Origin: a virus
Taxonomy: Duplodnaviria; Caudoviricetes
DNA length: 64,000 nt
Direction: 5' to 3' (one strand)
Virus record (IMG/VR): IMGVR_UViG_2724679462_000002
Location: 64,001 to 128,000 of that record
The notes below the pieces were generated by a model. That model saw only the letters and a list, made by a program, of their open reading frames with translations. It was not told the origin of the DNA and made no database searches. The position numbers and the translations under genes were made by a program. Positions 1 through 64,000 of this stretch are shown piece by piece. Positions within the stretch are counted from its first letter, which is position 1, and each line of letters begins with the position of its first letter.

Positions 1-2
1 CC

Positions 3-608
3 GATCCCGTCGAGCAGATGAACGGGCTCGCCACGGTCTATCAACCGAGCGACGTGGACAGCGATCTCAAGGCGATGTATCCATCGACCTACATTGATCC
101 TGCTCTGCGCTCCACGGGCGTGCCACTCGAACCTGAGCAGGCTGCGATCGCAACACCAGCGGTCGACGCCTCGACCAGCAAGACTGCTGTGCCGGCGCCG
201 ACCACGTACCAGAACATAGGTGGCACGACCTATCGCGTGACGAATGATGGAAACGGTGAAGGCTGGACGTCTACAGGCATCAACTTCGGCGATGGCGTTG
301 CGCACGGAGATGGTACCAACAACTACTATCCCGTGAGTAGCGGCGAGGCCACACCTGCGACTCCTCCCGCAAGTGACCGCGTTGCTAGTCAACCGAACCC
401 TGCTACCTACCAGACCGTCAACGGGCAGACCTACCAGACCGTCGCCAACCAGTATGGCGGCACGGAGACCTACCTGGTTGCGAAGGGCAAAGGCAACGGT
501 CAAGCATGGACCAGTACCGGCATCAACTTTGGTGGGCTGGATCACGGCGACGGGACTGACAACTACCTCGCAGTGGATCCGGTAACGCTGCAGCGTCTCA
601 ACAACTGA
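3..608 (+). CDS. 5'-truncated protein with two internal repeats (WTSTGINFG..HGDGTxNY); possible virion or receptor-binding protein
   Basis: Frame is open to the window edge (gat ccc gtc gag cag atg). Two copies of TYQ..TY..GxGxxWTSTGINFG..HGDGTxNY..V are separated by a P/A/T linker. Confidence 0.7.
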   Translation, partial: DPVEQMNGLATVYQPSDVDSDLKAMYPSTYIDPALRSTGVPLEPEQAAIATPAVDASTSKTAVPAPTTYQNIGGTTYRVTNDGNGEGWTSTGINFGDGVAHGDGTNNYYPVSSGEATPATPPASDRVASQPNPATYQTVNGQTYQTVANQYGGTETYLVAKGKGNGQAWTSTGINFGGLDHGDGTDNYLAVDPVTLQRLNN

Positions 609-648
609 CGGCATAAGGGCCCGGCGTGACCCGGGCCCTTATGCCGTC
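607..648. terminator. Bidirectional hairpin between convergent genes
   Basis: Perfect 18-bp inverted repeat gacggcataagggcccgg / ccgggcccttatgccgtc with a 6-nt loop. Confidence 0.8.
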
Positions 649-651
649 GCA

Positions 652-2763
652 TCAAGTCTTGTTGGTACCCTTGAAGAACATGCCGACCATTCGTGATGGA
701 AGCAGATCGCCTGCCATGCTCGCAAAATGAGCAGGTGTGAGCCAGCTGCGCCACTGAGCCATCTGCATGGTGAGGTTCAACTTGAACCGCCGCATCATGT
801 AAATCTGATCCGCTAGGCCCATCCCACCCAGCACCGCCATATAGTCGGCGAATGGATTGTCGCCGTCGAACAGACCGTTGAGCGTATCTTGAACGTTATT
901 GATCGTGTCGACGACCGCGCCTCCGGCTCCAAGTACCGCCGCACCTGCAGTTCCACCGATTGCCGCTCCACCTGCTGCGCCTCCAACGGTACCGACCGGC
1001 CCTGCCGCACTGCCTGCGACGCCACCAGCAACACCACCGACCGCAGCACCGACCTCAAAGCCGAGATCACCGAGTGCTTGAGCCGATGCGTTCGTCAGAC
1101 CCTGTGAAATCGGGAGATAAATCAGATTCGACAAGTCGAGCACACTGAAGGTCACATCACTCCCCATCGCGTTGCCTTGATCATCGAATCCGAGATTGCC
1201 TACACCGCGTGTGACCTGCAAGCTATCGATGATGCCCAATCGGACCTGACGACGGCCACGGTCATACAACTCACAGAGGAAGGGCGACGTGTACGACTGT
1301 GGGCCAGTCGCCAATGGCAGCGCGCCCGCGAGCAGCATAGCAAGCGGAAGGTAAAGGTTCATCAACTGCGAAACGGGATTACCGTACGGACTTCTTAGCT
1401 GGACCGAATACGTCGAACGGCCGAGTTCTGCAGACGCCGATGTCCAATGCTTCGGGATGTCCACGAATGCGGAACCACCAAGCGACGCAATACCGGATAT
1501 TCCGAGTCCATCCGCGATTCCGCTCACAACATCGGCAGCCGTGCCGACAATGGCTCCTAAGGTCTTGCCGATGAGTCCGTCGCTAAGATTCCCATTAGCC
1601 ATGTCGAACCGTGTCTCGCGCGACTGACTCGACATCGTGTTTATCTTGCTGGCGAGAGGCGAGTCACCCGTCTGATTTGAGAACGACTCTGCCACGGGCC
1701 CTGTCGTATCGACTCGAAAGCTGACGAAAGCCGAACCATCATCCAACTCGGCCTTAAAGAACTCGAAGAGTCCGCTGTTCCCGACCGGCGTCGTGTCGAG
1801 GGCTTCCGATCCTGAGTCGCTGGTACTAGTCGAATCACTTGGCTTCGAGTTGGACGTTTTCAGCCAGGTTTTGAGGTAGTCCGGGAAGTTGGGTCGCTTA
1901 TCGTCCGTCAGCTTATTTTGCGGGCTGAACAAGGACCCGATGGCCGAACTGAGGTTCACAGACGAGTCGCCCAGGACTTGCATTTCATTCTGGTGCTGCT
2001 TGCGCTGGAGACGCTTTGCACGAGTAGCCAGTGCATAGACATCGATACCGCCCTTCTCGAAGAAAATGTCGGGCAGCAGATCATGGAGTCGAGAATTGCC
2101 GGTCTGGTCGAATGCGTAATTATCCGCAATGGTCATATTCACGGTCGCGTCAGCAACCGCTTCGCCGGCTCGCGGGATCACGCCCTTGTTCACCGCGATC
2201 TGGTTCACGATCGTCTGCACGACCTGCCAATACACCGGCATCGCAGGCTTCAGATAGTAAAACTTCGATGAAGGCTTGTTCTGGAGAAACCTGAGCCCCA
2301 CGCCAAGCGCTAGGAGGCCAAGCAACTTCCAGCTCATCACCGACACAACGAAGCCCGCTGCTCGACCGATGTTGTAGACTGCGTCGGTTGATCGGCCTGT
2401 TCGCGCGACCATTCCCGCGCCGCTGCTGTAAAAGTGCGTGAAGAACTGCGTGAGTGAGTTGAACTGCGGCACACCGAAACGCATGTGGATCACTTGCGAG
2501 TGATCGTCGATAGCTTCCGAGTAGTAGATACCCATCCCCTTGCCGCCGCTCTTTCTGGAGGGTGCTTTGGGATCTGCGAAGCTCGTGAACTGCGGCGGGG
2601 GATTGATCGCGAAGTTTCCGCCCGGCGTGGTGTCGGTGTACTTCAGGCTTGCTGTAGTGTAAAAGCGGTTCTGCTTATCGACGTCGCTGAGATCCTTGGC
2701 GCTCACGAGGAACGCGTTTCTCACCCAACTCACATCGGACACGCTGGTTAATGGAGCTGCCAC
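652..2763 (-). CDS. Virion structural (tail/baseplate) protein, phiKZ gp182-like position
   Basis: 703 aa, GTG start with AGGAG RBS, directly downstream of the giant tail protein as in phiKZ-like phages; Gly/Ala zipper near the C-terminus. Confidence 0.65.
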   Translation of the reverse strand: MAAPLTSVSDVSWVRNAFLVSAKDLSDVDKQNRFYTTASLKYTDTTPGGNFAINPPPQFTSFADPKAPSRKSGGKGMGIYYSEAIDDHSQVIHMRFGVPQFNSLTQFFTHFYSSGAGMVARTGRSTDAVYNIGRAAGFVVSVMSWKLLGLLALGVGLRFLQNKPSSKFYYLKPAMPVYWQVVQTIVNQIAVNKGVIPRAGEAVADATVNMTIADNYAFDQTGNSRLHDLLPDIFFEKGGIDVYALATRAKRLQRKQHQNEMQVLGDSSVNLSSAIGSLFSPQNKLTDDKRPNFPDYLKTWLKTSNSKPSDSTSTSDSGSEALDTTPVGNSGLFEFFKAELDDGSAFVSFRVDTTGPVAESFSNQTGDSPLASKINTMSSQSRETRFDMANGNLSDGLIGKTLGAIVGTAADVVSGIADGLGISGIASLGGSAFVDIPKHWTSASAELGRSTYSVQLRSPYGNPVSQLMNLYLPLAMLLAGALPLATGPQSYTSPFLCELYDRGRRQVRLGIIDSLQVTRGVGNLGFDDQGNAMGSDVTFSVLDLSNLIYLPISQGLTNASAQALGDLGFEVGAAVGGVAGGVAGSAAGPVGTVGGAAGGAAIGGTAGAAVLGAGGAVVDTINNVQDTLNGLFDGDNPFADYMAVLGGMGLADQIYMMRRFKLNLTMQMAQWRSWLTPAHFASMAGDLLPSRMVGMFFKGTNKT

Positions 2764-2784
2764 GTTGGACTCCTAAATCTCGCG

Positions 2785-2822
2785 AAAAAAAAGCGAAGGA
2801 AGAGCCGAAGCTCCTCCCTCGC
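2785..2822 (-). terminator. Rho-independent terminator after the giant tail gene
   Basis: Imperfect GC stem with UUCG loop followed by T8 on the minus strand. Confidence 0.6.
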
Positions 2823-2835
2823 CTAGACTACATGA

Positions 2836-5800
2836 TTAAACCATCTTGCGCATCGATACCGGTGGAGTCGGCATCTTCTGGGGCGGTCCCGATTGAATCG
2901 GGCCTGTGCCTGGGGCGGTCGTCGATGGAGCGCTCGTCGCGCCTTGGTCGTTCGACTTTGACGTGGTTTGCATCAGGGCGAGAATTGCCTTCAGCGTGCC
3001 AAGGCTTTCCTCGTGAACCTTCAACGACTTCCCAAGCGTGTCACCCACGCCGCCCAAGGCATCCATGTGCTCGTCATGCTGAGCTTGCTGGACCGCCGCG
3101 ATGTTGCGACTTCCCGAGCCGACGGGTTTGGCAGACGAACCACCGAAACCGAACGGTGAGTCCGCCGGACTGCTCCCTGTCGAAGCCGCCGGAGCTGACG
3201 ACGTCGCCGAACCGGACGAAGCTGAAGCGGTGGAAGCCGTCGACGGTGCACTGCCTCCGGTCGATCCACTGGACGTGTCGGAAGCTGGAGCGGCGGGCGG
3301 AGTGCTTCCCGAACCGGATGCCGGAGCCGAACCGCCAGCGGCCGAGGTCTGTGCAGCCGAGGTACCGTCTGACTTAGCGTCCGTCTTTCCTGCAATGTCG
3401 GTCGGGACGAGCTTTCCGTCCTGAGCCTGCTTGAGGTAGAACTGATACTTCGACTGTCGATCGTTCAGGCCGTTGAGACCCCCGTTGACACCGAGCGTCG
3501 CCGTTCGCACGTCACCGTTCTTACCTGCCGCCTTCACGTTCTCTTGCCAGAATGCGATCGCTAGCTTTGCCGCCGTATTCGGTTCGGACGCGAGGTCCGG
3601 ATTGTTGATCAGGTCGACCCCGATCTTCTTTCCGAAGTGAGCGTAGTTGGCCTTGCCCGTCAGCTGGATAACGCCGCGACCGCGATACTTATAGCCATCG
3701 TCGGCATCGCTGTTGCCGAGACGACCGCCGTAGGCAGCATCAGCGATTGCTCGCTCGCCTCCGGCGACCGCCTCCTGTGCGGCCTGCATGGTCGGAAAAT
3801 GCTTCGGCCCGAACACCTTCATCAGGTTGCCCGCACTGTAGTGCAAGTTTTCCGTGAGCGACTTGAACCCGCCACTCTCATGGTCACACTGCGCCATAAG
3901 CATAGCCTGCTCTTCGGGCTTCGTGATGCCGGCCGCGACCATCGCTTTGAGAAGGGCATTCTTGATTGCCTGAGCGCTCGCTGAATACTTCTTCTCAACC
4001 CAGTTGCCCGCTGACTTCACGCCAGAGACAATGGCACCGCCGACCTTGGTGTTCTTGAAGGCGTCGTATGCCTTGCCCGCAGCGTTGCCGATCGAAGATG
4101 CAACGTTACTGACCACGTTCTTCGCCGAGTTGAACGCGTTGCTCGCCCAGTCCTTGACGCTCTTCCATCCCTCCCCTGCCTTATCGGCCAAGTAGTTGGT
4201 CCAGCCCTTGCCACCGTCACCCTCCTTCTTTTCGTCGGACTTCTTCGAGTCGGCTTTCGGCTTGTCTTTCGACACGCCGGTGCCATCGTTCAGCGTCTTG
4301 GCCTTGTCCTTGCTCTTGCCATCGAGGAAGTCGAGCGCTGCCTGCACGGACTTTTGATCCGTGTTCATCGCGTAGCCAGGCCACGGGGATTGCGTGACCT
4401 CCCGCACCGACTTGCTATCTGGCGTGCGCGTCCCGACGATCGCCTTAGCAATCTGGGCTGCGAGGACGGGTTCGAGCATGTCCTCCGAACGACCCGTGAG
4501 CTTGCCGACCATGGTGGGTCCGCCGCTCAGTCTCGACATCGTGCCGAGGTAGTTCAGGTAGGTGGGCAGGAAGCGCATGTTGAACCACGCGTTCCAGGTG
4601 TAGGCCTGGTTATTGTGGTGGCCCACAACACCAAACTGCGCGCCAAACTTTTCCTGAAGCTGTGCGGGATCGCCGTTGAACTGCGCGGCATCGTTGGTCA
4701 CGCGGACGGACTTGAAGGTCTCCGCTTCGAGCGCACGCAGGAGCGCACACTTGTCGGCATCGAGGTCCTTCAAACCGTACGTCCGGTAACGCACGCCCGT
4801 GAGCGTTTCTACCTTGCCCGGCGTTTGACCGGGCTTTGCGAGCGCCGGGTCGATTGCATAGGACGCAGTCGACTTGCCGCCAACGCCTGTTTCGGACGGT
4901 TTGGCAGTACCAATACCCAGGGCCTGAGCTACAAGCGCTTTCGCCTTGTCCTGCCCGGCCTCCTTCGGCTTCACGTCATCCGCCGTCTTTCCCGCCAGCG
5001 CACCAGCCGCAGCGGCACTCGCGACAACGCCCGCGGTTCCCTTGTCGCCGTCTTTCTTCCCCGCGTCCTTATCGATTTCGGCAGCAACTTCCTGCGTGAT
5101 CTTCTGGACATATTCCGGACCTGCTTGCAGGCTCGGCTGATCCCAGAACGGCGACGCGGAGACGTAGTACGGACCTTGCGGCCACTTTGACGCCTCGAAG
5201 TACTTCTTCTTCTCGTCGGACTTGAGCTTCTCGTCGACCTCCCCGAGCTTCGCGTTAGCATTCGCCGTCTGAAGTGCCGTCATGTGCTTCAAGAAGACCG
5301 GACAGAAACGACCCCTGAACCACTGTGCAAAATTCGCACACTGCTGGTTGTCCTTCAGGTCCAGATCGAAACCTTCGGCGAGCTCCTTCGGCTTCTGCAA
5401 CTCAGGCACCGCCTTCGCGTCGATGCTGGCTTGTCCATTCTGGAAAACGACGCCCTTTATCAGTTTGTCTTCAAGACCAAACACCGCCTGCAGATACGAC
5501 TTCTCCTGCTCCTTCGTGAAACCGTACTGCGCGAAACGCAGGGCAGAGAGCGACCCAAGCCTTTTCTTCGTCAGCGCCTTGTAGCCCTTGTAGAGGCTGT
5601 AGCCCAACAAAGCAGCACCGGCGATACCGAGACCGACCGGACTCAGCAGCGCAGCGCCCAGCATCCCGGCGCCGGTGGCAATTCCCGACAACACCGTTGC
5701 TCCGCCTGCGACCAGGGCGCTACCTCCCGTTGCGCCAGCGAGAAGACCCGCACCCTCAGCACCGGTCAAGGCTGCCGCACCCAGCCCGGCTTCGGCTGCT

Positions 5801-8800
5801 CCCAGACCCGTTGCCGCTGCTGCGCCTTCTGCGCCAACAGTTGCCGCGCCTTCCAACCCGGCAGACAACGCACCGCGGCCAAGGAGACGTCCCATTCCGC
5901 TTCTCAGGACGTTCTTCGCGCCTCCGAGCATCCTGCCTACACGACCGGCACCCGGAATGCGCTTGAGTAGCCGCTTCGCCTTATTGAACATCCCACCGCC
6001 GCCACCGATGCTGTCGCTCTCGGAATCCTGAATCGCGGCTTTCATCGCGGCGTACATACCCGCGATCCTTCCGTCTTTCGCCAGCTCGGGTGGCAACGAC
6101 GAACCACTCAGAAATTTGGCGACGCGATTCAGTCCCAGCGAACTCGCCATACCGCCGAGCATGTTGCCGGCGCGTGACAAGCCAGGCGCGATCTTGCTGA
6201 TGGCCTTGCGGATGAACCCCTTGCCCGCAGTCGCCTCACCGGCTTCCTCCGACTCTTCTTCGTCCTTCTTCTTGAAGCGATCCGTCAAGCCCTTGATCGC
6301 ATCCTTGATTTTGGACAAAGCAGCGCCCATCCCGGTTTCACCGGCCTTGCCGTCGCCCGCGGGAAGTTTCTTCTCGTGCTCCTTCTCTTCCCAGGAGCCC
6401 TTGACGAAGCCCTCTCCGTCATCGCCCAAGAGACGCTTCTTCGGGCGCGGTAAGCGCTCGGTGAGGATGTCGCGGATCTCGGTGAGACGGTCGATCATGG
6501 TCCGGGAGCCTGCAAAGATAATTCCGTCCTTGCCCAGCCAATTCTCGAACCAGTTACCCAGTGCCTTGAAGGGTGCAGAGACGAATGTCTTCGCCATCTC
6601 GAAGCCCTTCGACAGAGCACGGCCCGCCATCGCGAACGGCTTCCTCGCCAAGTCAAGGAGCTTCGCAAGCGGCGTCTTCATTGGCTTCCCGTTCCGGTCC
6701 ACAAGGCCTTTTGCCAGATCCTCTTTTGTCAAGACCAACTTGATGTTGTTCTTGTCGCTGATGTCTTCGACCGGGCCATCGATGAGACTGGGACGGGTGA
6801 TCAGCGTCCCCTTGAGTTGGGACCGATACGCGCCCCCGCGCATCATGATCGCAAGCATCACGGGGTCGTCCTTACCCTTGACGTAGATGTCGACGGGCTG
6901 GTCAAGAAGGTCCATGCCCTTCTCGGCCAACTTGATCCCGTGCTCAATCACCTTGGGGACGAGTCTGAATACACCTCCGGCGATACTGTCGTATGCGCCT
7001 CTCAATCCCTTCCATGCCGCGCCCAGCGCCGAGATTGCCTTGACGCCTATCTTGCTCTTGCTGTACGCGCGACCGATGTCCTTCGCCTCAAGAACGATGT
7101 TGTCGTTGTCGAAGATGTCTTCGACGTCGCTCGTGATGTCCTTGTAAGACTTGATGATGTTGCCGGTCGCCTTGTCGCGGTAGTGACCTGCGCGCATCTT
7201 CCATGCGAGGAGGGCCGGCTCTTTCGACCCGGGAAGGTAGATGTCGTCGAAGCTCTTGGCGTAGCTCAGCGCCTTCTTGCCGCCGCCTGAGACGGCGTCG
7301 AGACCCGACTTACCCCAGCCCTTCACCTTGTGGAACATCGGCGAAGGACGTTTCCACCAGTCCCAGGCGCCCTGAAAGCCACCCTTGACCTTGTCGAGGC
7401 CCCACTTCCCTGCGCCGGCGGCTGCACTGCCAAAGTCGCCGACGGTCCACGTCAGCAGATTCTTCGAGCGTCGAACGCCACCTCCATCGGCGTCACCCAT
7501 GTGAGTTCCAACGCCCGAGCGACGATGACGGACATCAATACCTTCCTCGACCTTCTTTTGAATCGCGAGTAGAGTTTCATGGATCTTCTCCGAGATTGAT
7601 TTGCTGCTGCTTTCCTTGATCGCCTCGATGATCGGTTTCTGGTCGCAACAGTCCTTGACCCCCGTTTCAGCCGACTTCCGACCACCGATGTTCAGGTGGT
7701 GCTCAGGCGTCGTTTCTGCCGGGTCGTCGGCTTCGTCGAGCGCGCGCAGCCACTCGTCAAAGCCGTCCGGCTCGTGACGACGCGCCGCGTTCCAGTTCAT
7801 CGCTCCCAGCGTCTGCGCAGACGGACGATGACGCGCAGTCGGTGTGAACGCACGGCGGGGTTTCTTGCGAGGTCCTTGACCCTTGACACGCTTGGCACCG
7901 CGGTGACGTGACGCCATTGACGCATGGATGCCGTGGCTACTACCACCGCCCATCGGACGAACGTTGCCGCCGGCGTAACTCGCTGCCGGATTGAACGTGT
8001 CATGCAGGTAGTAGTCCATCAGCTTGTCGAGATCCAGCCGGCCGTTCTTGACCAGACCGGTCTGCATGACCACGTCCAGCATGCCGCTGCTGATCATGTC
8101 CTGGATAGCGGCGCGAGGATCCCCCATGCCCGAACCAAGATCGGCGAACCGCGCTTGGAAGCGCATCTGTTTGCCGCCGTCGTGGTCGTCCTTGAAGTAG
8201 TTCTCGAAGAGCTTGGCGAACGTGCCCGCATGTTCCGCATTGTCACCGCCATAGCTGAAAACATCGCTATAGCGCTTCGCGGACCCTGTCCGGTTCGTCA
8301 GGTTGTCCTGCATCATCCGGCGCAGGAGTGCCTTACGCTGCTTCTTCGTGAGCTGAACCCCGCTTTCCTTCTCCAGGTGATCGACCAGGTTCTTGCCCTT
8401 CTCGTGCACCCAGGCTTTGTCTTCCTTTCGCACCAGTGAGCCGAACGCGTTCTTCGCCATCTCGCTCTTGCTATGGAACGAGTTCCGGGTGTAGTCGTAC
8501 GTGGTGAGTTCGGTCTTCGCGTCGCCCGTGCGCAGAATCTGCAGCTCACGGTAGATGCGTGCCAGATAGCCCGGAATGACTTCCGTCAGTGACTTGCGGG
8601 CGAGTCCGTTGAACGGCGCGGGATCCTGAAGGTTGCGCAGGTTGTCGACGTGCATCCCGGTTTCGACACCGTTTGACGCGCGGATCTGATCCTTCAACCA
8701 CCGGATGCCTCCACCTACGAGCGGTACGTTGTCTCCGTGATCCGAGTGCGCCCATTCGGTCAGGTGTTGCGGTGCGTTACCGGCGTAGTACTGAGCCTTG

Positions 8801-9963
8801 TTGCCGTACTTGTCAATCTTGTCGCCAAGGCGTGTCCCTTTGAGCTTCTTCCCGACCCAGCGCCCGGCCTTTGCACCAAGGGAGTCCGCCACCATACCAC
8901 CGGAGAATTCGCCAGCCATTTGTGACTTGCTGGGACCACCTTCACCCAGCATGTCGCTTGCGTCGGCGGCCATGTCAGCAGCGCCCAGGGCCATCTGCGC
9001 ACTACCCGCGAAGCTCGACAGACTGGCGGTCAGTTGCTTCTGAATCCGGTCTGTCAAGTTGCGCATGAACGCCGAGCGCTGACCGAGGACCATCCCGCCC
9101 ACATTGCCGAAGAACTTGTTCCTCGCGAGGGTCGGCCAGTCTTCGCGCATCTTGATCTTGAGCACGTCTGGAAGCGCAGTGTTCTTCTGGATGTTCTCCA
9201 GCAATTCGCGATTCCGTGCTCCCTGTGCCTTCTGCTCCGCCAACGAATCCATGGCGACGAAGTAGTGGCGGTACTGGATCTCGAGCGACTTGCGCTGGAA
9301 GTTGACCGTCACTCGATCCTGGTAGTCCGCCAGACGCTGCAACGCGATGCGCATCGAGTTGAGCTGCCCCAGCTGGTTATTGGAGCGATTATTGTCGATG
9401 TTCTTCTGGATGTCGGATTCGGCCTTGTCTTCTGCGCGCTGTTGCGCGTTCGTCTCAGCCTGGAACTTGAAAATGTCGCCGAGTGTGGACTGAAGCGCCG
9501 CGTGGCGCGACGCCTCTTCCGAGATACCCGTCGAGCCATTGTCGGCCGACTCCGACCAGGATTTGAGGCGCTGCTGGACCTTTTTCGGCAGAAATTTTTC
9601 AGTCGTCGGGAGCAACTTATTGGTCGCGCGCTTCATGTCGTTGAGAAGCGGACGGACCTCTTTGACGGACGAATTGTATAGAGTCCGCAGGGACGCATTG
9701 GTCTGATCTGCCATGTCGAGGGCTGTTCCATAGCCCGTCGGCAAGGCCGATTTGACGGTCTTCTTGATGAACGAGCTGCTCCGGGCCGAGTCCCAGACGC
9801 CGCTCACCGCACCCTTCCCGAAATCCATTGCCGCTTGGGTCGCGGGCTTCCGGTCGTCCTTCTTCTTAGCCTTCGGTGCTGAAGCGTTCCAATCCGACGC
9901 GAAGTCGAGATCTTCGTCGAAGCCAAAGTCGTCGACTGCGGAGAGCTTCCTTTTCTTGGCCAT
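2836..9963 (-). CDS. Giant tail protein / tape-measure-like peptidoglycan hydrolase (phiKZ gp181-like) with C-terminal GH19 lysozyme/chitinase domain
   Basis: ~2375 aa from ATG (MAKKRKL) with GGAG RBS. GH19 motifs AQCDHESGGF..ENLHYS..YGGRLGN..DGYKYRGRGVIQLTGKANY..VNGGLNGLNDR. Divergent from vRNAP genes. Confidence 0.85.
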   Translation of the reverse strand: MAKKRKLSAVDDFGFDEDLDFASDWNASAPKAKKKDDRKPATQAAMDFGKGAVSGVWDSARSSSFIKKTVKSALPTGYGTALDMADQTNASLRTLYNSSVKEVRPLLNDMKRATNKLLPTTEKFLPKKVQQRLKSWSESADNGSTGISEEASRHAALQSTLGDIFKFQAETNAQQRAEDKAESDIQKNIDNNRSNNQLGQLNSMRIALQRLADYQDRVTVNFQRKSLEIQYRHYFVAMDSLAEQKAQGARNRELLENIQKNTALPDVLKIKMREDWPTLARNKFFGNVGGMVLGQRSAFMRNLTDRIQKQLTASLSSFAGSAQMALGAADMAADASDMLGEGGPSKSQMAGEFSGGMVADSLGAKAGRWVGKKLKGTRLGDKIDKYGNKAQYYAGNAPQHLTEWAHSDHGDNVPLVGGGIRWLKDQIRASNGVETGMHVDNLRNLQDPAPFNGLARKSLTEVIPGYLARIYRELQILRTGDAKTELTTYDYTRNSFHSKSEMAKNAFGSLVRKEDKAWVHEKGKNLVDHLEKESGVQLTKKQRKALLRRMMQDNLTNRTGSAKRYSDVFSYGGDNAEHAGTFAKLFENYFKDDHDGGKQMRFQARFADLGSGMGDPRAAIQDMISSGMLDVVMQTGLVKNGRLDLDKLMDYYLHDTFNPAASYAGGNVRPMGGGSSHGIHASMASRHRGAKRVKGQGPRKKPRRAFTPTARHRPSAQTLGAMNWNAARRHEPDGFDEWLRALDEADDPAETTPEHHLNIGGRKSAETGVKDCCDQKPIIEAIKESSSKSISEKIHETLLAIQKKVEEGIDVRHRRSGVGTHMGDADGGGVRRSKNLLTWTVGDFGSAAAGAGKWGLDKVKGGFQGAWDWWKRPSPMFHKVKGWGKSGLDAVSGGGKKALSYAKSFDDIYLPGSKEPALLAWKMRAGHYRDKATGNIIKSYKDITSDVEDIFDNDNIVLEAKDIGRAYSKSKIGVKAISALGAAWKGLRGAYDSIAGGVFRLVPKVIEHGIKLAEKGMDLLDQPVDIYVKGKDDPVMLAIMMRGGAYRSQLKGTLITRPSLIDGPVEDISDKNNIKLVLTKEDLAKGLVDRNGKPMKTPLAKLLDLARKPFAMAGRALSKGFEMAKTFVSAPFKALGNWFENWLGKDGIIFAGSRTMIDRLTEIRDILTERLPRPKKRLLGDDGEGFVKGSWEEKEHEKKLPAGDGKAGETGMGAALSKIKDAIKGLTDRFKKKDEEESEEAGEATAGKGFIRKAISKIAPGLSRAGNMLGGMASSLGLNRVAKFLSGSSLPPELAKDGRIAGMYAAMKAAIQDSESDSIGGGGGMFNKAKRLLKRIPGAGRVGRMLGGAKNVLRSGMGRLLGRGALSAGLEGAATVGAEGAAAATGLGAAEAGLGAAALTGAEGAGLLAGATGGSALVAGGATVLSGIATGAGMLGAALLSPVGLGIAGAALLGYSLYKGYKALTKKRLGSLSALRFAQYGFTKEQEKSYLQAVFGLEDKLIKGVVFQNGQASIDAKAVPELQKPKELAEGFDLDLKDNQQCANFAQWFRGRFCPVFLKHMTALQTANANAKLGEVDEKLKSDEKKKYFEASKWPQGPYYVSASPFWDQPSLQAGPEYVQKITQEVAAEIDKDAGKKDGDKGTAGVVASAAAAGALAGKTADDVKPKEAGQDKAKALVAQALGIGTAKPSETGVGGKSTASYAIDPALAKPGQTPGKVETLTGVRYRTYGLKDLDADKCALLRALEAETFKSVRVTNDAAQFNGDPAQLQEKFGAQFGVVGHHNNQAYTWNAWFNMRFLPTYLNYLGTMSRLSGGPTMVGKLTGRSEDMLEPVLAAQIAKAIVGTRTPDSKSVREVTQSPWPGYAMNTDQKSVQAALDFLDGKSKDKAKTLNDGTGVSKDKPKADSKKSDEKKEGDGGKGWTNYLADKAGEGWKSVKDWASNAFNSAKNVVSNVASSIGNAAGKAYDAFKNTKVGGAIVSGVKSAGNWVEKKYSASAQAIKNALLKAMVAAGITKPEEQAMLMAQCDHESGGFKSLTENLHYSAGNLMKVFGPKHFPTMQAAQEAVAGGERAIADAAYGGRLGNSDADDGYKYRGRGVIQLTGKANYAHFGKKIGVDLINNPDLASEPNTAAKLAIAFWQENVKAAGKNGDVRTATLGVNGGLNGLNDRQSKYQFYLKQAQDGKLVPTDIAGKTDAKSDGTSAAQTSAAGGSAPASGSGSTPPAAPASDTSSGSTGGSAPSTASTASASSGSATSSAPAASTGSSPADSPFGFGGSSAKPVGSGSRNIAAVQQAQHDEHMDALGGVGDTLGKSLKVHEESLGTLKAILALMQTTSKSNDQGATSAPSTTAPGTGPIQSGPPQKMPTPPVSMRKMV

Positions 9964-10039
9964 ACGCGACTCCAAAAAAATAGGGCCGCGGAACATCGCG
10001 ACCCCTCATAGATTTCCCGTTTTTAAGTAGGAACACTAA

Positions 10040-11665
10040 ATGCCACAGCGTTCTGCGATTCCTTTCAATCTGAGCTTGCTCGAACTCACGCCAGCCAAGT
10101 TGCAAGGGCTGAAGCCCGTGACCTCACTCGCCTTCTTCGACGGCAATAGCAACAACTTTGCGGAAGACGGCCTGTTCTCCGTGAGCATCTTCGGCAAAGT
10201 CGGCGACGAGAAGCGTTCGCAACGCTTTTCTTTCATCGACATTCGCGTGCCGATCTTTCATCCAGTGATCTTCCGCGCGCTCGTCAGCCTGAAGCGCTTG
10301 TACGGCGACATCATCTCGGGTGCCGAATACGCCGTGTGGAATCCGGAGATCCGCGACTTTGAACGCAGCGATCCAGTCAACGGCAAGACGGGCTTTCAGT
10401 TCTTCGTGTCCAACTGGAAGAACATCGCCTTCGAGAAAACGAAGAGTGACACGCGCGAGCAGAACATCCTGCTCATCGAGAAGTTCAAGGAAAAGGGACT
10501 GACGTCGAGGATCGTAGTGATGCCCGCTGGCATGCGCGATCTGGAGATTGGTCCAGATGGTCGGGTGCGTGAGGACGAGATCAACACGATCTACCGGGAG
10601 CTGATCGCCAAATCGAATAGCGTAACCGACTCGGCGCTGCGCACGAACCCCGAGATCATCAATACGGTTCGCTACAGCCTGCAGATGACCTTCAACAAGC
10701 TCTATGACTTGCTCGAGAGCATGGTAGAAGGCAAGCGCAAGCTTCTGATGGGCAAGTGGGCGAGCCGGCGTGTCTTTGACGGTACGCGAAACGTGATCAC
10801 GGCGATGGACACCTCGGCGGCGTATCTCGGCGCGCCCGGCAACGTCGGTTTCAACAACACCGTGATCGGCCTGTATCAGATGCTGAAGGCCGCTCGACCG
10901 GTGGCTGTCTATCACATCCGCAATGGCTTTCTCCAAAAGGTCTTTCCGGGTGCTGGGATGGCTGCGAAGCTCGTCAACAAGAAAACTCTACAGGCGGAGC
11001 CGACGCAGTTGAAGGTGGACTACTTCGACCGCTGGATGACGAGTGAAGGGATCGAGAAAATTCTGACGGCGTTCGGTGAAGAGGATCTGCGCCACAAACC
11101 CATCGAGATCGACGGCAAGTATCTGGGCCTCATCTACCGGGGCCCGGACATGACGTTTCGCTTCATGAACAGCATCGACGAGCTACCCGAGGGTCGCGAC
11201 AAGAAAGACGTCTCGCCGATCACGTTTTGTCAGCTGCTCTACCTCTCGACCTATCGTGAGATGGACCGCCTGCCCCTTTTTGTCACGCGTTACCCGATTA
11301 CGGGTATCGGCTCGATCGTGCCAAGCAAGGCGCACGTTCGCACGACGGTGCTTTCCGAACGACGCAAGGAACTGGGTCCGGACTGGAATCCGCTGGGCGA
11401 CGACTACGTGGCCTACGAGTTTCCTGTCGACGGTGGCGCATTCATCAACTCACTGGTGCCGCACAGCTCCAAGCTGGGCCTGATGGGCGCTGACTTCGAC
11501 GGCGATACGTCCTCGGGCAACGTCACCTACACCGACGAAAGCATTCAAGAAGTTGATGAGTTTCTCGCCAGTCGTCGCGCCTATGTGGGCACCGACGGCC
11601 GAGCGCTTGCAAGCGTAGCAGTCTCCACAGTGAACCTGGTGCTGCACAACCTGACCGGGGATTAA
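10040..11665 (+). CDS. Virion RNA polymerase beta' subunit, catalytic part (phiKZ gp180-like)
   Basis: 541 aa; GLFSVSIFG, TRNVITA, TRYPI and the catalytic GADFDGD motif; adjacent to the beta subunit gene. Confidence 0.9.
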   Translation: MPQRSAIPFNLSLLELTPAKLQGLKPVTSLAFFDGNSNNFAEDGLFSVSIFGKVGDEKRSQRFSFIDIRVPIFHPVIFRALVSLKRLYGDIISGAEYAVWNPEIRDFERSDPVNGKTGFQFFVSNWKNIAFEKTKSDTREQNILLIEKFKEKGLTSRIVVMPAGMRDLEIGPDGRVREDEINTIYRELIAKSNSVTDSALRTNPEIINTVRYSLQMTFNKLYDLLESMVEGKRKLLMGKWASRRVFDGTRNVITAMDTSAAYLGAPGNVGFNNTVIGLYQMLKAARPVAVYHIRNGFLQKVFPGAGMAAKLVNKKTLQAEPTQLKVDYFDRWMTSEGIEKILTAFGEEDLRHKPIEIDGKYLGLIYRGPDMTFRFMNSIDELPEGRDKKDVSPITFCQLLYLSTYREMDRLPLFVTRYPITGIGSIVPSKAHVRTTVLSERRKELGPDWNPLGDDYVAYEFPVDGGAFINSLVPHSSKLGLMGADFDGDTSSGNVTYTDESIQEVDEFLASRRAYVGTDGRALASVAVSTVNLVLHNLTGD

Positions 11666-11670
11666 ACAAG

Positions 11671-13461
11671 ATGTTCCTGTACGAATACTTCTATCGACGA
11701 TACGGCGTGCGCCGCACCGCACAGCTGATTCAACCGCCCCTTCCGGGCATGGATCAACTGGCGCTGCCCAAGCGCAGCCTGTTCCACTTCATGGGCGGCG
11801 GTCCGCTCGACAGCGGTCCCGACTCAAACCAGATCGAGTTTCGTGGCATCACGAAGCCGATCGTCGTCTCGCACGTCTTTCAGCAAAGCGCGAATCAGGG
11901 CAACCCGCGCCTCGTCCGGACTTCGACCCCATTGCTCTCTTCGCAGTGGTTCCAGAAGCATCGGCGGTACAAGAAGATCGTGAACTTCGAGACGGGCACG
12001 CGGGACGACAACACGCTGGCCGTGATGAACTATGCGTTCCTGTGGCGGATGTACCGCTACCCGCGATCGTTGTTCGCCAACTTCTATCAGTGGCACAACA
12101 TCGCGGAGACGCTCTGGAGCCAGGTGGGCGACATTGCTTCGCGCTCCAATCGGCATCAGTTCATTCCGATCACCTTGCCCAAGATCCTGCCGTGTCTGGC
12201 TGATCTGAAGGTCGGCGAGATGAGCGGCATCAACCAGCGACTCATCAAACGTTTCAATTCGCACGAAGCGCTGATGATCCTTGAGATCTGGAAGTGGCTC
12301 GGCGAGAACCGCAAGTCGTCGATGCTCTCTCACGTGAACGATGCGAACATCGGTCGTGTCAACCTTCTGTTCGAGGAAAGCGGCCGTTGGTTCGTGGTGA
12401 ACCTCGCCACGCTCAACGGCTGGCGGATTGCTACGCCGTCTGAGCTGGAGGCCAATCCGGACGCGAATCAGCACGGGTACCCGCCTGCTCGCATGCAGCG
12501 TTTCTTCCTGCGTATGCTCATGTCCCTGATGGAAGTCCGCACTGCCGCAGCACCTGAAGTCATGGCTGAGAGCGATAGCGCGGTGCCGGCCACGGGCGAA
12601 ACCCCCCAGGAACCGACCAACGTCGTGGATTCGGTCAATCCGACCACGGGCGAGATCACCAAGACGGTTCAGCAGCCGAGCGAGGTACCAACCTACTTCC
12701 AGGTGCCGAAGCAGCTGGATGCGGATCTCGATGATGAAGACGGTGACCGAACCAAAACCATGCGCGTGGTCGCAGCGCTCAAGCATGAAGACGATGCACC
12801 GGATGAGCGCGGCACTGACATCCATCGCGATATGGAGTTGGAGAAGCAGATCGACGCGGATCTGGACCAGCTCGAGCACATCGCGAATCTGAGCGATCCG
12901 GAGGAAGAGACACGCACGGAAGCGGTGATCGAAGCGCCGGTCACACTCAGTCCCGAAGGCGCCGTGATGAAGATCTGTGATCGGCTCGCCGAGCAGGGAA
13001 TGCTGAGTGCCGGCGAACACCGTCGCTATCAAGCGCTCTCGCAGGCGTACAAGAAGATCGTTGCACCGGACGGCAAGTCGACGCTGGGTGACTTTTCGCA
13101 GGTTGCGAAAGAAGACGTACACATTCCGGAATCGCCAGCCCTACCCGATGTCGCAACGGTGCCGGACAAGACGATGCTCAAATCGTCGCTCATGGTGTTC
13201 GACTCACATTACATCAAGAAGGTCATGCAGAAGGATGTCGCCAGCATGGTGCTCAACCTTCAGCAGGCCGGCCTCTGCGTCACCGGCTACGAGGTCGAAG
13301 ACGTCGATGATGTCATGGGCGAATACAAGATCTACACCGTGCGCGTGACACCGGTCGATGGGACACAATCGACGTTCCGATTCCGGCTGCCAACAGTAGC
13401 TGAAGACGGTACGTTCACCAGCAACGGTGTGAAGTATCGCGTGCGAAAGCAGCGAGGGGAT
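11671..13461 (+). CDS. Virion RNA polymerase beta subunit (phiKZ gp178-like), exon 1
   Basis: 597 codons ending ...YRVRKQRGD. The apparent TAA stop is the first 3 nt of a group I intron. Confidence 0.85.
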
Positions 13462-13849
13462 TAAAACATGTATGGTCCCCGTGTCGTAGAAATACGGCAC
13501 AAGAAAACCTATCTAATTGCGGGAACCCGCCTAGACCCAACAACTACCACCTACGCGCGGAAACGCAGCGTAGCACCTGTAGGGTAATCATCCAAACAGG
13601 AATGGTGAAAATGTTGTTGGGTGGCGCAACCGACGCAGCGAAGCTCCTAAGTACCCACGGTATATGGAGTGTGCTCAGAGGCCATCGAAAGCTACGACGC
13701 AAGGCGTCTAACGACACCTGTATAAAGCCAGGTGGTCACCTCTCGGTGATTCAAGCGAGTAGAGTAGGACGTCGCAAGACATCCGAAAAGATAGGCACCC
13801 TACCCTCGAATCGAGGCGGGTGAAGATATGGTCCACCTTGGATGGGGTG
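13462..13849 (+). mobile_element. Group I self-splicing intron without homing-endonuclease ORF (388 nt)
   Basis: P1 GGGGAU/GUCCCC with U.G at the 5' splice site. P3 cctatct(13508)/agatagg(13789). P aattgcgggaa (13515), Q-like aaccgacgcagc (13628), R gctcagaggcca (13673), S aagatatggtcc (13823). P9 acctt-ggat-ggggt then terminal G. Splicing restores frame: RKQRGD|LPIRKI. Confidence 0.9.
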
Positions 13850-16414
13850 CTTCCCATCCGAAAGATCGGTCCGGACATCGTGGCGCTCACGAGCTACTAC
13901 GGCAAAGTGTTTGTCTCTCGGTCGCCGAAGCGCGTGAACGACTACGGGACCTGGTTGTGTAACTCGATCCGCGCGATCGGGCTCGAGAAAGGCAGCAGCT
14001 TGCTCGGGAACATGCACATGGCGGATGTGTTCGACAATTTCTTCCCGTGTCCTCGGCTCTACAGCATCTTGGCGATGTCGTTCCGTGGATTCACGCTGGC
14101 GGGGTTCGAGTGGAACTTCGATCACAGCAAGCGTGCGGCGTTGTATGGCGAGGAGATGCTGAAGGTCTACGAGCGTGACGGGATTGTCATTTGTGGCAAG
14201 TCGATGAAGGATCCGAAGTCCTTCCTTCTGATGGACGCGAAAGGTGCGCTCTACCATGCCACGTTTGGTCAGCGTCATCTGCCGCTCGTGCTGCCGAGCA
14301 TCGAAGAGATGTTGCAGCTTGAGCCTGCCAAGGCGCCTGTCGACTTCGCCGAAGTGAAAGTGTTGGGACGCACGATCCCGCTGGGTGTGGTGCTCGGTTA
14401 CGAAATGGGTCTCGAGCGTCTGATGAAGCTGCTCAAGGTCGAACCTCGCCGCGTACCGGCAGGGCAGCGCGTCAATCTGCAGCCGAACGAATACAGCCTG
14501 GTCTTTTCGGACGAGACACTCGCGTTCCCGCGTGACAGGACGTTCGCCTCGATGGTGCTCGCGGGCTTCAACGAGTATCACCGCAGCCTGCGGACATACA
14601 ACGTTCACGAGTTCGACCGGCGCGGCGTGTACCTGAACCTGTTGGAGTCGGCTGGCGCATCGACGCGCTATCTGCGCGAGATCGATCTTCAGTATCAGCT
14701 TTTCGTTGACCCGATCACGCGCGAGCTGCTCGTCGACATGAAGGAGCCCACGGACTATCAGAGCCTGCTACTCAAGGCCTGCGAGATGCTGCTCACTGAC
14801 CATCACCCGGACGAACTCGATTCGCGCTACATGCGGATCAAGGGCTACGAGCGGATGGCGGGTGCTGTCTACTCGGAAATCGTGCGTTCCATTCGTGTGC
14901 ACAACGGTCGTGCGGGCAAATCGCGTTTGCCGATTGACCTGCACCCGTTCCAGGTCTGGAAGAACATCACCCAGGATCCGGCAAAGATCCAGGTGTCGGA
15001 AATCAATCCGATCCAGAACCTGAAAGAAATGGAAGCGGTGACGTACTCGGGTGTTGGTGGTCGAGGTTCGCGCAGCATGACGAAGTCGACCCGTGCCTAC
15101 CATCAGAACGACATGGGCACGATCTCGGAATCGACCGTCGACTCTTCGGACGTCGCAATCAACACCTACACCAGCGCGGATCCGCAGTTCACCTCGCTGC
15201 GTGGCGTCTCGCGTCCCTATGACGTGAAGAAGTCGGGCGCAACGGCTCTGCTTTCGACGTCGGCGCTGTTGTCACCGGCGGCTGATCGCGACGATCCGAA
15301 ACGGGTGAACTTCATCGGCATCCAGCAGAGTCACGGCATCGCCTGTCGCGGCTACAAGCAGGCAGCGCTTCGCACGGGTTACGAGGGCGTTATTGCTCAT
15401 CGTGCAGGTGACTTGTTTGCAGTGACTGCGAAGAAGAGCGGCAAGGTGCTATCCGTCAATGAGCACGGCATGCAGGTGCAGTACGAAGACGGTGAGATTC
15501 AAGGCATCGAGCTCGGACGCCGTTACGGCAACGCCGCCGGTCTCGTGGTTCCGCACCAGGTCAACACGAACATGAAGGCCGGGCAGACGTTCAAGCCAGG
15601 CACTCTCCTCTCCTACAACGACGGCTTCTTCGAGCCGGACGTGCTGAATCCTGACAGTGTTGTCTGGAAAGCCGGGATCACGGTGAAGACTGTGTTCATG
15701 GAGGCGATGGTGACGCTCGAGGACTCCTCGGCGATCTCGAGAGAGGTCTCGGAACTGCTGACCACGCAGTTGACCAAGGTGCGGACCGTCGTCGTCAACT
15801 TCGACCAAGAGATCCACAAGCTCGTAAAACCGGGCAGCGTTCTGGGCTCCGAGGATATTTTATGCGTCATCGAGGACGCCGTGACAGCGGGCAACCGTCT
15901 GTTCGACGAGGAGTCTCTTGACACGCTGCGTGTGCTCAGCGAACAAACGCCCAAGGCGAAATCCGCGGGTGTCGTTGAGCGTATTGAGGTCTTCTACCAC
16001 GGGGAGCTGGAGGACATGTCGCCTTCACTCCAGAAGCTCGCGGCCACATCCGATGCGGCCATGATCAAGCGTTCGCGCTCCGTGGGTAAGAAAGGCTACA
16101 CCGGCAGCGTCGACGAAAGCTTCCGCGTCGAAGGCACACCGCTTCAGTTGGACACCGCAGCGATTCAAATCTACCTCACTGCGGACGTGCCGGCTGGCGT
16201 GGGTGACAAGGGCGTGTTCGGCAACCAGTTGAAAACGGTGTTTGGTCAGGTGATGGAGCGTGAGCTGAGAACGGAGTCCGGACTGAAGGTCGATGCGATC
16301 TTTGGCGCGAAATCCGTTGCAGACCGGATCGTGTCGTCCCCGGAACTCATCGCTACTACCACGACCTTGCTCGATGTGATCGGCCAGAAGGCCGTAGAAC
16401 TCTACCGGTCGTAG
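13850..16414 (+). CDS. Virion RNA polymerase beta subunit, exon 2 (spliced product 1451 aa)
   Basis: RNAP beta motifs: INPIQNL, G.GGR, DMGTISESTVDSSDVAIN, DDPKRVNFIGIQQSH, EDSSAIS, GVGDKGVFGNQLKTV, DAIFG. Confidence 0.9.
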   Translation, partial: LPIRKIGPDIVALTSYYGKVFVSRSPKRVNDYGTWLCNSIRAIGLEKGSSLLGNMHMADVFDNFFPCPRLYSILAMSFRGFTLAGFEWNFDHSKRAALYGEEMLKVYERDGIVICGKSMKDPKSFLLMDAKGALYHATFGQRHLPLVLPSIEEMLQLEPAKAPVDFAEVKVLGRTIPLGVVLGYEMGLERLMKLLKVEPRRVPAGQRVNLQPNEYSLVFSDETLAFPRDRTFASMVLAGFNEYHRSLRTYNVHEFDRRGVYLNLLESAGASTRYLREIDLQYQLFVDPITRELLVDMKEPTDYQSLLLKACEMLLTDHHPDELDSRYMRIKGYERMAGAVYSEIVRSIRVHNGRAGKSRLPIDLHPFQVWKNITQDPAKIQVSEINPIQNLKEMEAVTYSGVGGRGSRSMTKSTRAYHQNDMGTISESTVDSSDVAINTYTSADPQFTSLRGVSRPYDVKKSGATALLSTSALLSPAADRDDPKRVNFIGIQQSHGIACRGYKQAALRTGYEGVIAHRAGDLFAVTAKKSGKVLSVNEHGMQVQYEDGEIQGIELGRRYGNAAGLVVPHQVNTNMKAGQTFKPGTLLSYNDGFFEPDVLNPDSVVWKAGITVKTVFMEAMVTLEDSSAISREVSELLTTQLTKVRTVVVNFDQEIHKLVKPGSVLGSEDILCVIEDAVTAGNRLFDEESLDTLRVLSEQTPKAKSAGVVERIEVFYHGELEDMSPSLQKLAATSDAAMIKRSRSVGKKGYTGSVDESFRVEGTPLQLDTAAIQIYLTADVPAGVGDKGVFGNQLKTVFGQVMERELRTESGLKVDAIFGAKSVADRIVSSPELIATTTTLLDVIGQKAVELYRS

Positions 16415-16490
16415 ACCCCACGGACAAACGGCGGACCTTCGGGTCTGCTGTTTGTTCAAGATTTATTCAGTCCTGCTGATAGGAATTTTC

Positions 16491-16679
16491 ATGAAATCCA
16501 GAGAATCTGAAAAGACGCTCGTGACGCTCGCGAATGCCACGACTCTCGTGCGCACCATCGTTCAGGGCGTCCTCGGCAACGACGCCGCAGACACCTTCGG
16601 GGGCGCGCCGCTCACAACGGATGTGATCAACCAAATCGCCCAGGCCAAGTTTCAGGCTGCGGTGCAACCCTACCTGTAA
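16491..16679 (+). CDS. Small hypothetical protein (62 aa)
   Basis: ATG with AGGA RBS; fills the gap between vRNAP beta and the next gene; coding-like codon usage. Confidence 0.65.
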   Translation: MKSRESEKTLVTLANATTLVRTIVQGVLGNDAADTFGGAPLTTDVINQIAQAKFQAAVQPYL

Positions 16680-16694
16680 AAGGACGCGAAGACC

Positions 16695-18128
16695 ATGTTG
16701 AACGAGAAAGTCCTGATGGCTTCGCTGCCGTTGACTGAGCGACTGGACGCGCGCGGTCTCGCGCTGTATCCGGTTTCGGGTACGCCGCTTGACGCGCTGT
16801 GCTCCTCGACCCGCTCGGACTCGGCCCTTTTCATCGCTGCCAACGGCGACCCCCGTGCGCTCATCGGCAGCATCTGCACGATGGCCAACACGACCGACCC
16901 GATGATGCAGTGCTCCGAGCACGATGCTGTTCTCGACTCGATCGCCGAAACTGCGATCGCTGCGGTGAAAGGTCACATCGCCTTCGCCCGTACCATCGTG
17001 GCACCGGCGATCAACGATCTGTACGCCCGCGTGAAAGCATCGCTGGCGGAGGTCAATCAGTCGTCGCTGCTGGGCATGGAAGTCGAAGTGCTGCGCGAGC
17101 CGAAGCCGCTCGACAATGGCGCCCTGCAGAGCGCCGTGCGCAAATTCGACGGTCTGTCCTTCGACAGCCCCTCGCTCACGCTGCGCCTGCCGGATCTGTC
17201 GATGGATGAGATCCGTGAACTGATGCTCTCGGGCGGTGGTGGACTGGACGCCGACATCGCTGAATGGATGGCGGAAAAGGGAGATGACTTTTTCCGTTAT
17301 GTCTGGGCGAGCCTCTTCCAGCAAACCTTCCCGCGTGACGGCGACCGCGTGCGTTCGTTCGGGGAATGGGTCACCGACCGCGCACAGGGCACGGACGTGG
17401 CACTGGCCGTCTTCCTGATCGCGCGCAAGCTGAGCGATGGCAAGCCGCTCGAAGGCACTGCAATGTCGCTCTCGAGCTATCAAGGCACGATCGTCGATTT
17501 CCGCAATCAGGCCGGCGCTGCACTCTGCCGTGCGCTGGACAAGATCGAGCGCGCGAGCAAGTCGGGTCAGCTGGTGCGCGACGTGGTCGGTACGAAGACG
17601 GTGGTGTACGAACCGGTCTATCGACGCTTCCTCGAAGAAGGCGGCACGAACGAGATGCTCTTCGCGAACGCGCTCGGGATTCCGTTTGCGACCTCGATCG
17701 AAGCAATCATGGCTCAGCGCGAACAGCTCGCCAAGCGCTGGAACACGCATGCGTCGATCACCCGCACCGCGGAATCGAACAAGCGCTTCAACATCACCAA
17801 GGATCTGCTCGATCTGCATTTCCGTGCACAACTCGCGGAAGTGACCGATGGCGAAGAAGCGACCGCGAACAACCGCGAAACCGTGCTGCGTCTGTTCAAG
17901 GAATGCCTCGCCAAGCTGCGCGAGAGCGACCTGAACGATCTCTACAGTGCATGCCTGATCCTCGTGTGCCGTGCTCGCTTCTTCAAGACGGACGCTGAAC
18001 GCATCCTCGTCGGCATCGAGCAAGCAAAGTGCGAGAACCCGGACATCTCCGTGCGTGAAGCGGCAGCAGCCAGTGTCCTGAACTACATCGCTTACTGGGT
18101 CGGCACGCAACTTAAGGTAGTCGGCTAA
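16695..18128 (+). CDS. Conserved phiKZ-like hypothetical protein (gp177-like position)
   Basis: 477 aa, AAGGA RBS, strong GC3 bias, lies between vRNAP beta and the protease. Confidence 0.75.
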   Translation: MLNEKVLMASLPLTERLDARGLALYPVSGTPLDALCSSTRSDSALFIAANGDPRALIGSICTMANTTDPMMQCSEHDAVLDSIAETAIAAVKGHIAFARTIVAPAINDLYARVKASLAEVNQSSLLGMEVEVLREPKPLDNGALQSAVRKFDGLSFDSPSLTLRLPDLSMDEIRELMLSGGGGLDADIAEWMAEKGDDFFRYVWASLFQQTFPRDGDRVRSFGEWVTDRAQGTDVALAVFLIARKLSDGKPLEGTAMSLSSYQGTIVDFRNQAGAALCRALDKIERASKSGQLVRDVVGTKTVVYEPVYRRFLEEGGTNEMLFANALGIPFATSIEAIMAQREQLAKRWNTHASITRTAESNKRFNITKDLLDLHFRAQLAEVTDGEEATANNRETVLRLFKECLAKLRESDLNDLYSACLILVCRARFFKTDAERILVGIEQAKCENPDISVREAAAASVLNYIAYWVGTQLKVVG

Positions 18129-18157
18129 GCGCGCATCTTTCTGTTTCTTGTGAGGAC

Positions 18158-18886
18158 GTGATGGATCCGAAAACTCTTATCAGAGACCCTGAACGGGTCA
18201 AAAGCGCTCTCCGGGAAACGGAAGAAGGTCAGCTCATCGCCAAGGAACCGGTGAAGATCTACATTCCAACCCGGTTCGCTGAGCGAGGACTGGCCTCGAT
18301 CGGGATCGAGACGTACATCTACGGCATCTATGCAATGACTGTCGAAGACAGCTATTACGCGGTGTCGTTGGTGAACGCACTCATCCGGATCGAACCCACC
18401 TCGATGATGAAGATCATGATCGACGAGGACGAATACTTCGAGTTCGAATTCGAGAAGGGCGCGGTGATTACACCGACCCTTGATCTCGTGAAGACCGACA
18501 CGCTTGTGTACAAAGTCTACAAGGAGATTATCGAAGGCGGCCATACGCCTTGGTACCTAGGCTACAACGAGATGGCCCGGATCTTCGACACGGCGCGCTA
18601 CCACGCCGGGGCAAACGTGGGCGGCAACCACGAAGTCACTGAGTTGCTTGTCTCGATCATCGCGCGCAATCCAAAGAACCGCCATGAGTACTACCGCACG
18701 ACGGTCAACGACATGCGGGAGCTCGAAACCAACAAGCCGGTCTTCATTCCGCTGCGCTCAGTCGAGTACGCAGCGAGCAACACCCTCAGCAAGCTCGCGG
18801 GCAGCTACTTCAGTCGCGGTGTCGTCAGTGCTCTGGTCTCCCCCTCTGAGCGCGTCGAGCGACTGGACCAGCTACTGACAAGTTGA
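18158..18886 (+). CDS. Conserved phiKZ-like hypothetical protein (gp176-like position)
   Basis: 242 aa, GAGGA RBS, immediately upstream of the prohead protease. Confidence 0.75.
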   Translation: MMDPKTLIRDPERVKSALRETEEGQLIAKEPVKIYIPTRFAERGLASIGIETYIYGIYAMTVEDSYYAVSLVNALIRIEPTSMMKIMIDEDEYFEFEFEKGAVITPTLDLVKTDTLVYKVYKEIIEGGHTPWYLGYNEMARIFDTARYHAGANVGGNHEVTELLVSIIARNPKNRHEYYRTTVNDMRELETNKPVFIPLRSVEYAASNTLSKLAGSYFSRGVVSALVSPSERVERLDQLLTS

Positions 18887-18920
18887 GCGGCAACCCTTTT
18901 CTTAGAACGAGAACCGCATC

Positions 18921-19679
18921 ATGGGTAACAACTACATCCGCTTCGGTTTCACGGCGCTCAACGGCACGAACAAGGCTGGCGATCTGCGACCGGACGAAGA
19001 CGGCTACTACGAGGTGGTGCTGGGTGGGCTGGATGTGTATAACTCCGCCGACCAGTTCTATCCGTACGAGCCCGCTAAGGAACTCTTCACCAGCTCCAGC
19101 CAGCTGATGCGACGCGTAGCCAACGGCGCGTTGCGCGGCGAATACGGGCATCCCAAGATGGTGCCGGGCCAGAGCTACGACTCGTACGCTCAGCGCATCC
19201 TGTCGATCTACGAAGGCGACGTGTCCCACCACATCAGGGAGATCACGCTGGACTTCGACCGCATCCGCGATCCGCAAGGCCGCAAGTGCATCGCGATCGT
19301 CGGTAAAGTTTGCCCGAGTGGTCCGAAGGGTGACGCGCTGCGTCGCTCGCTCGAGAACAAGAACGAGAACGTCTGCTTCTCGATCCGTGCCTTCACGCGC
19401 GACGATCAGGTCGGTCGCACGACGCACCGCGTGCTCAAGAATATCGTGACGTGGGACTACGTGAACGAGCCGGGCATTGCGATCGCCAACAAGTTCAAGT
19501 CGCCGGCGCTCGAGGAGATCGCCGAATCGATGTTCTCGCGTCGCCATCTGGAAGGTGCGCAGCGGGCGTCCGCACAAGGTATCGCTCAAGAATCGGTTCG
19601 CCTCAACGTTCAAGAGCTGTTCCAAGCTTGCGGATGGGCGTCGGACAACGGTAACAAGCCCGCCTACCTGAACTGGTAA
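18921..19679 (+). CDS. Prohead (head maturation) serine protease, phiKZ gp175-like
   Basis: GEYGHP, VSHHI, FSIRA and TWDYVNEPG motifs of T4 gp21-type proteases; C-terminal ALE/AQE candidate self-cleavage sites. Confidence 0.85.
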   Translation: MGNNYIRFGFTALNGTNKAGDLRPDEDGYYEVVLGGLDVYNSADQFYPYEPAKELFTSSSQLMRRVANGALRGEYGHPKMVPGQSYDSYAQRILSIYEGDVSHHIREITLDFDRIRDPQGRKCIAIVGKVCPSGPKGDALRRSLENKNENVCFSIRAFTRDDQVGRTTHRVLKNIVTWDYVNEPGIAIANKFKSPALEEIAESMFSRRHLEGAQRASAQGIAQESVRLNVQELFQACGWASDNGNKPAYLNW

Positions 19680-19690
19680 GGAACTAACCG

Positions 19691-19780
19691 ATGTGTCCCT
19701 GATGCGGAAGTTTCATGCTCGCGGAGCATGAGGGCGGCTGGTGGTGCTGCATGAACTGCGGCAACAACTGGAAGGAATAG
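19691..19780 (+). other. Micro-ORF encoding a Zn ribbon with an in-frame TGA: MCP*CGSFMLAEHEGGWWCCMNCGNNWKE (recoded gene or pseudogene)
   Basis: AAGGA RBS overlaps the protease stop. The CxxC...CxxCG pattern reads across the TGA at 19700-19702. Hairpin at 19711-19733. Confidence 0.5.
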
Positions 19781-19790
19781 TCGACGTACA

Positions 19791-19828
19791 TACGCCAGCA
19801 GGGGTGACCTGCTGGCGCTTATGCCGTC
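19791..19828 (+). terminator. Hairpin + TTATGCCG element ending the vRNAP-protease operon
   Basis: cgccagcagg-ggtga-cctgctggcg followed by cttatgccgtc. Confidence 0.65.
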
Positions 19829-19855
19829 TGCTTACCTGATTGAAACCGAAAACAA

Positions 19856-19866
19856 ACACATATCAC
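19856..19866 (+). promoter_or_regulatory. Putative early (vRNAP) promoter motif ACACATATCAC
   Basis: Same ATATCAC core as upstream of phuZ, chmA and the nvRNAP gene; resembles the phiKZ early consensus TATATTAC. Confidence 0.55.
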
Positions 19867-19968
19867 TAACTTGAACCTGGAACCCCAGAGTTCTAAAGGA
19901 ATCTGGGGAATTTTTACGTCGGTAACCCCTTGTTATGGCTAGAACCAAACCGGAAATCAATTAGCTCT

Positions 19969-20502
19969 ATGAACATGGAAAACCGCGATGAGATTCGCCT
20001 GCAATTCAAAGGCGAAGAGTATCTCGTGAAAACGCTCATTGGCCTGATGCGTCAGGCTCCCGTAATTGAAGTCAAACCCGAAGATCTGAATCCGATCGAT
20101 CCGACAGGTGCCGACTCCCAGAATTTCGGTGTATGCTACGCGCCTGCTGCACCGGAGCTGCAATACGGGGAAATCGCCTTCTTCAAGCAGGAAGGCAAGT
20201 ACACGGTTTTGCTTGGCAAGAGTTCCGTGCAGAAGGCGTTCGAGCAAGGCGCTGCTACCGTCAAGGGCCGCCTCATCTCCTCGCCAGGGCTGAAGAAGAT
20301 TCGGATCATTACCAGCTCTCCCTCTGAAGTGGTTGTGCCATCCACGCAACAGATCCGCAGTTCGGAGTATTTCCAGCGCGACAACAGCAACAGACCCTAT
20401 CGGAGCGAACGCCCGCCTCGGGAAGGCGCGCGGCCGTACTCCAATCGTTACAACCCGAATTCAAACGGCGCCGGCACGCGGAGGGACTTTCACAAGTCGT
20501 AA
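19969..20502 (+). CDS. Hypothetical protein with basic R/N-rich disordered C-tail
   Basis: ORF downstream of the promoter motif; start codon uncertain (19969 or 19975). Confidence 0.65.
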   Translation: MNMENRDEIRLQFKGEEYLVKTLIGLMRQAPVIEVKPEDLNPIDPTGADSQNFGVCYAPAAPELQYGEIAFFKQEGKYTVLLGKSSVQKAFEQGAATVKGRLISSPGLKKIRIITSSPSEVVVPSTQQIRSSEYFQRDNSNRPYRSERPPREGARPYSNRYNPNSNGAGTRRDFHKS

Positions 20503-20596
20503 TGGCTCGCCGCCTGTAATTCGCCTCCTAAAACCATCGCCCCGATACCCGGGGCCATAAGCATTATCACAAACGTAAAATAAGGAATCTGTAATC

Positions 20597-21121
20597 ATGA
20601 CCACGACCACCGACATCAAGTTCAAGCCGACCACGACGGAACTGTCCGCCGAGATCAAGAAGGAAATGAAGCTCGACCCGAAGACCGGCGTCGGTACCGT
20701 GACGGAAAACTGGTACGTCGACAACCTCGGTCGCGCGGTGCCGGAAGACATCAAGGCGAAGTACCCGGGCATCGAGGCCGACGTGGTACCGATCATCAAG
20801 GGCGTGCAGGATCACAACACGATGGTCGCGGCCGCCGCGGGCCTCGCGTTCGGCCAGCTCTCCGAGCACGTGCTGAAGAGCAACAAGGAAATCGAGCGCA
20901 CCACGCTCGACCTGCCGACGATCGGCAAGGACGGCTTCGACTTCACGTACGACAAGACGCGCCAAGTTCCGGACCGCACGGCAGACGGCACGGTCGGCAC
21001 GAAGACGGTTCACGGCTCGCTGCGCGTTGGCTATCGCACCTACGGCACGAAGAGCCGCGGCGAACTCATGAAGGTCAAGGAGCAGCTCGCGATCGACGCT
21101 GCGAAGGTGTTCGGCAGCTAA
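20597..21121 (+). CDS. Hypothetical protein (174 aa), probably highly expressed
   Basis: TAAGGA RBS, extreme codon bias, own terminator. Confidence 0.8.
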   Translation: MTTTTDIKFKPTTTELSAEIKKEMKLDPKTGVGTVTENWYVDNLGRAVPEDIKAKYPGIEADVVPIIKGVQDHNTMVAAAAGLAFGQLSEHVLKSNKEIERTTLDLPTIGKDGFDFTYDKTRQVPDRTADGTVGTKTVHGSLRVGYRTYGTKSRGELMKVKEQLAIDAAKVFGS

Positions 21122-21152
21122 GCACTCTCAGCGGTATCGTTTCGAAGACGAG

Positions 21153-21182
21153 AAAACCCCTGCCTTCGGGCGGGGGTTTTTT
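21153..21182 (+). terminator. Rho-independent terminator
   Basis: aaaacccctgcc-ttcg-ggcgggggtttttt. Confidence 0.85.
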
Positions 21183-21214
21183 ATTTCCCCTTCTTTTGTT
21201 ACTGCGAAGACGGC

Positions 21215-22432
21215 ATGACTGAACAGCAAGACAAGGCATACGTCTACATCTTCCACAACCCTGAGACAGGCGATGTCAACGTAGGGAGTACAAAAGACGA
21301 AAAGTACCGCCAACGCAAACACCTTTCTGCGTTGAGAGGCGCTCGACACAGCAACTACAAATTTCAAAGATGCTACGCCAGGAAACCAAACTTCGAATTT
21401 GTGTCAATGGAAGTACCCGATCGGGATACCGCCCTCGCGCTCGAGCAATCGATCATTGACGAGTTTTACGGCTCACCATCCTTCTTGAACATTTCGAAAG
21501 ACGCGGCTTACTGCAACGTGTGGCAGTCCCCTGCTTCAATCGAACGAATGCGCAAGGCACTGACTGGGCGAAAACTATCTGCTGAACATATTGAGAAGTC
21601 GCGCCAAGGACTTCTTCGCCTCAACAGAAAGATGAGCGCGGAGCAGAAGGAACGCCTGCGGGAATGCTTCAAAGGCATTCCTTTGTCTGCAGCAACGAAA
21701 GCCAAGCTCTCTATAAGCGGCAAGGCTCGATTCGACGATCCGCTAGAACGGCTGAAAATCAGCGTAGGCCATCGCGGTAAGCTTCTAAGCGCGGAACATC
21801 GCGCGAAACTCAGTCTTGTTGCACGCGGTCGAAAAGACACGGACGCGAAGAGGCTGAACATGCGACGCGGTAACGCATATCGATCAAAAAGCGTTCTAAT
21901 CGACGGTACAACATACCGGACCTTAGCCGAAGCGGCGGAGGCACTCGGAGTGCACAAGACCACAATTACCAACCGTATCAAGGCCGGCCTGTACCAGGGG
22001 GCAGAACAACAGGATTCATCGATGCACCGCAAGATGACGATCTGGACAATACAGCTGTCCAAGTGGCGATTAGCACGAGAACTCGGCATTCATCTCATCG
22101 ACTGTACCGCTCGCTCGGGCATTTCCGCGTTTGCCCCACTCTTCGACGACGTCATGGCGTACAAGCGCGGCGTGCTCAGTGAGGAGCAATACACCAAACG
22201 TTACCTCGCACGGATGCGTCACTCGCGACGGGAACAATCCAAGGAATGGGAACGCGTCAAAACCCTGCCGGAAAGGATCGCCCTCGCGTGCTATTGCAAG
22301 GCCGGGGTCTTCTGCCATCGCCATCTCTTCCGAGACTTGCTCAGCGACTATCTCAAGGACGCCCAGTTCGAGGTGAAGTGCGCGGGCGAGCTCATCTCCT
22401 CGATCCCTCCACACGTAAAAGCAGAAGCATGA
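21215..22432 (+). CDS. GIY-YIG homing endonuclease (NUMOD3 repeats, NUMOD1-like HTH) fused in frame to a DUF488-like domain
   Basis: YVY..NVGST..R..H..N, ALALEQ and FLN catalytic domain. Repeats of SAEHxxK. IDGTTYRTLAEAAEALGV HTH. C-terminal ALACYC..FCHRHL domain with its own ATG (22022) and RBS. Confidence 0.75.
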   Translation: MTEQQDKAYVYIFHNPETGDVNVGSTKDEKYRQRKHLSALRGARHSNYKFQRCYARKPNFEFVSMEVPDRDTALALEQSIIDEFYGSPSFLNISKDAAYCNVWQSPASIERMRKALTGRKLSAEHIEKSRQGLLRLNRKMSAEQKERLRECFKGIPLSAATKAKLSISGKARFDDPLERLKISVGHRGKLLSAEHRAKLSLVARGRKDTDAKRLNMRRGNAYRSKSVLIDGTTYRTLAEAAEALGVHKTTITNRIKAGLYQGAEQQDSSMHRKMTIWTIQLSKWRLARELGIHLIDCTARSGISAFAPLFDDVMAYKRGVLSEEQYTKRYLARMRHSRREQSKEWERVKTLPERIALACYCKAGVFCHRHLFRDLLSDYLKDAQFEVKCAGELISSIPPHVKAEA

Positions 22433-22704
22433 ATACGCTGGCAATCTTCGCAGGCTTCGCCCTCTTTCTTCCCTTCTATTTCTTAGTCGGGCTTTTCTGG
22501 CTCCGGTGCAATCCCGAAGTCGTTCGCATCATTCGGCGCACGGCCGGGAGCGACCTGGTGTTCACCATTTCCTCGCTTGTCTTGGCGATCCTGTGGCCGG
22601 TCTGGTCAATCTACATCGGCATGGCGTACATTCGCGGTATGCTGCGAATCATTCGTGAACAACGCGCGGTGAAGCACGATGAGTCACGTCCCGACGCCAC
22701 TTGA
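22429..22704 (+). CDS. Small two-TM membrane protein (91 aa)
   Basis: ATGA overlap with the upstream stop; two hydrophobic segments, the second with an ILWPVW motif. Confidence 0.7.
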   Translation: MNTLAIFAGFALFLPFYFLVGLFWLRCNPEVVRIIRRTAGSDLVFTISSLVLAILWPVWSIYIGMAYIRGMLRIIREQRAVKHDESRPDAT

Positions 22705-22731
22705 GCACGCTGACTTTTTTAAGGAGCGCAC

Positions 22732-22956
22732 ATGAACGGTTTCATTCTCATCCTCTCGGTCGTCTGGCAGTTTACGCAAGGCGGACCTACCGGCGGGGCG
22801 GCCGCCAACTACACGACCGCGACGTTTGCTGACGAGTCTGCGTGCAAGAAAGCCGGCGAAGCGGCACGGGCGATGGTCTATAGAGAGTTTGCACGCGGGG
22901 CCAAGACCCCTCATGTAAATTTCATTTGCGTTCCCCAAGTGAGCAAATCCGAATGA
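22732..22956 (+). CDS. Small hypothetical protein (74 aa), hydrophobic N-terminus, F.DESAC..A..C.P pattern
   Basis: TAAGGAG RBS. Confidence 0.7.
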   Translation: MNGFILILSVVWQFTQGGPTGGAAANYTTATFADESACKKAGEAARAMVYREFARGAKTPHVNFICVPQVSKSE

Positions 22957-23339
22957 CCATACGCGTGGAAGGACAAATCGTTCCGACGTTGCCCGGACAA
23001 ACCGCCCTGCTCTTGAAGTTGGACACGCAGCGCGGGATGACTGTCAACCAATCAGCTCTCCAGCGCGCACAAGGTCTACTGTCACGCCTGCCCGCTGTCA
23101 TGATGAGCGGTGAAATCAGTCCGAACGTGGATGGATCGCTCGCGATGCAATGGGTGCGAAAAGACGACAAGCTCGATGTCGATTTGCGACTGAAGTGCTT
23201 GCCCTTCGGAGGCGTTCAATACGCGTACATCGTCGAGGGATCGGATGGCGGTCAAGCTGGAGGCATCCTGAAGCCCCACCAGTCCGACGACGAGGTTATC
23301 TGGATCGTGAGACATGTCGTTGCGATGCTGACGCCTTAG
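22953..23339 (+). CDS. Hypothetical protein (128 aa)
   Basis: ATGA overlap with the upstream stop; ISPNVDGSLAMQW motif. Confidence 0.65.
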   Translation: MTIRVEGQIVPTLPGQTALLLKLDTQRGMTVNQSALQRAQGLLSRLPAVMMSGEISPNVDGSLAMQWVRKDDKLDVDLRLKCLPFGGVQYAYIVEGSDGGQAGGILKPHQSDDEVIWIVRHVVAMLTP

Positions 23340-23373
23340 CCCCGCCCGGCCAACCCCTACGCCGCCGAACTAA

Positions 23374-23421
23374 CGGCATAAAAGCCCAAGCCTCCTTGCG
23401 GGGGCTTGGGCCTTATGACGG
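23374..23421. terminator. Bidirectional hairpin (CGGCATAA...TTATGACG) between convergent genes
   Basis: gcccaagcctcc-ttgc-gggggcttgggc stem flanked by cata/tatg arms. Confidence 0.75.
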
Positions 23422-23457
23422 TCCTTATTTTTTTGGCTGGAAACAGCCAAAATGACC

Positions 23458-24432
23458 TTAGGCGAGGATCGTGTCGCTCGGAACGGCCGAGACCGAGTCC
23501 TGAGCCGAGATCACCATATCCGCCGAGATGCTGATGCCGGTGCCGATCGCCGAGGTCGGGCTGACCTGGTTGACCGCGATCTGCGCGACTTCGTTCTGGT
23601 AGCCGGTCGTCGTTGCTGCGACGTTCGGATCGATCTGCTGAGCGAAGGCGTTCTCGGTGTACGGGTTCGCGTTTGCGATGCTGATCGACGTGAGCAGCTG
23701 CTGCGCGAATGCGTCGACGCCCAGTCCGTACTGGGCGATACCCGCGTACGTGATGTTGAGGTCGAGCTTGTCGCCCTGCGCCGTGATGTCACGCGAGCCA
23801 ACGATGTCGCCCGTCGAGAGGGGGAACATGTTCGTCACGAGCCACGACTTCACGACACGGGTGTGCGTCGGATCCGGTTCGATGAAGATCATCGTGGCCG
23901 AATACATGTCAGCCAGCATGTCAGGCGGCGGACCGTACGTCGAGCCCGAACCGAGCGTCGCAACGTTCGCGAACTTCGTGTCCGGGTCCATCAGCAGGTT
24001 CGTGATCCAGCCTTGGTGGAACATCGAGACGGGCATGCCGTACTTTTCGTTCCACGTGAACTGCGGCTGCGAACGTTCGCGTGTAACGTTCACGACGTCC
24101 TGCTGCATGTTCCCGCCACCGCCGACCGGCGTTTCTGCCGTTTCGACCGTGAGGTGTGCGTTCAGACCTTCGATGCGAATCGCGTGCAGCTCAACCAACG
24201 CCCGCAGCGTGCCGACCCAAACGTCCGGGTTGGGCAGATACTGGAAGCCAAGCGGCGCTTCGATCAGCAAGCAGATCAGGTTCTTACGAATGTACTGCTG
24301 GTTGTTCACCCACTGCGTGTAGTTCGGGGTGAAGCCCATCTGACCGCCATACTGGAGGTCCACCATGGGGTTGTTGTGACCCTGCGCGAACGCTGTCGTG
24401 TTCTGCAGAATCGCGTTTGCGATACGACCCAT
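23458..24432 (-). CDS. Tail tube protein (phiKZ gp30-like)
   Basis: 324 aa directly downstream of the sheath gene; AGGAG RBS; YSATMIFIEPDPT..WLVTNMFP tube-like beta motifs. Confidence 0.8.
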   Translation of the reverse strand: MGRIANAILQNTTAFAQGHNNPMVDLQYGGQMGFTPNYTQWVNNQQYIRKNLICLLIEAPLGFQYLPNPDVWVGTLRALVELHAIRIEGLNAHLTVETAETPVGGGGNMQQDVVNVTRERSQPQFTWNEKYGMPVSMFHQGWITNLLMDPDTKFANVATLGSGSTYGPPPDMLADMYSATMIFIEPDPTHTRVVKSWLVTNMFPLSTGDIVGSRDITAQGDKLDLNITYAGIAQYGLGVDAFAQQLLTSISIANANPYTENAFAQQIDPNVAATTTGYQNEVAQIAVNQVSPTSAIGTGISISADMVISAQDSVSAVPSDTILA

Positions 24433-24495
24433 GTTTCATTCTCCTGAAGGCCAGCCGGACCCACGCTCACGCGGAACCGGTCATGGCATGGGTGG

Positions 24496-26598
24496 TTAGT
24501 TGCTCGACGAGAGGGCGTCCAGGCGGTAACTCTGAATGGCCAAAGTCCCGACTGTCCTTAGGTTCGGCGCGTAGATTGCGATCACCAGCGTCCAGCTGTA
24601 GCCACGTTGCGCATCGGCGCCCGTGATGGTCGTCGTCGGGACGATCGTGAAGCGGTTGTCGAAGATGCCCGACACGCGGTCCGTCACGTACTTGTTGATG
24701 TCCTTGATGAGCTGGGCGCTCGTGCGCTTCGTGTCACCGGAGAACGTACGACGAGCCTTGTCACCGATCTTCTCGAGCTGGCAAATCGCCATCGCGTTGA
24801 AGAACGAGTTCAGCACCGACGTGTCGTTGTCGTAGATCGTCTTCAGCGCCGGGAAGTAGGCCTTCCGACGCTCAAACGCCTCGACACCCACCATGCCGTT
24901 GGTCCAGTCGACGTTGCGGACCTTCGCCGGCCAGAACACGCAGTTCAGATCCGAGAACAGGTCGATTTCCGAACCCGGCGTCGTATCGAACGCGTTGCCC
25001 GACTTCCACTTGCCGTTGCTCGCGCCCATGTACCCCGCTGCCTTCGAGGCCAGTTCGATCGTGAGCGGAAGCGGCTTCGTGTACTGGCTGCCCGTGAGCG
25101 TGCCCGAGCCTGGTACGATCATGCCGCGCATGGTCGGCGTGCCGAAGTAATCCGATTCCGGGAACTGCTGGAGGTACGCCTTCAGCGCGATCGCCATGGA
25201 CGACTCTTCTTCCGCGGTGAGCGGGGGCGAGAGGGTCGAGAACGTCGACAGGGCGACGAACGTGTCCTTGCGCTGCGAGATGAACTGCGCGATCGCCTTC
25301 TTCGCGGTCAGGGGGTAGCCCGAGTCCCAGAAGATCGATTCCGGTGCCAAGACCATGTCCTGAACCGGGTTCGTCAGATCCGAGTAGATCGACATGAAGT
25401 CCGACACGAGGCCTGCGAAGAGGGTGTCGTTCATCGTGCCGTCCGAACCGCCAGCGGCCCAGAGGGTCGTCGATTCGCCCAGGTAGGCTGCATCCGTGCC
25501 TTCGGAGTCGATCTGGAACGTCGAGTACGGAGCGCCCTGCGAGGACACGCCGCTCACGAAGTTGAAGAGCCACTCTTCGCCGTCAGCGCCGGTGAAGTCA
25601 GAGAACTGGTTGATCGCCGGAGTTTCCGCGGCATAGAACTCGCCGACCAGCTCCGCGACATTGCTGTCGTAGACGTGCAGCTTGCCGAACGTGCCGAAGA
25701 TGTCAGCCACGCCGCTCGGGTCGTTCAGGCTCTGGTACGACGAGATGAAGATGTCCTGGATCGAGATCTGGTTGTCCAGCGCCACGTTGATCGTGTTCGG
25801 CTTGAACGTCACTTCCAAGGACTGCGAGCCAGCGATCGACGCTGCAACCTTGCCCGTCGCGTTGGACGCACTGCGCTGCACGCAGGCGACACGGAAAGGG
25901 TAGACGAGGTCGTCTTCGATGAAGTTCGGATTGGCCGGCGTGCTGGAGTTCACGGTCGGTGCCCAGAGACGCAGGCCACAGTTGTTGCCGTACTCGCCGA
26001 AGCTCGACACTTGCAGGTCGAGGATCGGGAAGCGGGTCGAGGTGGTCGACGTGCCAGACGTTTGGTCACCTGCCATCTGGGTCGCGGTGCCGAAGTCGCT
26101 TGCGCCGTTGGTGTAGCTGACTTCCGAGAGCACCCACTTTGCGACGAAGCCGGGCATCGTTGCGCCGTTGCCGGTTACGGCGACCTTCGCCCCGTTCGTG
26201 TCCGTCTTGAACGAGCCATCGGTGTTGCGTTCGTATTGCTGGATGTCCGTCGCCAGCACGTCCAGCCACAGACGCAGCGACGCCGGGGGATTCGCATCCG
26301 CCGGTTGCATCCGTCGCACCTGGATGGCGTTGCCTTGTCCGTTCACCGTGCTCGCGAGCACGGTTGCGTGGTTTGCCCACTTCTTGCGCAGATCGAAAGA
26401 GTCCGCGCCGTAGATGGTTTGCAGGTCCGCCCCGGACACCAGCTCGGTCGTCAATGGGCCCTTCTGCGTGTACAGCGGGATCAGCGGGAGGTGCTGCGGG
26501 ATCTGCTCCGGCGTCGGTGTGACCTGCTGGGTACTCAGATCCTGAGTGCCCTGCATGATGGTCATCGGAGCGCCATTGACAATCTGTGCCGTTGTCAT
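24496..26598 (-). CDS. Contractile tail sheath protein (phiKZ gp29-like)
   Basis: 700 aa; PQHLPL..YTQKGP, IYGADSFD, GGSDG and WDSGY motifs; sheath-tube gene order. Confidence 0.85.
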   Translation of the reverse strand: MTTAQIVNGAPMTIMQGTQDLSTQQVTPTPEQIPQHLPLIPLYTQKGPLTTELVSGADLQTIYGADSFDLRKKWANHATVLASTVNGQGNAIQVRRMQPADANPPASLRLWLDVLATDIQQYERNTDGSFKTDTNGAKVAVTGNGATMPGFVAKWVLSEVSYTNGASDFGTATQMAGDQTSGTSTTSTRFPILDLQVSSFGEYGNNCGLRLWAPTVNSSTPANPNFIEDDLVYPFRVACVQRSASNATGKVAASIAGSQSLEVTFKPNTINVALDNQISIQDIFISSYQSLNDPSGVADIFGTFGKLHVYDSNVAELVGEFYAAETPAINQFSDFTGADGEEWLFNFVSGVSSQGAPYSTFQIDSEGTDAAYLGESTTLWAAGGSDGTMNDTLFAGLVSDFMSIYSDLTNPVQDMVLAPESIFWDSGYPLTAKKAIAQFISQRKDTFVALSTFSTLSPPLTAEEESSMAIALKAYLQQFPESDYFGTPTMRGMIVPGSGTLTGSQYTKPLPLTIELASKAAGYMGASNGKWKSGNAFDTTPGSEIDLFSDLNCVFWPAKVRNVDWTNGMVGVEAFERRKAYFPALKTIYDNDTSVLNSFFNAMAICQLEKIGDKARRTFSGDTKRTSAQLIKDINKYVTDRVSGIFDNRFTIVPTTTITGADAQRGYSWTLVIAIYAPNLRTVGTLAIQSYRLDALSSSN

Positions 26599-26785
26599 GG
26601 TTGAGTTCCTGTCAATAATGGTATGGGTTCGAAGACGATGCGCCGCATCATATTAATTCCGACGTTTCGCACTACTTAGGTGTATGACCCCGGCACACAG
26701 ACCCGGTGTGCAAGAAACGCACGAATTTCTTTAAGACATAGGATGCTGTCGGTGCCCCGACGGCATGACGCGACGAGGCTCTAAG

Positions 26786-27700
26786 ATGAAGCTCTTTTAC
26801 ACTGCATACGACACGACCGCGTGCAGCGGCTACGTGTTGGACAAGCTCGAGGCGAGCCTCAAAGCGGCGGTGATTCACCTGCAATATCACCGTGACAACG
26901 GCTCGAACATCATCGAGATTCAAGGCAACGGATCGGTGGCGGCAGCCGTGCCCGAGTTCCAGCACCCCTTCATGCTCGAGTTCGATGGCGAGAAACTCAT
27001 CTGCATCGACGCGCGCCCGTACGGCAGCTTCGATCGCCTGAAGGGAACATTCGTTGTTCGCAACACGATTGAGCATGCGCTGCTTCTACGTCGCGCTCAG
27101 CTGAACGATGTCTGGATCAACGAGGACTCGGCACTCTTGCGCGATGTCTCCCCGGTCGCGATGAACCTCTTCGCGAGCTGGGTGAGCGAGAACGTGGCAC
27201 GGCGCTTTGCGCTGGACCCGAAGGAACAGCTCAACCTCGCTATCCTCGCGGCGTTCCATTACCAGTCGCTCTTCACCGACGCGTCGTTCCTCGACGACAC
27301 GATGCGCATGAAGATGGCCACGCAGATCTCGCGCGGCATGCGCTGCTCAGCGGAAGACGTGCTCTCGGTGCTCGACGACCAATCGCGTCCCTGCCACAGC
27401 ATTGCTGACTTCTGCTCGTTCGCCGCCGGCGCGACCGGAAGCGTGCGCCTGCAAGCCTTCAATCCGGGCGTGCTGGTGAGCATCATCAAGGGAACGTGGT
27501 TCGGCGTCGGCGCAGCAGAAATGCTGGCTGTGGCGCTCGAGCATCCGCCCACCTGGCTAGCTCTTCTGATGGCCGCGCACGTGGAGCGCACCTACAAGAA
27601 TTCGGGCCTCGCCAAGCTCGTCGAGCGTCAGGCGCACAAGGAGCCGAACAAGCAGTTCCTGCGCGCTGTGCTCAACCTCACGCAACTGGCAACCGCCTAA
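26786..27700 (+). CDS. Virion structural protein (phiKZ gp28-like position)
   Basis: ATG with GAGG RBS, divergent from the sheath gene; VALEHPPTW motif. Confidence 0.7.
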   Translation: MKLFYTAYDTTACSGYVLDKLEASLKAAVIHLQYHRDNGSNIIEIQGNGSVAAAVPEFQHPFMLEFDGEKLICIDARPYGSFDRLKGTFVVRNTIEHALLLRRAQLNDVWINEDSALLRDVSPVAMNLFASWVSENVARRFALDPKEQLNLAILAAFHYQSLFTDASFLDDTMRMKMATQISRGMRCSAEDVLSVLDDQSRPCHSIADFCSFAAGATGSVRLQAFNPGVLVSIIKGTWFGVGAAEMLAVALEHPPTWLALLMAAHVERTYKNSGLAKLVERQAHKEPNKQFLRAVLNLTQLATA

Positions 27701-27767
27701 TTCCTCTCAAGACTCAAGACTCCTGGGGTGCTGTATGGCCCCAGGAGTATTCGCCATTGGGTGACTC

Positions 27768-30380
27768 ATGTTTGATTACCTCGTCGATAACGCACTGAAA
27801 AATATCTGGTGCGCGCCGGCGCAAGACCGGCAGGACATCTTCCAGCTGGCGAGATTGACGCCCGATGGTGGTGCGATGAACACGGTTCAGGTCGGCTGGA
27901 GACAGTACGATCTCCCTTCCAAGGGCGTGTACTTCCACGTGTACCAGATCGGTCAGATCAGCCCGCACATGGTCGGGCTGCTTTCTTCGGCGACGTCATG
28001 GACCACGTTCTCGACGGCCATGAACGCGAACAATCTGATCGCGGATCTATACACGAACGAGGGCTTGCAGATGCCTCGGTTCCAGTCGTACTTCATGGTC
28101 ACGAAGAATAAGAACCTCATCGTGGCAGTCCAGTTCGAATCGCCCATCGCGGTCAACCTGGACACGGACGCACTTTTTCTCCGTCTGTACAGCAACGCGT
28201 TCTTTCAAAGTCCGCGTGCAACGCTCGGTGCGACCAAGAACTACATCGAGACGGCGGGTGTCGTGCCTGCCTTCAAGAGCGACATCCTGAACATTCAGAA
28301 CAAGATTGCGGCGCTCGCGACGAAACCCGGCGCAGTGTATGCGTTCATCAACGGCTACAAGGTCGATCAGGTGAACGTGCTGACCGCCCAGATCGGGGAT
28401 GTTATCGAGTACCTCTACGACAGCTCGGTCTACAAGGTCGTCGACTTTCCGTTTCTGAATCTGCCCACGTTCAGCAGCACCCTCGATAGCAAGTTCAAGT
28501 ATCTGCTGCACTACAACGGCACGAGCGACAACACGATCGACTTCCAGGACGACGTGGACGTGTGGATCTATTACACGTTCCCGAGCGGCTTCACCAAGGG
28601 TCTCTACTACCATCACAACCGTCCGGACGCCCTGCGTAACGTCACGCATCGCGACTACTCGATGCCGACCGCGTATGTGGCCGGGTTCGTGGCAGATCAG
28701 GATGATTGGGTAGCGGCGGCCAAGGTCACGATCCGTCTGCACATCCGTCAAGCGGGGTTCGCGCGACCGCTCGCCTACGAAAGCAATCGCATCATGGAGC
28801 TTTACAAGCTTCCGGACGCGGGCATCGTAAGCGCCATGGCTGGCGCCAACTCGACGCTCGAAAATTGGCAGGCCGCCACGCTCGAAGCATCGTCGTATGC
28901 GCAGGTGATGGGCGCACAGCCGGCGACGAAGGTCACGCGACAACTGGTCGAAGACGCGTATGGCTATAACGCGACCAGTCAGCTCGTCGGAAACAGCCCG
29001 CTCATTCCGACCAAGCAATCCGGTCAGTTGATCGTCACGCTGCCCTACAACCTGCAAAGTAACTCATCCGCGTGGGAATACGACAGCGAAGGCACGCTGC
29101 TCGGTTTCTATAACCATGCGAGCGGTGGCGTCTACACCTGTCAGAACAGCACCTGCGCCCTTGTCGAGATGTACGCCGGTACGGCAGGCCAGCAGTTGGA
29201 CGACACGTACGGGATGACGACGCAGACGCTCAACCCTGCGCTCGACTACCGCATGTACACGTGCCCGGTCGATCAGATCACCGGCAAGCCGACCTATGCC
29301 TGGGAAGACGTGACGGGCAGCAGCCAGTACTCGATCGTGGGCACGACGCTCACATGGGCGATCGATCCAACGAAGGTCTACACCTGCGTGCGAAGCAACA
29401 AGGTGATGCTCGCCTACACGCTCTACATCCAGCCGCAGGAAGGCTACCTGCCGATTCAGATCCAGCAGGAAGGCATTCGGAACTATGTGTTGCAGCTCTT
29501 CGCGATGCAGATTCCCATGGGGCAACTCGATGTGTTCGTGAATGGCCGGACGATGATCGACGAGCTCGACTTCGTGATGCAGTTTCCGACGATCATGATC
29601 AACAACGTGACGGCGCTCGACTTCCCGCAAGACAAACAGCAGCAGATCACGATTCGTTGGAGCGGATTCTGCAATCGCGATCTGACGCCGCGCAGCTATC
29701 GTGAAACGGGCTGGGTGCAGTACGGTCTGCTCTCGAACAACAACCGCTACAACATCCGGGACGACGACGTTACCCGGATCGTCATGGGCGGGGGTGTCTA
29801 TCCGAAGTCCGCACTCAAGTTCGCGGAGAGCTCGGCGGATGTGCTGGGACCGCAATCCATCAACGGACAGCCTTACCAGATTCAGAAGGTGGTGGTGCCA
29901 ATGTTGGGCGTGACCACCGAGGACACGTACGTGTATCTCGAGAAGGCAATGGCGATCGACAAGGCCGTCGAAGATTACATGACCTTGTACTACCCGCTGC
30001 CCCAAGCGAGTGGTCCCGACACGATCACGGAGTTGTATCCGGTCTTCAGTCCGTTCTCCTGCAAGATCATCTACGACCTTGTGCTCGGCATCATCGACGA
30101 AGCACCGTTCAGGCAGTTTTACAACGACGCGTATGTGAAGCAGGTGTGCGCGCCGTACGAGTACTTGCTGGCGTACGACCCGACGCAAACGGCGAACCGC
30201 CCAGACCCGAACTTCGTCACGATCCGCCCGCACAACCTGACGGTCACGATCTCGCTCGACCTGTACGCCTACAACTTCCTGAATCACGTTATCCGCATCT
30301 ACCTGAACGGTCTGGTGCAGTTGAACAACTTCGTCTCGATCGCCAGCATCAGCAGCGCCAGCGCGATCAGCAGCAGCTAA
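27768..30380 (+). CDS. Virion structural/baseplate protein (phiKZ gp27-like position)
   Basis: 870 aa; NIWCAP.QDRQ start and THRDYS motif; synteny between sheath and terminase. Confidence 0.75.
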   Translation: MFDYLVDNALKNIWCAPAQDRQDIFQLARLTPDGGAMNTVQVGWRQYDLPSKGVYFHVYQIGQISPHMVGLLSSATSWTTFSTAMNANNLIADLYTNEGLQMPRFQSYFMVTKNKNLIVAVQFESPIAVNLDTDALFLRLYSNAFFQSPRATLGATKNYIETAGVVPAFKSDILNIQNKIAALATKPGAVYAFINGYKVDQVNVLTAQIGDVIEYLYDSSVYKVVDFPFLNLPTFSSTLDSKFKYLLHYNGTSDNTIDFQDDVDVWIYYTFPSGFTKGLYYHHNRPDALRNVTHRDYSMPTAYVAGFVADQDDWVAAAKVTIRLHIRQAGFARPLAYESNRIMELYKLPDAGIVSAMAGANSTLENWQAATLEASSYAQVMGAQPATKVTRQLVEDAYGYNATSQLVGNSPLIPTKQSGQLIVTLPYNLQSNSSAWEYDSEGTLLGFYNHASGGVYTCQNSTCALVEMYAGTAGQQLDDTYGMTTQTLNPALDYRMYTCPVDQITGKPTYAWEDVTGSSQYSIVGTTLTWAIDPTKVYTCVRSNKVMLAYTLYIQPQEGYLPIQIQQEGIRNYVLQLFAMQIPMGQLDVFVNGRTMIDELDFVMQFPTIMINNVTALDFPQDKQQQITIRWSGFCNRDLTPRSYRETGWVQYGLLSNNNRYNIRDDDVTRIVMGGGVYPKSALKFAESSADVLGPQSINGQPYQIQKVVVPMLGVTTEDTYVYLEKAMAIDKAVEDYMTLYYPLPQASGPDTITELYPVFSPFSCKIIYDLVLGIIDEAPFRQFYNDAYVKQVCAPYEYLLAYDPTQTANRPDPNFVTIRPHNLTVTISLDLYAYNFLNHVIRIYLNGLVQLNNFVSIASISSASAISSS

Positions 30381-30404
30381 TTCTTTCCCTCTTTGGAGTC
30401 GTCA

Positions 30405-32096
30405 ATGGCTGACGCAGTCAATCTGCCGACCGGCACCGACGGGGGCGTCCCGATCTACAACCCAAATGGGCTGTGGCAGATCTGGGCGCTTCAGTCCGTC
30501 TTTCAGGGCCAGTCCGGCAGTAACATGTACATCCCGAAGGTCAACGACTACGTCTGCGACTACACCACGAACGACTGGTATCGGGTGGCGGTGGTCGATC
30601 CGGTGACCTACATCCCGACCCTGGTCGCGCTCACCACGGCGCCCAATGCCGTGATGACCTCCGGCGATCTGCTTCAGGGTGTGGGGCCGGGCACACAGGC
30701 CGATACTTACCGCGTCTATCTGGATACGAGCGTGATCCCGTACTCGCTCGCGGTCGACGCGCGTCTGTGGTTCCCGGGCGACGAAGCAGCGTTTGTGAAG
30801 ATCTTCACAGGCGCGGACTTCTCGAACAACAACAACTGCATCTCGGCGAATTACGATCAGTCCGGCAAGTTGCTCAATCAGGCGATTCCGACCACGCCGA
30901 AGACCGTCACGTTCCCGGACGGCTCGTCTGGCACGGTGATGACGGTCCCTGTCTGCTACACCAACGTGCAAGTCGCTGATGGCACGCCGGTGACGGCCGT
31001 GGCGTACTCGAGCTCGGGCATGGTCGTCTCGAAGCGACAGCTGCTGGTCGAAAACACCTCGTTCATCCGTCTGGCGGATACGGGCGTGAAGTATGTGACG
31101 GGCATCCAGCTGCTCTCGCCGTTCCTCTCGACGTCTGATCCGACGCTCATCCAGTTCCCGGTCAACGTGCTGCTCTCGGGCCTGAACCTCATGGGTGTGG
31201 TGCAGTACAGCGACGGCTCGTCGGCAACGCTGCCGGTGGATGGCACGAAGTTCCAGATCTTCGGTTTCGACAGCTTCGTTTCGACGGTCGTGGGCGAGAA
31301 GTTCGACCTGGTGCTCAAGTACAACCTGTCTTCGGACGAGGCGGTCTATGGCGCGAACTCGGTCAACAACGCCAAGTTCATCACGTCCAAGTACAGCGCT
31401 GTCACGATCAACGAAGACGGCGACTACACGCTGAAGCTCTTCGCGTTCCCGGTGTGGATCGACGCGGTGAGCGGCTACCGCCTGCAGTGGTACCTGTACG
31501 AACTCGATCGCAGCAACTGGTGGAATGTCACGAGTCTGGTTACCTTCTCGCCGGCCTCGCCCGCATTCCAACCGCTGGGCTACGGTATCCAGCAGAACAT
31601 CGAAGGTCAGGTTCAGCTGAACAAGGTCGATCCGGGCTTCACGAACTACCTGTTCACGGCGACCGTAGCGATCACGCTTCTGGCACCGGGCACACAGTCG
31701 TCGCCGTGGGAAGTCCAGTTCGAGCCGGGTCAGCAACCGCCGTTCGGTCCGGGCAACTTCGCCGCGACCACGATGTTGGCGGCGAACAACTACACCCTCA
31801 ACCTGACCAGCGGTTACGCGTCCCAGGCGGATTGGCTGCAAGCGTTTTACTACAACGCGCTGCCATTGACCGATCTCGCCCAGGAAGCAAGCGTGCCGGT
31901 GCCGACGCACTTTGCGATTCAGATGCCCGACGGCAGCTCGCCGATCGTCTGTCTGCTCTCGCAGTGGAACTCGACGCAGACCTCCACGACGCCGATCGCC
32001 GATCGCAGCACGTTGTTCATCACGTTCTTCCTGCGCACCAGCACAAACGACCTTCAGCTCTCCATCGCGGGTATCCCCGTTCAACAGACCAACTGA
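30405..32096 (+). CDS. Virion structural/baseplate protein (phiKZ gp26-like position)
   Basis: 563 aa, beta-rich, GGAG RBS, immediately upstream of the terminase. Confidence 0.75.
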   Translation: MADAVNLPTGTDGGVPIYNPNGLWQIWALQSVFQGQSGSNMYIPKVNDYVCDYTTNDWYRVAVVDPVTYIPTLVALTTAPNAVMTSGDLLQGVGPGTQADTYRVYLDTSVIPYSLAVDARLWFPGDEAAFVKIFTGADFSNNNNCISANYDQSGKLLNQAIPTTPKTVTFPDGSSGTVMTVPVCYTNVQVADGTPVTAVAYSSSGMVVSKRQLLVENTSFIRLADTGVKYVTGIQLLSPFLSTSDPTLIQFPVNVLLSGLNLMGVVQYSDGSSATLPVDGTKFQIFGFDSFVSTVVGEKFDLVLKYNLSSDEAVYGANSVNNAKFITSKYSAVTINEDGDYTLKLFAFPVWIDAVSGYRLQWYLYELDRSNWWNVTSLVTFSPASPAFQPLGYGIQQNIEGQVQLNKVDPGFTNYLFTATVAITLLAPGTQSSPWEVQFEPGQQPPFGPGNFAATTMLAANNYTLNLTSGYASQADWLQAFYYNALPLTDLAQEASVPVPTHFAIQMPDGSSPIVCLLSQWNSTQTSTTPIADRSTLFITFFLRTSTNDLQLSIAGIPVQQTN

Positions 32097-32176
32097 TCAA
32101 TCTGTCGTCTGTCCCGCCTTCCCCCGCTGGGGAGGACGGGGTGGACGGCGTGTTGTTTGGTTCATTGAGAAAGAAA

Positions 32177-34423
32177 ATGATTCTGTTCCTTGAAGATTGG
32201 TATCGCTATCCGAACGCCATCATCGATACCAAGACGAGCAATCAAAGCTACGTCCGTCTCGCCTCGGTTTATCGAAAAATGGGCGTGAAGAACAACGCCT
32301 TCTGTCTGGCACTCATCAATCCTGCGCTCCAGGGTCTCGACCCGTTCGCGCCCGATCTTACGATCGAGGAAATGGCCGCGGTCGCTGTTGAAGTCAAGAA
32401 CAACCCGTGGTACTTCATGCGCGAAATCGCGCGCGTCCCGCCGATCGGTGGCGGTGGTTCGACACCGTTCGAAGGCAACCGGGGCAACGTAGCGCTGTTC
32501 TGGTGCTTCTTCAACCACGTCATGACGTTCCTGATTCAGATCCGTCAGACGGGTAAGTCGCTCTCGACCGACTTGTTGATGACGCTGCTGATGAATTTCC
32601 GCTGCGAGAACACGGAAATCAACTTGTTGACAAAGGACGAAACCCTCCGCAAGACCAACATCGACCGACTGAAGAAGTGCATTGACGAGCTGCCGCCGTA
32701 TCTGATCCAGCGTAACCCGAAGGTTGATACGAACAACACCGAGGCGATCACGATCAACTCGATGGGCAACATCTACAAGACGCACGTGCCGCAGGCGTCT
32801 GAGAAAGGCGCCTACAAGCTGGGTCGCGGCCTCACCTCGCCGATCATGCACATCGACGAATCGCCCTTCCAGCCTAACGTCCAGATTGCAGTCGGTTCGG
32901 CACTGGCTGCAACCGGTGCGGCAGTCGATAAGGTCAAGGCCAATGGTGGCGACTACGGGACCATCTTCACCACGACGGCTGGGAAGATCGACGATAAGGA
33001 CGGTGCTTTCATTTACGGATTGCTTCAAGCGGCTGCGATTTGGACGGAGAAGTTCTACGACGCGAAGAACCAGCAAGAGCTGGAGGACATGGTTCGTAAA
33101 GCATCGCGTGGCGAGAGGGGTGGCGTCTATCGGGTGAATATCACGCTGAATCACCGCCAGTTGGGCAAGACCGATGAATGGCTGCGTGAAAAGCTCGAAG
33201 CGTCGACCGCGAGCGGGGATGACGCGAACCGAGACTACTTCAACATGTGGACGGCGGGCTCGCTGACCAACCCGCTGCCGATCGCGATCCTCAAGGCGAT
33301 CACAAACAGCGTGCAGGATGTGAAGCACACGGAGATCAGCCCGCAAGGCTACGTCACCCGCTGGTACATCGAGGAAGAAGAGATCGAGCAACGGATGGCC
33401 GAGGGTCGCTTTGTGATGGGTATGGACACCTCCGAAGCTTCGGGCGGTGACGACATCTCGCTCTACCTCCAGGACATCGAGACGTTGGAAACGATCGCGG
33501 CCGGAACGTACAACGAAACCAACCTCATCACCTTCTGCGAATGGCTGTGCAGCTGGTTCGCCCGCTTCTCGACCTTCACGGCGAACATTGAGCGCCGCAG
33601 TACGGGCGCGACCGTGCTCGACTACTTGTTGCTGATGTTGCCCGCGATGGGAATCGATCCGTTCGAACGTCTCTTCAACAAGGTGGTGCAGGACTACGAC
33701 GAGATGCCGGACCGCTTCAAGGAGATCCAGGTTCCGATGGGTCGTCGCCCCGCGGACATCTACGTGCGGTACAAGAAGATGTTCGGCTTCACAACTTCGG
33801 GCGGCATGGGTGCAACGTCACGCGCCCTGCTCTACTCCGAATCGCTTCAACTCGCAGCGAAACGCGGCTGCACTGTCGTCCACGATAAGACGCTGATTGA
33901 GCAGATTACCTCGCTGGTGTCGAAGAACGGTCGTATCGATCACCCGGCAGGCGGGCACGACGACATGGTCATCGGCTGGCTGCTGAGCAACTGGCTGCTG
34001 ACGAAAGGCAAGATGCTTTCGTTCTACGGCATTGACCAGCGTCGTATCGGTGCAGCGTTGGGCGGCGCAACCGAGGAACAGGTCATCGATCGTCAGACGC
34101 GTCAAGAGCAACAGCAGATACGCGAGCAGATCGAGACCGTCTACGAGCAACTGTCGAAGGAGTCGAACGAGTGGATCTCGCAGCGTCTCGAACATCAGCT
34201 CCGTATGCTCGACCGCAAGTTGGTGTTGGAACAGGGCGAGATCTTCAGTTTGGATACGCTCCTCAACAACGCTCGCGAGAAGAAGCGCGAGCGCATGCGA
34301 GAAGGTGCGTCGAACAGGCGGAACATGCCGCAGTCCTATAACAACATGCACGGGCATTTCAGCGATCGACCACCCACCATGTCGATGAATGCGTACGAGC
34401 GGAGATTCCTCCGGGCGGCATAA
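32177..34423 (+). CDS. terL: Terminase large subunit
   Basis: 748 aa from MILFLEDW; NPWYFMRE, Walker A RQTGKS, Walker B MHIDE, TTTAG coupling motif, nuclease MGMDTS and GHDDMV. Confidence 0.92.
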   Translation: MILFLEDWYRYPNAIIDTKTSNQSYVRLASVYRKMGVKNNAFCLALINPALQGLDPFAPDLTIEEMAAVAVEVKNNPWYFMREIARVPPIGGGGSTPFEGNRGNVALFWCFFNHVMTFLIQIRQTGKSLSTDLLMTLLMNFRCENTEINLLTKDETLRKTNIDRLKKCIDELPPYLIQRNPKVDTNNTEAITINSMGNIYKTHVPQASEKGAYKLGRGLTSPIMHIDESPFQPNVQIAVGSALAATGAAVDKVKANGGDYGTIFTTTAGKIDDKDGAFIYGLLQAAAIWTEKFYDAKNQQELEDMVRKASRGERGGVYRVNITLNHRQLGKTDEWLREKLEASTASGDDANRDYFNMWTAGSLTNPLPIAILKAITNSVQDVKHTEISPQGYVTRWYIEEEEIEQRMAEGRFVMGMDTSEASGGDDISLYLQDIETLETIAAGTYNETNLITFCEWLCSWFARFSTFTANIERRSTGATVLDYLLLMLPAMGIDPFERLFNKVVQDYDEMPDRFKEIQVPMGRRPADIYVRYKKMFGFTTSGGMGATSRALLYSESLQLAAKRGCTVVHDKTLIEQITSLVSKNGRIDHPAGGHDDMVIGWLLSNWLLTKGKMLSFYGIDQRRIGAALGGATEEQVIDRQTRQEQQQIREQIETVYEQLSKESNEWISQRLEHQLRMLDRKLVLEQGEIFSLDTLLNNAREKKRERMREGASNRRNMPQSYNNMHGHFSDRPPTMSMNAYERRFLRAA

Positions 34424-34426
34424 AGG

Positions 34427-34466
34427 CATAATTGCCAGAGCGGATCAATCCGCTCTGGCAATTATG
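34427..34466. terminator. Perfect 18-bp hairpin with CATAA/TTATG arms
   Basis: cataattgccagagcgga-tcaa-tccgctctggcaattatg. Confidence 0.8.
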
Positions 34467-34534
34467 ATGTTTTGCCGTCTATACTCGTGATTGATTCGTG
34501 GACGTTCTTGAATACCTACGCAAGAGGTGAAGAG

Positions 34535-35563
34535 ATGGCTGTCCTAGAAATGACTCGAGATCCGGAATGGTTGTTAATGTCCTCTGAGGAAAAGATGGAG
34601 GCCAGTCTTTCAGAGGCGCTTCAGTTTTTTTACACAATCGACGAGCTGCCCATTACAACTCCAAAAGTTAAAAATTATTTAGTTTTCTTATCGGATTCGC
34701 CAATCGAGGAGCCGTCCGACTACGAGTATGGAATCGCTTGCGTACTAGCACTCCACTTTCCGAACTTTCTACTTCGCGGAATTAGCTCAAATTCAGATCG
34801 CGAGAGGTTGGCCGAAATACGAGAAAGAATCCTTTATCCCTTCTTAGAACACCTGTACGACGCGGAGGCAATTACCAGCACGCTTGCTGAATACGTAGGT
34901 GCCAATTTCGGAGACGTAAGAGCTCAAATTGGAGTTACGCAATTCAGTTACGACTCGTTAAGCGCACTGGTGAAGGGGATATTTGAAGACACCAATTTTA
35001 AAATTTTTAGGGCCTCGCTACAAGCAGCAATGGCCTTGAAGCCGGAAAGCAATAAACATGAGCGAGATTTCGGTGGTCTAGAGGAAATTCTTCTCGAGCG
35101 AATTGGGAACCGTGCTGAAGGTTCCCAGAATTATCCGGAATACCTCGGAAAGTTGAGACGCGCCGAATACCTCGTCGAACGAAGTTATTCCAATCTAACA
35201 TTGCGGATGGCTTTACATTTTCGTGGACACGAAGGTTTTTCCGGCGCCGTGTTAGGAGGGCTCGGATTGCTCCTTCTTATCTTGAACCAAATAACCGGAG
35301 CGTCTTTTGGTCTTATCCCGAGCGCTTACGCTCAATCCGGTGCTCCGCCAAATAAAGTCGGCTTTACGCCGCCCTTAGGTATTCCTCCATCGTTTTGGGT
35401 TTGGATGGTCGTAGGCTTCTACGCGTTTCTGCTTTCGGTTCTGATTGTCTTTTTGTGGAAGGGCTATCTGGCAACACCGAAAAGCGAGAAAGCAGCAAGC
35501 TTCATCGATCGGTTCGGGACGCTTGCACTCGGCGTCTTTCTAGGCAAAGTAACTGGAGCATGA
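34535..35563 (+). CDS. Horizontally acquired membrane protein (soluble N-domain + ~3 C-terminal hydrophobic segments)
   Basis: GAGGTG RBS; visibly AT-richer codon usage than its neighbours; hydrophobic helices near the C-terminus. Confidence 0.7.
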   Translation: MAVLEMTRDPEWLLMSSEEKMEASLSEALQFFYTIDELPITTPKVKNYLVFLSDSPIEEPSDYEYGIACVLALHFPNFLLRGISSNSDRERLAEIRERILYPFLEHLYDAEAITSTLAEYVGANFGDVRAQIGVTQFSYDSLSALVKGIFEDTNFKIFRASLQAAMALKPESNKHERDFGGLEEILLERIGNRAEGSQNYPEYLGKLRRAEYLVERSYSNLTLRMALHFRGHEGFSGAVLGGLGLLLLILNQITGASFGLIPSAYAQSGAPPNKVGFTPPLGIPPSFWVWMVVGFYAFLLSVLIVFLWKGYLATPKSEKAASFIDRFGTLALGVFLGKVTGA

Positions 35564-35566
35564 AGG

Positions 35567-35609
35567 GCATAAGGGCCAGCGCGGAGTAATCCGCCCTGTC
35601 CTCTATGAC
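35567..35609. terminator. Imperfect bidirectional hairpin with CATA/TATG arms
   Basis: gcataagggccagcgcgga-gtaa-tccgccctgtcctctatgac between convergent genes. Confidence 0.6.
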
Positions 35610-35610
35610 A

Positions 35611-36033
35611 TTACCGATCGAAGATCAGTCCGCTCGTGCTGCGCCGATCAAGTCGGCTGATGAGCACGTCAAGGTAGGCTTCAATCGCCCCCTGCTTCTG
35701 TATAATCTCGTTTGCCCACGTGTACGGACGCGGAATATCCGCGGTGAAGTTTCCCGCAATCATCCGAAGACGCTCTGGGGCCTCGGGTGGCACCAGCGTA
35801 TAGACGTGGTAGCTCGCCATCAGGCGCGACGGCATATAGAAGCGCTCATACCTGCGCTCGTAGTACGTCGCCTCGACACAGATGCTGAGATCGTATCCTT
35901 GTACCGTGTGAATGGAAAGGCTGCTCACCTCTCCCTTCGTTGACTCTTGCACCCAGCTCGGGCCCTGCAATCGTGCAATTCCCCGTTGCACCATTGCCCG
36001 GCCCCATTCCCAGAAATCAACTAGCAGTGCCAT
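35611..36033 (-). CDS. Hypothetical protein (140 aa)
   Basis: Follows 36068..37327 on the same strand and ends at the hairpin. Confidence 0.6.
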   Translation of the reverse strand: MALLVDFWEWGRAMVQRGIARLQGPSWVQESTKGEVSSLSIHTVQGYDLSICVEATYYERRYERFYMPSRLMASYHVYTLVPPEAPERLRMIAGNFTADIPRPYTWANEIIQKQGAIEAYLDVLISRLDRRSTSGLIFDR

Positions 36034-36067
36034 AAGGGCGATCCTGAGAAGACAAAGAAAACAGCAC

Positions 36068-37327
36068 CTACTTGTTGGTGTAGTGCTGCATGGTCATCGT
36101 TCGAATGACCAGGTACAACAGGACCGACGTCCGGACCGATGCAATGACACTCTCATTGCGATTGCCCGTCGCCTGCTTCACGCACCACTCCGCTTTCTGT
36201 CGAAGGGAGAAGAGCGCAGGGTCGATACTGCGCGAGGACGTGTAGACGCCTTTCAGTCGCGCAAGCAGTGTCGGCAGATCCACATGGTTGCGCACCATCG
36301 TACGTTCTTCGGCCAGATAGTCGAAGCTGTGGATCAGCACCTCGTTTAGCAGCTCCTCGATCTTGCCGGCGCCCGACTGGCGATAGTTGTCCGAGAGCCA
36401 CGTGAGCGTCTCGCGGAAGAGTCGCGGCGGCGTCGTATGCATCAACTTCTCGATCACGCCCATCAGCTCTTCGCGCATGAATGAAGCTTTGTCCGTGATG
36501 AGCGAATGCAGGTACCGCGTGTAGGCAAGCAGGTTCTTGTTTCGGTCCTTCAAGAACACTTCGCCGTCGTACTCCATGAGCGAGGACGTGGACTGGATCT
36601 TGATGCCCTGGTGGTGGACCTGCAGGAACACGTCGTAGATATTCTTCAACATGTCCCGAATGCGACCCTGCGTGTCGTTGAGCAGGTAGATCACCTCCAG
36701 ATCGTTGTTCATCTTGGAGATCGCATTGAAGTGCAGGCCTTCGGGCGAGATCAGATCTTCTGTTCGCTGCTCGAGCACGCGGTTCCAGCTCCCGAGCTGC
36801 TTGATCGCGTACTTGCCGGAGAGCGCAGCATACGTCGCTTCGGCGGTGGCACGATCCGCCGGATACCGGAAGTGACGATAGAGACGCGAGGTCAGGAATT
36901 TGTACTGCAGCACGAGACCGACATCCACCATCGCGTCGTGCTTCTGCTGCGGATTCAGCTTGGGCGAGTTATACAGCGCATGCATGAGCCACGCGCACGA
37001 CAAGTTCATCGTGTCGCTCGACACATTGAACGTCGGATTTACCGTCGGCAAGGCGAGCAGACTTTCGGACAGACCATTCTGGTCCGCCTTCAAAATTTCA
37101 TCGAACCACTGATCGCGGTCCGCGTCGGTGAACCGCACCACTTCCACACCCAGCAGGTTGCCGCCGAAGAACTTGATGTGGTCTTCGTTCTTGTGCGCGA
37201 ACGAGGTTCTGTAGATCGCGAGCTTCTTCGCGAATGCGGCATCGAAAACCAGGCCACCGCAGGCCTCGGTGAAGACGCCCTGAATAGTCCCAGGCATGGT
37301 CGCTTCCTCAAGTATTGGCTCGGACAT
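36068..37327 (-). CDS. Conserved phiKZ-like virion protein (gp32-like)
   Basis: 419 aa (possible later start at MPGTIQ); KNEDHIKFFGGNLLGV and NDTQGRIRDMLKNIY conserved-looking blocks. Confidence 0.7.
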   Translation of the reverse strand: MSEPILEEATMPGTIQGVFTEACGGLVFDAAFAKKLAIYRTSFAHKNEDHIKFFGGNLLGVEVVRFTDADRDQWFDEILKADQNGLSESLLALPTVNPTFNVSSDTMNLSCAWLMHALYNSPKLNPQQKHDAMVDVGLVLQYKFLTSRLYRHFRYPADRATAEATYAALSGKYAIKQLGSWNRVLEQRTEDLISPEGLHFNAISKMNNDLEVIYLLNDTQGRIRDMLKNIYDVFLQVHHQGIKIQSTSSLMEYDGEVFLKDRNKNLLAYTRYLHSLITDKASFMREELMGVIEKLMHTTPPRLFRETLTWLSDNYRQSGAGKIEELLNEVLIHSFDYLAEERTMVRNHVDLPTLLARLKGVYTSSRSIDPALFSLRQKAEWCVKQATGNRNESVIASVRTSVLLYLVIRTMTMQHYTNK

Positions 37328-37483
37328 AAAGCGTCCGGATCACAAGATTGGCGCCGGCATAAAGCGCGGCAGGTCTCCCCGCCGCGCGACGCGATTACCA
37401 GAGCCACCACGGCGTCATCATCAGCTCCATCTGGGAGCGGACCATGATTGATTGCAGCATGTAAAACTGGACCGGGAAGACCA

Positions 37484-38038
37484 TCACGCACCCCGCTTCT
37501 TTGCGACCCACGCGGCAGCGAACGCCTCGAGGCTCGGATACACCTTCACGCCGTATGCTTCAGCGAGCGCTTCCAGCGCCTTGCCGAGATACTCGATACG
37601 TTCCGTCGGCACGCCGCTATCGTCGCCGTTGACGGAGGGATTGGTGGCATCCATCACGAGCACAAATTCCGCTTCGTCGAGGTCACGATCAGCGAGATCC
37701 TTGCTGACCTCGACGATGTTTTCCGGCTTCACGTCGCTCGCCGCGACACCGTACACCACGGTCGAATTGCCGTCAGACGGCGTCGCGGCGCCGGCCATCT
37801 CGACATCGTTCACGAGTTGTGCGATTGCCAGCGCGTCATTGGCTTGCGATTCCGTCGCCACACCGCCTTCCGGCGGATCGTTGGATGTGGGACGCGCGTA
37901 AGCCTGAGCGAGTGCTTGTGAGAAGACTTCCGAGAGCGGACCTTTCAGTTCCAGCATCTCTTTATCCGACGCGCCTTGCGCCGGGGTCTCTTGTTGGCCG
38001 ACGAATTCGCCTTCCAGCGCAGCTTTGAGCAGGGACAT
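37484..38038 (-). CDS. Acidic protein with several A/S-x-E motifs; candidate protease-processed head protein
   Basis: 184 aa, GGAGG RBS; AALE, ATES, ALE and SLE motifs match phiKZ gp175 specificity (S/A/G-x-E). Confidence 0.6.
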   Translation of the reverse strand: MSLLKAALEGEFVGQQETPAQGASDKEMLELKGPLSEVFSQALAQAYARPTSNDPPEGGVATESQANDALAIAQLVNDVEMAGAATPSDGNSTVVYGVAASDVKPENIVEVSKDLADRDLDEAEFVLVMDATNPSVNGDDSGVPTERIEYLGKALEALAEAYGVKVYPSLEAFAAAWVAKKRGA

Positions 38039-38635
38039 AGTTCCTCCGGGGATATTCGGACGAGCGCAGACCAACTGCACTCAAACACAGGATTAGCGTG
38101 CGCCGCCGCTCCGACCGCCGCCCCGCCGCGCCCCGGCCGCCCTTTTGGAGGTTTTGCTTTTTAGTCGTTATCCTTTCGTTGATTCTGTTCTCGTTGTTGT
38201 TCTGTGTTGTCTGTCTATGCCTTCTTTCGATGCAACATCTTAGAAACTAAAAGTTGGTCAAACTTGACTCATTGAGGCTTCCGCAGAGAAGCCTCTTAAA
38301 TACATACGACCGACGGAATAAAAAAATACCGTTCTATCTGCATTCTTTGCATCGAAAGTCACACACAACAACACCAAGAAAAAGTGACCTTCAATATATA
38401 AAAAATGAATGGGTTTGGGGGAGGGGGGCCGTCGATCCAAGGAGAGGGGACGAAGGTCCCCTCTCCTCTATCTATTGCAGGAAAAAACCCCGCTTTTTCT
38501 GGGGGGAGGGGGGCCGAAAGTCCGGCCGGCCGCAGGCTGGCTCTTATGCCGGTGTGCGGGGAAGAAATACTGAGAAACCGTAGGGTATGCGACATCAGCA
38601 CATTTCTAAACCACAGTAACAAGGACAACACCAAC

Positions 38636-39211
38636 ATGGCCACCAAGAGCATCACGAAGAAAGCAGACGTCACGAAGGCACCGGCAGTCAAGGCCGCAAT
38701 CGCTCCGGTGAAGGCACCTGCGAAGAAGGCTGCCGCAAAGTCGGTCAAGCCCACCGCTCCCGCGAAGGTCGCTGACGCAGCAACGGCCACGGCGCCGAAG
38801 GCGATCAATCCCAGCGTCGCGGTCAAGAAGCTGCCCGCTAAGGAAGCAGTCGTCGCAAAGCCCGCTGTAAAGAAGGCCGCCGCGACGAAGCCGGCTGCGA
38901 AGAAGTCGCTCGCCCAGAAGAAGGCTGAAGCGAACTCCGCGTTCAAGAACCTCGTCTCGAAGCCGGCCGAAACGTCGGCGGTCGCATCTGCGCCGTCGCT
39001 CGGCAAGGAACTCGGCCGGACATTGCGAGAACTGCGCAAGAAGGCCGGACTGACGCAATCGCAACTGGCCGCGAAAACCACGCTCAGCCCTTCTTCGATT
39101 TCCGAGGTTGAGCTCGGCCGCCAGTCACTGACGATCGATCGTCTGCACGAACTCCTGAACGCGCTGGGCTTCAACGTGAAGTTCGATTTGGTCCCGAAGA
39201 CCGGCTATTGA
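38636..39211 (+). CDS. Histone H1-like K/A/P-rich region fused to an XRE (HTH_3) DNA-binding domain
   Basis: 191 aa, AAGGA RBS; ~115 aa of KAPAKKAAAK-type repeats, then LRELRKKAGLTQSQLA..SSISEVELGR..TIDRL..L..ALG. Confidence 0.85.
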   Translation: MATKSITKKADVTKAPAVKAAIAPVKAPAKKAAAKSVKPTAPAKVADAATATAPKAINPSVAVKKLPAKEAVVAKPAVKKAAATKPAAKKSLAQKKAEANSAFKNLVSKPAETSAVASAPSLGKELGRTLRELRKKAGLTQSQLAAKTTLSPSSISEVELGRQSLTIDRLHELLNALGFNVKFDLVPKTGY

Positions 39212-39227
39212 ACGGACCGAACGAAAC

Positions 39228-39875
39228 ATGAAAAACGCACACAGCCTGCTGTTCCATGGCTACAGCTTCCCGCTGGAAGATCGTCCGTTTCTGAAGGCGA
39301 TCGCCTACGACCACATGGGCGACAAAGCGGGACAGAAGTTCCTGGCGGAATGGCGCGAGACGCTACGCATCCTGTCGTCGCACCCGGGCTTCTCGGCGAC
39401 CTACGGTGTGCACGTGTTGCCGAACGAGAACGGTGGCCTGCTTCCCGAGGTCCACGAGCACGTCGCGCTGCTGGGCGATGAAGCCATGCCGTTCGCGACG
39501 CTGCACATGACGACCCAAGGTATCGGCGATCATGCGTATTACCATAGCGTCTCCTACGCTATTCAGGAACTCGAGGCGGTCCTGAAAGCCATGAACAGCG
39601 CTGTCTTCGAAGGCGAGTACCAGCTGGGCACTGGCCAGAATGGGGAAAGGCGAACGCTCCAGTTCGCTACGCTCTTCTACGAACTGCGTCGCACCTTGCT
39701 TGCTCACTCCCATGCGGTTAAGGTCACCTGGACACCCGGGGTCAATGGCACCATCGATCTGTTCGTCGAGCCGAGCCTCCGCGACATATGTCCCCGTAGC
39801 GGTGTGGTCTTCACCTTCGTGTTGCCGGAGGAGTTCAACCGCGCCGTGCGGCAGATGAGCGAAGCTGCCGCGTAA
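39228..39875 (+). CDS. Hypothetical protein (215 aa)
   Basis: Co-oriented, 16 nt after the HTH gene; coding codon bias. Confidence 0.7.
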   Translation: MKNAHSLLFHGYSFPLEDRPFLKAIAYDHMGDKAGQKFLAEWRETLRILSSHPGFSATYGVHVLPNENGGLLPEVHEHVALLGDEAMPFATLHMTTQGIGDHAYYHSVSYAIQELEAVLKAMNSAVFEGEYQLGTGQNGERRTLQFATLFYELRRTLLAHSHAVKVTWTPGVNGTIDLFVEPSLRDICPRSGVVFTFVLPEEFNRAVRQMSEAAA

Positions 39876-39885
39876 TTGACTTAGC

Positions 39886-39922
39886 GTCATGAGGGCCCGG
39901 GATTTCCCGGGCCTCTATGCTG
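39886..39922. terminator. Bidirectional hairpin with CAT/TATG arms
   Basis: catgagggcccggga-tt-tcccgggcctctatg between convergent genes. Confidence 0.7.
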
Positions 39923-40726
39923 TCAGCGATTGCCGCCGATCATAAGTCTAAGATACCTAGAGTAACTCTCCGGGTCGTTCATGAACGCGACTTTCCTCCA
40001 ACGAGTGGTCAAGTGGGTCTGGTACAGCTCTTCGGCGTCGGCATAGCCGTCGATAATCTCCTTGATTCGACCGAGCGTCTGCCCACCACGCAATTCGCCC
40101 ATATCCAGTTGGACGACGTAGGTGTTGTAGATGTAGGACTTGACCGCGAATTCCACCAACTTCACGAACGACAGATAGCTGCGCAACTGAATGTTGTTCA
40201 AGTTCTCGTCATTCGCCACAGTGCAGCGCAGATACGCATTGGCCGGCATCGTCATCACATCGCGAACGAGCACGACGTTCTCACCGATCAGTTCGAGCCG
40301 AGCCGTAGACGTTTGGGGAATCATCCCCATCGCATCCATTACGGCCTGACCTGCTTGCAACATCATGTTGTTCTGGCCGTTCGCTGCAATACCTGCTGCC
40401 GAGACACGCGAGGGATCCGCGAAGGAGATATTGAGCACGGACATGATCGTCCGACCGTTGGTCATCCTCTTCGGGATGCGGTAGACCGATTCGTAGATGC
40501 TGCCACCGCTCTCGCACAATCCGTCGAGGCAAATCCAGATCTCAGTGCCACCAACCAGGTTGCAATCGATCAGCACGCGCGGTCGCATGACCAGGTTCAT
40601 GATCTGATCGTCGATGCTCTTCGGCGTGTCGCGCCAACGTTCGACACGTTGAACGAAAACGGTGTGCAAGACCTCGGGCGGGATGCGGAACTTGATGTCT
40701 GCGAGGGCCTTGGTAATGGGATTCAT
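39923..40726 (-). CDS. Conserved phiKZ-like hypothetical/virion protein (267 aa)
   Basis: MNPITKAL..I...IP.EVL, PRVL.DCNLVGG and AVKSYIYN blocks; divergent from phuZ. Confidence 0.7.
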   Translation of the reverse strand: MNPITKALADIKFRIPPEVLHTVFVQRVERWRDTPKSIDDQIMNLVMRPRVLIDCNLVGGTEIWICLDGLCESGGSIYESVYRIPKRMTNGRTIMSVLNISFADPSRVSAAGIAANGQNNMMLQAGQAVMDAMGMIPQTSTARLELIGENVVLVRDVMTMPANAYLRCTVANDENLNNIQLRSYLSFVKLVEFAVKSYIYNTYVVQLDMGELRGGQTLGRIKEIIDGYADAEELYQTHLTTRWRKVAFMNDPESYSRYLRLMIGGNR

Positions 40727-40761
40727 GGGGGGATCTCCCGGGACTCAACCCAATAGAAAAA

Positions 40762-40776
40762 TGGCGATATATCACT
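40762..40776 (+). promoter_or_regulatory. Putative early promoter TGGCGATATATCACT upstream of phuZ
   Basis: Identical 15-mer at 58081-58095. Confidence 0.7.
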
Positions 40777-40894
40777 TTACTGGAGCTGTGACGTACACAG
40801 CATTCGCCGAGTGCTATTTAGGTCGCAGTTATTTTTTATCCCCGTCAGGCTTGTTATGACCAACCACAAGTCACAACCCCAAGGAACACCAACC

Positions 40895-41902
40895 ATGACT
40901 ACGCATGAACGTGAACGCGGCCGTGTACGCCTTTACGCCTGTGGCGGCGCAGGCGTGAACGTAGGTCACAAAGTCGATCGCGTCGCGCAGAGCAACGACG
41001 AAGCGTTCGCCCAGCTCGACGTCGTATACATCGACACGTCGAAGTCGAACCTGCACTCCGACATCAAGGCAGAAAGCGTCTACCTGATCGACGGCCTCGA
41101 CGGCTCCGGTCAAGTGCGTCGTGAAAATCACGGCGCCATCAGCGAGCGCGTGCGCGACATCCTGCAGACGTTCAAGCCGGTCGATCTCAACATCGTCCTT
41201 TCGTCGGCCGGTGGCGGTTCCGGATCAGTGATCGCACCTTCGATCGTTTCGGAACTCCTCGCGAAGGACTATCCGACGATCGTCATCTGTGTCGGCGATG
41301 ACAGCACGAAGAAGTACAGCGAGAACACACTGAACACGCTGAAGTCCTACGACCAGATCGCGTCGACCGTACGTCAGCAGCCGGTCATCATGTCGTACCT
41401 GCAGAACAGCGCGGACATGACGCGCCCCGTCGTCGATCAGCGCGTGCAGCATCTCGTAGCCGCACTGTGCCTGCTCTTCTCGCGCCGCAACCGGGAGCTG
41501 GACTCGAAGGATCTGTACAACTGGCTGCACTACCAGAAGGTCACTTCGTACAAGCCGGCGCTCACCGCGCTCACGCTCATCGAAGACCTGAACGCCACCA
41601 GCCTCAGCAAGATCGGCAACCTCATCAGCATCGCGACGCTCACGATGCCTGACGTCGATCCGAGCCTGTCGCTGCGTCCGGAAGTGCAGTACGTCGGCTA
41701 CATCGAGGGCGACACCGCCTCCGACAAGCTCAACATGCTGGCACCGTTCCACTACGTCACCTCCGACGGCGTCTTCGCGGAAGTCGCCGCCGGACTGAAC
41801 ACCGTGCTCCGCGAGCTCGAAGAGCAGACCGCCGCACGTCTGAACAAGGCAGGCATTTCGACCAGTGCTGATCAGGCTACCGATACCGGCCTGGTGTTGT
41901 AA
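40895..41902 (+). CDS. phuZ: PhuZ phage tubulin/FtsZ-like spindle protein
   Basis: 335 aa, AAGGA RBS; ACGGAGVNVG, IDTS, DGSG, signature GGGSGS, NTLNTL, ELDSKD; C-terminal DTGLVL. Confidence 0.92.
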   Translation: MTTHERERGRVRLYACGGAGVNVGHKVDRVAQSNDEAFAQLDVVYIDTSKSNLHSDIKAESVYLIDGLDGSGQVRRENHGAISERVRDILQTFKPVDLNIVLSSAGGGSGSVIAPSIVSELLAKDYPTIVICVGDDSTKKYSENTLNTLKSYDQIASTVRQQPVIMSYLQNSADMTRPVVDQRVQHLVAALCLLFSRRNRELDSKDLYNWLHYQKVTSYKPALTALTLIEDLNATSLSKIGNLISIATLTMPDVDPSLSLRPEVQYVGYIEGDTASDKLNMLAPFHYVTSDGVFAEVAAGLNTVLRELEEQTAARLNKAGISTSADQATDTGLVL

Positions 41903-42541
41903 CTGGTGGCGGGATCTGATGCGCGGGCTGTGCTTAACCCCCGCGTGCCGGATTCTGATCAAACGCGGATACTCGTCAAAGACGGCGCATGACGTGCACA
42001 TGCGCTCGTTCGTCCCCAAGCTAACTGCACACCCTAAAGAGCCGGATACCGCGGTCAAATGGAGGCCGTATGGACCCCACGCTCTGGCGGGTTTTGCCTG
42101 GGACATGACGAGTCCGCTCGCCAGATTTCTCACCTGACATCGAACAAACAAGAAGCTTCTTTATCAGGAAGCTGGTCATCGCGAAGTGTGCTGACACGAG
42201 ACTTGAGTTCAGCCACCCGAGGCATCGGGCTGGTCCCGAGAGGGAGCAATTGTTTCGAATGAGGTCCAAGGCACTGTCGCATCGATCGAGGTTCAGTGAG
42301 AACCAATCTACCGATCGTCCCGCAGGATCCGATTGCTCGGAGGACGGGATGATCCCAACCAGCCTGCGAAGGCAGGTTTGGAATGCGTTCGCGCTGAGCG
42401 CATTCCAAATCAACATCAACAGTTACGGACGACGGCGAGCCGGTATGCGCGATACCGGGCCAGACGAGCACGCCTAACCGGTTTGGGCATAGCAGCAGTC
42501 TGAAAAGGGCCGGGGGTGAAAAGTCCCCACGTCGTCCACCC
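41903..42541 (+). ncRNA. Putative structured non-coding RNA(s) / leader upstream of ACP
   Basis: No credible ORF. Consecutive helices with GNRA loops (GGCA, GAGA, GCGA). Long-range pairs 41965-41978/42106-42117 and 42427-42434/42530-42537. Confidence 0.55.
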
Positions 42542-42556
42542 GATCTAGGAGAAAGC

Positions 42557-42811
42557 ATGAGCGATAAACAGCAAATCGAAGAACGCGTTAAAGCCATCGT
42601 ATCGGCTCAGCTTCAGGTCCCCGTCACGGACATCAGGAACGAGGACACGATCGTCGCAGTCCTCGGTGCTGACTCGCTCGATGAAGTCGAGATGCTGATG
42701 GCAATCGAGGACGACTTCGGTTTGGACATCCTCGACGAGGACGCGGAAAGCTTCAAGACCGTTCAGAGCATCATCGACTACGTCAAAGGCAAAGTTCCGG
42801 CCACGGTCTGA
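42557..42811 (+). CDS. acpP: Acyl carrier protein
   Basis: 84 aa, acidic, AGGAG RBS; IEERVKAIV..QL, LGADSLD phosphopantetheine-Ser motif, EDDFG..I.DEDAE..KTVQ..IDYV. Confidence 0.93.
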   Translation: MSDKQQIEERVKAIVSAQLQVPVTDIRNEDTIVAVLGADSLDEVEMLMAIEDDFGLDILDEDAESFKTVQSIIDYVKGKVPATV

Positions 42812-43595
42812 TTTTTCTTAACCGGCGCGCGCCGCTTGCGGGAACTTGGCTCCCGCGCTGCGGTGCTCTTTTGTTGGGCGTCGGCGCGCAAACGGCGCGC
42901 CCTGCCCGTTGGGCGTGATGGTGAGCTAACACAATGTGAGGCCCGCGTTTGAACGTCACGCCCGCGCTACCTTGGCGCCGGTAGTCGCAGGGTTGAATTC
43001 AGTGCAACAAACTTAGGCTGCAGTAGTTTAGGTCTCGATCAATCCAAGTGATTGACTTCGATCAGATCGCCTGGGGAGGTGATGTGAGGAAGGCGCTCAT
43101 ACCTGATTTCAATCCTGCGTTTGTCCCAGTCTCCGTCACTCGCTACGCGCTGGTTGGCGCTGGCCGCGAGCGGGGCCCATTCCGAGACTGGATTCCATCA
43201 ACATCCGCAAAACAACCGAAGAGGTCCGCCATGAAGTAGGTTAGCTCACGCTCCCATTTCCAGTCCGATTGACTGAAGCCATCCATCAAGTGACCCTCTA
43301 GTGAGTGGTAAGACATTCCGCATTCAGTCTGGAACATATAGCGTCCACCTACGCGGCTGCGCGGGCCTGGCACGAGCATCGACTCGAGCCAACAAGGCAG
43401 CGCGCAGGCTAGTGCTGGCCTAATTGCTGATCCACTGTTTGCACGACGTCGTGATGGTCTCCCAACTGCTCAGCGGGATAAAACAAAGAGCGTCTGTCTC
43501 CGTACTGCTCAGCCGGACACAGCAGAGCTACGGGCCAATTCCCCAGGATCGCATTACGCGAGGAGGGAGTTGGCCCTAATTGCCTTTTATGCCGT
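42812..43595 (+). ncRNA. Putative structured non-coding RNA(s) downstream of ACP
   Basis: Chain of helices (e.g. gggcgtga/tcacgccc; ccagtctc 43126/gagactgg 43184; gggccaattccc 43532/gggagttggccc 43576) ending in TTTTATGCCG; only weak short ORFs. Confidence 0.45.
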
Positions 43596-43752
43596 CAATT
43601 CAGCCAGCCAGTGAAACAAACGGAACCCGTGTAAAATCCCGGCCTGTTTGTTTTCCAGAATGCCTCTAAAAACGCTCAGAAACGCTTCTGACGGGCTCGT
43701 GCTGGGAAGTTTATATCTCCACGTCAAATCGTGTAGAGACCAGGAGCCAGAA

Positions 43753-44133
43753 GTGTTTCGACAAGCCACTCTCATTCAGGACATCCGCGAGTTTTTCGCG
43801 ATTATCCAACCGCCGTTGCTGGAAATATTCGAGCAAGACAACGTCTGCTTCTCGGGAGCATCAATCGAGGACACGGTGGAATGGATCATCGCGCAGCAGA
43901 TCGAGAACTGCTACGGCCTGTCCGTTCAAGGACACACCCGCGAGCGCTCGGTCTACAGCGCACTTCACGATCAAGTTGCGAATGCCTTGCCGTATCCCAT
44001 CTCGTTGCCGGTTCGACAGTTAATAAAGGTGCCGTTGATTTACGACGACCAGTCCGTGAGCATCGATCTTCGAGGCACGGATTTGTACGTCTTCTATTAC
44101 ATCGACACCGCCCTCCTTTTCACTAGGCCATGA
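43753..44133 (+). CDS. Paralogue-array member 1 (126 aa)
   Basis: GTG with AGGAG RBS; TLIQDIRE ... IDLRGTDLYVF. Confidence 0.65.
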   Translation: MFRQATLIQDIREFFAIIQPPLLEIFEQDNVCFSGASIEDTVEWIIAQQIENCYGLSVQGHTRERSVYSALHDQVANALPYPISLPVRQLIKVPLIYDDQSVSIDLRGTDLYVFYYIDTALLFTRP

Positions 44134-44759
44134 ACTACCCGATTATTCAAACACTCAGGCTGGACCCGTTCCCCATCGCTTCGATGATTGAAGCGGTCGT
44201 CGGCGACTACCTGGTGAAGCCCGCCCCGGGTATCTATGCGAAGGGGAAGTTCGACCCGGTGATGCATCCGAGCGGCGTCTACTATCAGCAGGGTAGAAAC
44301 GAACGAGGCGACATCGGTAACTTTGTTGTCCGGACAATCGCCGACATACAGCGCGGTACTGAGGTCAGAGACCTGGACGGCAATGTGGTCGTGACGCCCG
44401 GGCAAATCCCAATGCTCTCCAACGATCCGACTCTGCCGACCCGCGGCATGGCGATCATTGAACGCCTCCTCATCGATACGCTTTCGATCTACGGCGACCA
44501 GCGCAAGCGGAGCGCTCGACAAGATGACTTCGCCCAGGTCGCTGCCGTCATCCACCCTGACTATCGCTCGGACCCCGAGATTGCCAATCAGATTCTGGGT
44601 ATGGCAAGCCCCATTCGTGGGCAGGTGCGGGACTTCGCAGGCGAGAACCGCTGGGTCATCCACTTTCTGCACAGGGAAGGCTTCGGCTTAATGGTCGAGA
44701 AAAGCATCGATTTTCGAATCGCTGACTGGCACCGAATGAAAGGATGTGCGTATGACTAG
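44130..44759 (+). CDS. Conserved-looking hypothetical protein, possible longer array member (209 aa)
   Basis: ATGA overlap; TLRLDPF ... LHREGFGLMVEKSIDFRI. Confidence 0.75.
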   Translation: MNYPIIQTLRLDPFPIASMIEAVVGDYLVKPAPGIYAKGKFDPVMHPSGVYYQQGRNERGDIGNFVVRTIADIQRGTEVRDLDGNVVVTPGQIPMLSNDPTLPTRGMAIIERLLIDTLSIYGDQRKRSARQDDFAQVAAVIHPDYRSDPEIANQILGMASPIRGQVRDFAGENRWVIHFLHREGFGLMVEKSIDFRIADWHRMKGCAYD

Positions 44760-45204
44760 AGTGCCAGTGCTCGGGCAGCCGCTCTCGCACTTCGTGCGGC
44801 AGCCCAAACGCCATACGTGGATTGGCATGAGCCACGTGGTGAGCCTGCTGCGCTTGAGGATTCGCGATTACTGGGCCCAACACCGACGCGTGCAGTACGG
44901 CGTTCTCGCCGAGCCGCCTCGCCTGATGGACATCAACATCTGCCCGTTCTTCGATGCGCTCGTACAAGAAATCTTTGGCGGGCATGACGGGGACGTGCGG
45001 AATATGGGACAGCTCGTTCAAAGCGAGGCTGAGCTGAAGAAATTAGGGATCGATGAACGCACCGCTCACGAATTCGCCGAGGAAGCGTTCTCCGCATTCG
45101 TCGAGACGGTCGGGCAAACCATGCCGGAGGTCTCTTTCCAGAACCGAGAGGGCCTCGCGTTCGCGATGACCGAATACGACTTGCTCGTCACCCGCCCGTA
45201 CTAG
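44752..45204 (+). CDS. Paralogue-array member (150 aa)
   Basis: AAGGA RBS; LMDINICPF ... LAFAMTEYDLLVT. Confidence 0.7.
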   Translation: MTRVPVLGQPLSHFVRQPKRHTWIGMSHVVSLLRLRIRDYWAQHRRVQYGVLAEPPRLMDINICPFFDALVQEIFGGHDGDVRNMGQLVQSEAELKKLGIDERTAHEFAEEAFSAFVETVGQTMPEVSFQNREGLAFAMTEYDLLVTRPY

Positions 45205-45226
45205 GGGGTGGCAAGGGGTATAATCC

Positions 45227-45697
45227 ATGAAACCAATAGTCCTCGATACGCGCTCGCTGATCCGGGATTTCCAAGAATACGCGCCGTTCTTCGAGTTCTA
45301 CGATTCCGGCCTGAAGGACCTGGTCCGGGAAGCCATTCTCACCCGCTCCTTCAACAGTCCGTACACGACGAACTACCACCACGGCCATCGCTACGCTCGC
45401 GGTCTCGCGGCGAAGGTAATGGAAGACTTCGAGTACGCGGTCGATCGTCATCACGATCTGTACGGGAAACAAAGTCTGCGTGACATTCTGAATCAGGATC
45501 GCGCCCTGTTCAATCTCGGCGTGATTCGCTTTGTCGCGGAAGAGATGGAACAGGCAGCCGATATATTGCTTCAGCAGCACCTGCGCACCAAACTGTTCGA
45601 GATCGCACAGGACAGTTGCGGCGAGCAGATGCGCCCGCGGTGGATCGGTTCCGATCTGCTGGTCTTCATTCGCTTTCTGACCTCACGGGAGTGTTGA
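45227..45697 (+). CDS. Paralogue-array member (156 aa)
   Basis: PIVLDTRSL ... RWIGSDLLVFI. Confidence 0.75.
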   Translation: MKPIVLDTRSLIRDFQEYAPFFEFYDSGLKDLVREAILTRSFNSPYTTNYHHGHRYARGLAAKVMEDFEYAVDRHHDLYGKQSLRDILNQDRALFNLGVIRFVAEEMEQAADILLQQHLRTKLFEIAQDSCGEQMRPRWIGSDLLVFIRFLTSREC

Positions 45698-45699
45698 CC

Positions 45700-46113
45700 A
45701 TGTACTTCCGCGCGACTCGGAAGCCGCAGACGCTTGTACTGGATTCGCCGCCTGAGCTTCGGATTCTCCGGGCTTGGGTGGCGAATCCTTCTATGCCGAC
45801 TGTTGACATCGACTGGCTGTATTCGCAAATCTTCGATGCGATCGGAAACTATCAGGAAAATATTTGGAAGCAGGAACTGTATGGAGTAGCTGACCGGATG
45901 GCCTTCAGCGACATGCTTTACGGTCACAACGACATGTCGCAGATGGAGCGGGACGATCTGGCGCTGAAGATCATTAGCGCTGGCCAAGCCACTGCCGATT
46001 ACCTGTTTCGTATGCGAGCGTATGAGAGTGACGGTTACTTCCCGTACGCGTTTTCTGAGTTCAGATCCGACGGTCTGTTGGTCTTTCTCGCTCGCCAGCG
46101 AACGGCGAGCTGA
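45700..46113 (+). CDS. Paralogue-array member (137 aa)
   Basis: GGGAG RBS; TLVLDSPP ... GYFPYAFSEFRSDGLLVFL. Confidence 0.75.
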   Translation: MYFRATRKPQTLVLDSPPELRILRAWVANPSMPTVDIDWLYSQIFDAIGNYQENIWKQELYGVADRMAFSDMLYGHNDMSQMERDDLALKIISAGQATADYLFRMRAYESDGYFPYAFSEFRSDGLLVFLARQRTAS

Positions 46114-46133
46114 TTTCATACACGACGAAAAAT

Positions 46134-46664
46134 ATGGGCTATTCATTTTTCAGACCGCGCCACGAGCCGGACAGCGTGATTCTGGAGACACGCATGCTGT
46201 TGGGACCGCTCTTCAGGCGGCTGCCCCATCTCAAGGAAGATACCGACGAGTTCATCGGTCGGGTCCTCGACTGTCTCGCATTCGAGAAGGAAGCGCAGGA
46301 TCAACTGAGCCTCATGTGCGCGGAGCTCGTCGACGACTTGCTGCATATGCCGTTGCCCGAGAGTGGTCCCAAGCTTCGGTTGGGTCGCTTTGACCCCGAA
46401 GAGGAGCGTCAGGAGCGTATCGATATCGTCACGCGCCACTCGAACGAGATGTACAAGTTCGGTCAGGACCTGCTCGAGCAGCTGCAAGCCCTCCGACTGT
46501 ATCGCGGCGGCTACCTGCACTATCAGTTCGGCGAGCTGGTCGGCCATGACATGCTGATGCACCGCCTGATGGTGCCGAAGCTCACGACCAAGATTCCCAT
46601 CGACTATCTGACCGACGAAGACCTCTGGGAACGCAGCCAGGTGCACCGGAGGGGTCGTCGATAA
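46134..46664 (+). CDS. Paralogue-array member (176 aa)
   Basis: SVILETRML ... GYLHYQFGELVGHDMLMH. Confidence 0.75.
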   Translation: MGYSFFRPRHEPDSVILETRMLLGPLFRRLPHLKEDTDEFIGRVLDCLAFEKEAQDQLSLMCAELVDDLLHMPLPESGPKLRLGRFDPEEERQERIDIVTRHSNEMYKFGQDLLEQLQALRLYRGGYLHYQFGELVGHDMLMHRLMVPKLTTKIPIDYLTDEDLWERSQVHRRGRR

Positions 46665-46678
46665 ACAAGGAGCCCAGC

Positions 46679-47086
46679 GTGCCGGAGCATGATCGAGAAG
46701 TCAACTTCTCAAAACGGATGGTTATCCCGGTCGCTGACCTCATCACGCAATACCGTCGAGACTTGACCGGTCTCACGATCACGCCCTTCGGGTTCGAAGA
46801 ACTCGTGAGGCAATGTATCGACATCTACATGGGCTGGGAGGGAGACGAAAGCCAGCTGGCCGAGCTCCCGCAAATTCATCGTATAGAGATCCCAGAGTTG
46901 AGAGGGGAGGATTATCAGGCAGTGTATGAGAAGGTGACGCGTGCCACTCAAACATTCGCCTGTGAATTGTTTGGCCGGTTGTCGCAGGCTGGCGTATTCC
47001 TCAACAGGAACACGTTCGGCAACATCAACTATGCGTTCGATCGCTTCCTCGGCAACGACATCGTCCTCTTTCACTTTCCTTATTAG
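46679..47086 (+). CDS. Paralogue-array member (135 aa)
   Basis: GTG with AAGGAG RBS; RMVIPVADL ... GNINYAFDRFLGNDIVLF. Confidence 0.75.
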   Translation: MPEHDREVNFSKRMVIPVADLITQYRRDLTGLTITPFGFEELVRQCIDIYMGWEGDESQLAELPQIHRIEIPELRGEDYQAVYEKVTRATQTFACELFGRLSQAGVFLNRNTFGNINYAFDRFLGNDIVLFHFPY

Positions 47087-47107
47087 CGATTCAATCGGTG
47101 AGCGCCC

Positions 47108-47524
47108 ATGTCGTACAACTATCAGATCGGTCAGGTCATCAGCTTCGACGTCTACCCCACTCCCATTCTGGGCAACAGCTTCGAGTATGTGACGGTCCTC
47201 GCCGTCATGGACCAGTCCACCGCTAACGGCATCATCGATACGGTGGCCAACCACATCAAGATGTATCCGTACTTGAAGCCGCAAGGAACGCCCAACGACC
47301 CGGCTCAGTACAACTACATCAAGGTGCGCACGCAGTCGGGTGCGATCACGGCGCTCGGGATGCCGTGGATCAACGAAAGCACGATCAAGGTCTGGACCTC
47401 ACAGACGATCACCGCTGTCATCAGCGGCGTCACCGCGAGTGACATTCAAGCTGTCCAGAACGCGCTCATTAGCAACGGCTTCCCGAACATCTCCGTCACT
47501 GTCTCGGCAATGCCGGGTTCTTGA
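47108..47524 (+). CDS. Conserved phiKZ-like small beta-barrel protein (gp49-like position)
   Basis: 138 aa; IGQVISFDVYP..ILG, LGMPWINESTI; precedes the DNA polymerase region. Confidence 0.7.
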   Translation: MSYNYQIGQVISFDVYPTPILGNSFEYVTVLAVMDQSTANGIIDTVANHIKMYPYLKPQGTPNDPAQYNYIKVRTQSGAITALGMPWINESTIKVWTSQTITAVISGVTASDIQAVQNALISNGFPNISVTVSAMPGS

Positions 47525-47828
47525 TCGGTATATTGTGACAGAGTGCGGGAAACGCACCGTCGCCAAGGGGGAAAGTGGTGAAGTAGTTTCGGGGGTAGTA
47601 CCGCGAGAACCATAGCACGTTGATTGCAATTTCCTTTGTTTGCCTCTTCCCTCGGGAAGAGGCTTATTCCCCGCAAAGATGTTTTTTTTTGCCTACCCCT
47701 CGTCAAACGAACTCGCGGCCCAGCTCCAGGGATTGGCGCAATCACGATTTACCTCGACCTTCAACGCGCCATGCAGGGTGGGGACGTTATCCATATCGGA
47801 CACCCTCCCCGCCCACACGACCAACTGC

Positions 47829-48485
47829 TCATTTGGTGATCGTCGTGTAGCTGCTCCTGGTGTTACCTAAGTGCGCGCTGAAGTTTTGAATGTCTATGCC
47901 GAAGCTTGGCGTTGAAACGCTAAACGTTCCTGTTGCTGGGACGCCGGCTTCGTCGAGGCTGATTTTCTGAGTGAAGCCCTGATAGCGAGTAGTTTGCTTA
48001 GTGTCCGTTTCGAAGGGCGTCCCAGCAGCGGTCAGTGCCATCTGAATTGTAACGAAGTCACTTCCATCGACTGAAGGAATCTGACCAGATGCAGTCGCTG
48101 ACTTTGGAGGTCTGCTTCCACCGCCGTCCTTGAACGAAAATTGCACGTCGCCTGCGTATAGTGCGTAAGAATAGGCTTGCGTACAGTCATCCCACCAGGA
48201 CATGTAAACTTCCGCAAACGCGAGGGAGGTTACGGGGGTGCCGCTGCCTTTTGAATGCGTAGCATTTGCGGTAACGGATATAAATACCGTTCCGTCCGTC
48301 CGACAGGTAGCGCTGAAGAACCCCAACCCGCTTGCTGCCGCTCCGGTTGACTTAATGGTTAATACCTCCGCAGCCTGGCCCGATGCAAACATGCTCGAAG
48401 CTGCAATAAACGCGATAGCCGCAAGGGCCTTGCTGATCACCGTGCGACCGTAGTGAAATTGTTGGATGAGGCGACGCATGCTCAT
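47829..48485 (-). CDS. Inserted gene for a secreted/periplasmic beta-rich protein (218 aa)
   Basis: ATG with GAGGGG RBS; signal-peptide-like KALAAIAFIAASSMFASGQA-AE; S/T/G-rich, two Cys; atypical codon usage; opposite strand to neighbours. Confidence 0.65.
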   Translation of the reverse strand: MSMRRLIQQFHYGRTVISKALAAIAFIAASSMFASGQAAEVLTIKSTGAAASGLGFFSATCRTDGTVFISVTANATHSKGSGTPVTSLAFAEVYMSWWDDCTQAYSYALYAGDVQFSFKDGGGSRPPKSATASGQIPSVDGSDFVTIQMALTAAGTPFETDTKQTTRYQGFTQKISLDEAGVPATGTFSVSTPSFGIDIQNFSAHLGNTRSSYTTITK

Positions 48486-49149
48486 TTTGACCCCTCTATC
48501 AGATAGAGTCGCTCGCTGCTGTAGTAACGAAGGTTGCTCAGGGAAAAGGAATGAACTGCTTGCAGCGACTTTCTCCTCTTTAAGGAGATACAGCGAAAGC
48601 GTTAGTGGCACTTATTATCAGCATACGGCAGGTGGACCAAATTTCCGCGCCCGTAAGTCTAACTATAGCAATCCGGAAGGAAAATGAAAGTCTAATATTG
48701 CCGTGAAGCGGCACGGACGGATCCGGTTTCGTTTCAACGAGGAAGCCAAAACACGCACGCTCAGGTCACCCAGGCGATCACGCTTATGAGAAGCTCTTTC
48801 ACTAGCGCGCTCGACGTCGAACTTACCTACCGATTTACTGACGAGCCTTCCTCGGTAGAAAAAATACCGCGCGGGCTCATGATTTGACTGGAAGTGATGC
48901 GCCAGTTCAACTCGTGTAATGACGTTCCTAATGCGCGAGCATGCGGGTGGTAAAAAGGGCATGACAGTGTCCGGTTAGCCTGCTGAGCGGCCTTGGCCGA
49001 TAGCGGGAACTCTGATGGGGATCGGAGGGGTGTCAACGGAGACGATTCGTAGCCGGTGGGTCTCGCGGCCGTCGCGCCTTTACTTCCTTGGAGGAAGCGA
49101 CGGCCGCACCAAGAGACACACCTGGGCTCGTCATCTTCGGCTTTGCTCT

Positions 49150-49183
49150 GGGAAGAGGCCTTCGGGTCTCTTCCCTTTTTTTT
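49150..49183 (+). terminator. Rho-independent terminator
   Basis: gggaagaggcc-ttcg-ggtctcttccc followed by T8. Confidence 0.8.
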
Positions 49184-49251
49184 GCCGTCTTCCCGGATCG
49201 AGCGTTTTTTATTGCGCGAATCAATCCTGTACGAGAAAGAAAGGAATTCCC

Positions 49252-51420
49252 ATGTCCACCTTCGACAATCCCTTTGTATTGCCGGCTTCGAAGTACGTCA
49301 GAGACATTGATGTCATGCGCCACTACGTCGATCAAAGCGTCGAGTACCTGTCGGCGATGACCGGCGCTCCCCGCGAACAGTGCTTGGCGTTCGTGAAGAA
49401 TAACCTGCGACCAGACGGCAAGTTCCCGTTCAAGGACCCGGCCGTGCTGTATCTGCGCCGCAACGAGCACGGCGACCGTGAACAGGTAGAAGGCACGCTC
49501 GGCGGCTACCTCTCTGAGTCGATCAAGGAACGTCAGCTCATTGCGCCCACGCTCACAACCTACTACCACCCGGCAGTCAAGAAGTCGCTGCTGGCGGGTT
49601 TCATTGACGCGAACGTCAAGCGCCGCGGCGTGGCAAAGAAAGCCATGTTCCAGGCACGCATGGACGGCAATTCCATCCTTGCGATTCTGAAAGACAACGA
49701 GCAGACGAACATGAAGCTCTCGAACAACGCATGTTCGGGCGCCCACGTCAGCGCATCTACCCCGCTCTTCAACAAGACCGCACACTCGACCCTGACCTCC
49801 AACTGCAGGTCGACCGCGGGCTATGGTTCAGCGAACAACGAAAAGTTTCTGAACGGCAACCGGCACTACTGGTCGCCGGACATCGTCAAGAACAACATCG
49901 TCTCGATTGTCACCAACACGGACTACGACTCGATCCTGCTCGCAATGAACGAGTTCGGGATTCGTCACCCGAGCGTCGAAGAGACGATGGAGTGCATTCG
50001 CTACTCGACGCAGCTGTATTTCCGCGACGAAGCAGCACACCGTCTGATTGAGCAGTACGTCAGCAAGCTCACGGACATCCAGCGCAGCGCGTTCGTCTAC
50101 ACCGGCGATCTGTACCACCTGATGAAGTTCAACCGGGAGATCGTCTACAAGTTCGTGCACGAGCTGTCGTCCCGTATCGGTGAGGCCCATCCTGATCCGG
50201 ACAGCATCATCAAGAACGCGCACGAAGATCACATCGCCCTCGCCTCGCAACTGTGTCCGAGAGAGATGAAAGGCAAGAAGGTGAAGGACGTGGCGGGGAC
50301 GGACGCGTATGGAATTCTGGCGTCAACCGTGGCACACATCGGCCAGGTGATCACGGAGTACAAGAACCTGATCAAGGCGTTCTGGGTGACGAAGAACGTT
50401 CCGGCTTCCCTCGCCCACTTCCCGGAAAGCATCCGTCGTTCGGCGCTGATGGGTGACACGGACTCGACCATCTTCACGGTGCAGGACTGGGTCCTCTGGT
50501 ACAACGACGGTCGCCTTGGCTATGACGATCGGTCGTCCGGCGTGGCAGCTACGATGATCTTCCTGGCGGCGCAGACCATCACGCACGTGCTCGCGCGTAT
50601 GTCCGCCAACTTCGGCATCGAAGAAAGCCGGATCTTCCAGGTGGCGATGAAGAACGAATACAAGTTCGACGTGTTCGTTCCGACGCAGGTGGCGAAACAC
50701 TACTACGCCTCGATCGGCTGTCAGGAAGGCAACCTGTATAAAGCGCAAGAGCCCGAGATCAAGGGTGTGCACCTGAAGTCGTCGGATGCCCCGCCTGCCG
50801 TGATGGCAAAGGCGAAAGCCATGATGATTCGGATCATGGACACCGTAATGGCCGAAAAAGGCGTGTCGCTCAAGGAAGTCATGGGCGAGATTGCCGCCCT
50901 GGAACATGACATCCGGACGTCGATTCTGGAGCGCTCGAGCTACGAGTACTTTCGCATGGGTCAGATCAAACCGGCTGCGTCCTACACGCTTGGACCAGAG
51001 CAAAGCAATTTCGCGCACTACACCTTCTGGAACCATACATTCGGCCACAAGTACGGCGAAGTGCAGGAACCACCCTACAACTCGGTCAAGATATCTGTCG
51101 ATCTGAAGTCGCCCGTGAAGATCAAGGCGTGGCTCGACAAGATGGACGATCGAGATCTCGCTTCGAGGTTGCAAAGCTGGTTTCTCAAGACCGGGAAGAA
51201 GGCGATCAGTACGTTCCACGTACCGGAACAGATCATCCAGTCCAAGGGCATTCCAAAGGAGATCAAGAGCGAGATCGCGATTCGGAAACTCATCACGGAT
51301 ACCGTCGCAGTGTTCTATCTACTCTTGGAGAGCCTTGGCGTCTATATGCAGAACAAGCAGATGACGCGCTTGGTCAGTGACCACATGGCTGCTCCAGTGA
51401 AAGATCTGGAAGCAGCATAG
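49252..51420 (+). CDS. B-family DNA polymerase, polymerase-domain subunit (phiKZ gp50-like)
   Basis: 722 aa from MSTFDNPF, AAGGA RBS; motif B KLSNNACSG, motif C GDTDS, KHYYA, EIKGVHLK. Confidence 0.88.
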   Translation: MSTFDNPFVLPASKYVRDIDVMRHYVDQSVEYLSAMTGAPREQCLAFVKNNLRPDGKFPFKDPAVLYLRRNEHGDREQVEGTLGGYLSESIKERQLIAPTLTTYYHPAVKKSLLAGFIDANVKRRGVAKKAMFQARMDGNSILAILKDNEQTNMKLSNNACSGAHVSASTPLFNKTAHSTLTSNCRSTAGYGSANNEKFLNGNRHYWSPDIVKNNIVSIVTNTDYDSILLAMNEFGIRHPSVEETMECIRYSTQLYFRDEAAHRLIEQYVSKLTDIQRSAFVYTGDLYHLMKFNREIVYKFVHELSSRIGEAHPDPDSIIKNAHEDHIALASQLCPREMKGKKVKDVAGTDAYGILASTVAHIGQVITEYKNLIKAFWVTKNVPASLAHFPESIRRSALMGDTDSTIFTVQDWVLWYNDGRLGYDDRSSGVAATMIFLAAQTITHVLARMSANFGIEESRIFQVAMKNEYKFDVFVPTQVAKHYYASIGCQEGNLYKAQEPEIKGVHLKSSDAPPAVMAKAKAMMIRIMDTVMAEKGVSLKEVMGEIAALEHDIRTSILERSSYEYFRMGQIKPAASYTLGPEQSNFAHYTFWNHTFGHKYGEVQEPPYNSVKISVDLKSPVKIKAWLDKMDDRDLASRLQSWFLKTGKKAISTFHVPEQIIQSKGIPKEIKSEIAIRKLITDTVAVFYLLLESLGVYMQNKQMTRLVSDHMAAPVKDLEAA

Positions 51421-51486
51421 CGCCGAGTATCGACCAACAACATTGCCCGCCCTTGCGCGGGCATTCTTATTTGCTCGAGGTTAGAG

Positions 51487-51672
51487 ATGCCGACATGGCT
51501 CTGGGGTGTCTTGATTTGGTTTGCGCTGCTGGCGCTATTCGTGGCGCGTTGGGACTGGAGTCGTGCGTCGAATCCGGCCGATGCGACGAGCGAGCCGGAT
51601 TCCCGAATCGACGAATCGGATATGAATGGGCTGCTCGCCAAGGCGACCGTCGCGGCAACTGGCATCGAATAG
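51487..51672 (+). CDS. Small single-TM membrane protein (61 aa)
   Basis: GAGGT RBS; Trp-rich hydrophobic N-terminus, acidic tail. Confidence 0.65.
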   Translation: MPTWLWGVLIWFALLALFVARWDWSRASNPADATSEPDSRIDESDMNGLLAKATVAATGIE

Positions 51673-51680
51673 GAGCAGTC

Positions 51681-51811
51681 GTGAGGTGGTTCGGATTTTC
51701 CGACTGGCAGATGAAATGCATACGCTGCCCCAAGATCACGCCGAAGACTCAGCCCTTGTGGTGCGCTGTCAGCAGAAGGAGCAAATGCGCCTCGCGCGCG
51801 GCCGCAAGTAG
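51681..51811 (+). pseudogene. Possible frameshifted C4 zinc-finger micro-gene
   Basis: AGGAG RBS + GTG. Restoring one base at ~51760 gives ...KCIRC-x10-CVRCQQKEQMRLARGRK*. Confidence 0.35.
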
Positions 51812-51860
51812 ACGTCATAAAGCGTGCCCCGAAGGACAGGCCCTAAGGAGCATTTAAACA

Positions 51861-52052
51861 ATGAAACGCCAGAGTGCAATCATGACCCATGCGATCGAAA
51901 CTGATATGGCACACCTCGTCGAGTTCATGGGCAACCATCCGCTGGAAACGAAGGCCGTGCGTACCGAAGCGTGGCAGCAACTCCTCGTCTATGTGCCACG
52001 CGAAGAATTCCAGGTCCATATGGACAAGATCAAAGAGAAGGAGTCTTCGTGA
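51861..52052 (+). CDS. Hypothetical protein (63 aa)
   Basis: TAAGGAG RBS; stop overlaps the next start. Confidence 0.65.
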   Translation: MKRQSAIMTHAIETDMAHLVEFMGNHPLETKAVRTEAWQQLLVYVPREEFQVHMDKIKEKESS

Positions 52053-52456
52053 GCACGATCAAAACAGCGTACACGATGCGTGACCACGCGCCCTGGGAAG
52101 ATCGACCGTTCGACACGGACGTACTGCCGGGAGGCTGGGCGGAAACTATCATTGCCCTCATCGAACGTGGACCGGTTGGCGATGGCGACATTCCAAGCAA
52201 GGTCGCTCGCGATGAGCTGATGTCGCGCGGCTTCGCTGCGAGGGTGATCGTGAACCAGAAGGAAGCAGGGAACGTCGCCACGTACGCTGGCCGCGAACTC
52301 TACAAGCAGTTGGTTGACGCACCCTCACTCGCGGAGGCGATTGCAAAGCGGCAGGCGAATTTGAACTTCCTCAACGATCTGTGGAAGTCGCAGCAACCGC
52401 CGGAATGCGGGTCCTGTGGCTACACCGCAGAGCCGGATTGTTCGACGTGTTCTTGA
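52049..52456 (+). CDS. Hypothetical protein (135 aa), winged-helix-like DGDIPSKVARDEL motif
   Basis: GTGA overlap, AAGGAG RBS; 3' end overlaps the convergent gene. Confidence 0.65.
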   Translation: MSTIKTAYTMRDHAPWEDRPFDTDVLPGGWAETIIALIERGPVGDGDIPSKVARDELMSRGFAARVIVNQKEAGNVATYAGRELYKQLVDAPSLAEAIAKRQANLNFLNDLWKSQQPPECGSCGYTAEPDCSTCS

Positions 52457-53583
52457 GATCTTGAAGGTGGGATACTGGGAAGTTGAGCGCGAGGGCTTGC
52501 CTTGCGTTCGATTTCCCGTATCTCCTCTATGACGTCTTGTTGCACCAGCGGATCCATTACGCCTTCGAACAGACGCTCCTGCGACCAGCCTAGGAACGTC
52601 CTGTTGATTAGGTTGAGGTCTGCCTGATTCCGCGTCTCTGGCGTGTCCTTTGCCATCGTCAGCACAAAGTCCAGCGCGGGAAGCCGAGAGATTGCAAGAC
52701 CCCACATCCCCTGCCGAGTCGGCGCCATGTCAGGCACATGCATCGCCTGCTCCATGTTTTCCTTGACGACCGCCGGCACGCTCTGCAGCACGCCCACGAA
52801 ATTCTTGCCCGTCTTGGTCAGATTCTCGAGAACGATGCCATAGCAGCTGTCGACCTTGCTCGTGTAGTCGATGAGCGCAAACGGATGGCGCTTGATCGAC
52901 TGCCCTACTTCTTCGCCCGATCGCAGTTTGAGAACGCGATTGAAGAGCGCCTGGTCTATGTGACTGAAGATCATATTCGGCAGCACGTACATGTGCACGA
53001 ACATCATCGTCGACTTTTCGCCATCCAGTCCGCCTGTGATGCGGTCCTGATCTCGCCGAAACGCGCGGTACTGAACCATCAGCATTGGGATGTTGATCGC
53101 AATGACGACGATCCCCGTCTCAGTGCCAGTGAGATGGCCATTGGGCAGGTTCAGGTAGAGGTCGCTTCTCGGGTGCCGAAGCACTCGCACCGGCGTAACG
53201 TTCCGCCAGTCCCGATCGGCTCGGTCGAAGTCAAACGGCTCGGTATGCGCAACGACAATCTCATCATGTCCTGGCCCGTAGAAGTCTCCGTCGAACAGCC
53301 TTCCTGGATTGATGGACGAAGTCATTTTTAACGCCGTCGCGCGATTTAATGAAACGGCATCGACGTTCGCGTAGTAGCGCTCGAGGTTGTGCGACAGCGG
53401 CACGTTCACCGTTTGGATGAGCTTCACGAGGATGTGATTGCCCTTCACGGCCATCGGAGCGTTCCGGTAATAGCTAATCACCTGCGCAATGTTGCGGGTG
53501 AGCCCCTCCCGAACATACGGCCATAAGGGGGGTACTTGGATGCCTTGGAGCGCCCGAGGCACCAGATTGAAAAGCGTGTGCAT
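52420..53583 (-). CDS. Conserved phiKZ-like protein (gp52-like position)
   Basis: 387 aa; minus-strand gene between DNA polymerase and chimallin; INIPMLMVQYR and FVHMYVLPN blocks. Confidence 0.7.
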   Translation of the reverse strand: MHTLFNLVPRALQGIQVPPLWPYVREGLTRNIAQVISYYRNAPMAVKGNHILVKLIQTVNVPLSHNLERYYANVDAVSLNRATALKMTSSINPGRLFDGDFYGPGHDEIVVAHTEPFDFDRADRDWRNVTPVRVLRHPRSDLYLNLPNGHLTGTETGIVVIAINIPMLMVQYRAFRRDQDRITGGLDGEKSTMMFVHMYVLPNMIFSHIDQALFNRVLKLRSGEEVGQSIKRHPFALIDYTSKVDSCYGIVLENLTKTGKNFVGVLQSVPAVVKENMEQAMHVPDMAPTRQGMWGLAISRLPALDFVLTMAKDTPETRNQADLNLINRTFLGWSQERLFEGVMDPLVQQDVIEEIREIERKASPRAQLPSIPPSRSQEHVEQSGSAV

Positions 53584-53632
53584 AGCGCCGCATCCAGTTG
53601 GAGATTTGAAGGTTCATAAAATTGAGACCGCC

Positions 53633-53791
53633 ATGTTCGAGTCAGAAGAGATGAAAGAGCTTCGTCGGAAGCAGCACGAGGACGACACACCGGAACACGA
53701 AGCTGGCCCCGAAGAACCCGTGATAACGGGATCGCGTTACAAGCGCGGCCGTCGCTGGTGGGAACGGTCGAAGTGGGAGCGCAAACGGTGA
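53633..53791 (+). CDS. Small charged hypothetical protein (52 aa)
   Basis: ATG start; stop overlaps the next GTG. Confidence 0.45.
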   Translation: MFESEEMKELRRKQHEDDTPEHEAGPEEPVITGSRYKRGRRWWERSKWERKR

Positions 53792-54261
53792 AGACACTCG
53801 ACTCGACGATCTTGCAGGTTCTCGCCTACGGCAGGCTGAAGCCGGGTTGGAACACGTCCGAAAGTCTTCCACCGACACCGCACGCCGTGCTGCTTGCGTG
53901 CGAATTCCTGCGCACGATTCCCGAGGGCTTACCACTGCCGGGAACGATGCTGCATGACAACGGTGACCTCGGCTTCTATTGGTACGCAAACCAGCGCTGC
54001 TATGTTGACCTGGAGATTGACTCGCAGAACGATCAGTTCTCTTTCTTCGCGGTAAAGAAGGCCGAAGGCGAAGAGCCACGCGAAGAGACCTACCTTCCGG
54101 TGCGCACGATCGCACACTTCACGATCCCCTTCTACATCGACCACTACAGCGCAATACGAGACGAATATGCGACGCACGCAGCAACGGTCCAGCCTAGCAG
54201 CGCTGACGCTGCTAACGGCGGCAGCAAATGCCAACGGAACGACGCTTTACCGGTCGGATGA
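53788..54261 (+). CDS. Hypothetical protein (LKPGWN...P motif)
   Basis: GTGA overlap, GGGAG RBS. Confidence 0.6.
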   Translation: MKTLDSTILQVLAYGRLKPGWNTSESLPPTPHAVLLACEFLRTIPEGLPLPGTMLHDNGDLGFYWYANQRCYVDLEIDSQNDQFSFFAVKKAEGEEPREETYLPVRTIAHFTIPFYIDHYSAIRDEYATHAATVQPSSADAANGGSKCQRNDALPVG

Positions 54262-54380
54262 CACGTACACCGACATGAACGGCAGGGACGGCTCCGGCCA
54301 GTTGCTCCCCCCCCCCCACCGACGTATACCAATCGCGCCGAACGGCGCGGGCAGGGTGGAGTGTCTAACAGGCGAGGGAC

Positions 54381-54926
54381 ATGGTGGAACCGAAAATGAT
54401 CATCGTCACGTCACCGCACCAACACGAGTTCCTCGATAGATGGTTGCGTGGCTTCATCGAATCGCCACGATTCGCATGGGTGTCAATGGAAGTCGGCTTC
54501 GACGAGATGCAGCGTCGGAGGCGTGACAGCATGCCCCCGGCGCTAACTGGCAGCACTGGTGAGACCGTCTTCAGCTTCAATTCCTCGGCCGTACAAATAA
54601 CTGGGCGGGCCACGTTCAACGACGCGCTTCGGAATCTCTGTGCTCGCAAGAAAATACTAATTAATAAGGACGGGCACTGTCTCGTTTCTCGGTTACTCAT
54701 CGATTCCGAAAAACCGGAAGCTAAAGCGGCTCTATTTCTGGAATTGCCGAAACCGTGCGACCGTTATTCCTACCCGCTTTACTTGGCAGAGCTCAGACGC
54801 GACATTCGATGGGGCATCTTTGGCGACATGTCGGAGCATCAGTGGGAAGTGGCGCTCGCCAGGGAGGAGATCGTCATCTCGTCGAGCGGGGCGTTCGTAA
54901 CAGTAAACGCGACTTTTCGCAGGTAA
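54381..54926 (+). CDS. Hypothetical protein (181 aa)
   Basis: GAGGG RBS; last ORF before the long intergenic region. Confidence 0.6.
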   Translation: MVEPKMIIVTSPHQHEFLDRWLRGFIESPRFAWVSMEVGFDEMQRRRRDSMPPALTGSTGETVFSFNSSAVQITGRATFNDALRNLCARKKILINKDGHCLVSRLLIDSEKPEAKAALFLELPKPCDRYSYPLYLAELRRDIRWGIFGDMSEHQWEVALAREEIVISSSGAFVTVNATFRR

Positions 54927-55722
54927 GTCCTACCTGAATCTGTAACTTTTCTGACTCCCGCGAAATTCGAGTCAAAACTTGTTCGGCGTCGGACCGACCG
55001 GTGACGACTTAGGGTTTTGTAAGAAATCGCGCGCCCGAGCGAAGAGAATTTGCACGTTGACCGTGCGTCCACGGCAGCGCAAAACATAGACACGTTCCAC
55101 CCATGTCAATAGGTTTTTCCGAACGTACGTGCTTTACAACACGGAACACGCGAAAAAAATACCTACTGAAAGGATTTCCGCCTGGACGCTCAGCATTTAA
55201 GCGTCTGCAGAACTAGATAAGGGCCACATCGGAAAGCTACCTTACAACTAGATTCTTTAGAGTCAAATTTTGCAAGAAATTATTTTGATTTGATGACACA
55301 GGTTTACCGACGAAAGGAGTAAAGTGCGCGCCTCTTCACCGGATATCACGTTAACCCTTAGGTAAGTTTGACCGACCGTCGGACGTCTTCAAGTTCCGAC
55401 GCAGCCAACAAAACCCGCTCTTCCGCACGACCAGAACGACTACTCGCTCGACCTCTACGCACCGCCCGAAATAACTTCAAACATAACCAGCCCATACAAG
55501 CGCTCTGTTATCGCAATCGCAATCGACATTAACTTAGTAAAAAATTACGCCGCTCGGTATATGTTGTAGGAGAAGATCTAACCATCTGACCCATCGACCA
55601 CAGTCGCAAGACTCGGTCGACCGGCAACCCCGTAATCCCCGTTGATAGTTTCTCTCCTCATTGAGGAGTGCTTAGACACGTCCGTATCAAAGCCTTTCGG
55701 CGACGCTGATTCTAAATAGTTT

Positions 55723-55737
55723 CAGGCACATATCACC
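55723..55737 (+). promoter_or_regulatory. Putative early promoter CAGGCACATATCACC upstream of chimallin
   Basis: ATATCAC core, AT-rich upstream, ~75 nt before the ATG. Confidence 0.6.
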
Positions 55738-55811
55738 ACCCTGACACTAGACAGAAAAGATTAGTGTTCGCGCGATCATTAACCTGATTTAGAGAAGAAA
55801 AGGAAACAACC

Positions 55812-57779
55812 ATGGCAGTCAACCACACTGGCAACAAGCAAGGCGCAGCAGCAGAAACCTCGATGGCCGCAGCATTCAGCCGCCAGCAAGACCAACCTGC
55901 GCAACAGCCGCAGCAGCAAGCCGCTGCGAGCGCCGCACAGCGGCCGATTCAGCGCACCCGTCTGTCGGATATCGGCAGCCTCTCGCGCGCGGCAATGGGC
56001 CGCAACCCGCAGAGCGAAGTCATCACGAAGCTCAGCAAGGCGCTCGAAGTAGCGTTCGCTGGCATCGACAAGAGCTACGAAGTCACGCTCATCCCGATCG
56101 ACTACAACAACACGAAGTCGCTGGTCAAGTCGGTCATCGTCGTCGCCATGCGCGATCTGGTGAACAAGGAAACGGGCGTGGCGTGCCACACCCTCATCCT
56201 GGAAGGCTCGAGCGAGCCGCTGCAGGTCGGCTACCAGATGATCAACAACCAGAACGTCGAAATTCTGCGTGTGAGTGGCGACTACAACAACAAGACGCTG
56301 TCGGACGAAGTCCTGAGCGCCGTGGCGCGCACGTTCGCCGGCATGCCGATCTGGCCGGTGGATGCATGCGTGGTGCCGCGCGACTTCAACGTCGAAGACC
56401 CGACGCTGGTTCACGAGCTGGCAGCGAATGCTGCGACGGCTTGCCAGACCGAACTCGAAGTTCGTCAGCCGGGCGGCTTCCAAGACGTGGACCTCGGCAC
56501 CGTCGAGCATGAGAACTCGCTGACCGTTCAGCCGACGTTCGGCAACGGTCAGTCGCGTGACATGGTCGGCGCGCCGGTTCGCTCCGACATCGTCATCGAC
56601 TTCCGCGCAGGCGGCCAGGAAATCCCGGGTCAGCAAGGCGAGACGCAACGCGTGAAGCAAATCTCGCGCATCAGCGGCTACATGGACCTCTTGTGGGCGC
56701 CGACCGAGCAGCAGACGCAACGTTTCGATCCGTGGGTTCAGCAAACGGCTCAGGCGTCGTCGCCCGACGAGTTCAAGCGTTACCGCCCGCGTTTCGTGAT
56801 GACCGATCTCGAGTCGGTGCAGCTACTCACGATCCCGGCGCAACTCCTGGCGCTCGTGACGGCATTCACGCTGGCTGAGAACAACGCATGGGTCGAAGCA
56901 TTCCGTCCGGCTCCGATGAACAACAGCGCGGAAGTGGACTGGAAGGACATCGGTGCGATCGGCATCGAAGCCAACTTCGAGAAGAACCAGAATGGCTTCG
57001 GTTCGCGCGTGGACACGAAGTCGGACGCGTTCCAGCGTGTTCAAGGTCAGGCAGGCGATCACCTCCTGCGTCTGGTCGGTTCGGTCATCACGCCGAAGCT
57101 GCTCCTCTCGCTGGACGTGCCCGAGTGCGGTCCGCAGACCTGGTTCAACGGCATCTTCGCAGCAGCCGCTGAGCTGAACGGCAACAACTGGCAGAAGGCG
57201 AATGAAATCATCATCCGTGCAGCGAACGTGCTCACGCATGGCAACTTCAGCCGCTACTTCCAGGCCGGCGCGCGTGTGGCGTCCGACGAATTCAACCGCA
57301 TCCACCTGGGTTGGTACGTCGACCGTCATGGCGTGAAGCGCGATCTGCGCGATGTCGATTACCTGGCCGTGCTCAACATGGTCGGCGATCGCGATCCGGA
57401 AGTCGCACGCGAATGGTCGGACTCGTTCGCTCGCACCAACCTGGATCTGCAAGTCCGTCTGGCGAAGCGCAAGCAGATCATCGAAGGCGTCCTCGGCAAG
57501 AACAATGTCGAGTTCACCGGCTTCGCACGCCGCGTGACCTTCGAACCGGCGTTCATCGTCGCGCTGCTCAACGCGTGCAAGGACACGGGCCTCTCGGTTC
57601 GCACCATTGCACCGATGACCGATCTGAACCAGTACGAGCGCGCGGTCAACCCGTACGCGATGTCGGCTGGTCTGGACACGTCTTCGCTGAACGGTTCGGT
57701 GTTCAACCGCGGCTTTGGGCATCAGCAGCAACAGCAGCATGGCGCCCGCGCTGGCTTCAGCCGCTGGTCCCAGCAGTAA
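55812..57779 (+). CDS. chmA: Chimallin, major phage nuclear shell protein (phiKZ gp54 / 201phi2-1 gp105-like)
   Basis: 655 aa, AAGGA RBS, strong codon bias, disordered Q/A-rich N- and G/F/Q-rich C-termini. Sits directly upstream of the nvRNAP beta' gene in a PhuZ-encoding phage. Call rests mainly on synteny and size. Confidence 0.82.
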   Translation: MAVNHTGNKQGAAAETSMAAAFSRQQDQPAQQPQQQAAASAAQRPIQRTRLSDIGSLSRAAMGRNPQSEVITKLSKALEVAFAGIDKSYEVTLIPIDYNNTKSLVKSVIVVAMRDLVNKETGVACHTLILEGSSEPLQVGYQMINNQNVEILRVSGDYNNKTLSDEVLSAVARTFAGMPIWPVDACVVPRDFNVEDPTLVHELAANAATACQTELEVRQPGGFQDVDLGTVEHENSLTVQPTFGNGQSRDMVGAPVRSDIVIDFRAGGQEIPGQQGETQRVKQISRISGYMDLLWAPTEQQTQRFDPWVQQTAQASSPDEFKRYRPRFVMTDLESVQLLTIPAQLLALVTAFTLAENNAWVEAFRPAPMNNSAEVDWKDIGAIGIEANFEKNQNGFGSRVDTKSDAFQRVQGQAGDHLLRLVGSVITPKLLLSLDVPECGPQTWFNGIFAAAAELNGNNWQKANEIIIRAANVLTHGNFSRYFQAGARVASDEFNRIHLGWYVDRHGVKRDLRDVDYLAVLNMVGDRDPEVAREWSDSFARTNLDLQVRLAKRKQIIEGVLGKNNVEFTGFARRVTFEPAFIVALLNACKDTGLSVRTIAPMTDLNQYERAVNPYAMSAGLDTSSLNGSVFNRGFGHQQQQQHGARAGFSRWSQQ

Positions 57780-57821
57780 GCAGTAGCGTCTGCGCCTCGC
57801 TCACGCGGGGTGCAGTTGAGC

Positions 57822-57867
57822 GGAGGGGGCGAAAGCCCTCTCCCCTCCTTTTATGCCGTTTTTTTTT
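57822..57867 (+). terminator. Terminator after chimallin
   Basis: G-rich/C-rich hairpin with GAAA loop followed by ttttatgccg and T9. Confidence 0.75.
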
Positions 57868-57913
57868 GGTTCATGGACGCGGATCGACCACCGCGCGCAA
57901 TAAGAGAAAGAAG

Positions 57914-58036
57914 ATGAATGCTTGGTTGTTGTTTGGTGCAGCTTGGTTGGTGTTGGCAGTTTCGCTTGCGTGGCTTCTTCGCGGCACCTCCTCGAACATC
58001 GCGCTGCCCGAGGAGGAAAGGTCGGTGCAGACGTAA
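57914..58036 (+). CDS. Small single-TM membrane protein (40 aa)
   Basis: MNAWLLFGAAWLVLAVSLAWLLRG...; purine-rich upstream; similar layout to 51487..51672. Confidence 0.5.
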   Translation: MNAWLLFGAAWLVLAVSLAWLLRGTSSNIALPEEERSVQT

Positions 58037-58080
58037 GCACCGCGTGTGACGCCGGTTTCCTAGACGGTTGAAACGAAACT

Positions 58081-58095
58081 TGGCGATATATCACT
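58081..58095 (+). promoter_or_regulatory. Putative early promoter TGGCGATATATCACT upstream of the nvRNAP subunit
   Basis: Identical to 40762-40776. Confidence 0.7.
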
Positions 58096-58201
58096 ACCGC
58101 GAATAGATTGCAGGGCGATTTTTATTTCCCCAGGCAATCGTAAGAAGCACCGCAGCAAAACGATCCCCAATCAAGCAGTTGCACCAAGCAAGGAGAACAC
58201 G

Positions 58202-59728
58202 GTGGGCGTATTCCTCCAACTCGTGAACCAAGACGAAGTGTTCAATCACTTCTCGTCGAAGGAACCGATCATCATCAACGACCTCTCGGACACGTCCGAA
58301 GAGGAAAAAGAACACATCTACAACCTGATCTTCACGAAGTACGATCTGATCAACTCGGATCTGCTCTCGAACATCCCCGCATGCGACTGCGGCAACACGG
58401 TCGGCGTCGACAAGCTCGGCGACGGGAAGTACATCAAGGCTGTCGTGTGTCCGGACTGCCACACCGAGGTGACAGCACCGCATCAGCGCGATCTCGAGCC
58501 CTTGATCTGGCTGCGTGCACCGAACGGCGTTACCGCGCTGATCAATCCGACGGTCTGGACGATGATCGCAGAGCGCTTCGAGAAGAGCAACTTCGACGTG
58601 ATGCGCTGGATCGTGGACGTGAATTACAAGCCGGCTGTGAAGGAGCCGCCTGTGATGGAGTACATCCGCAAGTCAAACATCCCGCGCGGCTACAACCATT
58701 TCGTCGAGAACTTTGATCAGATCATGGACTTCATGTTCAATCTGAAGTTCTACAGCAAGAAAAAGCTCGCCCCGCTTAAGCAGCTGCTGCAGGAACAGCG
58801 CGATTGCGTCTTCTCGAAATACATGCCGCTGCCGAACCGTTCGCTGCTCGTGCTCGAAGACACGAACCACGGCTCTTACACGGACGCGACCGCACCTGTT
58901 GCTGTGGATGCGATCCTGATGATGGTCGGCATTGACGCGCCGCTCTCTGTCCACTCCGAGCGAGTGAAGGAGAACCGCACGATCAAGATGATCATCCAGA
59001 CGGCGCAGTATTACGACGAGACGATGCGCACGGTGTTGGCGAAGAAGGAAGGCATCTTCCGTAAGCACGTGTACGGCACGCGAGCCCACTTCAGCTTCCG
59101 CGCAGTGATCAGCTCGCTCACGGATCGCCACGACTACGACGAAGTCCACATTCCGTGGGGAATCGGGATCGCGGTGTTCGAACTGCATCTGAAGAACCGC
59201 ATGATGCGCCAAGGCATGACGCCGTCCGAAGCGGATGCGTACCTGTTGGACCATGCAGCGAAGTACTGCCCGATGCTGGACCAGATGTTCCGCGACTTCA
59301 TCGAGCGTTCGCCGTACAAGGGCGTACCGATCGTGCTGCAACGCAATCCGTCGCTGGCGCGTTCGTCGGCACAGGCCATGTTCATCACGAAGGTGAAGAA
59401 CGAGCCCGCGATCCCGACGATCTCGATGAGCATTCTGTCGGTGGTCGGCTTCAACGCGGACTTTGACGGCGACCAGCTCAACGCGACGCTGTCGCTCGAC
59501 TTCGTGACGGCCGAGGAGCTGTATCGACTGGCACCGCATCAGAGCGTGTTCGACATGAACGCGCCGCGTACGGTGTCGCGCAATCTGTCGATGCCGAAGA
59601 CCGTGATCGCGACGATCAGCAACTGGATCCACTGGGACGAACCGGAGCAAGCCGACCCGGAAGTCTTGCGTCGTATGGCAGCCATTCCCGAAGCCGCTCC
59701 GGTGGAACCGGTTTCGGCCGTTCATTAA
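58202..59728 (+). CDS. Non-virion RNA polymerase beta' N-terminal subunit (phiKZ gp55-like), uninterrupted
   Basis: 508 aa, GTG with AAGGAG RBS; Zn finger CDCG..CPDC, KKEGIFRKHVYGTR, RAVIS, QRNPSL, catalytic NADFDGDQ. Confidence 0.92.
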   Translation: MGVFLQLVNQDEVFNHFSSKEPIIINDLSDTSEEEKEHIYNLIFTKYDLINSDLLSNIPACDCGNTVGVDKLGDGKYIKAVVCPDCHTEVTAPHQRDLEPLIWLRAPNGVTALINPTVWTMIAERFEKSNFDVMRWIVDVNYKPAVKEPPVMEYIRKSNIPRGYNHFVENFDQIMDFMFNLKFYSKKKLAPLKQLLQEQRDCVFSKYMPLPNRSLLVLEDTNHGSYTDATAPVAVDAILMMVGIDAPLSVHSERVKENRTIKMIIQTAQYYDETMRTVLAKKEGIFRKHVYGTRAHFSFRAVISSLTDRHDYDEVHIPWGIGIAVFELHLKNRMMRQGMTPSEADAYLLDHAAKYCPMLDQMFRDFIERSPYKGVPIVLQRNPSLARSSAQAMFITKVKNEPAIPTISMSILSVVGFNADFDGDQLNATLSLDFVTAEELYRLAPHQSVFDMNAPRTVSRNLSMPKTVIATISNWIHWDEPEQADPEVLRRMAAIPEAAPVEPVSAVH

Positions 59729-59741
59729 CGCGAGGTGAGAA

Positions 59742-60362
59742 ATGGTAATGGTCGTTCAGGGTAATACCCAGACGTTCAACAGTCTCGTGTATGGCGCTCA
59801 AAAACACCCGGGCACCCTCGCGTTTCTGGAGAACCAGGTCCAGCAGTTCAGTGGAGCACTGACCGAGTTCGGTCAGGCATTCTTCAACTCGGCGAAGCAT
59901 CTCTACGACAGCTTCAACAGTTCGGAAGCGATCCGCATTGCGCGGGCAGCGACGCGCAAATTCGACAGCCTCTTCATGAGCGACAAGATCCAGACCATCT
60001 GGGATCTGGGCAGGCTGCAACATGCCCCGCTCACGATGCAGCGCTGGATCATGGCGCAGGAAGATGTGCGTACGCTCTATCACCAGCAGCGTTGCGATGG
60101 CTATTCGCAGACGTATTGCGACGTCGAGCCGGGTCGTCGTGGTGTTGAGCAGTACGACTGGCGCCGCATTCATCACGGCGTGGTGCAGGACACGGAAGAC
60201 GGTGGCTGGGTCGTTCACCACTATCTCGACGAGATTCACGAAGGCGATCGCGAACTGGAGTTTGAGGAGAAGGCAGACGTCCTCAACACCCACGACGTGA
60301 TCCGCGCGTATGTCGAGATGGGTCAGGACGATCCGACCTCGAAGTGGAACGAAAGGCTCTAA
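59742..60362 (+). CDS. Conserved phiKZ-like hypothetical protein (206 aa)
   Basis: GAGGTG RBS; LQHAP..MQRWIMA, CDGYS.TY and DDPTS blocks; lies in the core block after nvRNAP. Confidence 0.75.
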   Translation: MVMVVQGNTQTFNSLVYGAQKHPGTLAFLENQVQQFSGALTEFGQAFFNSAKHLYDSFNSSEAIRIARAATRKFDSLFMSDKIQTIWDLGRLQHAPLTMQRWIMAQEDVRTLYHQQRCDGYSQTYCDVEPGRRGVEQYDWRRIHHGVVQDTEDGGWVVHHYLDEIHEGDRELEFEEKADVLNTHDVIRAYVEMGQDDPTSKWNERL

Positions 60363-60484
60363 GAAACGACGCCCGGGAGATGAAGGTCTTCCGGGTCTCC
60401 TTTCGTATTCCTTTCTTTTTTGCTTGGTCGAACGGTATCGATCGGCAGATTTTATGTCTCCCTTAGATACTGTGAGTCCCAATC

Positions 60485-60919
60485 ATGCCAACTCCCGTGC
60501 CGTCTCTGTCTACTGCTGGCTGGGTCGTATCCCCGCAGCAGAAAGCCGACTTGTTGATGGCGCACATCTACGAGTCGATGAACAACCAGACGTACATGTA
60601 CCCCGGCAACATCACCAGCATTCAGTATGTGATCGAGAAGCACGCTGGTGACATCCCCGGCACGTGTCAGGCGATTCAGGTCGCGATGGAAACGTACCTG
60701 CAGCGCTACTACGACGACGCGACCGTCCAAGTCGCGAGCGACAACAGCGACGGGACCAGTCTCGTGACGCTGATGGTTTACGCGCAGGTCACCGAGGACG
60801 GAGTGACGTACCCGTATTCGGGACTCATCCAGGCAAGTAATTCCAAGTTCATCAAAGCCGTGAATTTGAACAACACCGGAAAGTCGGTAGCGGCCAACGT
60901 CATCCAACAAGCATCATGA
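60485..60919 (+). CDS. Conserved phiKZ-like protein (144 aa)
   Basis: PVPSLSTAGWV...KAD start; stop overlaps the next gene. Confidence 0.75.
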   Translation: MPTPVPSLSTAGWVVSPQQKADLLMAHIYESMNNQTYMYPGNITSIQYVIEKHAGDIPGTCQAIQVAMETYLQRYYDDATVQVASDNSDGTSLVTLMVYAQVTEDGVTYPYSGLIQASNSKFIKAVNLNNTGKSVAANVIQQAS

Positions 60920-61518
60920 TTTCCGACATCAAACCCATCACGCCTCCGGGCCCCGCGTTCGAAGAAGTGCCCACGCCGAATAAGACGCCGGGCTGGTTGG
61001 AAAGCCTATTTCGCCAGATCAACAAATCGATCCTCGACGTCGTGCATTTCGCGCAACACGAATATCTCGACTACCGCAAGCTTCCGCATGCCCTGAAGAC
61101 TAGTGAAGTCCTGACCAAGCCGCAACTGCAGCAGGACCGTACGATCATCGTTCAGACGGTGTTCCCGATCGCGACGGAGAACTGTTTCGTGGTTGTCTAC
61201 ACACCGGTCTTCGAAAATGGCGAAGACGCGATGCTGGGTCAGCAGCCCGACGACGTCGCGGTCGTCGACTTCAAGCTCTTCTGTTATCAGGAGCGCGGCC
61301 GCTTCGTCTACGAGAACGTCCCGCAAACCCCAACGCCCCCCGTTGCTGCGGAACTCAAGCGCCAGGCGCATGCACTGGGATTGCGCAACATGCAGTTCCT
61401 GTACTTCACCGTGCTCACGCCGAACGTGGTCGAGGCCTTCGACGATCCGAACGGCTACAGCAAGCCGCAAGCGAAAGTCACCGAAGTCTCTGACGGTCCG
61501 ACGCCCGCAGCCGACTAA
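60916..61518 (+). CDS. Hypothetical protein (200 aa)
   Basis: ATGA overlap; operonic. Confidence 0.7.
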   Translation: MISDIKPITPPGPAFEEVPTPNKTPGWLESLFRQINKSILDVVHFAQHEYLDYRKLPHALKTSEVLTKPQLQQDRTIIVQTVFPIATENCFVVVYTPVFENGEDAMLGQQPDDVAVVDFKLFCYQERGRFVYENVPQTPTPPVAAELKRQAHALGLRNMQFLYFTVLTPNVVEAFDDPNGYSKPQAKVTEVSDGPTPAAD

Positions 61519-61529
61519 GGAGTCTGCGT

Positions 61530-62159
61530 ATGAACCAGCCCGCGAACAAGTTTCAAGCAGCACGCGCTCGTGTAACGTACGGACGCGAAGAGGGCCAGTC
61601 GAACTTCATCAATACGATCGCGGCGAGTCTCAACGCCATCGCTTCGGAAGATGTCGCGCGCCTGCCGGAGGATCTCTTCTCGAAAGTCTTCCTGCCGCTT
61701 CTCGCCGGCGACGCGGAACTCCCGCACAAAGTCACGGTTGCCGACTGGATCTCGATTGCTGGCACGCCGTACAAGTCCGTCGACGTGTTTGAACCGGCGA
61801 CCGACAAGGTGCTTTTCCGGGTGCCACCCCTGTTTGACTATCAGGGTGTGAACCCGGTCCGCGACCCAGCGGACCGGCGGCTAACGCCGATTCAGGATGT
61901 CGTCAAGCTGGCGGATCAGTACTCCCACCTGCACCCGATGGCGGGCGTGAATTATTTGCGCAACGTTTTGGGTCAGCGCGCGACGCTCATGAACACGAGC
62001 GACAAGCTCCGCAAACACGCTGCCGCGTGGAACGAGATCCTGACGCGGTACGGTCGCCCTCCTCTCTTCGCAGCGGAACAAGCACCGGCCGCTGCTCCCG
62101 CGCAAGCGTCGGGAACGGCACCCACACAGGGAGAAGAGCCCGAGTATGAGGACTTCTGA
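61530..62159 (+). CDS. Conserved phiKZ-like hypothetical protein (209 aa)
   Basis: TAAGGAG RBS; LPE..F..VFLP, WISIAGTPY and LFRVPPL blocks. Confidence 0.75.
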   Translation: MNQPANKFQAARARVTYGREEGQSNFINTIAASLNAIASEDVARLPEDLFSKVFLPLLAGDAELPHKVTVADWISIAGTPYKSVDVFEPATDKVLFRVPPLFDYQGVNPVRDPADRRLTPIQDVVKLADQYSHLHPMAGVNYLRNVLGQRATLMNTSDKLRKHAAAWNEILTRYGRPPLFAAEQAPAAAPAQASGTAPTQGEEPEYEDF

Positions 62160-63264
62160 CCTCAAAGTTGCCACCGTCAGTGATATTCATCTCGGCGCTA
62201 AGCGCACACCGACGCGTGACATCATCAAGAACTTGAAGGCCGCCTTCCCGGATAACGAGGAGACGGCCGAACTCGACATGATCTGCCTCGTAGGGGACGT
62301 GTTCGATACGTTGTTGTCGTTGAATGACGAAGATTTGGTAGAGATCGATTTCTGGATCGCTCACCTGCTGCGCCTGTGCAAAAAGCACGACATCGTGCTC
62401 TACGTCCTCGAGGGGACGCCGAGTCACGACTGGCGCCAGTCGGAGCGGTTCGTCTCTATCAATGAGATCGCAGGCATTGGCGCTAATCTCAAATATGTTA
62501 AAGACATTTCCGTCGAGTACGAACCCTCCCTGGACATCTGGGTTGGGTTCGTACCCGACGAGAGTGCGCCGACAACAGACCAAACTCTTAGCCAAATCTA
62601 CGACCTGCTCCGAGCCAAAGGACTCGAACAGGTAGATCTGATGTTCATGCACGGGCAATTCGAATATCAGCTCCCGCCCCACGTCAAAGCACAGAAGCAT
62701 GACTCGGAAGCGTATCTCCGGATCACGCGCATGGGCGTCTTCATCGGACACGTCCATATCCAGTCGACCTACAAGTGGATCTACGCCCAAGGTTCCTTCG
62801 ATCGTCTCGGTCACGGTGAAGAAGAGCCGAAGGGACATTTCCGCGCGACCTTCCATCCGAACGGCGATCGCGATGTCGTGTTCGTCGAGAACGCTGGTGC
62901 CCGCAAATTCATCACGGTGTACTGCATGCACATGTCGGTCGAGGACTCGCTGCTCGAAATCGAGCGCCGCGTGAAGCACCTGCCCGATAACTCGGCGGTC
63001 CGTTTGGAGGCGAACTACGACCATCCGCTGTTCGCGGACATGGATGCGCTAATGCGGATCTATCCGCAGTTCGTCTGGAGCAAGAACCCGAAAGACGCGG
63101 ACGAAGTGGAGGAGCCCGCGCTTGAAGAGGGAACGGTGGAGTTCGTGCCTATCACGATCACACGCGAAAACATTGTCGAGCTACTCTCCGAGCGCCTGCA
63201 ATCCATGGGCGTCTCGGCGGACATGATCGCCATTGCACAAACAAAAATCGATGAGGTGAGGTGA
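62146..63264 (+). CDS. SbcD/Mre11-like metallophosphoesterase nuclease
   Basis: SDIHLG, GDVFD, GTPSHD, MHG and GHVH phosphoesterase motifs; GSFDRL.HGEE..KG. Confidence 0.88.
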   Translation: MRTSDLKVATVSDIHLGAKRTPTRDIIKNLKAAFPDNEETAELDMICLVGDVFDTLLSLNDEDLVEIDFWIAHLLRLCKKHDIVLYVLEGTPSHDWRQSERFVSINEIAGIGANLKYVKDISVEYEPSLDIWVGFVPDESAPTTDQTLSQIYDLLRAKGLEQVDLMFMHGQFEYQLPPHVKAQKHDSEAYLRITRMGVFIGHVHIQSTYKWIYAQGSFDRLGHGEEEPKGHFRATFHPNGDRDVVFVENAGARKFITVYCMHMSVEDSLLEIERRVKHLPDNSAVRLEANYDHPLFADMDALMRIYPQFVWSKNPKDADEVEEPALEEGTVEFVPITITRENIVELLSERLQSMGVSADMIAIAQTKIDEVR

Positions 63265-63268
63265 TGGA

Positions 63269-64000
63269 ATGCAGCTGACGAATGCAGGCATTGCCGAGCG
63301 TGCTGTTGGTCAGTATCCCCTCTCCGTCGCCACGTCGCTGGCGATTGAGAGTGCCAACGGAATTCACCCGGAAATCCCGGTGGACTCTCCGCCTATCCTC
63401 AAGTACGAGGAGCTGTGGGTCAACGGTAAAACCTTGTTCCGCAACTTCATTGGTGCGCTCGACAAGGTTACGGCCGGAAGCGTGATACCGGAAGAGATCG
63501 CGGCAAACCTTGACGACGAGATGGAGCAGATCAGCCAGATCGTCGCCGAGAGCAGCAGTGGTCGCTGCAAGGTCGTGTTCTACGTGAACAACATGACGAA
63601 TCTCGTCCCGCGCTATCGCTACGCCACCCTGCGTAAGGACAACACCCCTAAGCAGATGGAGTACTCGGCCATTCTGAAGAAGACGCTCGCGCTCATGCTG
63701 GCTGAAAACAAGACGCGGCCCTTTCCGATCCTGACTTTCGATCGTCTGCTCAGCCCACTTCAAGAAGTCACGCCGAAGCTTCTGCTGTTGACGCACGTCG
63801 CGTACGACCTGCTCTCGGCTAAAAACTTTCGCAGCGTCACGCTGCTGGAATCGCATACGGGACGACTTAAAGACAAAGCGCTCTGGTACACGAAGTACAC
63901 CAATGGGCGCGACCTGATCATGCTGCCGTTTCGCGAAGACCTCATGCAGGTCTTTGGCGATAACGAAACGTTCGTTCCGATGCCGATCAAAGTTCGAAAG
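63269..64000 (+). CDS. 3'-truncated conserved phiKZ-like protein following the SbcD-like gene (not in the ORF track)
   Basis: ATG with GAGGTG RBS; MQLTNAGIAERAVGQYPLSVATSLAIE...WVNGKTLFRN...LTH..YDLL...LLESHTG; open to the window end. Confidence 0.75.
   Translation, partial: MQLTNAGIAERAVGQYPLSVATSLAIESANGIHPEIPVDSPPILKYEELWVNGKTLFRNFIGALDKVTAGSVIPEEIAANLDDEMEQISQIVAESSSGRCKVVFYVNNMTNLVPRYRYATLRKDNTPKQMEYSAILKKTLALMLAENKTRPFPILTFDRLLSPLQEVTPKLLLLTHVAYDLLSAKNFRSVTLLESHTGRLKDKALWYTKYTNGRDLIMLPFREDLMQVFGDNETFVPMPIKVRK

What the first reader, a model, noticed from the sequence alone, without database searches (positions are those of the whole stretch)
41903..43595. Acyl carrier protein gene embedded in ~1.4 kb of densely structured non-coding sequence next to phuZ: candidate undescribed RNA-ACP module
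Seen: in an otherwise tightly packed genome, ~650 nt upstream and ~780 nt downstream of an intact ACP gene lack convincing ORFs. They are almost continuously base-pairable, with several GNRA tetraloops (42216-42229, 42234-42245, 42357-42378), a 13-bp hairpin (42378-42408) and nested long-range helices closing multibranch domains (41965/42117, 42427/42537, 43126/43191). The block follows phuZ on the same strand, downstream of an early-promoter-like motif, and ends in a TTATGCCG element. Known: phages carry large structured ncRNAs of unknown function (GOLLD, ROOL), and phiKZ-like phages form a lipid early-infection vesicle. Inference: this is one or more novel ncRNAs expressed early with ACP, acting as cis-regulators of ACP or as free scaffold/decoy RNAs.
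Basis: partly seen in the sequence, partly recalled or inferred. Interest (0 to 1): 0.78.

Follow-up and report, generated by a model that had tools for sequence, protein, structure and literature searches.

The report
Large conserved structured RNAs beside phuZ
Two long non-coding stretches flanking an acyl carrier protein gene, just after the tubulin gene of a nucleus-forming jumbo phage, are conserved and fold like large structured RNAs that match no described RNA family, and their function is unknown.

Summary
Window 41903-42556 and 42812-c.43586 are non-coding: codon-usage score is at most 0.11 in all six frames, against 0.5-0.7 in phuZ and acp, and substitutions show no overall 3-base periodicity. 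Both stretches are under purifying selection. They are 83-86% identical to two relatives, where four-fold degenerate sites of phuZ are only 56-64% identical.

Three IMG/VR jumbo-phage contigs share the layout phuZ - gap - acp - gap. Base pairs are kept through compensatory changes:
- Domain D1: 18 pairs changed on both sides, against 1-6 when partners are slid.
- Rest of the upstream block: 20, against 1-4.
- Downstream block: 36, against 3-13.

G-U to A-C ratios and folding energies favour the + strand. Rfam 15 gives no match. One metatranscriptome contig spans the upstream block into acp.

The "RNA-ACP module" reading is not supported:
- The D1 core hairpin lies after phuZ in a distant relative that has a gap but no acp there.
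- One relative carries an extra ORF between the RNA and acp.
- Two other phage acp genes have no such flanks.
- The helix that would hide the acp ribosome-binding site is not conserved.

Best reading: a new family of large structured RNAs in the phuZ transcription unit, function unknown, probably a protein-binding scaffold. Only four genomes carry it, so the statistics rest on few lineages.

The parts
40895..41902 (+). phuZ, a tubulin-like gene. Its stop codon TAA abuts the first RNA helix.
   Evidence: Pfam Tubulin 33.5 bits and TubZ_C_2 26.2 bits. tblastn hits 196 phage records, best Burkholderia phage FLC9 at 42%. TAACTGG is invariant in 4 of 4 sequences.
41903..42124 (+). Upstream RNA, domain D1: an outer helix closing a long hairpin and a multi-branch core. 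The invariant core hairpin GGAUACCGC...GUAUGGACCCC lies at about 42045-42079.
   Evidence: Of 66 pairs, 93.1% of cells are paired against 30-41% when partners are slid. 18 pairs change on both sides, against 1-6 slid and 4.8 +/- 1.9 shuffled, with 0 of 500 shuffles reaching 18. Model R1 scores 264.8, 261.7, 260.8 and 175 bits in the four genomes. z is -3.5 on the + strand and -1.9 on the - strand.
42128..42301 (+). Upstream RNA, domain D2: a closing helix, a covarying hairpin, and invariant strands CGAGACUUGAGUUC / GUUCCGAAUGAGG around a variable hairpin.
   Evidence: helices 1-7. Invariant blocks are seen in 4 of 4 sequences. The two-block pattern was found only in the 3 related viral contigs and in no genome contig.
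42302..42556 (+). Upstream RNA, domain D3: several hairpins, including the long one at 42375-42411, and the helix 42427-42434/42530-42537. The acp ribosome-binding site lies at its 3' end. D3 is poorly alignable in L007.
   Evidence: helices 8-16; helix 12 is broken in L007. z is -4.4 on the + strand and -2.3 on the - strand. A metatranscriptome contig covers 42284-42716.
42557..42811 (+). Acyl carrier protein gene of the AcpP type, 84 aa.
   Evidence: PF00550 1.5e-10. TIGR00517 80.5 bits against a cut-off of 70.45. About 70% nucleotide identity to acpP of genomes of the host family.
42812..43584 (+). Downstream RNA. It starts with the invariant palindrome CGGCGCGCGCCG (42823-42834), contains several multi-branch domains, and ends in the hairpin 43532-43576.
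   Evidence: Of 202 pairs, 89.2% of cells are paired against 36-41% slid. 36 pairs change on both sides, against 3-13 slid and 12.8 +/- 2.8 shuffled, with 0 of 500 shuffles reaching 36. Identity to L005 and L006 is 86% and 83%, against 64% and 56% at four-fold sites of phuZ. G-U to A-C cells are 103:23.
43585..43594 (+). TTTTATGCCG boundary motif following the terminal hairpin. It is probably a terminator / next-promoter signal.
   Evidence: TTATGCCG occurs 9 times against 1.23 expected. Most of the sites printed follow a GC-rich hairpin, read by eye. The same motif ends the post-phuZ gaps of L124 and FLC9.
43753..44133 (+). Next gene. The probable true start is GTG 43753, with AGGAG 6 nt upstream. 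The ORF as listed starts at TTG 43648.
   Evidence: ORF. The N-terminus ...ATLIQD resembles MDAPKALLIQD of L124 and MDLLTVTPQALL of FLC9 (by eye). No Pfam or NCBIfam match.

Best explanation
The two gaps encode large, multi-domain structured RNAs on the + strand. The upstream one is about 650 nt and starts at the phuZ stop codon. The downstream one is about 770 nt and follows acp.

Inferred: phuZ, RNA 1, acp and RNA 2 lie in one transcription unit. That unit ends at a hairpin followed by TTTTATGCCG, the phage's recurrent unit boundary.

Shown: the sequences are non-coding, under purifying selection, and keep their helices through compensatory changes. The invariant bases are concentrated in internal loops and junctions.

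Inferred: the RNA locus belongs with phuZ rather than with acp. On this reading acp, and an extra ORF in one relative, were inserted between RNA modules.

Inferred, weakest step: the RNAs act as folded molecules that bind phage or host proteins, as a scaffold or decoy. They would work either as long UTR domains or after processing out of the transcript. They do not act as a switch for acp translation.
For: Non-coding:
- Codon score, ORF content and lack of periodicity.

Selection:
- The gap alignments are 85.3% and 83.2% (upstream) and 85.9% and 83.0% (downstream) identical to L005 and L006. phuZ four-fold sites are 64.1% and 56.4% identical.
- Blocks stay invariant in L007, whose PhuZ is 72% identical.

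Structure:
- D1: 18 pairs changed on both sides, 93.1% of cells paired.
- D2 and D3: 20 pairs, 90.5%.
- Downstream: 36 pairs, 89.2%.
- In each case 0 of 500 shuffles reach the observed value, and slid controls give 30-46% paired.
- L007 folded on its own gives the same D1 architecture.

Strand:
- G-U to A-C cells are 33:5, 53:12 and 103:23.
- Alignment-fold energy is lower on the + strand for both blocks.
- Domain z-scores are lower on the + strand wherever they are significant.

Not a known family:
- Rfam 15 at a permissive E-value gave only sX5 (21.3 bits, gathering score 50) in the window, nothing in L007, and a 16-bit antisense twister hit in L005.
- No tRNA or tmRNA.

Tie to phuZ:
- R1 hits L124 at 6179-6211, 195 nt after its phuZ stop. 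The score is 20.4 bits, E 1.1e-5 in 801 nt, with a compensated stem.
- FLC9 also has a 770-nt gap after phuZ, with a weak core-like hit of 9.2 bits, E 0.0073.

Transcription:
- One 505-nt contig of a rhizosphere metatranscriptome covers 42284-42716 with 20 mismatches.

Unit boundary:
-.
Against: - Only four genomes carry the full elements. Three are close, so nearly all double changes come from one lineage, L007.
- The structures for D2/D3 and the downstream block were predicted by RNAalifold on the same alignments they were counted on, which inflates the counts. One slid control for the downstream block reaches 13 double changes.
- The tool's own RNAalifold run gave the downstream alignment a positive (unfavourable) covariation term, +7.81.
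- Thermodynamic stability is unremarkable for D2 and for the last two thirds of the downstream block, with z between -1.1 and -1.4. It is also unremarkable for D1 of L005, with z -1.2.
- D3 and much of the downstream block align poorly in L007.
- The transcription evidence is one low-depth contig (2.1) from an RNA library, with unknown strand. DNA carry-over cannot be excluded.
- Nothing points to a specific partner or activity. The scaffold/decoy step is inference only.
- The FLC9 match is weak. Three isolates tested whole (FLC9, LucasX, RTH11) gave no R1 match.
Confidence: 0.55

Rival explanations
1. The blocks are long cis-acting untranslated regions. They would be the 3' UTR of phuZ, the 5' leader of acp and the 3' UTR of acp. 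Their role would be to control stability, translation, or export and localisation of these particular mRNAs in a phage that separates transcription from translation.
For: D1 starts directly at the phuZ stop codon in 4 of 4 genomes. No unit-boundary motif lies between phuZ and the end of the downstream block. The RNA contig runs from the upstream block into acp. In the window's minimum-energy fold the acp Shine-Dalgarno is paired. The phage encodes a nuclear shell protein.
Against: The Shine-Dalgarno-pairing partner is not conserved in L005 or L006. L007 places another ORF between the RNA and acp. L124 has the D1 core but no acp in the gap. Other phage acp genes have no such flanks. Phages RP12, RSF1 and Eowyn have only 124-199 nt after phuZ. 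About 1.4 kb with invariant internal loops is far more than known stabilising UTR hairpins need.
Confidence: 0.22
2. One or both blocks are a ribozyme, a self-splicing intron or a mobile RNA element, for instance an intron-like element carrying acp as cargo.
For: The size, the multi-domain architecture and the invariant junction nucleotides fit. acp sits between two structured blocks, as ORFs sit inside introns.
Against: Rfam has no hit at E<=1 to its group I, group II, RNase P or small self-cleaving ribozyme models. phuZ is complete to its C-terminus and the next gene starts afresh, so no exon is interrupted. The D5-like string at 42440-42464 lacks the bulge and the GNRA loop and is not kept in L007 (by eye; the D5 features are recalled). 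Each genome holds a single copy, which argues against mobility.
Confidence: 0.06
3. The conservation acts on DNA. The blocks would be a replication origin, a packaging site or a protein-binding array, possibly connected with PhuZ, and the hairpins would form in single-stranded DNA.
For: An invariant perfect palindrome CGGCGCGCGCCG and many inverted repeats. The locus lies beside a cytoskeletal gene whose plasmid relatives (TubZ) use centromeres; that point is recalled, not tested.
Against: G-U pairs outnumber A-C by 4-7 to 1 in kept helices, which fits RNA on one strand. No iterons were found: only one 2-copy direct repeat. There is no GC-skew switch at the locus.
Confidence: 0.07
4. The blocks hold decayed genes or unrecognised small protein genes.
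For: Short ORFs exist. One segment, A1 columns 565-710, shows uneven substitution phases with p=0.014. L006 has a 656-aa antisense ORF across the region.
Against: No frame has a positive codon score. The antisense ORFs score -44.9 and -18.3 and are broken by 1-nt indels between relatives. The other segments show no periodicity. Conservation is well above that of four-fold sites, which excludes neutral decay.
Confidence: 0.04

Closest known systems
GOLLD and ROOL RNAs (large 'ornate' RNAs of unknown function, often in phages and prophages; Rfam families)
   Same: Hundreds of nucleotides long and multi-domain. Invariant junction or loop nucleotides sit between covarying helices. Phage-borne. No known function.
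   Different: No cmscan match at E<=1 in the window, nor at E<=5 in two relatives. No tRNA genes nearby. Located in the phuZ unit of a nucleus-forming jumbo phage. Known from only four genomes.
Small RNAs reported in PhiKZ-like phages (201phi2-1 sRNA005 / phiKZ sRNA upstream of gp182; PMC11512511, passages read)
   Same: Non-coding RNAs conserved by position among giant phages.
   Different: Those are under 250 nt, derive from 5' UTRs and lie upstream of a tail gene. The paper has no occurrence of 'PhuZ'. The present elements are 650-770 nt and follow phuZ and acp.
ORF-carrying group I / group II introns
   Same: A protein gene flanked by two structured RNA blocks.
   Different: No interrupted host gene, no intron-family match and no homing endonuclease or reverse transcriptase. 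The cargo is an AcpP-type carrier protein.
Long structured bacterial leaders and riboswitches
   Same: A structured RNA immediately upstream of a gene's ribosome-binding site.
   Different: Three to five times longer. The helix that would sequester the ribosome-binding site is not conserved. The RNA persists where acp is absent or displaced.

Membership tests
Any Rfam 15 family (including GOLLD, ROOL, HEARO, OLE, group I/II introns, RNase P, 6S, tmRNA, riboswitches) | Covariance-model match at or near the family's gathering score | tested here: not met
   Window 41000-44500 gave only sX5, at 21.3 bits against a gathering score of 50, E 0.15. L007 6900-9400 gave no match at E<=5. L005 6900-8900 gave only an antisense Twister-P5 hit at 16.3 bits against 37.6.
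tRNA / tmRNA | ARAGORN detection | tested here: not met
   0 genes in the 64-kb window.
Structured functional RNA (generic) | Helices kept by compensatory changes beyond controls | tested here: met
   Searches give 18, 20 and 36 double-change pairs. Slid controls give 1-6, 1-4 and 3-13, and 0 of 500 shuffles reach the observed values. Caveat: four sequences, effectively two lineages.
Structured functional RNA (generic) | Transcribed on the predicted strand | tested here: inconclusive
   One metatranscriptome contig covers 42284-42716 at depth 2.1, with strand unknown. No infection RNA-seq is available.
Group II intron | Domain V: a 34-nt hairpin with catalytic triad, 2-nt bulge and GNRA loop (features recalled) | tested here: not met
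   The only similar string, 42440-42464, forms a 7-bp stem with a 5-nt loop GCGCG and no 2-nt bulge. It is not conserved in L007 (by eye). No Rfam hit.
cis-regulator of acp | Conserved structure that occludes or exposes the acp ribosome-binding site, and constant linkage to acp | tested here: not met
   The pairing partner of the Shine-Dalgarno is not kept in L005 or L006. L007 has an ORF in between. L124 has the D1 core without acp in the gap.
Acyl carrier protein (AcpP type) | Profile score above the curated cut-off; phosphopantetheine-attachment serine in a DSL motif (motif recalled) | tested here: met
   TIGR00517 scores 80.5 bits against a cut-off of 70.45. PF00550 scores 41.6 against 20.8. 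LGADSLD is present in 4 of 4 homologues.
PhuZ / TubZ-like phage tubulin | Tubulin GTPase domain plus the phage tubulin C-terminal domain | tested here: met
   PF00091 scores 33.5 against a cut-off of 33. PF22334 scores 26.2, just under its cut-off of 27. There is 35-42% identity over at least 89% of the length to genes annotated as tubulin PhuZ.
Nucleus-forming jumbo phage (Chimalliviridae-like) | Encodes the nuclear shell protein (chimallin) and PhuZ | tested here: met
   Window 55812-57776 matches phrog_4795 'nuclear shell protein' at 3.5e-101. phuZ as above. Related contigs are 279-285 kb.

The most novel reading that the evidence does not exclude
The two blocks are new classes of large 'ornate' RNA, on the scale of GOLLD, ROOL or OLE, and specific to a lineage of nucleus-forming jumbo phages. 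On this reading they fold into defined tertiary architectures and work as autonomous molecules: an RNA-protein machine, an RNA-only assembly or a new ribozyme. Their ancient linkage to phuZ would then hint at a role in organising the infected cell (spindle, nucleus or mRNA traffic). acp would be a later insertion into the locus.
Probability: 0.2. Interest if true: 0.9.

Novelty: new variant of a known kind. Interest (0 to 1): 0.68.

Why it matters
Nucleus-forming jumbo phages are studied almost entirely through their proteins. Here about 1.4 kb of non-coding sequence is kept as tightly as the tubulin gene beside it. It folds into covarying multi-domain structures and matches no described RNA family.

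This gives a concrete, testable candidate for a large functional RNA in this phage group. It also adds to the short list of very large bacterial and phage RNAs whose functions are open questions.

FLC9, a cultured Burkholderia glumae phage, has a comparable gap after phuZ. Soil and rhizosphere metagenomes hold relatives, so both bench work and deeper covariation analysis are within reach.

Tried and rejected
- Known RNA families: three Rfam scans and ARAGORN gave nothing usable.
- Homologues by DNA in the phage collection: only the acp part matched, in 2 records.
- Host-family genomes (401 searched; 396 scored, 5 not scored): only the acp part matched host acpP, at about 67-76% identity. 216 of 396 genomes matched, G000 included. 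Nothing matched either RNA block. That tally includes the unpublished genome G217 and leaves out the five limited genomes G120, G158, G176, G240 and G248.
- A 14-mer scan of viral contigs was too unspecific. It returned 116 stretches, and nhmmer kept only the known contigs.
- The D1 core pattern scan returned 17 stretches. 3 were the known contigs and the other 14 showed no flanking similarity.
- The D2 two-block pattern matched only the 3 known viral contigs and no genome contig.
- PhuZ-profile scans: the metagenome scan gave 9 loci, all distant at 33-55% identity. The genome-contig scan gave none. The viral scan gave the same 3 contigs.
- Paralogues: nhmmer of both blocks against the whole 9.4-Mb assembly found only themselves. 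R1 found one copy in each of the two complete relatives, and none in FLC9, LucasX or RTH11 or around phuZ of RP12, RSF1 or Eowyn.
- Motifs of D2 and the downstream block were not found in the post-phuZ regions of L124, FLC9, LucasX or RTH11. The idea that acp split one ancestral RNA is therefore untested rather than supported.
- Pairing between the upstream and downstream blocks: my RNAduplex script simply zipped the two whole sequences together and says nothing. No conserved closing helix around acp was seen by eye.
- MAFFT could not align L124 structurally, so I used the covariance model instead.
- The RHAEK-type motif I thought I saw in the L007 extra ORF (a recalled histidine-phosphatase signature) has no Pfam or NCBIfam support.
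- DNA metagenome runs with small shares of the sampled words are not used as habitat evidence. Parts of the stretch without RNA-contig cover in X24 say nothing.
- Literature: five searches and passages of PMC11512511 turned up no RNA described after phuZ. 'PhuZ' together with 'structured RNA' gave 0 papers. For all other papers I saw search listings only. Supplements were not opened.
- I ran no protein homology searches, structure predictions or complex predictions, because the question concerned RNA.
Full report
CONTEXT

The window is G000:C275:64001-128000, part of a 143,740-bp contig with 57.7% G+C. The contig sits in a 9.4-Mb, 629-contig bacterial assembly of 62.8% G+C.

The contig is phage-like and of the nucleus-forming jumbo type:
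- 55812-57776 matches the PHROG 'nuclear shell protein' at 3.5e-101.
- 49015-51417 matches a DNA polymerase.
- 32168-34420 matches a terminase large subunit.
- 40895-41902 is a PhuZ-type tubulin.

The nearest named relative by PhuZ is Burkholderia phage FLC9, at 42% identity. Three IMG/VR contigs are much closer:
- L005: PhuZ 85% identical; a complete 278,988-bp genome with terminal repeats.
- L006: 79% identical; an 80-kb fragment.
- L007: 72% identical; 284,983 bp.

WHAT IS THERE

After the phuZ stop codon come 654 nt without a credible ORF (41903-42556). Next is an 84-aa AcpP-type acyl carrier protein gene at 42557-42811. TIGR00517 scores 80.5 bits against a cut-off of 70.45, and PF00550 also matches.

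About 770 nt follow, down to a hairpin at 43532-43576 and the motif TTTTATGCCG at 43585-43594. The next gene probably starts at GTG 43753 rather than at the TTG listed at 43648. I judge this from an AGGAG 6 nt upstream and from N-terminal similarity to the homologous genes of L124 and FLC9 (by eye).

All three close relatives have the same layout, phuZ - gap - acp - gap. L007 carries in addition a 159-aa ORF of no known family between the upstream gap and acp.

NON-CODING AND UNDER SELECTION

I trained a codon log-odds model on 96 long ORFs of the contig. It scores 0.5-0.7 per codon inside phuZ and acp, and never above 0.11 in any of the six frames across both gaps.

The antisense ORFs in the upstream gap (155 and 132 aa) have strongly negative scores, -44.9 and -18.3. 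The downstream gap has no ORF above 78 aa.

Substitutions among the window, L005 and L006 are spread evenly over the three phases. One segment of the upstream block is the exception, with counts 17/7/5 and p=0.014, uncorrected. The alignments contain many 1-2-nt indels.

Yet the gaps are 85.3% and 83.2% (upstream) and 85.9% and 83.0% (downstream) identical to L005 and L006. Four-fold degenerate sites of phuZ are only 64.1% and 56.4% identical. The gaps are therefore kept about as tightly as the tubulin gene as a whole (85.6% and 80.2%).

In L007 overall identity drops to about 49%, but blocks stay invariant. Examples are GGATACCGC...GTATGGACCCC, CGAGACTTGAGTTC, GTTCCGAATGAGG, CGGCGCGCGCCG, CAACTGCTCAGC, CCAGGATCG and TTTATGCCGTCA.

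STRUCTURE

Domain D1 (41903-42124) has the best case. L007 folded on its own reproduces the architecture seen in the window: an outer helix, a long hairpin, and a helix enclosing a hairpin and a nested core.

On the four-sequence alignment:
- 93.1% of 259 cells form standard pairs, against 30-41% when the 3' partners are slid by 1-3 columns.
- 18 of 66 pairs change on both sides, against 1-6 slid and 4.8 +/- 1.9 in shuffles, with 0 of 500 shuffles reaching 18.

For the rest of the upstream block (D2 and D3) I used the RNAalifold structure. It gives 90.5% paired cells against 30-46% slid, and 20 double-change pairs against 1-4 slid.

For the downstream block, 202 pairs give 89.2% paired cells against 36-41% slid, and 36 double-change pairs against 3-13 slid.

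These last two structures were predicted on the same alignments they were counted on, which favours them. The tool's own RNAalifold covariation term for the downstream alignment was unfavourable, at +7.81. Nearly all double changes come from the single divergent lineage, L007. D3 and parts of the downstream block align poorly there.

Thermodynamics alone is a mixed witness:
- The full upstream block scores z -4.6 on the + strand and -2.5 on the - strand. The downstream block scores -2.5 and -2.3 (shuffles each).
- By domain, on the + strand: D1 -3.5, D2 -1.1, D3 -4.4; the downstream thirds score -5.1, -1.4 and -1.3.
- D1 in the relatives scores -1.2, -2.4 and -7.1.
- In a 220-nt sliding scan only 42280-42499 stands out.

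STRAND AND TRANSCRIPTION

In the kept helices, G-U cells outnumber A-C cells 33:5 (D1), 53:12 (D2/D3) and 103:23 (downstream). The same helices read on the - strand would therefore lose about 10 points of pairing. Alignment-fold energies are lower on the + strand for both blocks. All flanking genes are on the + strand.

The motif T(T)TATGCCG occurs 9 times in the window against 1.2 expected. In most of the sites printed it follows a GC-rich hairpin (by eye). The same arrangement ends the post-phuZ gaps of L124 and FLC9. I read it as the phage's terminator/promoter boundary. Its resemblance to the TATG late promoters of phiKZ is recalled, not tested. None of these motifs lies between phuZ and 43585, so the two genes and the two RNAs plausibly form one unit.

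The only direct RNA evidence is a 505-nt contig from a rhizosphere metatranscriptome. It matches 42284-42716 with 20 mismatches, so it runs from D2/D3 into acp. Depth is 2.1, the strand is unknown, and DNA carry-over cannot be excluded.

WHAT IT IS NOT

It is no Rfam 15 family and no tRNA or tmRNA. It is not repeated elsewhere in the assembly or in the relatives' genomes. It is not present in 401 genomes of the host family, where only the acp part matches host acpP.

It is not an acp-specific device:
- Model R1 finds the D1 core hairpin in L124, 195 nt after the stop of a PhuZ only 41% identical. The hit reads GAUACCGCACUC...GAGUGUAUGGAUCC, with a compensated stem, at 20.4 bits and E 1.1e-5 in the 801 nt searched. 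The 683-nt gap there holds no acp.
- FLC9 has a 770-nt gap after phuZ with a weak core-like match at 9.2 bits, E 0.0073.
- The acp genes of phages BCSR5 and Bajun are tightly packed.
- Phages RP12, RSF1 and Eowyn have only 124-199 nt after phuZ, and LucasX and RTH11 only 56-186 nt, with no R1 match.
- The helix that pairs the acp Shine-Dalgarno in the window's minimum-energy fold has no conserved partner in L005 or L006.

MOST LIKELY MECHANISM

Shown: two conserved, non-coding, + strand-biased, covarying multi-domain elements in the phuZ-acp interval, with invariant bases concentrated in internal loops and junctions.

Inferred: they are transcribed with phuZ and acp and end at the hairpin/TTTTATGCCG boundary. 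The RNA locus is older than the acp insertion and belongs with phuZ.

Inferred, with least support: they act through their folded shape as protein-binding scaffolds or decoys, either processed or as UTR domains.

Rivals, with my rough weights:
- Purely cis-acting UTRs: about 0.2.
- Ribozyme, intron or mobile RNA: about 0.06.
- A DNA-level site: about 0.07.
- Cryptic coding: about 0.04.

NOVELTY AND VERDICT

I found no description in print. 'PhuZ' together with 'structured RNA' gave 0 papers. The 201phi2-1 transcriptome paper, of which I read passages, reports sRNAs under 250 nt elsewhere in the genome and never mentions PhuZ.

The elements resemble the class of large ornate phage and bacterial RNAs in scale and style. 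They are not members of any described family.

The finding is real and interesting. It is limited by the small number of genomes, the weak transcription evidence and the absence of any functional clue.

Noticed in passing
window 609, 639, 19819, 23374, 34416, 37355, 38544, 43587, 57851: TTATGCCG occurs 9 times against 1.2 expected. In most of the sites printed a GC-rich hairpin and a short T run come directly before TATGCCG. This looks like a combined terminator/promoter boundary signal of this phage. The same signal ends the post-phuZ gaps of L124 and FLC9.
   Followed up: partly
L007 7597-8076: An extra 159-aa ORF lies between the upstream RNA and acp in one relative. It has no Pfam or NCBIfam match. 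An RHAEK string recalled as histidine-phosphatase-like is unsupported.
   Followed up: partly
window 55812-57776; 49015-51417; 32168-34420: A nuclear shell protein (chimallin) homologue at 3.5e-101, a DNA polymerase and a terminase large subunit. The contig is a nucleus-forming jumbo phage inside a bacterial assembly. Contig G+C is 57.7% against 62.8% for the assembly.
   Followed up: partly
window 43648-43752: The next gene's listed TTG start is probably too far upstream. GTG 43753 has an AGGAG 6 nt before it and matches the N-termini of the homologues in L124 and FLC9. That leaves about 160 nt of poorly conserved leader after the TTTTATGCCG motif.
   Followed up: partly
window 41883-41890 and 42453-42461: The last codons of phuZ contain GATACCGG, which also forms the 3' strand of a D3 hairpin. 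The 5' strand of that hairpin (CCGGTAT) could therefore pair with either copy. RNAalifold drew this long-range helix (A1 columns 4-21 with 610-627), but it is only partly kept in L007.
   Followed up: no
L006 5977-7947 (- strand); L005 5977-7500 (- strand): Very long antisense ORFs (656 and 507 aa) run across phuZ, the upstream block and, in L006, acp. In the window the equivalent is split by a 1-nt indel and has strongly negative codon scores. They are probably shadow ORFs.
   Followed up: partly
window 42832-42873: A hairpin followed by CTCTTTTG lies directly after the acp stop and looks like an intrinsic terminator. The T-run is deleted in L005, and the consensus scanner did not list the site.
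   Followed up: no
window 42557-42811: The phage acp is about 70% identical at the nucleotide level to acpP of many genomes of the host family, including the assembly's own copy (C500:87128-87335, 68%). This suggests capture from a host.
   Followed up: no
L001 (FLC9) 5994-6763 and L124 5985-6667: Both have an unannotated gap of about 700 nt directly after phuZ. The minimum-energy fold of the FLC9 gap is -294 kcal/mol (no shuffle control). Whether these gaps hold diverged homologues of the RNA is open.
   Followed up: partly
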